A DNA stretch of 32,000 nucleotides, taken from an uncultured archaeon (GTDB lineage Archaea; Asgardarchaeota; Thorarchaeia; Thorarchaeales; CAZPUN01). Of this stretch, positions 1 to 32,000 are shown piece by piece. Both the position numbers and the translations under genes were made by a program. Every line of letters starts with the position of its first letter. Positions within the stretch are counted from its first letter, which is position 1. The stretch is from the NCBI GenBank assembly GCA_964589775.1, contig CAZPUN010000039.1, positions 30,001 to 62,000 of the forward strand, written 5' to 3'. The notes under the pieces are model-generated. The model did not search any database and was not told the DNA's origin. It saw only the letters and a list, made by a program, of their open reading frames with translations.

Positions 1-625
1 TGCTCAGGATACATGGTCCTTTATTTCCTGGAAGACAATAAGTCAAATATTGGGAAATGATTTCAACATGACCACAGCCTATGTGCTAGTTAAACTAAAC
101 AAATTGGAGCAATCAGATTCATTTACCGACACGATGAAGAAATATACATCATTTGTACAAAGTATAAAATCTGTTAAAGAACTTAAAGACAATTTGTTGT
201 CTACTTTTCAATATAGAATTAATATACAAATTTCCGAGCTCGTATTGCTATTCACAATGTTTTTGGCAACTATCGGTACTTTCATTATTATTCAAGTCTC
301 ACTTGCGGAAAAACGACGCGAAATCGCATTAATCAGTGTTCGCGGACTTTCCATAAAACAAATGGCTCAAATGCTACTCGCAGAAACCTCGATTATATTT
401 ATTCTATCATTAGCCTTAGGTACATTTGTTGGAACTATTATGGCATATGGCACAATAATTTCGCAATCTGAAATACTTAGTTCATTAGTTGTAGAAAGAA
501 TGGTATTTGGCCCGGATGTATTAGGAACTATTGGACTTCTTATTGGAGTAATATTATTATGTATGATAGTACCGGTCCTGTTTGTGGCAAGAAAGGGGAC
601 CAAAGACTTTGAAACATTGAGGTGA
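1..625 (+). CDS. FtsX/MacB-type ABC transporter permease, C-terminal part (5'-truncated by window edge)
   Basis: Frame is open from position 2. Contains the EKRREIALISVRG motif typical of FtsX-like permeases and three C-terminal TM segments. The stop lies next to the RBS of the downstream ABC ATPase. Confidence 0.88.
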   Translation, partial: AQDTWSFISWKTISQILGNDFNMTTAYVLVKLNKLEQSDSFTDTMKKYTSFVQSIKSVKELKDNLLSTFQYRINIQISELVLLFTMFLATIGTFIIIQVSLAEKRREIALISVRGLSIKQMAQMLLAETSIIFILSLALGTFVGTIMAYGTIISQSEILSSLVVERMVFGPDVLGTIGLLIGVILLCMIVPVLFVARKGTKDFETLR

Positions 626-630
626 TCTAT

Positions 631-1521
631 ATGACATTTATTGAAGCTAAAGACTTGGTAAAAGTATATTCAACAGGAAGTATTGAAGTTCAAGCTCTTA
701 GAGGTTTGAACATTGAAATTAATGAGGGGCAATTTGTATCTATCATGGGACCTTCCGGAAGTGGCAAAACTACTTTACTAAACATATTAGGGGGCTTAGA
801 TACTCCAACCGCAGGGCAAGTAATTATACAAGGCGTTTCTATAGGGCAACTATCGTTTAACAATATTGTAAAGTTCCGGAGAGAAGTTGTAGGGCACATA
901 TTTCAGTCTTTCAATCTCATTCCAACACTAACAGCATATGAGAACGTAGAACTACCCATGATCGCTGCTGGAAAAATCAAACAGGATAGACAAAATAGAG
1001 TAATTGATCTACTAAACATTTTGGGCATTGAAGATAGAGCGAAACACAAGCCGGATGAGCTAAGTGGTGGAGAGCAGCAGCGCGTTGCTATAGCTGCAGC
1101 ATTGGCAAATGATCCACCAATAATCCTTGCGGACGAACCCACAGGAGAACTAGATACAACCAACGCACGAATGATTGTTGAGTACCTAAATAAGATCAAC
1201 AAGGAGATGGAAAAAACTATCATTATGGTAACTCATGATCCTTCTGTAGCTCGAAGAACGCAAAAAATTTTCAGAATCGAAGACGGCAGAATTATTGCGG
1301 CGGTAAGACCTTCCGAACTAAAAGAGGAAACTTCTGCAAAATCCTACGGAGAACAAATCAGGTTGCGAATCGAAGCTCTCGATGAGGAGCTCAGGGAACT
1401 TGATGAAGAGTTCAAGTCTGGAAAGATCAATGGAGACCAATATTCAGAGCATAGACTAAGAATTAATAAGATTAAGGAAGCTCTTGTAGAAGAACTACAC
1501 AGAATGGGTGAGTCATTATAA
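631..1521 (+). CDS. ABC transporter ATP-binding protein (LolD/MacB-like) with C-terminal helical extension
   Basis: Walker A GPSGSGKT, signature LSGGEQQR, Walker B ILADEPT, H-loop VTHD. ATG at 631 follows the RBS GAGGTGA; the GTG at 622 in the ORF track is part of that RBS. Confidence 0.95.
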   Translation: MTFIEAKDLVKVYSTGSIEVQALRGLNIEINEGQFVSIMGPSGSGKTTLLNILGGLDTPTAGQVIIQGVSIGQLSFNNIVKFRREVVGHIFQSFNLIPTLTAYENVELPMIAAGKIKQDRQNRVIDLLNILGIEDRAKHKPDELSGGEQQRVAIAAALANDPPIILADEPTGELDTTNARMIVEYLNKINKEMEKTIIMVTHDPSVARRTQKIFRIEDGRIIAAVRPSELKEETSAKSYGEQIRLRIEALDEELRELDEEFKSGKINGDQYSEHRLRINKIKEALVEELHRMGESL

Positions 1522-1633
1522 GACCCGTTCTCCATTATTTTTTGTTTAGGTTATGTATTAGAGTCTAACGTTCATATTAGCACGAGGTTTATTACTTGTA
1601 TAAATAATAAGGAAATCCCGTCTAATGTTTTTG

Positions 1634-1656
1634 CCTAATTAATTATTTAAATTAGG
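1634..1656. promoter_or_regulatory. Inverted repeat CCTAATT-N9-AATTAGG around a TATA-like TTTAAA upstream of DUF401 (candidate operator)
   Basis: Perfect 7-bp arms 34 bp upstream of the start codon. Confidence 0.35.
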
Positions 1657-1689
1657 TGTTAAATTTATTTCACAATCGAGGTGTGATAA

Positions 1690-2880
1690 TTGGATCCTAT
1701 TTTACTCTGGGCCATCATTTTTATCTCTGTTGCAGTAATGCTGTACGTATCTCGAAAGAATATTTGGATTGCACTTTTTACGGGCGGTCTAATCTTGTTA
1801 ATTCCCGTAATTTTAGAAACACCGGCTGAAATCCCAAATATCATTTATAAGACTTTTCTGGATGCTTATATTTTTATTTTAGCAATTGCAGTTGGTCTAA
1901 TTGCGCTCATAGGAGGCTTACTTGAAATTGGAGGGCAGATGTCTCAGCTTGTCGATAATTTACCATTACGTAGAAGAACCACGTTGGCTTTATCACCGGC
2001 AATGATCGGAATGCTCCCGATGCCGGGTGGTGCTTTGTTATCTGCACCGCTTGTAGATAAGTTAGTTGAACCTCATGATCCTGAAGCTGCTTCCGCATTA
2101 AATGTATGGTTTAGGCATGTCTTATTCTTGATTTATCCACTGGGAACAGCATTATTGATCTCTGCAGCTGCTGCTTCTTTAGATGTATACGCAATTCTTG
2201 TATACATGTTTCCATTCTTCATATTTTCAATTATAATTGGATATTTCTTCCTGCTGAGAAAATTCAACAACGATAAGCCAAACGGGCATGGATACGATAA
2301 GAAAGCCTTACTAATGCCCGTAATTGCCCTTGCCATTGCACCCATATTAGATTTTAGTTTGAAAAGAGTCGTACCGATCGCATCTCTTGCAACACTAATT
2401 GGCGTAATTGTTAGTCTTGGTTTTTCACTCTATTTAATTAAAATGGATCGAACGATCTTTCGCAAAGCCGTAAATAAAATGAAACCCTGGGACTTTTCCC
2501 TCATCATATTTGGAATGATGTTCTACATGTATGCATTTATAGCATCCGGGGCATCCTCAGCAATCGCCTCAATGAGCCTACCACCACCTTTACTTATTTC
2601 CATACTGGCATTTATATTGGGATTTATAACCGGAAGAATCCAATCGCCAATGCTAATTCTAATTCCAATCTTTCTTGCACAATACGGTTCAATGACCCCA
2701 TTCTCTTTTGCCGTGGCATTCATAAGCGTTTTTACAGGTTATGTAATTTCACCAATTCATCCATGTGTGAGCGTCACAGCACGATATTTCAACGTATCAA
2801 TAAAGAGTATATTATCAGGCATGCTCAAACCAGCAATCTTATTATTCTTATCAGCATTCATAGCGTCTTTCTTCATTTAA
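1690..2880 (+). CDS. DUF401-family multi-pass membrane protein (IT-superfamily-like transporter)
   Basis: About 11-12 TM segments. Motifs GMLPMPGGALLSAP, NVWFRH and SPIHPC are characteristic of DUF401. TTG start after GAGGTG. Confidence 0.85.
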   Translation: MDPILLWAIIFISVAVMLYVSRKNIWIALFTGGLILLIPVILETPAEIPNIIYKTFLDAYIFILAIAVGLIALIGGLLEIGGQMSQLVDNLPLRRRTTLALSPAMIGMLPMPGGALLSAPLVDKLVEPHDPEAASALNVWFRHVLFLIYPLGTALLISAAAASLDVYAILVYMFPFFIFSIIIGYFFLLRKFNNDKPNGHGYDKKALLMPVIALAIAPILDFSLKRVVPIASLATLIGVIVSLGFSLYLIKMDRTIFRKAVNKMKPWDFSLIIFGMMFYMYAFIASGASSAIASMSLPPPLLISILAFILGFITGRIQSPMLILIPIFLAQYGSMTPFSFAVAFISVFTGYVISPIHPCVSVTARYFNVSIKSILSGMLKPAILLFLSAFIASFFI

Positions 2881-3056
2881 GTCCCTTTTTCTTATTTTTG
2901 AATCTACAATTCGATAAATAATTGGCATAAACCTTTTTTCAACAATTTAACCTCTCACAATATAAACTAAAAATCGATTAAAAAATAAAATCAAAATTAA
3001 ACCTAATCTCAACTAAAACATAATATTAAAAAATAAATTGAAATTTCAAGGGGCCT

Positions 3057-3275
3057 TTACTCCATAATTTCTCTGCGGATGCGTTCGATGATGGGTTCGT
3101 TTTTCCAAGGAGCATCGGGATACGCATCGATAACAAGCATCATTTGCTTTATGACATCTGTAAGATCTTTCTGACTTTCTTTGGATACCAAATATAAGCG
3201 TTCCAGCGTCTGAATGATCTGCGTAGGAGTACTTGGGTCATTATTGCGATTCTTCACATATTCCTCCAAACTCAA
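3057..3275 (-). CDS. Small hypothetical helical protein (70-72 aa)
   Basis: GGTGA RBS followed by TTG (3275 or 3269), protein-like composition, and a T-rich tract downstream. Confidence 0.7.
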   Translation of the reverse strand: MSLEEYVKNRNNDPSTPTQIIQTLERLYLVSKESQKDLTDVIKQMMLVIDAYPDAPWKNEPIIERIRREIME

Positions 3276-3419
3276 TCACCGATTGTCTCTATTGTCTATT
3301 AATGGCTTCAATCTAATATTTAAGTTTACTGATTCAACATATTACTTGCTATATGTAAAGGAAATGAATAGTAAAATTTTACAAAAGAAAAATATACAAA
3401 ATGAAAAAGAGAACAAGAA

Positions 3420-4799
3420 TCATAAAATATCATGCAGAAATTTTTTGAAACGCCCAGTTGGTTTATGCATATTTTTCTTAGCCTTGGAACGTGCGGTACT
3501 AACAATTTTCAAAATCTCTTTGTGCTCCTTTTTTAGTAATCTAATGTGTTTTTTGAAAAGGGCTTCATAAACCTCTCGGGATTGATCTTTTAAATCATAC
3601 AAATACTCTACGATACCTTTGGCAAAATCAATAGTAGCAACCAAAGGTGCAAGAACAGCAACGAAGGGCGGTAGCGAAACAAATATGCTGGCACCGAGCA
3701 AACTTAAGCCATCAAAAGCCGAAATAGCAAGTCTACGCCTCATAGAAGGCGTCTCCAAACCATCAAAAATTCCGGATACAATCTCATCGATCTTATCAAT
3801 ATCAAGTTTGAGAAGCGCTTTATTTATTTTTTCGGGTTTGAAATCTTTCTGTAATTCGAGTATTTGCTCCGCTGTAAGACTCCGCACTGCATCTGAGATG
3901 TGTGCCCGCTCAACAAGTTTTAATTCCCTTTTCATAGACTTCAACTCTTCAAAATAAAATGAGTCGAACCCTTCAATATTCTCAGTCATAAGTGATGTTT
4001 CAATATATTCCAACCCATACAATACTCGCATATCGTCTGTAATTGGAGGAACCCCTAAAAGTGATGAGGCGACAATCCCGTCAATCGAATAAGGAGGTAA
4101 CTTCGTACCATAAGCAGTATTAAGTCCTTGCGTTATGATCGAATATATATTTGATTCCTTGAATTGCACGTATTTTTTCCCAACCTCTGGAAAATATTGA
4201 TGCCACAACGCTCTATGCGGTATGTAAACGACTAGCTCTTCTTCGATTAAATCCGATATTTTGTAGACATTCGAAACAAAATATTTGAGATTATTTATCA
4301 GTCCGTCTAATGCATCTCCACCTTTCTTCATAACGTTCATCAGATAGGCTATGTGATTTATCAACGCAATGTCTTGTAAATAAATCCGATCGTTTATTAG
4401 TAGTCCCGTCTTAACCCCAAGCATAAAGTCGTCGCTTAACCCAAAATGCAAACTATGACTGACTTCATGAGATATATTGCTCATGGTCTTCTCGTAATAG
4501 AGATTCAATCGCTCGATTACGTCTTTTAAATTTTGTATGGCTCCAGCATCCGTAGAAGGCTTTATCTCCATTAAAGATTCTAATATCAACAAATATTCTT
4601 TACCGATCATTCCCAAATAGAAATTTACCCCCATTATTTGGATATTCATTAAATTCAAAACATAGCAATCCGGACATATAGATATTTCATCAAGATTAAT
4701 AATCCCATATTTTCTAATATATCTTGCCGTCATAAATCTTCTATAAATATTTGATAGAATTGGAGCGAAATAATGTACATCTATCCATCTCGCTATCAT
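3420..4799 (-). CDS. Hypothetical protein with CxxC and HExxH motifs and a C-terminal hydrophobic hairpin plus basic tail
   Basis: 459-aa ORF containing CPDC, HEVSH and the hydrophobic segment LSLLGASIFVSLPPFVAVLAPLVA. Confidence 0.75.
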   Translation of the reverse strand: MIARWIDVHYFAPILSNIYRRFMTARYIRKYGIINLDEISICPDCYVLNLMNIQIMGVNFYLGMIGKEYLLILESLMEIKPSTDAGAIQNLKDVIERLNLYYEKTMSNISHEVSHSLHFGLSDDFMLGVKTGLLINDRIYLQDIALINHIAYLMNVMKKGGDALDGLINNLKYFVSNVYKISDLIEEELVVYIPHRALWHQYFPEVGKKYVQFKESNIYSIITQGLNTAYGTKLPPYSIDGIVASSLLGVPPITDDMRVLYGLEYIETSLMTENIEGFDSFYFEELKSMKRELKLVERAHISDAVRSLTAEQILELQKDFKPEKINKALLKLDIDKIDEIVSGIFDGLETPSMRRRLAISAFDGLSLLGASIFVSLPPFVAVLAPLVATIDFAKGIVEYLYDLKDQSREVYEALFKKHIRLLKKEHKEILKIVSTARSKAKKNMHKPTGRFKKFLHDIL

Positions 4800-4819
4800 T
4801 AACTTTCAATAAATATGGG

Positions 4820-5147
4820 CTAGATGTTTTTTAAATCTTGATTGATTGACCAGCAATCCCATCTTATTATTCTTTCACCTGATTCTGAAGTTAGTAGCAA
4901 GGCACAACCTAATTTTTTGCTAAATACCTATAAAAACACTAATGGCTTGTAGCATATTCACATAATTCGTGCAATTCCTTATTTTCAGGATCTGAAAACA
5001 TAAGTCTTCATAAGATGCCTTTTTAATGATTTCGTCGAGTGAATATTGCAATACCCCAAACCTTGTCGTTTGGAATCCTTGCTCTTTAGATATTTTAAAA
5101 ATATTTGAAAATAGATTTTTCATTGATTTTAGCATTGAATGGTACAT
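4820..5147 (-). pseudogene. Possible decayed gene fragment, weakly PIN/VapC-like
   Basis: Protein-like segments in shifting frames on the minus strand (MYHSMLK...SYEDL / MFSDPENKELHELCEYATSH*CFYRYLAK / LGCALLLTSESGERIIRW). Confidence 0.2.
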
Positions 5148-5227
5148 AGCGGCAACTGTGGGAAGCAAACTAAAAGTTCAAAAACGCAGTTGGAAAAATA
5201 AGCACATATAAAATTAAGGTGCAGATT

Positions 5228-7027
5228 ATGAACGGATGGCAAGGGAAGAGCATATGGATAGACTTGAGCGATGAACGCGTAAAAGAAGTACGGATTCCGG
5301 AAGAGTGGTACAAGGAATATTTGGGTGGGACCGGAGTTGGTATTCGAATAATATGGGAGTATATGAAACATGATATAAGCCCATATGATCCAGAAAATCT
5401 ACTTATATTTGCGGTAGGTCCACTCACGGGAACGGAAGTATATGGTGCCGGACGGCACAGTGTGATATCAGTTTCGCCATTAACAAACACGATATTTGAC
5501 TCCACGTCTGGAGGCTTTTTCGGAGCGTATATGAAATTTGCGGGAATAGACAACTTGATTATAACAGGCAAGGCAGAATCGCCGAAGGTCCTTCGGATCT
5601 TTGAAGATGAGGTAGAATTTCTGGATGGTCAGGAATATTGGGGTAAGGATACCTACCAAACTACAAAAGAACTGCGAAAGAGATTAGGCAGCAAATATCG
5701 TGTGGCGACCATCGGGCCTGCAGGTGAGAATTTAGTTCGATATGCATCAATAATAAACGACCCGGTGCATGCGGCAGGTAGAGGTGGATTAGGAGCAGTA
5801 ATGGGCTCGAAGAATTTGAAAGCAATTGCGATAGGGGGAGCGATCAAGCCCAAAATCGGGGATAAACACAGATTGGACAAGCTTCTAAAGAACATGCGAA
5901 TTAGAATAACATGGAATCCAATATTAGGTCGAGCCCTACCGGAGTTTGGAACTGCATCGCTGCTTAATTTGATCAATGAGTTAGGCATGCTACCGACCAA
6001 GAATTTCGAGCGAGGTACATTTGATGCTGCAGAAGAAATTTCAGGCGAAAGTTTAAAGGAACAAGTGTTAAAGAAGCGAAAATCATGTTATAATTGCCCA
6101 ATTGCATGTAAAAGAGTAACAGAAACTGAACACAAGAAGGGAGATGGCCCTGAGTACGAATCGATAGTAAATCTCGGTTCAATGGTTCTATTGAACGACA
6201 TAAGTAAAATTACCGAATTGAATTATCTATGTAATGAACTCGGGCTCGATACAATTTCTATGGGTGGAACTCTGGCTTGTGCCCTTGAATTATCAGAAAT
6301 CGGAGCGATGAATAGAAAACTCGATTGGGGCGACTATGACAAGCTGGTAGAAGCCATTAAAGAGGTAGCAGCAAATAAGTCGGAACTGGGAAAGGATCTT
6401 GCTCTCGGCTCAAAGGAGCTTTCTATAAAGTACAAACATCCGGAGGTATCCGTCCAAGTTAAGGGATTGGAAATGCCAGCATATGACCCGCGGGGAGCAA
6501 TGGGCATGGCATTAACATACGGCACCAGCTATAGAGGTGCATGCCATTTGAGAAGCTGGACAATCTCATTCGAAGTATTGGGAGTGCCAAATCTAATAGA
6601 CCGCTTCTCAATTGTTGAAAAACCGAGTTTGGTCGCCTATACACAGAATCTATCGATGGTATATGATAGCCTTGTCATGTGCCAGCACTACGGTTCGGAA
6701 TTTGATGAGGAACCGCTTGCAGATATATTATCCGCAGTTGTGGGCATAGAATATACGCAAGCAGATTTAATAACAATTGGAGAGAGGATCTGGAACCTTG
6801 CCAGATTAATGAACATAAAACGTGGTTTTGGCTATAATGATGATTTGCTTCCACCAAAAATTATGCAACCGTTAAAGGAAGGACCGTCCGCAGGAGTGGT
6901 GCCACCTTATGAAGATATGTTAAAACAATACTATGAGGTTCGCGGTTGGACGCCACAAGGAATCCCCAAGGAAGAAACATTGAAAAGACTAGGCTTATAC
7001 AACTTGGAGGGGAAGTTTAATGAATGA
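5228..7027 (+). CDS. aor: Tungsten-containing aldehyde:ferredoxin oxidoreductase (AOR family)
   Basis: AGRGGLGAVMGSKNLKAI, CxxCPIxC [4Fe-4S] motif, GPEYE, LGLDTIS, DPRG, RGACHLR, YYEVRGW. ATG at 5228 follows AAGGTG. Confidence 0.95.
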   Translation: MNGWQGKSIWIDLSDERVKEVRIPEEWYKEYLGGTGVGIRIIWEYMKHDISPYDPENLLIFAVGPLTGTEVYGAGRHSVISVSPLTNTIFDSTSGGFFGAYMKFAGIDNLIITGKAESPKVLRIFEDEVEFLDGQEYWGKDTYQTTKELRKRLGSKYRVATIGPAGENLVRYASIINDPVHAAGRGGLGAVMGSKNLKAIAIGGAIKPKIGDKHRLDKLLKNMRIRITWNPILGRALPEFGTASLLNLINELGMLPTKNFERGTFDAAEEISGESLKEQVLKKRKSCYNCPIACKRVTETEHKKGDGPEYESIVNLGSMVLLNDISKITELNYLCNELGLDTISMGGTLACALELSEIGAMNRKLDWGDYDKLVEAIKEVAANKSELGKDLALGSKELSIKYKHPEVSVQVKGLEMPAYDPRGAMGMALTYGTSYRGACHLRSWTISFEVLGVPNLIDRFSIVEKPSLVAYTQNLSMVYDSLVMCQHYGSEFDEEPLADILSAVVGIEYTQADLITIGERIWNLARLMNIKRGFGYNDDLLPPKIMQPLKEGPSAGVVPPYEDMLKQYYEVRGWTPQGIPKEETLKRLGLYNLEGKFNE

Positions 7028-7619
7028 GTTAGATAAAGCAGTCTACTTGAAATTCAAGGATTACGCCAGTCGAATGGCAAGACGTGGCTATGTGACAGCA
7101 CATGGTGGAAATATGAGCATGAGAAGTGGAGACACCGTATGGATAACAAGACATGCAGCCTCACTGGAAGATTTACGACCGGAAGATGTAGTCCGTGTCC
7201 GACTTGACCGCTCATCAGGACATGATTTGATCGCTTCTACAGAACGTCCGGTACATTTTAAAATCTATAGAAATACACCAAACTTGGCAATTATGCATGG
7301 GCACCCACCGTATTCCGTTGCATTAAGCTTCTTCCTAGATAAACTAATACCACCAGATGAGGAAGGACTACATGTATTAAAAGAAGTGCCGGTAGTAGAA
7401 GGAAGCCCAGGTTCTCCAGAACTTGCAGAAGCCGTTGCACATGCCCTAAAAGAACGTTATGCAGTAATTGTAAGAGGACATGGAGTTTTTGCAGCTTCAA
7501 AATTCATTGATGTGGCATATCAATTCTTGTGCATGGTCGAGCACTCGGCACGAATTCACTATTTGATTGATATGATGAAACGCGCAGGCGGAAAGTATAT
7601 CGAACCAAAACTAATTTAA
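7020..7619 (+). CDS. Class II aldolase/adducin family protein (FucA/MtnB-like)
   Basis: GGNMSMR, ASTERPVH, HGHP and RGHG metal-binding motifs. The start overlaps the AOR stop. Confidence 0.9.
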   Translation: MNELDKAVYLKFKDYASRMARRGYVTAHGGNMSMRSGDTVWITRHAASLEDLRPEDVVRVRLDRSSGHDLIASTERPVHFKIYRNTPNLAIMHGHPPYSVALSFFLDKLIPPDEEGLHVLKEVPVVEGSPGSPELAEAVAHALKERYAVIVRGHGVFAASKFIDVAYQFLCMVEHSARIHYLIDMMKRAGGKYIEPKLI

Positions 7620-7636
7620 AAAAATAGAGGATAAGA

Positions 7637-9955
7637 TTACCTCTTCATTTTTATTTTTGACATAATATAGTCCCGCTTTAAAAATAAAATCGTTAATATA
7701 ATTCCCAAGCTTGCAATTGTAAGCAACATAAAAATACTGTTGTAAATCAAAAATTCTAAGAGTGGAACCTCTGAATTAAGTGGGTCAAACCCATTGTTAA
7801 CTTCCCAACCATCTGAATAGCCATCATGATCTGTATCTACAACGTTGGGTTCAGTACCATACTGGTATTCCTGAAAGTTTGTTAGCCCGTCTGAATCTAC
7901 ATCTCCTGTAGCATCATTCATTAGCGGATTTAGTCCATATTGAACTTCCCAGCCGTCCGGCATACCATCGCCATCAGTATCATTTACAGTTGGATCTGTG
8001 CCATGCAAGAATTCATTAATATTAGACAGATTGTCATGGTCCGGGTCAGAATCTCTATTGTTATTATCGGTCGCATTTAATCCATATTGAACTTCCCAGC
8101 TGTCCGGCATACCATCACCGTCAGTATCATTGGATAGCGGATTAGTATGTAGGATTAAAACTTCATAGCCATCAAAAAGCGAATCCTTATCAGTATCATT
8201 ATTCAGAGGATTTGTATTAAGGGTTAAAATCTCATAGCCATCAGTTAAATTATCATGGTCTGTATCATTCAGTAGCGGATTTGTAGAATATTCGTAAATC
8301 TCAGCAAAATCAGATAATTCATCAAAATCTGTATCATTGCGTAGTGGATTTGTATGTGCAGAATAATATTCGAAACCATCAGTTAAATTATCATGGTCCG
8401 TATCCTCCAGTAACGGATTCGTATGAATCTGTAATTCAAGCCCATCGGATAGCCCATCGCCGTCTGTGTCTGATTGTAACGGATTCGTATTTATTACTAG
8501 TTCAGTACTATCAGAAACATTATCATGGTCCGTATCATTCAGTAGCGGATTCGTTCCATGCATCAGTTCTAAATAGTCTGTTAAATTGTCCCCATCACTA
8601 TCCGGCAAACTACTCGAAGATCCAGACGTTATTTCAAAATCATTTGGAAGCCCATCATGGTCCGAATCTAGAAATGAACCGGTTCTATTCACATTTCCTT
8701 TAAAACCGATTGCAGGATAAATGTATGCGTTTTCATGCTCATGAATAAATCTCAGACAATATAGAGTATGATCAATAATTGTGCCACTGAACAATATTTC
8801 TTGATTCCCATCATTATCAATATCGTATACTAGAGGGGACCCGCGAATCCAATAGAATCCGAGAAAACTCGCAATTTCAGTTCCATTCCATGAAACAATA
8901 TGTAGCATTCGATCATCGGAGCCAAATACTATTTCCAAATGTCCATCTAGATTCACATCAACCACCGCTGGCGAATAAACATATCTGTATGCTGCAAACT
9001 TCCATACAAGGCCACCTGTAGAATTTAATACATACAGATTGTTATCAAATGATCCAAAAATTATTTCTAAATCGCCATCTTGATTTATATCCACCACAAC
9101 AGGTGTTGAAACAATTGCATCTTGAGATGCGAACGTCCATTGTAAGTTTCCGGTCACATTGAGACAATAAAATGTTCGATTCTCACTTCCAAAGAAAATT
9201 TCAAGATACCCGTCATTATTTGCGTCTGCAACGTAAGATGATGCCCCAATTACATCATCTGCTGCAAAAGACCACAGTATACTTCCAGTTCCATTTAATG
9301 CATAAAACTTCGAATCATCACAACCAAACAATATATCGGGATATTCATCAATGGAGAGATTTGCAATGATAGGGTCAGACCTAATCGCATAGCCCGTATT
9401 AAAATTCCAAAGAGTTGTCCCATTTGGTTCCATACATATGAGAGATTCATTCGTTCCAAATACGATTTCCGGAACAGTATCCAGATTTAAATCTGCAATA
9501 CTTACAGAAGATTCCACAGCATAACTTAGTTGATAATCGTGCTCGATATTCCCGGAAGAACTGAAAATAAAAATATGTATACCTACACCCAGAATAATTT
9601 CTAAAGCCCCATCATTATCAATATCATATATTACAGGTGTACCATCAATAGAAACACCAAGATTTACCTTCCAAATAAGAGACCCTGTTGAATTTATGCA
9701 ATATAAATAACCATCTGCAGAACCAAATACAATTTCAGAAAGCCCATCATGATTAAAGTCCGAAATAGCAACAGAACCTTTTATACCCCCACCAGCAGTA
9801 AAATTCCAGATGCTTTGCAGATCTGCTGCTCTTACTCCATAGGATATATCAGATACAATACTTACCGGCCTATTATAGTAAATGTGATTATTGGATGTAT
9901 TTGATACTATCAGAATTGATAACAAAACCAATGCAATCATATATCTCTTTTGCAT
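7637..9955 (-). CDS. Membrane-anchored surface protein: FG-GAP/PQQ-like beta-propeller plus 13 Ca-binding DxDxDxxxDxxE (TSP3-like) repeats
   Basis: Signal peptide, repeated DxNxDGxxEIxFGSxD blades, 13 DTDGDGxxDxxE-type repeats, and a C-terminal TM with a basic tail. Confidence 0.88.
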   Translation of the reverse strand: MQKRYMIALVLLSILIVSNTSNNHIYYNRPVSIVSDISYGVRAADLQSIWNFTAGGGIKGSVAISDFNHDGLSEIVFGSADGYLYCINSTGSLIWKVNLGVSIDGTPVIYDIDNDGALEIILGVGIHIFIFSSSGNIEHDYQLSYAVESSVSIADLNLDTVPEIVFGTNESLICMEPNGTTLWNFNTGYAIRSDPIIANLSIDEYPDILFGCDDSKFYALNGTGSILWSFAADDVIGASSYVADANNDGYLEIFFGSENRTFYCLNVTGNLQWTFASQDAIVSTPVVVDINQDGDLEIIFGSFDNNLYVLNSTGGLVWKFAAYRYVYSPAVVDVNLDGHLEIVFGSDDRMLHIVSWNGTEIASFLGFYWIRGSPLVYDIDNDGNQEILFSGTIIDHTLYCLRFIHEHENAYIYPAIGFKGNVNRTGSFLDSDHDGLPNDFEITSGSSSSLPDSDGDNLTDYLELMHGTNPLLNDTDHDNVSDSTELVINTNPLQSDTDGDGLSDGLELQIHTNPLLEDTDHDNLTDGFEYYSAHTNPLRNDTDFDELSDFAEIYEYSTNPLLNDTDHDNLTDGYEILTLNTNPLNNDTDKDSLFDGYEVLILHTNPLSNDTDGDGMPDSWEVQYGLNATDNNNRDSDPDHDNLSNINEFLHGTDPTVNDTDGDGMPDGWEVQYGLNPLMNDATGDVDSDGLTNFQEYQYGTEPNVVDTDHDGYSDGWEVNNGFDPLNSEVPLLEFLIYNSIFMLLTIASLGIILTILFLKRDYIMSKIKMKR

Positions 9956-10096
9956 TCCATTACAATCTCCATTGATTTATGAAAATAAATAATCTTGAAA
10001 GTTCTTAAAACAATTTTTCGTATGAAATAAAGTAAATTTGCAGTAATAAGCTTAAAAATAATATAGAAACAAAATTAAGAGAAAAAAGAGGAAAGA

Positions 10097-13000
10097 TTAA
10101 ACCGGCTCAATATAGCCAAGTTTAATCATTTCGACTAGATCGGCAAACATTTGTGCGGGATCATCAGACTTTTTCAGAACCCAAGATATCGTGAATACAG
10201 AGGGCAGTGAGGCGGCTATTTTCTTATATTTACCTTCAATTTTTACATCCTTTCGTACATAAAATTCCTTTAATAAATAAGTATCGAGATATTTTTCTAA
10301 AAGCTTCTGAACTTCCTCAGGAGGAATCGTATCAAGGTCGCCTACAAAGTCCCTAATTGCATCAGCATATTGTTCGCCAAATGCATTTGTGAACTCTTCG
10401 AATTTATTCAATAATTCATCAATTGGAGATACATTACCTATTAATACAAATGAAACTGTGTGCCCTTCAATTTCTTTGTTAAATACGAATACTTTCATTC
10501 CCTCATAATCAATTGATTTGAGACGCATCGAAGTATCATCACGAATCTCAGAAGCTACGCTGTTAATTGCAGTAAGCAGACCGGCAATTAATGTCTCATC
10601 GGTTTTCAGACCCTCACCAAAACTATATGAAAATATGGGAACTCCGGTGTCAAGTATGATAAGCACATGCTCTTGTTGGGCCAAATTAGTAAAGTAAAAC
10701 AGTTTTTCTTCTAATTCCATTCTTTTTGCTAATCGCTTTGGTAATATGATCTTTGTATATACGGCACTTGATATAATACCAAAAATTACAGCTACCATCA
10801 ATAGAGACCCAAGTGGGGTCTGAACTACTTGTACAACACGATCGATTATAGAAGGCGCAGTAGTTACCTCTATTGAAAGTGCAGATGATCTACAAGACCA
10901 ATAATATTTATTTCCGATATATTGTGCATATACTTCTATACGGGATAAACTTTCATTAATACGAATAGCACCTTGAGTGAACCCATTCGAATTTGTTTCG
11001 GATTGCTTAATGATCGTTAAGACACTATTATCCTCTGTGTAAACTTTGAAGATAAATTGAACTAATTCGAACCTAATTGGTGCAGAATCATTTAGACGCC
11101 TCAAGGTTGCATCAACGACGAGATAACCACCTTCGACGATCGTATCAGGACCACTAATTGAAATAGATGTGGAAACCTTTTCTTTAATTACAAATACGAT
11201 AGTATTAGTTATATTTGCATAGCCATAGGCATAAAAGCTGATATTTCCATGATATATTCCAGAAGTATTTATGAACACATGTATTTGGACTGAAGACCCG
11301 ATTATGTTATAAGTGATGTCAGCATTCTCCAAACCCAAAATAACATTCAAATTGGGAATAGCATTATGAGTTTCACTATCAATTACTGTATAACTTAAAT
11401 CAATCGTTTCATTTTCAAAATCGGTAATGTAAAAACTACCTGAAATTGAATATGTTCTTGGTAGAACCGTTATAAAACAATAGACTGTCCGGCTAATAAA
11501 TTCAGGATTTGCAGCCGTAATACGAACAACATATGAATCAGGTCGTATAAGATTTGTACTTAGGAGGATAAGATATGTTCTGTTTGATAACAGTTGAATA
11601 TTGTAAACCGACCAATTAGTTTCAATTAGTCCATAAATTGGAGAATTGTTCCATTTAGAATAGAAAGTAACCCGAATTGCTAATGTATGATTCATTACGA
11701 CAGATAAATTATTATCAAAATCTAATACAGTATCAATAGCGTTAATATGAACAGATATCAGAAGGTGTTCAGACTCATAATCTATATGATACAATGTGAT
11801 CAATATTGTGTAATCTCTGTTTGAAATAAACTGTGTTGAATTGATTGTGATATTATATAAACCATTAGTATAGATAAATGATGAGGATACATTTAAAATA
11901 CAATTTGCACCCTCTATTGGACTATTATTATATAACCATCGAACGGTTATGTTAATTAAATCACCATAATCTACAATATTTGTGTATGTAATTATTTCTG
12001 ATGACCCTTTGTACAACCACATATTAAATGAAAGCGGCGAAGTTACATTATTAAATCCAGGCATGAATCCTGTTACGTTAAGATTTACAGTCATATTCTT
12101 AGTTACATGAAATACAAATGAAACCAGATATGTTCCGTTATTATAGTCCGTAACATTACAAGAATAAATCGAAGAATTGTTGTAGATATCAAAATTAAAT
12201 CCGGAAACAAAACTGCTATTGTATGTATTTGTAACATTTATTCTTAAATAAATCGTATCACCCGACATTATTTGCCCTTGATTCTGCAATACTACATCTA
12301 ACGACGCATTTAATGGAATTACATTGATGAATTGTTGTTCGATTTGTGAAGCAAACCCGTATTTATGTGAATATATAGTAAGATTATATCTACCAAATCC
12401 ACGAATCATTATATTAACAGTATAGCTTCCATTATTATGATCGACAAAGCTTCCAACTACACTGCCATTTACATATGCAGTAATTATAAAACCGGAAACA
12501 TATGTCGAGTTAAGTAGATTAGTCATATTAAGATATATTTTGAAGGGTGTATCACCTAAATAACTATCAGGATATTTGGATTCGATCCCTGTTGGAATAT
12601 TAACCACATTGTAAGTAATTGAATCCACTTGTGATTTGAAACCATATCGCCATGCAGAAACTGTAAATGCACTATACATAACAGAAGTACCATTTAATTG
12701 AATTGTATAATTTCCAGTTGTTTCATTAAATCGAAGTGGATATACTGAACCGCCCAATGTAATATTAACTGTAGCGTCTGCAATAACGGTACCGTTTTCA
12801 GCCATGTATCGGTATTCAAAAACCGCATGCTCAGTATAATAAATGGTTATACTAGGAGGGTTATATTGTTTAGTAGTATTGGCATCAATAATTAATACAT
12901 GAGCAATCGTACTTCGTGATTCAAAGTATGTTCCAGTTCCATTTATGGCAATCGAAATATTACCAAGATCGTATTGCCAACCATAAACAGTAGCAACCCA

Positions 13001-15019
13001 CAATTTACTTGATGCATTATATAGCAAATTGACCCAACTACCAGTTATATTCGCCTGTACTTGACCGCCATTTGTATTTGTAATTGCAGAACCATTATAC
13101 ATAGTATAATTAACTTTCAATAAAGTTGTCTCGGAATATGCCAAAGATGAAACAATTTGATAATCAATATGCGTCCTATAATAGACATTAATATAAAATG
13201 ACTTTGTTCTGTTTTCATATCCAAATCCATTAGCATATATTGTTATTAAATGATGACCGATATCAAGTGAGATATTGGCAATCCATTTAGTTCCAGAATA
13301 TGACATTGGATTATGTGCTCCAAGATCTATAGAATATTCTAGAGCTGCTTCAGAATCATTAATATCTTGATTTGCAAACGTATCCATAAATGTAGCATTG
13401 ATATAAAGCCATTTAACATCAGGATAATAAATAGTAAGATTATTATCTGTTGTAAGACTTGTTGGATGATATACGAAAATTTTAGACTCTTGAAATCCTG
13501 CGCGGTCACCATCAGTCCAGTTCGCATGAATCTCATAATATCCATATAGACTCGTATTCTGATCTATGTCCCAATTAAATTCCGCAATCCCAGTAAAATC
13601 GGGTATAGCTGTAGCATTATAATATAATATAGAATCTTTTGTAATAGACAGCCAAACAGTTCCAACACTAATTCCAGATGTACTATCATTTACATAGACA
13701 TCTATAGTCAAAACATTTTCAATTGAAATTGATTCTGTAAGTTCTGCACCATCAAAAGTTCGAATCTGCGAAACATAATCGGGGGCAGTTGCTACTAAAA
13801 CCCACGTTGTATTTCCCACATTTGTTACATTAACCCGATTTGGACTTGATAATAATATATAATTTGTATAATTCTCATTTGTAGATTGGTTATACAAACC
13901 AGTAACTACCCATGAAGAAGGATACTCCATTATGATGAATGAATCATGTGAATTAGCGGGAATTGCACTTGTAAAAGTCATATTCCACGTGACTTGACTG
14001 TTATTTAGATACCATGTATGCGATTCTGATATTGATTTCGTGTAATACAAAGTGACATTCATATCAAAAACAACAGAAGAATTTGTATTAAATCTAAACA
14101 CATTAGTTGATGGATTGTCTATTACCGTTTTGTGAGTTGCATTAAGTCCATTTATCTGCATGGATACTGAAGCAGGATTATCAAAGACAATTGGAAGATT
14201 TGTCGTATCATTCCAATATATAAATGATACATTTATCTTGGGCTCATATATAATCGGGGGATACCATGAATTACCATTTCGATAATGTTTTTGTGCAACT
14301 TGATTTGTGTTTTGACCCAAATTTACCGCATACCACAAAATATTTGGAAAATATCCACTGACATCATTAAGTTTAGTACCATTATATGCAAAATAGTAAT
14401 CGGATCCCTTAGATAGAATTAATCCCTCAAATCCGTAATTTACCCAAATTCCACCAGCAGTAGTATTTTCAGAAATAGGTTCATAATTAGTTATATTATC
14501 TGAAAAGTCCCCAGTCGAATTTAATATAGCATAATAACAAACACCATAGTTAGAAGTCGAATATGTTGCAAGAAATTGATTGATAGACACACTGACTAAA
14601 TTCCAATCATATGCCCATGGCGTAATATTGCTTCTTAATCCATCATATATATCTCCTGCATCTGTCTCTTCAATCTTAAATCCTAAATATTCGGTTCCTG
14701 TTTGATTTGATGCCCAATATTCATAGCTTGCATTCATATCATTAATAGAGAAAACTATTTTTGATAATGTCCAGCCAGATTTTTCCTCAGCAATATAAGT
14801 AGATTCATGTGTGCTATTAGTATAAGAATTTTCAATATTCATTCGTACAGTCTTTTGAACTGTAAATGTAAGATTTCCAGAGTAATCCGATGCAATATTC
14901 ATATTTTGCGTAGTAAAATTCGGACTACTTGCAGATATATTACCCAATTGCGATGTAGGACTTTGCACAGATATCAACATCATGAATGCGAACATTATTC
15001 CAAACAATGCTTTTTTCAT
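10097..15019 (-). CDS. Giant single-pass surface glycoprotein (Ig-like beta repeats) with cytoplasmic longin-like and possible winged-helix domains
   Basis: Signal peptide, about 1400 aa rich in N/T/S/Y with many NxS/T sequons, and a TM (LLMVAVIFGIISSAVY). The cytoplasmic HVLIILDTGVPIFSYSF...DETLIAGLLTAINSVASEI pattern is longin-like. Confidence 0.82.
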   Translation of the reverse strand: MKKALFGIMFAFMMLISVQSPTSQLGNISASSPNFTTQNMNIASDYSGNLTFTVQKTVRMNIENSYTNSTHESTYIAEEKSGWTLSKIVFSINDMNASYEYWASNQTGTEYLGFKIEETDAGDIYDGLRSNITPWAYDWNLVSVSINQFLATYSTSNYGVCYYAILNSTGDFSDNITNYEPISENTTAGGIWVNYGFEGLILSKGSDYYFAYNGTKLNDVSGYFPNILWYAVNLGQNTNQVAQKHYRNGNSWYPPIIYEPKINVSFIYWNDTTNLPIVFDNPASVSMQINGLNATHKTVIDNPSTNVFRFNTNSSVVFDMNVTLYYTKSISESHTWYLNNSQVTWNMTFTSAIPANSHDSFIIMEYPSSWVVTGLYNQSTNENYTNYILLSSPNRVNVTNVGNTTWVLVATAPDYVSQIRTFDGAELTESISIENVLTIDVYVNDSTSGISVGTVWLSITKDSILYYNATAIPDFTGIAEFNWDIDQNTSLYGYYEIHANWTDGDRAGFQESKIFVYHPTSLTTDNNLTIYYPDVKWLYINATFMDTFANQDINDSEAALEYSIDLGAHNPMSYSGTKWIANISLDIGHHLITIYANGFGYENRTKSFYINVYYRTHIDYQIVSSLAYSETTLLKVNYTMYNGSAITNTNGGQVQANITGSWVNLLYNASSKLWVATVYGWQYDLGNISIAINGTGTYFESRSTIAHVLIIDANTTKQYNPPSITIYYTEHAVFEYRYMAENGTVIADATVNITLGGSVYPLRFNETTGNYTIQLNGTSVMYSAFTVSAWRYGFKSQVDSITYNVVNIPTGIESKYPDSYLGDTPFKIYLNMTNLLNSTYVSGFIITAYVNGSVVGSFVDHNNGSYTVNIMIRGFGRYNLTIYSHKYGFASQIEQQFINVIPLNASLDVVLQNQGQIMSGDTIYLRINVTNTYNSSFVSGFNFDIYNNSSIYSCNVTDYNNGTYLVSFVFHVTKNMTVNLNVTGFMPGFNNVTSPLSFNMWLYKGSSEIITYTNIVDYGDLINITVRWLYNNSPIEGANCILNVSSSFIYTNGLYNITINSTQFISNRDYTILITLYHIDYESEHLLISVHINAIDTVLDFDNNLSVVMNHTLAIRVTFYSKWNNSPIYGLIETNWSVYNIQLLSNRTYLILLSTNLIRPDSYVVRITAANPEFISRTVYCFITVLPRTYSISGSFYITDFENETIDLSYTVIDSETHNAIPNLNVILGLENADITYNIIGSSVQIHVFINTSGIYHGNISFYAYGYANITNTIVFVIKEKVSTSISISGPDTIVEGGYLVVDATLRRLNDSAPIRFELVQFIFKVYTEDNSVLTIIKQSETNSNGFTQGAIRINESLSRIEVYAQYIGNKYYWSCRSSALSIEVTTAPSIIDRVVQVVQTPLGSLLMVAVIFGIISSAVYTKIILPKRLAKRMELEEKLFYFTNLAQQEHVLIILDTGVPIFSYSFGEGLKTDETLIAGLLTAINSVASEIRDDTSMRLKSIDYEGMKVFVFNKEIEGHTVSFVLIGNVSPIDELLNKFEEFTNAFGEQYADAIRDFVGDLDTIPPEEVQKLLEKYLDTYLLKEFYVRKDVKIEGKYKKIAASLPSVFTISWVLKKSDDPAQMFADLVEMIKLGYIEPV

Positions 15020-15147
15020 TTACACCACTTCTGGCTGACACTGATTAATATTATTGATTTGAATTATAGTTATTAAATCTTATTGGCGTAGATTCTGTTT
15101 TTGTAATGATAAATAAGAATTTTTATTAAAAAAGAAAAAAAATCCAA

Positions 15148-15510
15148 TTAATCCAAAGGAGCGCCATTTGGGTTATTCAATAGCTCGCGTAAGTCACTTC
15201 GAATTTCCTCAAGAATTTCCTCAATTATGCCCTTTCGAAAAATCAGGACGAGTCCTTTCTGCTTCAACCGAGGGATTCCGCGTTTTCCGACCAGTTGCGA
15301 AACTGTGACGTGAACGTCTTTAATGACTTCATATACATCATATGTTTTGCCGCGTTGTAGGGTTTTCTCATACGGGTTTTTTCTTCGCTCGACTAATTTG
15401 AACTCATTGCCGTCAAATTCGTAAATATCAAAATAAGCCGCTCTACCGAGCATTCCACGAGATATTGTTTTGTGATCATTAGTAGCAACTGCGATTCTGA
15501 GAATGTTCAT
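15148..15510 (-). CDS. NifB/NifX (FeMo-cofactor-binding domain) family protein
   Basis: RIAVAT...GRAAYFDIYE...VERRKNP...VGKRG pattern. ATG at 15510 preferred as start. Confidence 0.8.
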   Translation of the reverse strand: MNILRIAVATNDHKTISRGMLGRAAYFDIYEFDGNEFKLVERRKNPYEKTLQRGKTYDVYEVIKDVHVTVSQLVGKRGIPRLKQKGLVLIFRKGIIEEILEEIRSDLRELLNNPNGAPLD

Positions 15511-15578
15511 TTTGATCAAATAAATATCTTACAAATTTTAAGTTAAATCTTTGGAAGGAAGAAAAGAGGAGTGGAAAT

Positions 15579-17183
15579 CTAATAAAAAGTATCGATAATC
15601 CACGCCATTGCTTTGATGACATCAAATGCTTCGCGAACATTATTTGTTTTTCGCATCACAGAAACTTCAATAACAAAGTTTTCATTCTTGACGGTTACAT
15701 AGATTGAAAACGGTCCTTGTACATCTGCTAAAGCGTATCCAAGTTCAATATTAGATTCTAATGCTTTTTTAAATTCTTTATTATTTGAACTGATTCTCAG
15801 GCTCTCTAATATTTTGTCTGCGGTGATGATATCATTGTCTTTCGCAGTGACTCTACCGACAATACTTGCTGTGAAACTAACACCAGTGGATCTTGTTCCC
15901 TCGACTTTAAAGTGGTACTCATCTTGAAGAATATCAATGACGATAGATTTTATGTTTCCAAATGAAGGCGTAAGGATTACGCGGTCGAATTTATTTTCGC
16001 TTGGCAGGTATTTTAAAATTCCATAGTAACGTAGAGGTTCAAATTCTTCGTGTAATTCACGATATTCATCACTGATTTCTGTTGGCTCGGAAATTTCAGA
16101 GGATTGCATCTGAGATGGATCTTCAGCCTCAAAAGACGTTTGATAATTAAATTTCGTTTCAAACAATGAGTCAGCATATGAAGAAGTTGAGGAGGCAGCC
16201 ACTTGTGATATATCGCTTGATGCTTGTGGAGTAGTAGCAGGCGTTTTAGAAGGCATTGATGATGCCTGAGTTTCTGCAGGAACTTCAGGGGGTAATGTAG
16301 ACTCTGAAAAATCAAAATTGCTAGACGCCATAATTTCTTGGAGTTTATTATCGTAACTATCGCGTGGCATTATCATTAAGATTTCATATGTATGTTCAAT
16401 GTCAAATTTCAATGGAATATCAACCACAAATTTAAGATACCATCTCAGTTTTAAAATTCTATGATTTATTGAAAATGGAACTGCTTTCGGAATTGTTATT
16501 ATAGTCTTATTCCATCCAAAAGGATCTATTTCGTCCTTTTTAACCTTAAAGATGAATTTTTTGTAATCTATAGTTCTACTGCGTCCTCTCGCATAAGCTG
16601 TTTCTTTTACAATAACTTCAATTCGCACTCCACGATATTTTTTAATATTATGAAGCATAAAGGCAATAGGAATTTGAGCCCCCGGATAAAAGTCAACAGT
16701 TGGCAATACGAGTTCTACATAAGGTTTTGAAGTATCATTAACATTTGGAAATGAAAACTTAAAAAGATCAATTTTAGGTATTGCAGGCGGCGGAAGAACA
16801 AAGAATCTTCGTGAAAAAACCTTATCGAACCAGAATGGAATTACAATTCGTGCAGTCAGCTTGTATTGTACATTTGAATGATATCCATCGTAAAAAGGTA
16901 TTGCATTATTTGGTAATTTAAATGTAAATTCATATACTCGCTGCTGTGATAGGATGCCCTTGGTATCAAATACTATTTTGTCATGAATTATTGTTTCCTT
17001 TTCAGAATATACATGTTTGTGCTTTCCGCGATTAATAGAAAATCTATTGCTAATAAGACCATCAATTTCAATATGTAACTCATCAAATTTAATTTTTTTA
17101 TTGGGATTAAAAATAACTTTCCCCGAAATTACATCACCAGGATAAAAAACCTTTCTATCTAAAATAATCTCAACCTCAGTCAT
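15579..17183 (-). CDS. Arrestin-fold protein (tandem arrestin N/C, SpoOM/Vps26-like) with S/P/T/E-rich linker and C-terminal alpha/beta domain
   Basis: FYPGDVISGKV start, YEFTFKLPNNAIPFYDG..VQYKLTARI, second lobe FYPGAQI...IPKAVPFS...LRWYLKFVVDIP. RBS GAGGT. Confidence 0.8.
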   Translation of the reverse strand: MTEVEIILDRKVFYPGDVISGKVIFNPNKKIKFDELHIEIDGLISNRFSINRGKHKHVYSEKETIIHDKIVFDTKGILSQQRVYEFTFKLPNNAIPFYDGYHSNVQYKLTARIVIPFWFDKVFSRRFFVLPPPAIPKIDLFKFSFPNVNDTSKPYVELVLPTVDFYPGAQIPIAFMLHNIKKYRGVRIEVIVKETAYARGRSRTIDYKKFIFKVKKDEIDPFGWNKTIITIPKAVPFSINHRILKLRWYLKFVVDIPLKFDIEHTYEILMIMPRDSYDNKLQEIMASSNFDFSESTLPPEVPAETQASSMPSKTPATTPQASSDISQVAASSTSSYADSLFETKFNYQTSFEAEDPSQMQSSEISEPTEISDEYRELHEEFEPLRYYGILKYLPSENKFDRVILTPSFGNIKSIVIDILQDEYHFKVEGTRSTGVSFTASIVGRVTAKDNDIITADKILESLRISSNNKEFKKALESNIELGYALADVQGPFSIYVTVKNENFVIEVSVMRKTNNVREAFDVIKAMAWIIDTFY

Positions 17184-17459
17184 AGCACGTAAAACCTCAT
17201 ATTATAATAAAAAAGAATGCATTTAAAATTTATTATTTTAGAGCCCATTTTCTCTTTATAACGCATAAAAAATAATTTGTTCTAAAAAAGATTCTGTAAT
17301 TAAAGTGATTTTCATTATAAACGCTTTTAAAAAATCATACTGTTTTTTGCATTTTTATTGTCATGTAGAAGCATTAAAGCAAAGAAAAATAATAGATTTT
17401 ACTTTCAATTAAAAGGAAAGACATACGAATAGGAAATAAAAAATAGGAAAATTAGAAGA

Positions 17460-18872
17460 TTATTCTTCTAAGAAGACCTTGTATATTTCATAAACAGCAT
17501 ACAAGTCTGCCTTACTTGAAATTTCGTATGGTGAATGCATACCAAGTAGAGCAGGACCGCAATCAATAACATCCATGCCATGTTCTGCAAGGAATTTTGC
17601 TACGGTACCACCGCCACCTTGATCTACTTTTCCAAGTTCGCCTACTTGCCATGGAATATTATGCTTGTTCAAGAGAAGTCGAACTTCAGCAACAAATTCG
17701 GCATTTGCATCGTTTGCGCCTGCTTTACCAGCAACACCGGTGTATTTGATCAGTACGCCTCCACGACCAATTACAGGAGTGTCCTGCTTGTCGAATGGCT
17801 GTGGAAATACGGGATTGAATCCAGCACATACATCAGCAGAAAGGGCTTTTGCATTTGTGAGAGCCAGACGAACATCGCGTTCGTTGTAATCCTTGTTCTG
17901 TAATGCTAACAGGTCGCCAATAATGTTTCGGATAAACATGGATTTCATGCCAGTGTTACCTTCACTGCCGATTTCTTCTTTATCAACCAATAGAGCAATG
18001 GCAGTATACTTGGGAGTGCCAATGGCAAAAGCAGCACGTCCTGCCGTGAATCCACAGATCCGGTCGTCCTGACCATATCCAGCTATGAGACCGCGGTCAA
18101 ATCCAATATCTTTAGGCTTGAATGCAGGTACAATTTCAAGTTCAGCACTTGCGAAGTCTTCTTCCACCATACCATATTTTTCATTAAGATATTTGAGGAC
18201 TGCAGTCTTGAATTTTGCTTTTACATCTTTATCATCAATTGGAATATGACCAACTATAAGGCGTAGTTCTTCTCCGGCAATTCCTTCTGGAAGCTTGCGG
18301 TCATTCTGAACTTTTCGAGACAAGTGTGGTAATAGATCAGTCATCACAAAGACGGGATCATCATCTTCTTCGCCGATTCTGATTTTGATTTTCTTTCCAT
18401 CTTTAGTAATGACAACACCATGTAGAGCTAGAGGTATATTGACCCACTGATATTTCTTAATTCCACCATAGTAATGAGTCTTAAGAAGTGCAAGATCTCC
18501 ATCTTCATAAAGTGGATTCGGCTTAAGGTCTACGCGAGGAGCGTCTACATGAGCTGCAACGATCTTAACCCCTTCAACAAGTGGCTTTTCACCAATTACG
18601 ATCAAAGCAATATTTTTGCCGCGATTAACAATGTAGATTTTTTCACCGGGTTTATAGGTAGCTTTTTCAATCGGCTTAAAGCCTTGCTTCTCAGCTTCTG
18701 CAATAAAGAATTCGACAGCCTCGCGTTCGGTCTTTGCTTCTTTCAAGAATTTCTTGTAATCTTCAGCAAAATCAAAGACAGCCTTCTTCTTGTTTTCGTC
18801 CATTTTGAGCCAGTAAGACTCAGTAGTCCAAGAAAGCTGCTTTTCAATAGTTTGTTTTTTCTCTTCGGGCAT
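17460..18872 (-). CDS. M18-family aminopeptidase (aminopeptidase 1/ApeA-like)
   Basis: AHVDAPRVDLK, HYYGGIKKYQW, GQDDR, DKEEIGS, SADV, MHSPYE. RBS GGAGG. Confidence 0.95.
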   Translation of the reverse strand: MPEEKKQTIEKQLSWTTESYWLKMDENKKKAVFDFAEDYKKFLKEAKTEREAVEFFIAEAEKQGFKPIEKATYKPGEKIYIVNRGKNIALIVIGEKPLVEGVKIVAAHVDAPRVDLKPNPLYEDGDLALLKTHYYGGIKKYQWVNIPLALHGVVITKDGKKIKIRIGEEDDDPVFVMTDLLPHLSRKVQNDRKLPEGIAGEELRLIVGHIPIDDKDVKAKFKTAVLKYLNEKYGMVEEDFASAELEIVPAFKPKDIGFDRGLIAGYGQDDRICGFTAGRAAFAIGTPKYTAIALLVDKEEIGSEGNTGMKSMFIRNIIGDLLALQNKDYNERDVRLALTNAKALSADVCAGFNPVFPQPFDKQDTPVIGRGGVLIKYTGVAGKAGANDANAEFVAEVRLLLNKHNIPWQVGELGKVDQGGGGTVAKFLAEHGMDVIDCGPALLGMHSPYEISSKADLYAVYEIYKVFLEE

Positions 18873-18952
18873 ATTAAGGCCTCCCTTAATTTAGTTGGAC
18901 CGAGTATAAAAAGAACATAGATGATAATAAAGTTAATGGAATGATTAAAAAA

Positions 18953-19966
18953 TCACTCATCATAGATTTTGAAAGCATCGACGTTGGGCTTCTTCCAGCC
19001 ACTCATATCTGGACGTAGCTTAATTCCCGCTTTGAATGCAGCCATCTGAAGAGCAATCATATGCCAAATACTTTCTACTGCAGGATGTATATGAAAATCA
19101 TAAGGTATAGGTCCTAGCACATGCAAATCAATATTCAAAACTTTTCGGAGACCGTCCATAGTATTAGAAAGCCAATCTTTGCGTTCTTCGACTCGTTGAT
19201 ATCGAACACCAATAGCAAGATTATTTGGAGCCATAATTAATTTCGCATGATGCATCATTTCATCTGAATGTAAGGCAAATCCACGACATACTGAAAACTC
19301 ATGGAGCTTCATTGAACCCAATTGCGCAACTAAATACCCATAGCTCTCGCCGATCAAATAAACAAATTTTCGCTTAGTCAGTTCTTCAGAAAGATTATCG
19401 CTCCACTCATTTATCCATTCCATAATGGATTCCCAGTGCTTTATCGTTCTTAGTAGATGCTCTTTAAATTCAATTGAACTTATCGAGTCCACAATACCCA
19501 GCAGATATGCCACTGCAGTAGTAGTCGTACAGCTCGGAGAGATATCATAATTATTCAAATTACATTGAGTCAGCCATATCTCATCAGCCATATCAGCAAT
19601 CATAGAGTTTGGGTTGTCTGTTAATAGAACTGTATATGCACCATTTACCTGAGCAGTCTCGATTAATTTACGAACTTGAGATGTACGCCCGGATGCCGAA
19701 ACGCCAATTACAAGTGTATCATCATCATAATTTAAGCGATTAAAGTCTGAAACTTCAAATCCATGAGCAAATATATCCTGCTCCAAAAATAAATATTCAC
19801 CAAACTTTGCTACAACATAAGAATCTCCAGCACCTGCAAGATACACACGACTAAATTCAGTAAGTGTATCTGCGGCTTTTTCAAAATTGTTTTCACTTAG
19901 GGTTTGTCTAATTTTGAATGGCTGACTTAAAATAGATTCCCGGTTATGAGTTATGAAATCAGTCAT
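18953..19966 (-). CDS. Double SIS-domain sugar-phosphate isomerase/deaminase (GlmS/FrlB-like)
   Basis: ESILSQP, GAGDSY, GVSASGRT, and MKLHE...HSDEMMH in the second SIS domain. Confidence 0.88.
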   Translation of the reverse strand: MTDFITHNRESILSQPFKIRQTLSENNFEKAADTLTEFSRVYLAGAGDSYVVAKFGEYLFLEQDIFAHGFEVSDFNRLNYDDDTLVIGVSASGRTSQVRKLIETAQVNGAYTVLLTDNPNSMIADMADEIWLTQCNLNNYDISPSCTTTTAVAYLLGIVDSISSIEFKEHLLRTIKHWESIMEWINEWSDNLSEELTKRKFVYLIGESYGYLVAQLGSMKLHEFSVCRGFALHSDEMMHHAKLIMAPNNLAIGVRYQRVEERKDWLSNTMDGLRKVLNIDLHVLGPIPYDFHIHPAVESIWHMIALQMAAFKAGIKLRPDMSGWKKPNVDAFKIYDE

Positions 19967-20114
19967 TTTTAATCTCTCCGAGACTTTTTTTTCATAAAAA
20001 AAATTTGTTTTTTATACATTTAACTCTATCTGAGAGACCAATACAGATAATAAAAATGAAATGACAATCACATAAATGTTTCAATATACCGAACATAATA
20101 TAATAAAAAATTTT

Positions 20115-20154
20115 GGCGATTCATCACCGCTTTCTAAAGCGATGATTTCTCGCA
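20115..20154 (-). repeat. Palindromic repeat copy 1 (IS200/IS605 left-end-like hairpin)
   Basis: GGCGATTCATCACCGCTTTCTAAAGCGATGATTTCTCGCA. Near-identical to copies at 22159-22200 and 31703-31744; lies 14 bp past the stop of the minus-strand gene at 20168. Confidence 0.85.
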
Positions 20155-20167
20155 TCTCATTTATAAA

Positions 20168-20989
20168 TTATAGCAACTCTTCCTTCTTTTTCTCTTCCGC
20201 TTTGATTTCTTCTAATTCTTCTTGCGATAACTTGTAACCCTCTGGTAAAATTCTCTTACCGATCATTTTTGCACCGGGTAGGAACCCACGATCAATAAGA
20301 TTTCTCAGAGTTGCAAGATCATTAACTGACATGCCTTCAATTACAACAGGCTCACCAGATTTGAATTCTTCCATAATTGCATCTAGCAACATTCGTTTAG
20401 CAGACATGACGGCAATACGGCGGTCTATGGCTCCAATTAAAATTCCAAGAATACCACCATAGAAGAATCCATAAAATCCGCCGGAAGCCCCGCCTGCATA
20501 ACCACCTACAAATCCGCCTGCAAAACCTCCGATAATACCACCTAATACAGCATCTTTGCTAAGGTTGCTAAGTACTGATGAAAGACCACTCAAGAAAATT
20601 CCGAACATAGCACCAACCATTGAACCCATTAATGCTCGAGAATATGGGTCTTGGCCTAGACCTGCAAAACCGCCAAAAACACCACCAATTAAACCACCAA
20701 CAAGAAAGCCAGTAGTATAATCGAGCATTTTCTCGATTTGCTGGAATAAGTTATATGTATAAATCTCCTCTTTCATTTCAACTTTATAATAGATCACACC
20801 AAATATGATACCAAAAATTGTCATTATTGGAAATGAAGGATAAGGATTGCCGATATTATCAACAGGAGGATTAATAGTCATAAGAACATCAGCAATAAAG
20901 AAGGAGATAATAGAAACAATCAGAGCGGTTTTTGCCGCTTTGTGTCTGACGTTCTCAGAAATATCTCTAATAATCGTATGAGCGTCCAT
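20168..20989 (-). CDS. Glycine-zipper membrane protein with C-terminal PCI/winged-helix-like domain
   Basis: Multiple GxxxG repeats (GGIIGGFAGGFVGG, GILGILIG) and the cytoplasmic tail LRNLIDRGFLPGAKMIGKRI. RBS GAGGT. Confidence 0.75.
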   Translation of the reverse strand: MDAHTIIRDISENVRHKAAKTALIVSIISFFIADVLMTINPPVDNIGNPYPSFPIMTIFGIIFGVIYYKVEMKEEIYTYNLFQQIEKMLDYTTGFLVGGLIGGVFGGFAGLGQDPYSRALMGSMVGAMFGIFLSGLSSVLSNLSKDAVLGGIIGGFAGGFVGGYAGGASGGFYGFFYGGILGILIGAIDRRIAVMSAKRMLLDAIMEEFKSGEPVVIEGMSVNDLATLRNLIDRGFLPGAKMIGKRILPEGYKLSQEELEEIKAEEKKKEELL

Positions 20990-21172
20990 TTTATTGTACC
21001 TCTTCTCGTTATTTATTTTCTTTTTGAAGAAAGAGTAAACTCACAAAAAAGTGTTTTGGTTCTAGATTTCAAACATATTATTCAAACATATATAAGTTTA
21101 GAAATATTTTTAGGTAGGTTACATTGATTAATATGTAAGTTATTCGTTGAAAAAGGGAGTAGAGGTCTTCAA

Positions 21173-21991
21173 TTGGAACAATTATCTATTGACTTATTAA
21201 ATACATCTGCGAAATCGGGCGAAAGTATAGAGGGTAAAATAATATTATCCAAACTTCCAACAAAAGTAGATGTGATCTCCATAGAATTAAGAAGAAAAAT
21301 CTTGGGAACTATCAAAATCCCAAGAAAGCTCATGCCCGATATTCGAAAAGATTTTGAATTATATAGCACATCAAGTGGAACATACATTTTAACCAATAAT
21401 TCGAAAGATGGCGAATTCAACTTTTCAATTAAAGTTCCAGAAAGCGCAATATCATCTTTTAATTCTCGATATTTATCTATATCCTATGATATCTTTGCAA
21501 AATTAACTTCTGAAGAGAGTTTAGACACATACTATGTCTCGATTCCAATAGCAATTATAGGAAAAAATAAACAACCAAAGATCAATACTGAAAAATCAAT
21601 TTATACAATGTCCGGTAAAGATGAACTATTAGACATAAATTTAAGAAACATTTCCATAAAGAGAGGAAAACCAATACATATCGAATATCGCATAATTGAT
21701 AATTCGGACTTATTTTCCATAGTTGTTCGCCTTAATAATAGAATACGAATAAAGATCGATCCAGATATAGAAGAACCAATGTGGTATGAATCAACAATAT
21801 TAGAGGAATCAAAATATTATAAGGGAAACAAAATCCCAGATGTAGATGAATTATCGATAATAATACCGCAACTATCACCCCCAACAATTTCAAATCCAAT
21901 GTTCGATATAGAGTGGGAACTACAAATCGAATATGTAATGGATTGGGGTAATTCAGTCTCAATGTCTTTACCAATACATATTGAGCCATGA
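21173..21991 (+). CDS. Arrestin-fold protein (tandem arrestin-like lobes)
   Basis: GESIEGKI, FNFSIKVPESAISSFNSRYLSISYDI, IPQLSPPTISNPMFDIEWELQI. TTG start after GAGGT. The TGA stop is supplied by the adjacent mobile element. Confidence 0.75.
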   Translation: MEQLSIDLLNTSAKSGESIEGKIILSKLPTKVDVISIELRRKILGTIKIPRKLMPDIRKDFELYSTSSGTYILTNNSKDGEFNFSIKVPESAISSFNSRYLSISYDIFAKLTSEESLDTYYVSIPIAIIGKNKQPKINTEKSIYTMSGKDELLDINLRNISIKRGKPIHIEYRIIDNSDLFSIVVRLNNRIRIKIDPDIEEPMWYESTILEESKYYKGNKIPDVDELSIIIPQLSPPTISNPMFDIEWELQIEYVMDWGNSVSMSLPIHIEP

Positions 21992-22112
21992 CATACTCGC
22001 CACATTGAATTACAAGAGTTCTACGCATAGGCTATCCAGCGGTAGCCATTTCACGCATATACTCGCCATGTCTCGACAAGGGAGCTTTGATTATCGCTCC
22101 AGCCCCCTCTTA
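21968..22112 (-). ncRNA. Putative omegaRNA/reRNA: scaffold about 22112-21988 plus flank-derived guide (about 21987-21968, GGCUCAAUAUGUAUUGGUAA)
   Basis: 59/120 G+C (49%) over 21991-22110, against AT-rich intergenic DNA elsewhere. Hairpins GGAGC/GCUCC and GGCUA/UAGCC, a G-U-rich stem UAUGCGUG/UAUGCGUA, and UGAA able to pair with the RE-loop UUCA. Confidence 0.6.
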
Positions 22113-22207
22113 GTATGTTTAGTTCCATTAAGATATGGATAATCATTAATGAACTATTCTGCGATTCATCACCGCTTTGAAAAACGATGCTTTCTCGCAG
22201 AGCGTTT
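21988..22207 (-). mobile_element. 220-bp non-autonomous IS200/IS605-family (TnpB-associated) miniature element
   Basis: Minus-strand order: target TTTAC (22212-22208), AAA, LE hairpin (22200-22159), tnpB-tail-like LNILRGG (22122-22102), structured GC-rich segment, RE ending GAGTATGTCAT (21988). No TIRs or TSD. Excision joins GAG CC|G TAA and restores the host gene end. Confidence 0.78.
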
Positions 22208-22328
22208 GTAAATCCAAACCATTTCAAGAATTGAATCGCCTATTAATATAAAAAAAGGGGAAAAGTCTACAAATTTACGTTGCCTTTAGGTTATTCTGCA
22301 TTCTCAAATTGAACAATTTTTCATCAGA

Positions 22329-23903
22329 TTATTCTTCGCTTTCCATCATTTTTTCTGCTTCTTCAACAATTTTTCGTGCTCTCTGAAGACTGATTTTTAG
22401 ATGAAACGCTAATTCTTCAGGATCTGCTAATGATACTGAGCGTATGGTCGAATAGCCTAATCGTTTCATTCGTTCAGCTGTCACTTTGCCAACACCTTTT
22501 ATTTTTGTTACAGATTGTTCGCCGATTGGAATGTCTTTTTTCTTAGTAGTACTTTTTGTTTTTACAGGTCCTGTTTTTGCTGCTTGACGTTTTACTGGCT
22601 TTGAAGACTCTTCAGATAAATACACATCCAGTTCGCGGTCTAGTTCTTCTGAACTACCAATCACAATTTCATCGAGTGATTTATTTTGTATAATATCATC
22701 TACTGCTGCTTGGACAGCTCCTTGATCAATTGAAATTTCCAATTTTTCGATTTCAACTTCATTTTCTAATACTTCAGGAGCTTGGGCAAGAGGATAGAAC
22801 GCAATTAGTGCAAAAGTTATTGCGAGTGATAGACTAAAATTCCCAAGAGTTAATGGAAAGACAAATTCATTCACATGTACAAACATTGCCCCACCAATGA
22901 GTAGGATCATATAAGTCCATGCATAAAATATCCGTCGTGCTTTGTTTTGATACGAGCCGATTTCACCCCAAATAAGAAACATACCTATACCTACAATATA
23001 ACCGAAAACAAAATCTTGGATTATACTGAGTGCAGAGACCAATTCGGGCTGTCCTGAAAAGCTTGGAGTATAAATTGAAAGACCGGCTAAGAGTAATACA
23101 CCAATTGTAGCAGTCTGTCGTCTGCCTAAACGATCTGACAACATTCCGGAGATTAAAGCACTAATTGCAATAACAACTGATCCAATATGAGGCATATCAC
23201 CAAGAGGCACAAAACCATGATTGGATAATGCAACCATTATTTTGAGATTATGAGCATGTATATACCAAGTTATTAATGAGAGCCCGATAAAGAACCAGGA
23301 TATCGCATAACGACGTGGAGTCCCATGTACTGTATAATTATGACGCTCAAAATTCCATGGTTTAATAAGAATTGAAAAACCTAAAACGCCAAGAATTGTG
23401 ATATCCAGAATTGAGATACCATCAACAACAAATGGAACACCATTAACTTTTAGAGCAGAAAGAATTGTAACTCCAATCATAGTAATAAAAATAAACAGTC
23501 CGGATAACTTTCCTCGATCCTCACAAGGGACCAATCGCGCAACATTTTCAACCAAAGCTAATGTCGCTGCAAGTATCAGATAAGCTCCTATAGTATACAA
23601 AATAGTGTACCAAATATTAATGTCAATAAATATGCCGACTTTCGTAATTACAAGATCTAGCAAAATAGGAAAAGATACCCCAATATACATCAAGTATGTT
23701 GCCAATCGGTCGTTTAATTTTACATATGATGTGATAAACATTCCTAGAACTGCTGCTGCGGTTATAATTAGAGGAATTACATTGATAGAGCCCAATGCAT
23801 AAGTTCCAAGATATATATCAAATAATCCATTAATTAGCCAAACTAAAGGTCCTGAAAAAGCTAAAGCAAATATTGTAGTCTCTAATGTAAGTTTGTTATA
23901 CAA
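22329..23903 (-). CDS. MFS-like 12-TM membrane protein fused to a C-terminal helix-hairpin-helix (RadA-N/HHH_5-like) domain
   Basis: About 12 TM segments, MFS motif A-like GMLSDRLGRR, C-terminal KIKGVGKVTAERMKRLGYSTIRSVSLADPEELA. Start is TTG 23903 after GGTGAGG, or GTG 23912. Confidence 0.8.
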   Translation of the reverse strand: MYNKLTLETTIFALAFSGPLVWLINGLFDIYLGTYALGSINVIPLIITAAAVLGMFITSYVKLNDRLATYLMYIGVSFPILLDLVITKVGIFIDINIWYTILYTIGAYLILAATLALVENVARLVPCEDRGKLSGLFIFITMIGVTILSALKVNGVPFVVDGISILDITILGVLGFSILIKPWNFERHNYTVHGTPRRYAISWFFIGLSLITWYIHAHNLKIMVALSNHGFVPLGDMPHIGSVVIAISALISGMLSDRLGRRQTATIGVLLLAGLSIYTPSFSGQPELVSALSIIQDFVFGYIVGIGMFLIWGEIGSYQNKARRIFYAWTYMILLIGGAMFVHVNEFVFPLTLGNFSLSLAITFALIAFYPLAQAPEVLENEVEIEKLEISIDQGAVQAAVDDIIQNKSLDEIVIGSSEELDRELDVYLSEESSKPVKRQAAKTGPVKTKSTTKKKDIPIGEQSVTKIKGVGKVTAERMKRLGYSTIRSVSLADPEELAFHLKISLQRARKIVEEAEKMMESEE

Positions 23904-24052
23904 ATTCCTCACCGAAATATTTGATGCGTGCTCAATAAATGATAGGTGGACCTTTCTTTTAAATTTTTTATAAGATTCTGAAAGGAATAATTAATTGTGC
24001 GCACATTTAAAAATTCGACAAACCTTTAGAGCTATGGTTTATAGAAAAAAAT

Positions 24053-24748
24053 ATGAACGAACTCATACAAATTCAAATCGACACAGAAGGCACATTAATA
24101 TCTAGACCAAATAGATTCCTTGCATATGTGAAACTAAACAACGGATCTGAAGTAGCAGCTCATGTACATGATCCCGGAAGACTTGAAGAAATTCTATATG
24201 CAGGTAATCGTGTATTGTTAAAACGAGTAAATAACAGAAACCGAAAAACACAATGGGACATGATCGCTGGAGATGTTGAAAATAAATGGATTCTAATACA
24301 CTCAGGATACCATAGAGCAATTGCTCAAACGATAATCGAACAATACAAACCATTTGGAAATTTTAGAAGCATACAAGCGGAAGTTACTTTTGGACATAGC
24401 CGAATAGATTTTGTCCTCGAGCAGGAAAGACAGTTGTGGGTCGAAGTTAAAGGTTGTACTCTTGCAAGGAATAAAATCGCACTATTCCCAGATGCACCTA
24501 CAAAACGTGGAACAAAACATCTACAAACATTAATTGATATTAAAAAATCGGGAATGAACGCTGCGATTCTCATACTTATTTTCCGTCCAGATGCCGAATG
24601 CTTTTCACCTAATAAGGAAACAGACCCCAAATTTGCAGAAACTTTTCATGATGCAATTACAGCAGGAGTGAACATAGTTCCAATTGTTTTGTCTTATGAT
24701 GGAAAATTTGTAAGATTCCTAAAATACGTAGCATTGTGTGAGGATTGA
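24053..24748 (+). CDS. sfsA: DNA/RNA nuclease SfsA (sugar fermentation stimulation protein)
   Basis: RPNRF, HVHDPGRLEE, SRIDF, VEVKGCTL, FPDAPTKRGTKHL. Confidence 0.96.
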   Translation: MNELIQIQIDTEGTLISRPNRFLAYVKLNNGSEVAAHVHDPGRLEEILYAGNRVLLKRVNNRNRKTQWDMIAGDVENKWILIHSGYHRAIAQTIIEQYKPFGNFRSIQAEVTFGHSRIDFVLEQERQLWVEVKGCTLARNKIALFPDAPTKRGTKHLQTLIDIKKSGMNAAILILIFRPDAECFSPNKETDPKFAETFHDAITAGVNIVPIVLSYDGKFVRFLKYVALCED

Positions 24749-24819
24749 TGAATATTTAGAAACACTTTTGTAGAATAAACAACCAATAAAAAAGCAGTAA
24801 CACTCGGAGGGATCCCCTT

Positions 24820-26832
24820 CTGATTGAACTCGATGGTGACCTACTGTCTTTCAAACAAGGACTTTCAAAAGAATGGATAATAGCAAATGGAATTGGTGGA
24901 TACGCATCCAGCACTATAATTGGAATTCCAGCAAGGCGATATCATGGGCTCCTTGCTATCGCACTTAATCCGCCATCTGAGAGAAGATTAATAATTAATC
25001 ACATTGAAGAGCGCGTATCTCGCATGAGGGGGAAGCCCATCAGGCTTGATTCAACATACATAGACGGCGAAATAAAAACAACAGGATTTAAACATCTTAA
25101 GAAAGTTAAATTTGACCCATTACCAATTTTTGAATATTCTTTTGAACATTTTAATTTAACAAAGTGTATTGTTCCGATAAAAAATGAGAATGCAACTGTA
25201 ATTCTCTATAGATTTTTGAACAAGTGGGATGAAGCATTAAAAGTGAAATTCACACCGTGGATCGCCTTGCGACGACTTGATGAACTCATCATTGCAAAAG
25301 ACCACAAAATTAAAACAAAAATTGATGAAGATACTATTATTTTTTCATCTGTAAAAGAAAGGGACCTCTATGGAAGCATAACGATTCCAAATGCAAAATA
25401 TATTTCAGAAGAACGATGGGAAAGAGGCATCACGTACGAATACGACAGGGAATTCTTAGTAGATCCACGTGAGCCGCTATGGGTTTCTGGAAGCTTTGAA
25501 ACAATTATGGACTTAGGAGAAACAATCATTCCAATAATAATTACAGGCGGAAATTCAGAAAAAATCGTATTAAAGATTTTAGAACGAGTGAGAAAAATTC
25601 TTAAAGACCCATTTGAAGACTTTTGTAAAAAACAAAATGAAACCTATGTTTCTAATTTTAATAAGTATCTTGAAATGAAACAGAAACCCATAGATCCAGA
25701 AATGAAATTATTAATTGATTCAGCAATGCAATATATCGTAAAACGGCTATCTACTGGAAATCTAAGCATCATGGAAGGCTACCCAATGCTTGAAGATAAT
25801 GGCAGAGCCGCTATGATTTCATTCACAGGACTTACATTGGTAACTAACCGATTCAAGGAAGCAAAAGAGATACTAAGAACATATGCGAAATATCTTAGAT
25901 TTGGACTCATACCAAATCATTTCCGACAAAGAGGAATCAAACCAGTATATGATAGTGCAGACGCGTCTCTATGGTTCATAATAAATATTTGGAAGTACTT
26001 GAAATATACTGGAGATATCGATTTCGTAAAGAATTTTCTCTGGGATAAAATAACAAATATTGTAGAATCATACATGGAAGGAACACGATTCAACATTCAT
26101 TTGGATCATGATGGACTCGTAACTATAGAAAACGACAAAATTCCCCTCACTTGGATGGATGCAACAATTGACGGAAAACCTGCCATACAACGTATTGGAA
26201 AACCGATCGAGATCAATGCATTATGGTATAGTTCCTTAAGATGTGCAAGCGATATAGCAAATATAATTGGAGAAGATCCCCAAACATTCAAAGCAATAGC
26301 AGACTGGACATACGAAGGATTTCACGATATTTATTGGTATGAAGAAGGTGGCTATTTGTATGATTCAGTCTCGGATGATTTTGAAGATAAAACCATAAGA
26401 CCAAACATGATTTTTCCTGCTGCGCTTCCATTTCCAATTCTTGATATGAAATCTGCCCGTAGTATTATTGATGTTGTAAAAGAACATTTGCTAACTTCTA
26501 GAGGAATAAGAACATTATCACCTAAGGACGAACAATATGAAGCAAAATGTTCACGATTAGAAAACGAACTGTTATTTAGAGGAGCAGCATGGCCTTGGCT
26601 AATTGGTCCATTTATCGATGCATTTCTTTACGCATACGGAAGAACAACAAAGAATAAAAAGTTCGCATATACGAAATTCTTTAAGCCACTTCTGGAAACA
26701 GTATATAGGGGCGCATTAGGAACGGTATCTCAGGCATATTGTGGAGAATATCCACACAACCCCTGTGGAACTCCATCATATGCCATGAATGTTGCCGAAC
26801 TGATTCGCGTCTATTTCGAATCATTACAATAA
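24820..26832 (+). CDS. Archaeal-type glycogen debranching enzyme homolog (amylo-alpha-1,6-glucosidase, GDE_N + GDE_C), probable CTG start
   Basis: The conserved EWIIANGIGGYASST...RRYHGLL lies in-frame upstream of the ATG at 25024. Also GLIPN, DASLWF, LTWMDA, GKPIEINALWY, IRPN, GIRTLSP. GGAGGG at 24806-24811. Confidence 0.88.
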   Translation: MIELDGDLLSFKQGLSKEWIIANGIGGYASSTIIGIPARRYHGLLAIALNPPSERRLIINHIEERVSRMRGKPIRLDSTYIDGEIKTTGFKHLKKVKFDPLPIFEYSFEHFNLTKCIVPIKNENATVILYRFLNKWDEALKVKFTPWIALRRLDELIIAKDHKIKTKIDEDTIIFSSVKERDLYGSITIPNAKYISEERWERGITYEYDREFLVDPREPLWVSGSFETIMDLGETIIPIIITGGNSEKIVLKILERVRKILKDPFEDFCKKQNETYVSNFNKYLEMKQKPIDPEMKLLIDSAMQYIVKRLSTGNLSIMEGYPMLEDNGRAAMISFTGLTLVTNRFKEAKEILRTYAKYLRFGLIPNHFRQRGIKPVYDSADASLWFIINIWKYLKYTGDIDFVKNFLWDKITNIVESYMEGTRFNIHLDHDGLVTIENDKIPLTWMDATIDGKPAIQRIGKPIEINALWYSSLRCASDIANIIGEDPQTFKAIADWTYEGFHDIYWYEEGGYLYDSVSDDFEDKTIRPNMIFPAALPFPILDMKSARSIIDVVKEHLLTSRGIRTLSPKDEQYEAKCSRLENELLFRGAAWPWLIGPFIDAFLYAYGRTTKNKKFAYTKFFKPLLETVYRGALGTVSQAYCGEYPHNPCGTPSYAMNVAELIRVYFESLQ

Positions 26833-26918
26833 TTTTTCAATTAATTTACTTAATTTAATATAAGAATTTAGTAAACTTAATAATGGATTTTGAGATATAT
26901 TTAATAATGAGTTTGTTA

Positions 26919-26938
26919 AAATTAGGCTTGCTTAATTT
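26919..26938. promoter_or_regulatory. DtxR/IdeR/MntR-type operator upstream of the DtxR-family gene (autoregulation)
   Basis: Imperfect palindrome AAATTAGGCTTGCTTAATTT. The core TTAGGCTTGCTTAA matches the DtxR consensus TTAGGTTAGCCTAA at 11/14. It lies downstream of the TATA-like ATATATTTAATA. Confidence 0.7.
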
Positions 26939-26959
26939 ATTATGCATAGGTGATATTAT

Positions 26960-27643
26960 TTGACCAATAATGAATATGATGCTACAGAATCTGAAGAAGA
27001 ATATTTGGAATATATATATCGCATCGAAGAGATAGAGAAATCACCAGTCAAGACAACGGTAATTGCAGATGAACTTGGATTTTCAGCTCCAGCTGTTAGT
27101 GAAATGTTCAAGAAGTTGTCTTCAAAAGGCTTAGTTACACTTGTCCCTTTTAAAGGAGTGAAATTAACAGAAAAGGGAAGAAAAATTGCGGAGTGGGTAA
27201 TAAGCCGACATCGACTTGCAGAGCGATTTTTAGTCGATATGTTAGATTTTGATTGGGCTAAGTCTCATGATGAGGCATGCAAGTGGGAGCATATCATTAC
27301 AGAAGAAGTATATGAGAAAATGTTTATAAAATTAGGAAAACCCCGAACTTGCCCACATGGTAATCCGATTCCATATAAGAATACTGAAAAGATTGATACT
27401 GGAAAACCACTGTGCGAATATAAGGAAGGAGATGTTTTGATCATCACAAGGATCAGCAGAGAATCTTATGAATCATTACGGCATTTTAAAGACCTTGGAT
27501 TAGTTCCCGGAGTGAGAATCGAAATTAAATGGATATCGCCCATAGACAATTCTATGGTGATTGATGTTAAGAATAAAACCATATCTTTAAGCAAAAACAA
27601 TACAAAGATTATATGGGGTAAAATAAAAAGAAGAGAAGGATAG
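26960..27643 (+). CDS. DtxR/MntR-family metal-dependent transcriptional regulator with FeoA/SH3 domain
   Basis: EEYLEYIY, IADELGFSAPAVSEM (HTH), RHRLAERFL, EACKWEH, CPHGNPIP, LGLVPG. TTG start after GGTGA. Confidence 0.95.
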   Translation: MTNNEYDATESEEEYLEYIYRIEEIEKSPVKTTVIADELGFSAPAVSEMFKKLSSKGLVTLVPFKGVKLTEKGRKIAEWVISRHRLAERFLVDMLDFDWAKSHDEACKWEHIITEEVYEKMFIKLGKPRTCPHGNPIPYKNTEKIDTGKPLCEYKEGDVLIITRISRESYESLRHFKDLGLVPGVRIEIKWISPIDNSMVIDVKNKTISLSKNNTKIIWGKIKRREG

Positions 27644-27651
27644 CGTATTCA

Positions 27652-28632
27652 TCAAGATTTTTCATTATTTTGCTTTCGCTTCTTGATGACATGATTGAAT
27701 ATTGCCAATGCTACAAAACCAACAATCACACTGTACCATAGAGTTAGTAGGCGAATTAAGATTGTAGAAGCAATTGCAATGGATTCAATTGCGCCCATAC
27801 GTATCAGTAAGAATGATGCACTGAACTCAGCGGCACCAAGACCACCAGGAAGGAACGTAATTGCACCCACTACGGAAGCAGTAGCATGTACGAATATAGC
27901 TTGATTAATAGATAATGGAAATCCTAAAGCGTTTACAATGAGCCAGAGTGCGATACATTCCATAAGCCAACCAGGAACACTGATCAATGTGCTTAGGAGT
28001 AAAGGTTTTGGGGATAATGTAGCAGATAGAGTGTTTTTGACATCTTCAGCTTTTGCCTCCGGATTATTTTTGAATACGAGTCCAGCTAATTTTCCTAAAA
28101 CTTTATCATATAATTTTCCAGAACCCAAGAAGATAGCTAAACCCAACACAAGAACGCCCATTACGATAAGTGTTGTAGTCATTTCAGCCATGGCGGAAAT
28201 CCCAAACATAGCAAGAATTACCATGGCAAGCAGATCAGTAATTCGCTCAGAAATTACAACAGTAGCAGTTTTCATGATGGGCTCATCATTGACTTGATTT
28301 ACAAAGTATCCTTTTATTGTCTCACCGATTTTTCCGGGTGTTGTTGTTAATGTAAATCCGGCGAGAAATATGTTAAATGATATTTTCGCATCCAAATAAA
28401 CACCAATTCTATGAAGATAATATTGCCATTTGAAAAAGCGAATTACATAATTTGCAAGAGGCAATGCAAGCAGAATAGGAATGAGCCATAGAGGAATCAG
28501 GCTAAATAGTTGCACCATTTGATTAAATCCTACTAGGAGTGTAGCAATCAGATATATGGCAACACCTGCTATGACGAATGCTACGACCTTTCCGGGCGTA
28601 ATGATTTTCTTTTCAGTTTTTTCTGAAGTCAT
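27652..28632 (-). CDS. Flippase-like membrane protein (lysylphosphatidylglycerol synthase TM / UPF0104 family)
   Basis: RFFKW, TPGKIGE, ERITD, LPGGLGAAE, IRLLTLW. TAAATG junction with the upstream PHP gene. Confidence 0.9.
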   Translation of the reverse strand: MTSEKTEKKIITPGKVVAFVIAGVAIYLIATLLVGFNQMVQLFSLIPLWLIPILLALPLANYVIRFFKWQYYLHRIGVYLDAKISFNIFLAGFTLTTTPGKIGETIKGYFVNQVNDEPIMKTATVVISERITDLLAMVILAMFGISAMAEMTTTLIVMGVLVLGLAIFLGSGKLYDKVLGKLAGLVFKNNPEAKAEDVKNTLSATLSPKPLLLSTLISVPGWLMECIALWLIVNALGFPLSINQAIFVHATASVVGAITFLPGGLGAAEFSASFLLIRMGAIESIAIASTILIRLLTLWYSVIVGFVALAIFNHVIKKRKQNNEKS

Positions 28633-29364
28633 TTAGAACTCACCTATGAATTTGGATAGGACTACACGAAGATACTTCATTTCGAAACTAGCCAAGTGGG
28701 CAACATATCCCGATGGCTTACCGAATACTTTTTGGTCCCCTTTTAACAGGGCTTCTCTCAATTCATCGAGAGATTCTACTTCTGGTAATAAAGTTATCGC
28801 ACTAGCAATTTCCCATGGAAAGTGTGCATCAGATCCAGCAGTCAATGGCTTTCCTAATTTTCTGGCAAATTCTTGAGCGATTTCGTTGAATTCAGGTCTG
28901 AGACAGCGAGCATTGAATCCTTCGATCAAATCAACATGCTTCTTAATATCACTAATTTTCACATACCCATGTTTCCAATTAGAATAGCCTTCAATTTTCA
29001 ATCGGCTTTTATTTCTTATTGAATCAAAGGGGTGGGGTATTACAACAAGTCCATTTTGATCATGAATCATTTCAACAGTTTCAATAAAGCTAATCTTCTT
29101 AGGTACATGGTGTTCAACAAAAAGTCCAATTACTTCTCCTTGAAGAGTTTTTACTTCAACTCCGGGAATAACTAGGAAATTTTCAATTCTCGGTAATTTA
29201 TCTTTTTTCCATACCTTATTATGTTCAGTAAAAGCTAAACCGTTCAACCCACGTTTCTTTGCAAGCTTGAGCATACGATATGGTTCATTATAAGAATCTG
29301 TAGAATAGTAAGAATGATTATGAAAATCGAAGGCTGAAAAGCCTTCTTTAATTTGCCATTTCAT
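28633..29364 (-). CDS. PHP-family metal-dependent phosphoesterase
   Basis: DFHNHSYYSTD, FTEHN, PGVEV, PHPF, GSDAH. ATG at 29364 follows GAGGTGG. Confidence 0.92.
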   Translation of the reverse strand: MKWQIKEGFSAFDFHNHSYYSTDSYNEPYRMLKLAKKRGLNGLAFTEHNKVWKKDKLPRIENFLVIPGVEVKTLQGEVIGLFVEHHVPKKISFIETVEMIHDQNGLVVIPHPFDSIRNKSRLKIEGYSNWKHGYVKISDIKKHVDLIEGFNARCLRPEFNEIAQEFARKLGKPLTAGSDAHFPWEIASAITLLPEVESLDELREALLKGDQKVFGKPSGYVAHLASFEMKYLRVVLSKFIGEF

Positions 29365-29374
29365 CACAACCACC

Positions 29375-30313
29375 TCATGGTGGATTAAGGAAATCAAAGC
29401 TCACCTTGATTTCTGGGAAGAATGTACTCAACCATGTGAGGAAACCCATAATTTCTGCCCAGAAATAGAACAAAGCAGTAACAGATACAACAAATATGAT
29501 TCCACCATAAAGCATGGTTTTGTCAGATAATGCTTTGTGGGGTTTACGACCTGCAGGATGTCCAATGAAGACTAAATACATGTATCTCAAGACCAAACTG
29601 GCAACAATTGGAATTGTAATGATCAGTCGTTGCTGTACAGATTCACAATATAATGTGTAATAAAGAATAATCATTGCACCAGACATTGATATTGCATGGT
29701 CAAGAATGTTGTGATTGTATTTTCGCATGACTTTCTTGTGAGCTGCAGCTTCGTCTTTTAGAAGCAACATCTCATTTTTGCGTTTACTGAATCCGAGAAG
29801 TAATGCGACAAAGAATACACCAATTACAAGCCATGAAGTAAATGGAATGGATGCCAGAACACAACCGCCAATTGCACGCCATACAAATCCAATACCAATT
29901 GTAACTACGTCTATTATTGCTACATTCTCAAGATAATGATTGTAAATCTGGGTAGTTATGAAATAAAGGATAAGAATTAGGAAGAAAGCAAGACTGAGAA
30001 CATAGCCAAGGAACATGCCCGCGATGAATGTAAATATTGCAAATACCTTAGCAGAGCGAATAGAGATCTTTCCAGAGGGAAGAGGACGCTTTTTCTTTTC
30101 CGGATGAACTTTATCTTCCTCAATATCTTCGATATCATTAAGAATGTAGCTGGTACTAGATAATAGAGAGAATGCAAAGAACCCTACGATTAATGGGGGA
30201 TAATAGACCAATTCAAAGGCATGCATCGAGAACAACATTCCAATAAATACTAGCAAGTTTTTATACCATTGCCAAGGACGCATGAGATAGACGTAGTCGC
30301 GGGCACTTCCCAT
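29375..30313 (-). CDS. UbiA-family polyprenyl-phosphate phosphoribosyltransferase (DPPR synthase-like)
   Basis: RPWQWYKNLLVF, YILNDIEDIEEDKVHPEKKKRPLPSG, GFVWRAIGG, FSKRKNE: the signature of the mycobacterial Rv3806c-like subfamily. Confidence 0.9.
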   Translation of the reverse strand: MGSARDYVYLMRPWQWYKNLLVFIGMLFSMHAFELVYYPPLIVGFFAFSLLSSTSYILNDIEDIEEDKVHPEKKKRPLPSGKISIRSAKVFAIFTFIAGMFLGYVLSLAFFLILILYFITTQIYNHYLENVAIIDVVTIGIGFVWRAIGGCVLASIPFTSWLVIGVFFVALLLGFSKRKNEMLLLKDEAAAHKKVMRKYNHNILDHAISMSGAMIILYYTLYCESVQQRLIITIPIVASLVLRYMYLVFIGHPAGRKPHKALSDKTMLYGGIIFVVSVTALFYFWAEIMGFLTWLSTFFPEIKVSFDFLNPP

Positions 30314-30315
30314 TA

Positions 30316-31398
30316 TTATACCTCCGAATACTGATTGAATAACTTTCCATATGGTGTGTTAAAGTACCATTTCACGTATTTTTTGCCAAATAGAGGGAGC
30401 CAGAACCAGTCATGGTAGATTCCAGAAGCTGCACGGGGGAACTGGAAGAAGATAGTTCTGAACAGTAAATATTCAAGAGGCGAATCAAGAAATACTCTAT
30501 TATAATGGATAACAGGGCTTTGGGCCGGATTAAGGTGGAAGTTTGGCAATTCATCGATTGATGAAAAGTCTCCGGTGATCTTTATCTTATCTGGATTTGA
30601 TTCACCAAGTCCATACTCAGAAGCAATCTGCAGTTTCTTAATTGCTTTTAATGGAAGACCCATGACTAATGTCTGAACAGTATCAATTGCAACAGGGTCA
30701 TTTGAGGCTAAGAGGATATTACCAATATGCGGCACCATGGTTCTAGGACCGGGGCCATCGCCTAAGATAGTACCATCAGTTAGAATGAATGTGTTTGGTG
30801 CAACTTCCTTTTGAAGCATAAGAAGATCAACTAAGACCTCATGAATCTTGAGATGAGCCAAATGTCGATTCTTTGTCAGAAATAGACCAAATGAATTCTT
30901 TAAGGCACCAGTCATTCCGGAGTGACCATGAGTTTTAATCGTAGGCAGATGAATAATGTTCTTTCCAATCACAGACTTGGGAGCTATGACTTCATGGAAG
31001 ATATCTTCCAGAACCAAAGTCTTACGAGGTAACTTGACATGTACCCACTCATCTTGAACTAGAGGAACAAATTTAATCTTGTGCTTTTTCATTACAGGAA
31101 GCCAGCGGTTCTTACGAATACCCTGATAAATGTTAGTTACAACAGTTTCATTCTCAACAGCTGTAATCTTTTTGTTACTAATTCCGCCGTGATTAATCAA
31201 AGTATCAAGTAAATAATCGAAAATGTAAGGAGCAGTTGAACAAGCAGGATAGAATTTAGACCAACTAAGATTTAATTTAATTGCAATTTCCTGTTCAGGA
31301 GGCAAATATTTCTTATAGTTAGCAGCCTCCATAACCCTTCGAACATCATCATGAAGGGTCTCAGGAGATGTTTTTACTACAGCAACAGTACTTGTCAT
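30316..31398 (-). CDS. DUF362 domain protein
   Basis: IKLNLSW, KTHGHSGMTGALKNSFG, GDGPGP, SNDPVAID, GLGE. ATG at 31398 follows GGTGA. Confidence 0.88.
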   Translation of the reverse strand: MTSTVAVVKTSPETLHDDVRRVMEAANYKKYLPPEQEIAIKLNLSWSKFYPACSTAPYIFDYLLDTLINHGGISNKKITAVENETVVTNIYQGIRKNRWLPVMKKHKIKFVPLVQDEWVHVKLPRKTLVLEDIFHEVIAPKSVIGKNIIHLPTIKTHGHSGMTGALKNSFGLFLTKNRHLAHLKIHEVLVDLLMLQKEVAPNTFILTDGTILGDGPGPRTMVPHIGNILLASNDPVAIDTVQTLVMGLPLKAIKKLQIASEYGLGESNPDKIKITGDFSSIDELPNFHLNPAQSPVIHYNRVFLDSPLEYLLFRTIFFQFPRAASGIYHDWFWLPLFGKKYVKWYFNTPYGKLFNQYSEV

Positions 31399-31702
31399 AT
31401 AAATCACCTATCCATTCAATTATTAAATTTTGTCAAATCATTCCACATATATTACTGCAAATAAAAAATCGATTTTCCTTATATGTGTTATTGCTTAACT
31501 ATAAAAATATAATTGTTTTTGAAAAAGAAAAAACACGAATTATACTTCATAACACACTATATAGATCCTCTATTGAGAGAAAACTCTTTGTGTATATAAT
31601 TGTGCCAAATGGTTTTTTATTTATTCAAATGATATTTTTGAATACTAAATCCTCAAATCATAATCATTTTCAATTCTACAATTAGTTCATATTAAAAAAA
31701 TT

Positions 31703-31744
31703 AGGCGAATCATCACCGCTTTCTAAAGCGATGAGGACGCGCCT
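31703..31744 (-). repeat. Palindromic repeat copy 3 (IS200/IS605 left-end-like hairpin)
   Basis: AGGCGAATCATCACCGCTTTCTAAAGCGATGAGGACGCGCCT. The 25-nt core TCATCACCGCTTTCTAAAGCGATGA is identical to copy 1; outer arms AGGCG/CGCCT. Confidence 0.85.
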
Positions 31745-31754
31745 TATTCCAGCA

Positions 31755-32000
31755 TCAGATAAATGCAAGTAAGAATGTTAATATGGCGGTAGCAGTGGTC
31801 ATTAATAACGCAACGACTAGTGCGTATTTTATAATCTGCCCTTCAATACCAATTTTGTCTATTACCGCCGCTGCATTCTGTAATTTCGCTGGAGATAATA
31901 CACTTGCTAAACCACCCCCAATACCATTAGCAGCTCCAACAACTAATGCATTAGCACCAATAAGCTGGGCAGTCTCACTATGATAGCGAGTGAACATAGC
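31755..32000 (-). CDS. L-lactate permease (LctP family), C-terminal end; gene begins beyond the window
   Basis: ANGIGGGLASVLSPAKLQNAAAVIDKIGIEGQII resembles the LctP C-terminal motif. The frame is open to the window edge. Confidence 0.8.
   Translation of the reverse strand, partial: AMFTRYHSETAQLIGANALVVGAANGIGGGLASVLSPAKLQNAAAVIDKIGIEGQIIKYALVVALLMTTATAILTFLLAFI

Follow-up and report, generated by a model that had tools for sequence, protein, structure and literature searches.

A protein-free IS605-group element with an omegaRNA-like scaffold in an uncultured archaeal genome, likely a fossil of a tnpA-tnpB transposon

The window analysed here, a stretch of 32,000 nucleotides from the genome of an uncultured archaeon, contains a short element that is very probably a PATE, a non-autonomous derivative that arose by internal deletion from an IS605-group transposon with a Y1 tnpA and a tnpB, and that is likely an immobile fossil. 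The element has 220 bp and occupies positions 21988-22207 on the minus strand, an extent delimited by an alignment of its family and by an orthologous empty site. It is protein-free: no transposase or nuclease is encoded, only chance ORFs of 53-58 aa overlap it, and the TnpB codons that it retains are frame-broken relics. The element lacks terminal inverted repeats, and its hairpins are subterminal.

Extent and parts of the element

A search with the nhmmer profile of the family placed the window copy at 22211-21990 (E 9.6e-54), and its right boundary is known to within one base (TCA or TCAT). All parts described in this section lie on the minus strand. Immediately to the left of the element is TTAC (22208-22211), which belongs to the flank, outside the element, and which we presume to be both the left cleavage site and the TnpB TAM; the base preceding it is a T (22212), giving the reading TTTAC at 22212-22208. 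Within the left end, direct reading reveals AAAG (22190-22193), the presumed left guide (GL), which abuts the 5' side of the foot of a left subterminal hairpin (22170-22189). This hairpin has 9-nt arms that include two G-T pairs (22189-22181 with 22178-22170) and is surrounded by an outer stem (22200-22194 with 22164-22159); it appears both in the fold and in alignment A2, in which helix 2 is paired at 89% and helix 1 at 82%. A second, internal hairpin (22122-22154), between the left end and the scaffold, is predicted by the minimum-free-energy fold, with weak comparative support (helix 3, 62% paired in A2).

Two relics of TnpB are found farther along the element. The first, ELNILRGGW (22099-22125), corresponds to the C-terminal RuvC-III tail according to DNA alignments with the 3' ends of the tnpB genes in two related records, L151 and L119, and it aligns with SINILNRGL in the tail (..NASINILNRG..) of the TnpB proteins of intact relatives. 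The second (22035-22070) corresponds to the last TnpB codons: tblastn matched residues 391-402 of the TnpB P0004 to 22070-22035 with 75% identity over 12 aa, a match that is weak alone (E 6.8), and the DNA is homologous to positions 4170-4209 of L151.

The right part of the element is an omegaRNA-like scaffold domain (21988-22123) that is recovered by the covariance model R1 with 121 bits and displays covariation. Besides a closing helix (22118-22112 with 21997-21991), it contains three internal helices and the hairpin of the right end. GAAC (22018-22021), the presumed right guide (GR) by direct reading, lies 5' of the foot of the right subterminal hairpin and is the same in most copies and relatives. 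The hairpin itself (21998-22017, with a TTCA loop) is decayed in the window copy, where as DNA only 1 of its 8 pairs is Watson-Crick, 5 are G-T and 2 are mismatched. Another 10 nt (21988-21997) follow the hairpin foot and end in TCAT (21991-21988), whereas the relatives from other records whose right ends were read all terminate in TCAG. On the minus strand the fold has an energy of -73.1 kcal/mol (z -3.9), with none of 200 shuffles as stable, while the plus strand reaches a z of only -0.4, and folding is therefore strand-specific. The features listed in the initial annotation (TTTAC, a hairpin, an LNILRGGW reading, a GC-richer folded segment and a GAAC/TTCA end) are thus all present on the minus strand where it had placed them. 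The fold, the genome-wide matches and the sharp boundaries described below place this arrangement well outside what chance would give.

A repeat family in the genome

The element belongs to a family that is dispersed through the genome, a MAG of 64 contigs with 96.75% completeness. Genome-wide, the nhmmer profile of the element gave 54 matches that merge into 47 loci (BLAST was also used), which together amount to 9.5 kb, or 0.44% of the 2.16-Mb genome. With the covariance model of the 3' domain we obtained 40 full-length matches in the genome, among which the window copy ranks fifth (E 2.6e-29). The copies fall into two size classes of ~196-224 bp and ~260-275 bp, the larger of which retains more of the 3' end of the parent tnpB.

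TTAC directly precedes 20 of the 25 left ends and is itself preceded by either A or T. The target had been proposed as TTTAC/TTTAY from the window alone; its TTAC part is borne out by the family, and the fixed leading T is not. At the right, homology among copies stops at TCA, mostly followed by G, beyond which the flanks are unrelated, and the consensus terminus is TCAG. In three metagenome runs no contig spanned an empty site, and contigs show other copies diverging at 22211-22213. We also considered a T-tract terminator at a fixed distance past the right end and rejected it, as the T runs vary in distance and are missing from many copies. Pairwise identity among copies has a mean of 63% and a maximum of 88.5%, and the copies in this genome are, as judged from their sequences, old.

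Insertion and empty sites

The locus of the window copy is uninterrupted in two syntenic relatives (L166 and L167), in which 42 bp lie between the convergent genes and the element is absent; a more distant relative (L169) is likewise empty at this locus, and in a further record (L168) the locus is cut short. The gene order common to the window and the relative is GDE, SfsA, HHH protein, arrestin-like ORF, 273-aa gene and SIS, with 74% identity to the syntenic relative for the HHH protein and 72% for the arrestin-like ORF. At the L166 site TTAG is followed directly by the right flank; the window has TTAC, 220 bp and then the same flank. The window copy was inserted 3' of a TTAC whose other strand held the TAA stop of the convergent gene, and no duplication accompanied the insertion.

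A second empty site concerns the intact element of a sister species (L151, described below) and is found in the genome studied here. The genes flanking that element correspond to C21:62650-64827 of this genome, with 94.6% identity for an inositol-1-phosphate synthase and 75.7% for a radical-SAM gene, and the insertion site is empty at C21:63709-63804, where the two genes are 96 bp apart. In the L151 right flank, 19 bases are identical in this genome, beginning right after TCAG, which fixes the right terminus and shows no target duplication. Two orthologous empty sites thus fix the boundaries of the element and establish that target duplication is absent. Both the empty sites (in L166, L167 and L169) and the additional genomic copies that the initial annotation had proposed to look for were found.

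The parent transposon

Among genomes of the same order, searches for the family returned nothing: the DNA search for the element had no match in 60 genomes, model R1 had no match in 86 genomes, though 65 of them carry TnpB, and 30 TnpB loci from same-order relatives had no similarity to the element. Relatives were found by searching public genomes and metagenomes with a degenerate 22-mer that represents the block of highest conservation and then filtering with the family profile. In the pattern scan of genome contigs the number of matches was close to the chance expectation, and only one of them (L086) was genuine. An intact IS605 element in another genome (G087, loci L148/L150) was rejected as the parent; its TnpB is 28% identical and the ends are not in common, and it therefore belongs to a different family.

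L086 and L119 are orthologous loci that consist of TTAC, the left end of the family, a broken tnpB and the right end of the family. Their 274-aa ORF (P0001) matches HTH_OrfB_IS605 above the Pfam cut-off and OrfB_IS605 slightly below it, and past the frameshift the tnpB encodes a Zn ribbon and RuvC-III (..DRDLNASINILNRG..) that continue into the conserved scaffold. A protein search with P0001 retrieved intact TnpB proteins of 400-410 aa with 60-88% identity. In the sister species (L151, GCA_053994715.1) the element is intact, with TTAT, the left end (LE, 2515-2600), a Y1 tnpA of 139 aa, a tnpB of 402 aa with its stop at 4209, and the right end (RE), which ends in TCAG at 4253; the family profile matched this RE with E 1e-37 and the LE with E 1e-11 (nhmmer). 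Both ends match the family in L151 and L157, which carry tnpA and tnpB, and in L153, which carries tnpB only, and right-end matches were found in L155, L156, L158, L160 and L163. Over all tnpA/tnpB-bearing relatives the E-values range from 1e-13 to 1e-37 for the RE and from 1e-11 to 1e-14 for the LE.

In L119 and L151 the tnpB frame, encoding the Zn ribbon and then RuvC-III (..DRDLNASINIL..), enters the scaffold. Relics of the same region are detected in other copies of this genome by tblastn with P0004 residues 357-402 (C23, E 2.5e-5; C46, E 1e-3). The proposal that the window element is an internally deleted IS200/IS605 element with LE, RE and guide scaffold is supported by these comparisons: its ends are common to tnpA/tnpB elements, three of which (L151, L153 and L157) share both of them, and the LNIL reading is homologous to the TnpB tail. 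The parent would have lost its interior such that a left end of ~85 nt and the last ~135 nt remain, the latter probably comprising remains of the final TnpB codons joined to the right end (GAAC, hairpin and 10 nt to TCAT). Three stages can be traced in this way, namely an intact tnpA-tnpB element in the sister species, a pseudogene intermediate in another MAG (L086/L119), and ~47 decaying protein-free derivatives in the present genome.

Structure of the scaffold

RNAalifold applied to the MAFFT alignment of all 33 copies returned only 4 pairs, and we therefore drew the helices by hand and then tested them. The hand-drawn structure has 39 pairs over a 134-position scaffold. Its closing helix joins the segment of the TnpB tail to the last bases before TCAG, and it further contains three internal helices, one of which is in two parts, and the right hairpin. 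We evaluated this structure on two alignments. In A3, a MAFFT alignment of the last 132 nt in 31 copies of this genome and 11 copies found in other records, 79% of pair cells are paired, compared to 35-48% for slid partners; compensatory changes are seen in 32 of the 39 pairs, and there are 110 double-change cells (50 in shuffles). In A4, the alignment fitted to covariance model R1, the corresponding values are 81% paired cells, 33-51% for slid partners, 33 of 39 compensatory pairs and 135 double-change cells (56 in shuffles). For either alignment, none of 500 shuffles reached any of the five measures. In the consensus helix of the right hairpin, 7 of the 8 pairs show compensatory changes, and family-wide the subterminal hairpins are 84-89% paired, again with compensatory changes.

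The position of the scaffold relative to tnpB is known from the intact relatives, in which the block consists of the tnpB 3' end and the 44 nt between the stop and the boundary; for L151, R1 aligns to 4122-4253, from within tnpB to the last base of the element, and the window copy aligns to R1 over its full length. The omegaRNAs of TnpB are encoded over the tnpB 3' end to the transposon boundary (PMC10055086). From position, structure and homology, we infer that the scaffold is an omegaRNA.

Rfam 15 gave no relevant match for the element either at the gathering threshold or at E up to 10, and it may hold no omegaRNA model of this clade; a tRNA scan gave no relevant match either. We weighed these results against the reading that the repeats have no connection with IS200/IS605 and are either a common type of structured non-coding RNA family or a DDE-type MITE. 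Such an origin would agree with the lack of an encoded protein and with the strong fold, but terminal inverted repeats and target duplication are both absent, both ends are homologous to tnpA-tnpB elements, Rfam and tRNA matches are absent, and the empty site shows insertion. We consider this origin extremely improbable and count it as already refuted; descent from an IS605-group transposon is the reading that we retain.

End geometry and proposed mobility

The ends can be compared with those of IS608 from Helicobacter pylori, a member of the IS605 group with tnpA and tnpB. IS608 is cleaved 3' of TTAC, 19 nt before the foot of the left hairpin, and at the right end at TCAA, 10 nt past the foot of the right hairpin; 4-nt guides located 5' of each hairpin foot recognise both sites, the left guide being AAAG (PMC3201880). 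The left end of the window copy has TTAC, then 18 nt of which the last four are AAAG, then the hairpin, and at its right end GAAC precedes the hairpin, whose foot lies 10 nt from the terminus. The window family is like IS608 in its TTAC target and presumed left cleavage site, its presumed AAAG guide, a left spacing of 18-19 nt, a predicted right cleavage site 10 nt past the foot, its top-strand specificity and the lack of duplication. It differs in the terminus, which is TCAA in IS608 and TCAG in the window family (TCAT in the window copy), with the right guide read as GAAC.

In the relatives, the left guide and the target vary together: AAAG occurs with TTAC (L119, L153 and L160) and AAAA with TTAT (L151). 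This single event is what pairing between guide and target would predict. By analogy with IS608, the geometry and homology of the ends point to a peel-and-paste mechanism of the same type for the window family. Past movement would then have occurred by single-strand peel-and-paste with TnpA supplied in trans. The transcript of the element possibly served as an omegaRNA for a TnpB provided in trans, in which case the sequence flanking the right end would act as guide and TTAC as TAM.

Decay and present state of the family

Helper genes were not detected in this genome. A six-frame search of the whole genome with the Pfam models Y1_Tnp, OrfB_IS605 and TnpB Zn-ribbon gave nothing over the cut-off, and tblastn with the TnpA and TnpB of the sister species recovered only the TnpB tail relics inside copies. 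No other tnpA or tnpB fragment was found in any part of the assembly, contig ends included, and there is no TnpB-like or TldR-like protein.

The copies themselves have accumulated damage. In A4, 23.5% of scaffold pair cells are broken in the copies of this genome, compared to 6.4% in the copies from other records, and intact tnpB-linked copies have 0-4 broken pairs of 39. Private substitutions, which we counted in two subfamilies, broke a pair 29 times and kept it 14 times, with A-C produced 17 times and G-U 10 times, and their frequency at paired sites equals or exceeds that at unpaired sites. As far as the aligned copies reveal, this pattern is that of RNAs decaying neutrally after insertion instead of being maintained. 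The window copy is among the better-preserved, with 26 Watson-Crick pairs, 10 G-U pairs and 3 broken pairs of 39. Given that 36 of the 39 scaffold pairs are still formed, it cannot be called dead as RNA.

These observations bear on the possibility that the family is still active, with TnpA and TnpB encoded in the unassembled 3% of the genome or on an unbinned plasmid or virus, or acquired episodically from neighbours. The MAG is indeed incomplete, an intact element exists in the sister species, and the window copy combines its well-preserved scaffold with an intact left end and TTAC. We nevertheless regard continuing activity as quite unlikely, since the most similar copies share only 88.5% identity, which gives no hint of a recent burst, pairs are freely broken by private substitutions, the right hairpin of the window copy has only 1 of 8 Watson-Crick pairs as DNA, and apart from the tail relics no fragment of tnpA or tnpB was found in the assembly, even at contig ends.

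Alternatively, the orphan scaffolds could have been domesticated, such that the better-preserved copies would be transcribed and would provide regulatory or guide RNAs to a host factor with no role in transposition. Folding that is strand-specific and includes many G-U pairs, together with the good preservation of some copies, including that of the window, would fit this idea, as would the position of the window copy, which lies downstream of the gene at 22329-23912 in the same orientation. Relatives linked to a TnpB already display the G-U bias, however, and it is thus inherited; moreover, private changes do not favour the retention of pairs, with paired sites changing at least as often as unpaired ones, and the genome encodes no TnpB-like or TldR-like protein. 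We therefore consider domestication very unlikely.

We read the family in this genome as a fossil and not an active parasite, noting that a multi-copy or episomal tnpA/tnpB could be unassembled or unbinned, and the window copy is most likely an immobile fossil, though among the better-preserved. The initial annotation had gone further in describing a minimal RNA-guided parasite that TnpA could move and that could load a TnpB supplied in trans. Mobilization and loading of this kind are not realisable in the genome as assembled, which has no tnpA or tnpB and whose copies decay neutrally, and the level of divergence (copies at most 88.5% alike) and of broken pairs (23.5%) speaks against an active parasite.

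Relation to known systems

PATEs are protein-free derivatives of IS200/IS605 elements that were described in Haloquadratum (PMC3119063), and Meers et al., working with Geobacillus stearothermophilus, stated that they 'often encode omegaRNAs' (PMC10055086). The window family resembles the PATEs of both hosts in that it is non-coding, occurs in multiple copies and retains both ends (LE and RE) of a parent that carried tnpB; by analogy, it would also resemble them in keeping the omegaRNA-encoding right part and in relying on TnpA and TnpB in trans. Unlike the published PATEs, it has no helper gene left in the genome, its decay is measurable, and its host is an uncultured archaeon. An omegaRNA-carrying PATE is a kind of element that has already been published, and the window family adds a well-resolved member to it and no new kind of system.

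The scaffold can likewise be compared with the omegaRNA/reRNA of TnpB in ISDra2 and the ISGst elements. Like these, it extends over the tnpB 3' end to the boundary, is structured and has a length of roughly at least 130 nt. In the ISDra2 and ISGst systems the guide is the flank past the right end and the TAM is the transposon target, and the same is predicted for the window family. The scaffold differs from those omegaRNAs in that the nuclease gene is absent and Rfam does not recognise it.

One usable product is covariance model R1, which represents the omegaRNA-like scaffold in a single TnpB clade, and the predicted TAM TTAC is a second. The natural variants of the scaffold could also guide the minimisation of a TnpB guide RNA. 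More broadly, the life cycle of an RNA-guided transposon can be cleanly traced in an uncultured archaeal lineage.

Stop codons at insertion sites

A side observation concerns the convergent gene to the right of the window copy (21173-21991). The terminal TCA of the element provides, on the plus strand, the TGA stop of this gene (21989-21991), which ends PIHIEP-stop. In L166, at the empty site, the ortholog ends PIHIDP-stop (TAA) at the same residue. We had considered that the insertion cost the convergent ORF ~8 codons; this is ruled out by the L166 ortholog. The arrangement can be understood from the reverse complements, which are GTAA for the TTAC target and CTGA for the TCAG terminus: an insertion at a TAA stop changes '..xyG TAA' to '..xyC TGA' and leaves the length of the protein unchanged. 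This may reflect selection on where insertions survive, or it may be an incidental outcome of the cleavage-site sequences.

A bolder reading holds that the best orphan scaffolds are still transcribed as ready guides for any incoming TnpB, and/or that the ends of the family are built to make landing on a stop codon harmless; we think it unlikely. If the former were true, the genome would constitute a standing library of ~40 guides aimed at its own empty sites, and a compatible TnpB might be brought in by a virus, for instance, or by the intact element that the sister lineage carries. If the latter were true, gene ends would be safe havens for insertion.

Within this genome, the same in-frame stop arrangement occurs at 4 of 31 right ends, and no long ORF runs into a copy in another frame. 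It also occurs elsewhere, at the orthologous loci L119/L086 and, by the coordinates of called genes, at L155, L158 and L160.

Stop codons supplied by the element terminus

The 220-bp mini-element copy in the window (21988-22207, minus strand) overlaps the end of a convergent 272-aa ORF (21173-21991, plus strand), which is a real conserved gene. A full-length ortholog with 72% identity is present in L166, the syntenic locus of a relative that is empty at this insertion site, and a weak match to Arrestin_N was also detected (E = 4e-5, below the cut-off). The in-frame stop of this gene is a TGA (21989-21991, plus strand; reading frame checked) that is the reverse complement of the terminal TCA of the element, while the TTAC target, which reads GTAA on the opposite strand, held the original TAA stop; the insertion exchanged one stop for another and left protein length unchanged. 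By reading-frame check, this replacement was found in at least five insertions: four in the source genome (the window copy and those at C64:7715, C8:3677, and C17:53460) and one at the orthologous loci L119/L086 of other records (L119 3161-3163). Called-gene coordinates suggest three further cases in tnpB-bearing relatives from other records, with candidate TGA stops at L160 2758-2760, L155 1348-1350, and L158 2741-2743. No long ORF running into an element in a different frame was found.

Fragmentary and rearranged copies

Two fragments of the same family were also recovered on the minus strand of the window: a solo left end (20108-20165; E = 5e-12), which is missing from the syntenic spacer of L166, and a left end with part of the middle (31644-31742; E = 1e-8). 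Elsewhere in the source genome, tandem duplication of the right-end hairpin block was seen at only two loci (C21:44377-44486 and C64:26100-26225), where a block of ~37 bp is followed by a spacer of ~36 bp and then the repeat, the terminus of the first copy being degenerate. Inverted, head-to-head pairs of mini-elements also flank 1.0-1.5 kb of other DNA (C21:174603-174799, minus, with 175863-176137, plus; C46:922-1172, minus, with 2641-2906, plus).

Related elements in other genomes

The 1.2-kb element of L086 (4003-5176) and L119 (3160-4389) retains both ends. The RuvC-II region of its tnpB is gone and a frameshift precedes the Zn ribbon; the L119 gene is further broken into two ORFs. This element is an intermediate stage of decay, found in another MAG. 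Members of the IS clade also occur in MAGs labelled Thermoplasmata (L086, labelled Thermoplasmata archaeon AUK260, and proteins P0017 and P0043, labelled Thermoplasmata archaeon), sharing the right end and TnpB proteins that are 60-88% identical. Given that housekeeping genes of these MAGs are only ~37-48% identical to those of the source genome, this distribution suggests either that the clade was transferred in vent sediments between archaeal lineages that are far apart, or that the MAGs are mis-binned.

In another genome, G087, a short motif (..ATGTAAACA..) recurs roughly a dozen times in close succession at L150 1960-2200. The left end of a tnpA-tnpB element from a different family, with an unrelated IS605 tnpA, follows immediately downstream.

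What the first reader, a model, noticed from the sequence alone, without database searches (positions are those of the whole stretch)
21980..22212. Silent insertion: the element supplies the host stop codon and excision restores the same C-terminus
With the element present, the arrestin-fold gene ends ATT GAG CCA TGA (I-E-P-stop); the last A of CCA and the TGA are the element's right end (TCAT on minus). Joining 21987 to 22208 gives ATT GAG CCG TAA, again I-E-P-stop. This independently supports both boundaries. Inference: a TTTAC/TTAC target contains the reverse complement of TAA and a TCAN end contains the reverse complement of TGA. Elements with this geometry would therefore swap TAA for TGA and insert harmlessly at gene ends.
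Basis: partly seen in the sequence, partly recalled or inferred. Interest (0 to 1): 0.82.

Follow-up and report, generated by a model that had tools for sequence, protein, structure and literature searches.

The report
Transposon end replaces a gene's stop codon
A 220-base gene-less jumping element of the well-known IS200/IS605 (IS608) type landed exactly on the stop codon of an arrestin-like gene in an Asgard archaeon, and its last four bases supply a new in-frame stop, so the protein is unchanged. This follows from the family's known end rules, recurs here and in cyanobacteria, and is best explained by harmless landings surviving.

Summary
Observation confirmed. The arrestin/Vps26-like gene (21173-21991, +) ends ATT GAG CCA TGA. 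The A and the TGA are the complement of TCAT, the right end of a 220-bp protein-free IS608-type element (21988-22207, minus). Joining 21987 to 22208 gives CCG TAA.

- **Empty site:** a syntenic ortholog (71% identity, NCBI GCA_053994715.1) has no element and ends ATT GAT CCA TAA at the same codon.
- **Two more loci in this genome confirm the four-base TCAN end:** a HAD gene, at single-base resolution against its ortholog, and a wHTH regulator whose family C-terminus is conserved.
- **IS608 rules fit:** guide AAAG pairs with target TTAC; guide GAAC pairs with a consensus TCAG end 10 nt past the hairpin.
- **Frequency here:** 5 of 45 right ends supply a stop to a real gene. That is about 15-fold over all TTAC sites (p about 2e-5) but only about 2-fold over non-coding TTAC sites (p about 0.13).
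- **Cyanobacteria:** of 109 IS608-like right ends, 13 end an ORF of 200 or more codons in the stop-supplying frame, against 1 and 1 in the other frames.

So the geometry is real and general. It looks like a by-product of the end rules plus selection, not targeting. This copy's right hairpin has decayed and no TnpA was found, so excision is only a formal reconstruction. The scan reported the same phenomenon earlier, in this genome and in other Asgard genomes.

The parts
21173..21991 (+). Arrestin/Vps26-like gene, 272 aa, ending ATT GAG CCA TGA. The last four bases (21988-21991) belong to the element.
   Evidence: ORF list. Pfam Arrestin_N 24.0 bits, E 4e-5, just under the cut-off. ESM Atlas structure matches to arrestin/Vps26 clusters at TM 0.75-0.80 over residues 1-272. 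71%-identical syntenic ortholog P0002.
21988..22207 (-). 220-bp protein-free IS200/IS605 (IS608-type) mini-element (PATE/MITE), read left end to right end on the minus strand.
   Evidence: About 45 right-end and 31 left-end matches genome-wide. Alignment of 16 copies shows identity starting right after TTAC and ending at TCAN.
22208..22211 (-). Target and left cleavage tetranucleotide TTAC (plus-strand GTAA). 22209-22211 is the ancestral TAA stop; 22208 (G) is the ancestral third base of the Pro codon.
   Evidence: TTAC flanks 20 of 31 left ends. The ortholog reads CCA TAA at this position.
21988..21991 (-). Right cleavage tetranucleotide TCAT (family consensus TCAG). Its complement ATGA gives the third base of the Pro codon plus the present TGA stop.
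   Evidence: The four-base end is confirmed at the HAD locus by gap-free alignment of the joined flanks with the ortholog.
22170..22193 (-). Left guide AAAG (22190-22193) and the left imperfect palindrome (22170-22189), 18 nt from TTAC to the hairpin foot.
   Evidence: Folds at -8.6 kcal/mol as ssDNA. Matches the IS608 layout of TTAC, 19 nt, AAAG guide (PMC3201880; PMC5934647).
21988..22021 (-). Right guide GAAC (22018-22021), a decayed right hairpin (21998-22017) and the 10-nt tail AGTATGTCAT (21988-21997).
   Evidence: The consensus hairpin folds at -6.9 kcal/mol (z -2.8). This copy folds at only -1.3 kcal/mol, no better than shuffles. In IS608 the right cleavage site lies 10 nt 3' of the hairpin foot.

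Best explanation
A non-autonomous IS608-type element integrated by Y1-transposase (TnpA) single-strand 'peel and paste', 3' of a TTAC on the minus strand. The transposase would have been supplied in trans. That TTAC is the complement of G-TAA, the third base of the last Pro codon plus the TAA stop of the arrestin-like gene.

The element's right end is the four-base cleavage site TCAT (family consensus TCAG). Its complement is A-TGA. The gene therefore now reads CCA TGA instead of CCG TAA, and the protein is identical.

The effect is generic for this family. Target TTAC and right end TCAN both carry a stop complement in positions 1-3, and the cut falls after position 4 in both. Any landing on an antisense G-TAA therefore swaps stop for stop in frame and alters only the last codon's third base.

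Such landings persist because they are harmless. They are a by-product of end rules set by guide/cleavage-site pairing, filtered by selection.

- **Shown:** the boundaries, the ancestral stop position, and recurrence in two distant lineages.
- **Inferred:** the transposition chemistry, by homology to IS608, and selection as the cause of the enrichment.
For: - **Sequence and boundaries:**
- **Empty orthologous locus:** same gene order, no element, ending CAT ATT GAT CCA TAA.
- **HAD locus on contig C64:** the joined flanks ...AATATTTA+GTAAGAGGGAT align without a gap to the ortholog's ...AATATATAGTAAAAGGGAT. A three-base TCA end would need an extra base.
- **wHTH regulator on contig C48:** it ends GGT TGA and the empty site would read GGG TAA. 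The family C-terminus ...DLFG is conserved across homologs from Thermococcus, Pyrococcus and Palaeococcus.
- **IS608 rules from the literature:** TTAC 19 nt 5' of the hairpin foot, guide AAAG; TCAA 10 nt 3' of the foot, guide GAAT; precise donor resealing (PMC3201880; PMC5934647). Here the guides are AAAG at 18 nt and GAAC with consensus TCAG at 10 nt. The fourth positions co-vary between lineages: GAAT/TCAA in cyanobacteria and IS608, GAAC/TCAG in this family and in a Thermoplasmatota copy.
- **Recurrence in this genome:** 5 of 45 right ends end real genes in the stop-supplying frame, and none in the other two frames.
- **A TnpB-bearing cyanobacterial element does the same:** a DUF4058 gene now ends ELRD-TGA; the empty site reads ELRE-TAA followed by a hairpin.
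- **Cyanobacterial survey:** of 109 right ends, ORFs of 200 or more codons end at the element's TGA 13 times in frame 0, against 1 and 1 in the other frames.
Against: - No empty allele of this exact locus in the same species was obtained.
- This copy ends TCAT, not the consensus TCAG, which mismatches its GAAC guide.
- No TnpA or TnpB gene is present in the 96.75%-complete assembly, so mobility is not shown.
- At two of the five loci (contigs C8 and C17) the left end is too decayed to rebuild the empty site.
- In this genome, enrichment over non-coding TTAC sites is not significant (5/45 vs 5.9%, p 0.13).
Confidence: 0.87

Rival explanations
1. The element ends at TCA (three bases) and the T belongs to the host. 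The empty site would then read CCA GTA AAT CCA AAC CAT TTC AAG AAT TGA, and the insertion would have cut eight residues off the protein.
For: The base after TCA varies among copies (G 14, T 4, A 2 of 20 exact-TCA ends), so it could be flank plus a target preference.
Against: The ortholog stops directly after Pro at the same codon. The HAD locus needs the four-base end for a gap-free fit to its ortholog. The wHTH family C-terminus is conserved at the element-supplied stop. G at 70% against 17.6% genomic G, the 10-nt spacing, and pairing with guide GAAC all fit the IS608 rule.
Confidence: 0.04
2. Stop-codon landing is an evolved strategy. The TCA right end, or target choice, is maintained by selection on the element so that it can aim at, or be harmless at, gene ends.
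For: Stop-codon sites are over-represented about 2-fold over non-coding TTAC sites in this genome and about 3-fold in the cyanobacterial sample (13-16 of 109 vs 4.5%, p 1e-3 to 3e-5). The 10-nt tail AGTATGTCA is conserved from archaea to cyanobacteria.
Against: T at position 1 and A at position 3 of both cleavage sites are dictated by pairing with the guide tetranucleotides in IS608 (PMC3201880). Target recognition reads only the four bases. Part of non-coding DNA (promoters, leaders) is not neutral, which alone can give a 2-3-fold excess. The cyanobacterial null rests on only 13 of 290 sites taken from flanks next to insertions.
Confidence: 0.1
3. Coincidence: the element landed in intergenic DNA, and the gene later happened to end at a TGA inside it.
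For: In an AT-rich genome stop codons are frequent, so some overlap is expected.
Against: The ortholog's stop is at the identical codon. In this genome all five cases are in the one frame that the geometry predicts, and none in the other two. The cyanobacterial frame split is 13:1:1 (p 3e-5).
Confidence: 0.02

Closest known systems
IS608 (ISHp608) of Helicobacter pylori, the IS200/IS605 paradigm (PMC3201880, PMC5934647)
   Same: Insertion 3' of TTAC without duplication. Left guide AAAG. Subterminal imperfect palindromes. Right cleavage tetranucleotide TCAN 10 nt past the hairpin foot. Precise resealing of the donor keeps TTAC.
   Different: 220 bp with no tnpA or tnpB. The right guide/cleavage pair is GAAC/TCAG (consensus) instead of GAAT/TCAA. 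TTAC lies 18 rather than 19 nt from the left hairpin foot. The host is archaeal. This copy's right hairpin has decayed.
PATEs / MITE-like protein-free derivatives of IS200/IS605 (for example in Haloquadratum; PMC3119063 came up but I did not read it)
   Same: Both ends are retained, there is no coding capacity, there are many copies per genome, and mobilisation is presumed to be in trans.
   Different: Nothing essential. Here no autonomous partner was found in the assembly.
IS605-derived stem-loops overlapping the 3' ends of Borrelia lipoprotein genes (Delihas 2009, PMC2775950)
   Same: IS605-end sequence overlaps the last codons and the stop codon of a host gene. The paper notes that other small repeats also overlap gene 3' ends.
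   Different: The passages I read (a term search for 'stop codon' only) describe the left-end sequence in sense orientation overlapping a TAA. Those passages do not state the in-frame TAA-to-TGA swap rule derived from the TTAC and TCAN tetranucleotides.
IStrons (IS605/IS607 fused to a group I intron; PMC4227781, bioRxiv 10.1101/2023.11.20.567912)
   Same: A member of the same transposon family whose insertion into a gene is made harmless.
   Different: Harmlessness comes from RNA splicing, not from replacing the stop codon at the DNA level.
Integrating phages and islands that rebuild the 3' end of their target gene, such as tRNA genes or icd (from my own knowledge, not checked here)
   Same: The inserted DNA brings a replacement for the displaced gene end, so the insertion is phenotypically silent.
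   Different: These use site-specific recombinases with long attachment sites. Here only four bases are replaced by a single-strand transposon.

Membership tests
IS200/IS605 family, IS608-type, non-autonomous derivative (PATE/MITE) | Inserts 3' of a specific tetranucleotide (TTAC) with no target-site duplication | tested here: met
   TTAC directly precedes 20 of 31 left ends, and 5 more are one-base variants. At the HAD locus the joined flanks match the ortholog with no duplicated or missing base.
IS200/IS605 family, IS608-type, non-autonomous derivative (PATE/MITE) | Subterminal imperfect palindromes at both ends, not terminal inverted repeats | tested here: met
   Left hairpin -8.6 kcal/mol. 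Consensus right hairpin -6.9 kcal/mol (z -2.8). In this copy the right hairpin has decayed to -1.3 kcal/mol.
IS200/IS605 family, IS608-type, non-autonomous derivative (PATE/MITE) | Guide tetranucleotides 5' of each hairpin foot that pair with the cleavage sites, at IS608-like distances | tested here: met
   AAAG with TTAC at 18 nt; GAAC with consensus TCAG at 10 nt. The fourth positions co-vary against GAAT/TCAA in cyanobacterial elements and IS608.
IS200/IS605 family, IS608-type, non-autonomous derivative (PATE/MITE) | A Y1 HUH transposase (TnpA) available in the genome to mobilise it | tested here: not met
   No PF01797 match in the 2.16-Mb, 96.75%-complete assembly, and no TnpB either (PF07282). 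Repeats often fail to assemble, so absence from the organism is not shown.
IS200/IS605 family, IS608-type, non-autonomous derivative (PATE/MITE) | Precise excision and single-strand circle formation | not testable with these tools
This rests only on homology to IS608.
Arrestin / Vps26-like fold (host gene) | Two-lobed beta-sandwich arrestin fold and a family profile match | tested here: inconclusive
   Pfam Arrestin_N scores 24.0 bits against a cut-off of 24.9, and 20.3 bits for the ortholog. The ESM Atlas model (pTM 0.64) matches arrestin/Vps26 clusters at TM 0.75-0.80 over residues 1-272. My own AlphaFold2 model was poor (pLDDT 44). There was no PDB sequence hit.

The most novel reading that the evidence does not exclude
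The stop-for-stop swap could be more than a tolerated accident. The TCA at the right end and the TTAC target of IS608-type elements may be kept partly because they make the stop codons of convergent genes privileged safe-harbour sites. That would let these elements, and their TnpB guide RNAs aimed at the adjacent gene end, persist in gene-dense genomes across both prokaryotic domains. The 2-3-fold excess over non-coding TTAC sites does not exclude this.
Probability: 0.1. Interest if true: 0.6.

Novelty: new member of a known kind. Interest (0 to 1): 0.38.

Why it matters
It gives a simple sequence-level reason why IS608-type transposons and their miniature derivatives can sit flush against genes in compact genomes without harm. 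About one surviving insertion in seven to nine replaces a gene's stop codon, in an Asgard archaeon and in cyanobacteria alike.

Practical consequences:
- When a convergent gene appears to end inside a repeat, the gene is intact, not truncated.
- The shared four-base geometry pins element boundaries to the base.
- G-TAA stop codons become predictable neutral landing sites for IS608-based tools.

I found no explicit statement of this rule in the papers I could search. It is, however, a corollary of known end rules, not a new mechanism.

Tried and rejected
- **Same-species alleles.** An exact 25-mer of the gene's 3' end found nothing in metagenome contigs. Contigs encoding the identical protein (ENA, and Logan SRR8542060) are all filled alleles identical to the window.
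- **Family in relatives.** The element was not found by DNA in 86 genomes of the same order. No close homologue of the arrestin-like protein was found in 40 of them.
- **Exact scans for the right-end tail.** The 20-mer, 17-mer and 29-mer scans gave few true hits, and most 17-mer hits were chance. The 14-mer search within one cyanobacterial order was the productive route.
- **Rfam.** No family in the window reached its gathering score.
- **Structure and sequence of the host protein.** My AlphaFold2 model was too poor to use and there was no PDB sequence hit.
- **Guide/cleavage covariation among decayed copies within this genome.** No clean pattern, and none is expected for fossil copies.
- **My strict hairpin filter on the cyanobacterial ends.** It was too stringent for imperfect palindromes and I ignored it.
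- **Rejected readings.** A three-base TCA end, a chance overlap, and an active targeting strategy as the default reading.

Full report
**What is there.** The window is contig C39:30001-62000 of a 2.16-Mb, 35% GC Asgard (Thorarchaeota-related) assembly. The 272-aa ORF 21173..21991 (+) ends CAT ATT GAG CCA TGA. Bases 21988-22207 on the minus strand are one copy of a repeat family. A profile search finds 45 right-end and 31 left-end matches in the genome, and 30 of them pair up as 190-270-bp elements. The assembly holds no Y1 transposase and no TnpB.

**Boundaries of the element.** In the alignment, identity between copies begins immediately after a flanking TTAC. This holds for 20 of 31 left ends, and 5 more are one-base variants. 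Identity ends at ...GGGGAGTATGTCA plus one more base. That base is G in 14 of 20 exact-TCA ends, against 17.6% G in the genome. On the plus strand the flank GTAA is 22208-22211 and the element's terminal ATGA is 21988-21991.

**Is the right end TCA or TCAN?** This decides the finding. With a three-base end the empty site would read on for eight more codons. Four lines of evidence favour the four-base end.
- *Orthologous empty site.* A 71%-identical ortholog lies in a syntenic locus of NCBI assembly GCA_053994715.1. The gene order is the same: M18 peptidase, SIS protein, 273-aa protein, arrestin-like protein, convergent HHH protein, SfsA. It carries no element and ends CAT ATT GAT CCA TAA. Its stop is at the identical codon, 41 nt from the convergent gene.
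- *HAD gene on contig C64.* It ends AAT ATT TAC TGA at an element flanked by TTAC. The flanks joined under the TCAN model (...AATATTTA+GTAAGAGGGAT) align without a gap to the ortholog's ...AATATATAGTAAAAGGGAT. The TCA model would leave one extra base. At this locus the insertion changed a tandem TAG TAA into TAC TGA and added one tyrosine.
- *Winged-helix regulator on contig C48.* It ends GGT TGA, and the empty site would read GGG TAA. The family C-terminus ...DLFG is conserved in homologs from Thermococcus, Pyrococcus and Palaeococcus. The closest ortholog ends GGA TAG.
- *IS608 rules.* In IS608, TTAC lies 19 nt 5' of the left hairpin foot and pairs with guide AAAG. TCAA lies 10 nt 3' of the right hairpin foot and pairs with guide GAAT. 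Excision reseals the donor, keeping TTAC with no gain or loss of DNA (PMC3201880; PMC5934647). Here the left guide is AAAG at 18 nt. The right guide is GAAC, and the tail AGTATGTCAG is exactly 10 nt. Relative to IS608 and to cyanobacterial elements (GAAT/TCAA), the fourth positions changed together to GAAC/TCAG. The same pair occurs in a Thermoplasmatota copy.

**How it works.** The element inserted 3' of a minus-strand TTAC that is the complement of G-TAA at the end of the gene. Its own last four bases are the complement of A-TGA. Both tetranucleotides carry a stop complement in positions 1-3, and both are cut after position 4. The new stop is therefore in the old frame, and only the third base of the last codon changes (CCG to CCA, both proline). 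The chemistry is inferred from homology to IS608. The geometry and the ancestral state are shown.

**This copy is probably a fossil.** Its right hairpin has decayed through several transitions. It folds at -1.3 kcal/mol, no better than shuffles, against -6.9 kcal/mol for the consensus. Its TCAT mismatches its GAAC guide. 'Excision restores the C-terminus' is therefore a reconstruction, not a present ability.

**How often, and is it more than chance?** Five of 45 right ends supply the stop of a real gene:
- the arrestin-like gene in this window;
- the HAD hydrolase on contig C64;
- the wHTH regulator on contig C48;
- a 423-aa protein on contig C8;
- a longin-domain protein on contig C17.

No long ORF enters a right end in either of the other two frames.

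I called 1,821 ORFs of 100 aa or more (87.6% coding) and classified every TTAC site. There are 17,106 in coding sequence, 2,366 non-coding, and 149 on antisense G-TAA stops. The observed 11% is about 15-fold above the 0.76% expected from all TTAC sites (p 2e-5). It is only 1.9-fold above the 5.9% expected from non-coding plus stop sites (p 0.13; Fisher p 0.19).

**Independent replicate in cyanobacteria.** A TnpB-bearing cyanobacterial element (TTAC ... GAAT-hairpin-AGTATGTCAA) ends a convergent DUF4058 gene. The gene now reads ELRD-TGA, and the empty site would read ELRE-TAA followed by a terminator-like hairpin. The 14-mer GGGGAGTATGTCAA occurs in 73 of 151 genomes of that order, against almost no matches for the reversed control.

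At 109 distinct right ends, ORFs of 200 or more codons end at the element's TGA 13 times in frame 0, against 1 and 1 in the other frames. At 100 or more codons the split is 16, 5 and 2 (p 3e-5 and 4e-4). A rough null taken from the flanks gives 4.5% stop sites among non-coding TTAC sites. That implies about a 3-fold excess, but the null rests on only 13 of 290 sites.

**Reading of the statistics.** The phenomenon is real, general and frame-exact. The modest excess over non-coding sites is what purifying selection would give, since promoters and leaders are not neutral. Nothing requires targeting.

**Comparison with what is known.** The element is an ordinary PATE/MITE-type derivative of an IS608-like element. 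Overlap of IS605-end sequences and other small repeats with the 3' ends and stop codons of genes has been described (Delihas 2009, PMC2775950). IStrons achieve harmless insertion by splicing. Searches for IS605, IS608 or TnpB together with 'stop codon' and TTAC returned no paper stating the TTAC/TCAN stop-swap rule. That library lacks most subscription journals.

**Earlier notes of this scan.** Earlier notes reported the same phenomenon at the HAD gene of this genome and in several other Asgard genomes, with similar frequencies and the same 'harmless landings survive' reading. I tested the HAD case myself. I did not test the others.

**Verdict.** It is a tidy, apparently unstated corollary of known IS608 end rules, and interest is moderate.

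Noticed in passing
window 20111-20164 (minus): A solo left-end fragment of the same family (flank TTTAT, then AAATGAGATGCGAGAAATCATCGCTTTAGA...). It starts 5 nt after the TAA stop of the 273-aa gene 20168-20989 (minus), with no right end nearby. The orthologous intergenic region in L041 is about 90 nt shorter.
   Followed up: partly
window 31700-31733 (minus): A weak left-end hairpin match of the same family (nhmmer E 4e-6), without a recognisable TTAC or right end.
   Followed up: no
G087 and 72 other cyanobacterial genomes (loci L083-L192); L068 (Thermoplasmatota MAG): The 10-nt right-end tail AGTATGTCA(A/G) and the preceding GGGG are conserved from Asgard and Thermoplasmatota archaea to cyanobacteria. 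The 14-mer GGGGAGTATGTCAA occurs in 73 of 151 genomes of one cyanobacterial order. The guide/cleavage pairs co-vary: GAAT/TCAA against GAAC/TCAG.
   Followed up: partly
G000:C33:25554-25559 (same genome): A 541-aa gene on the same strand as an element reads through the TTAC into the left end and stops two codons in (TAC CAA TAA). A decayed left end can therefore also provide a stop, in the sense orientation.
   Followed up: no
G000:C21:44300-44486 and G000:C64:26032-26224: Two elements are followed directly by a second, partial right end (a tandem right-end hairpin plus tail). These may be partial duplications or insertions next to older copies.
   Followed up: no
G000:C27:30231-30442 and G000:C46:2645-2907: Elements fill the whole gap between convergent genes, lying 4-9 nt from both stop codons without supplying either.
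   Followed up: no
window 21966-21987 (minus-strand flank of the right end): If the element's omegaRNA-like scaffold were transcribed, its guide would be the flank just past the right end. That flank is antisense to the last codons of the arrestin-like gene. No TnpB is in the assembly to use it.
   Followed up: no
window 21173 versus L041:3001: The ortholog is called six residues longer at the N-terminus (MEKRQQ...), while the window's ORF starts at a TTG. The true start codon of the arrestin-like gene is uncertain.
   Followed up: no
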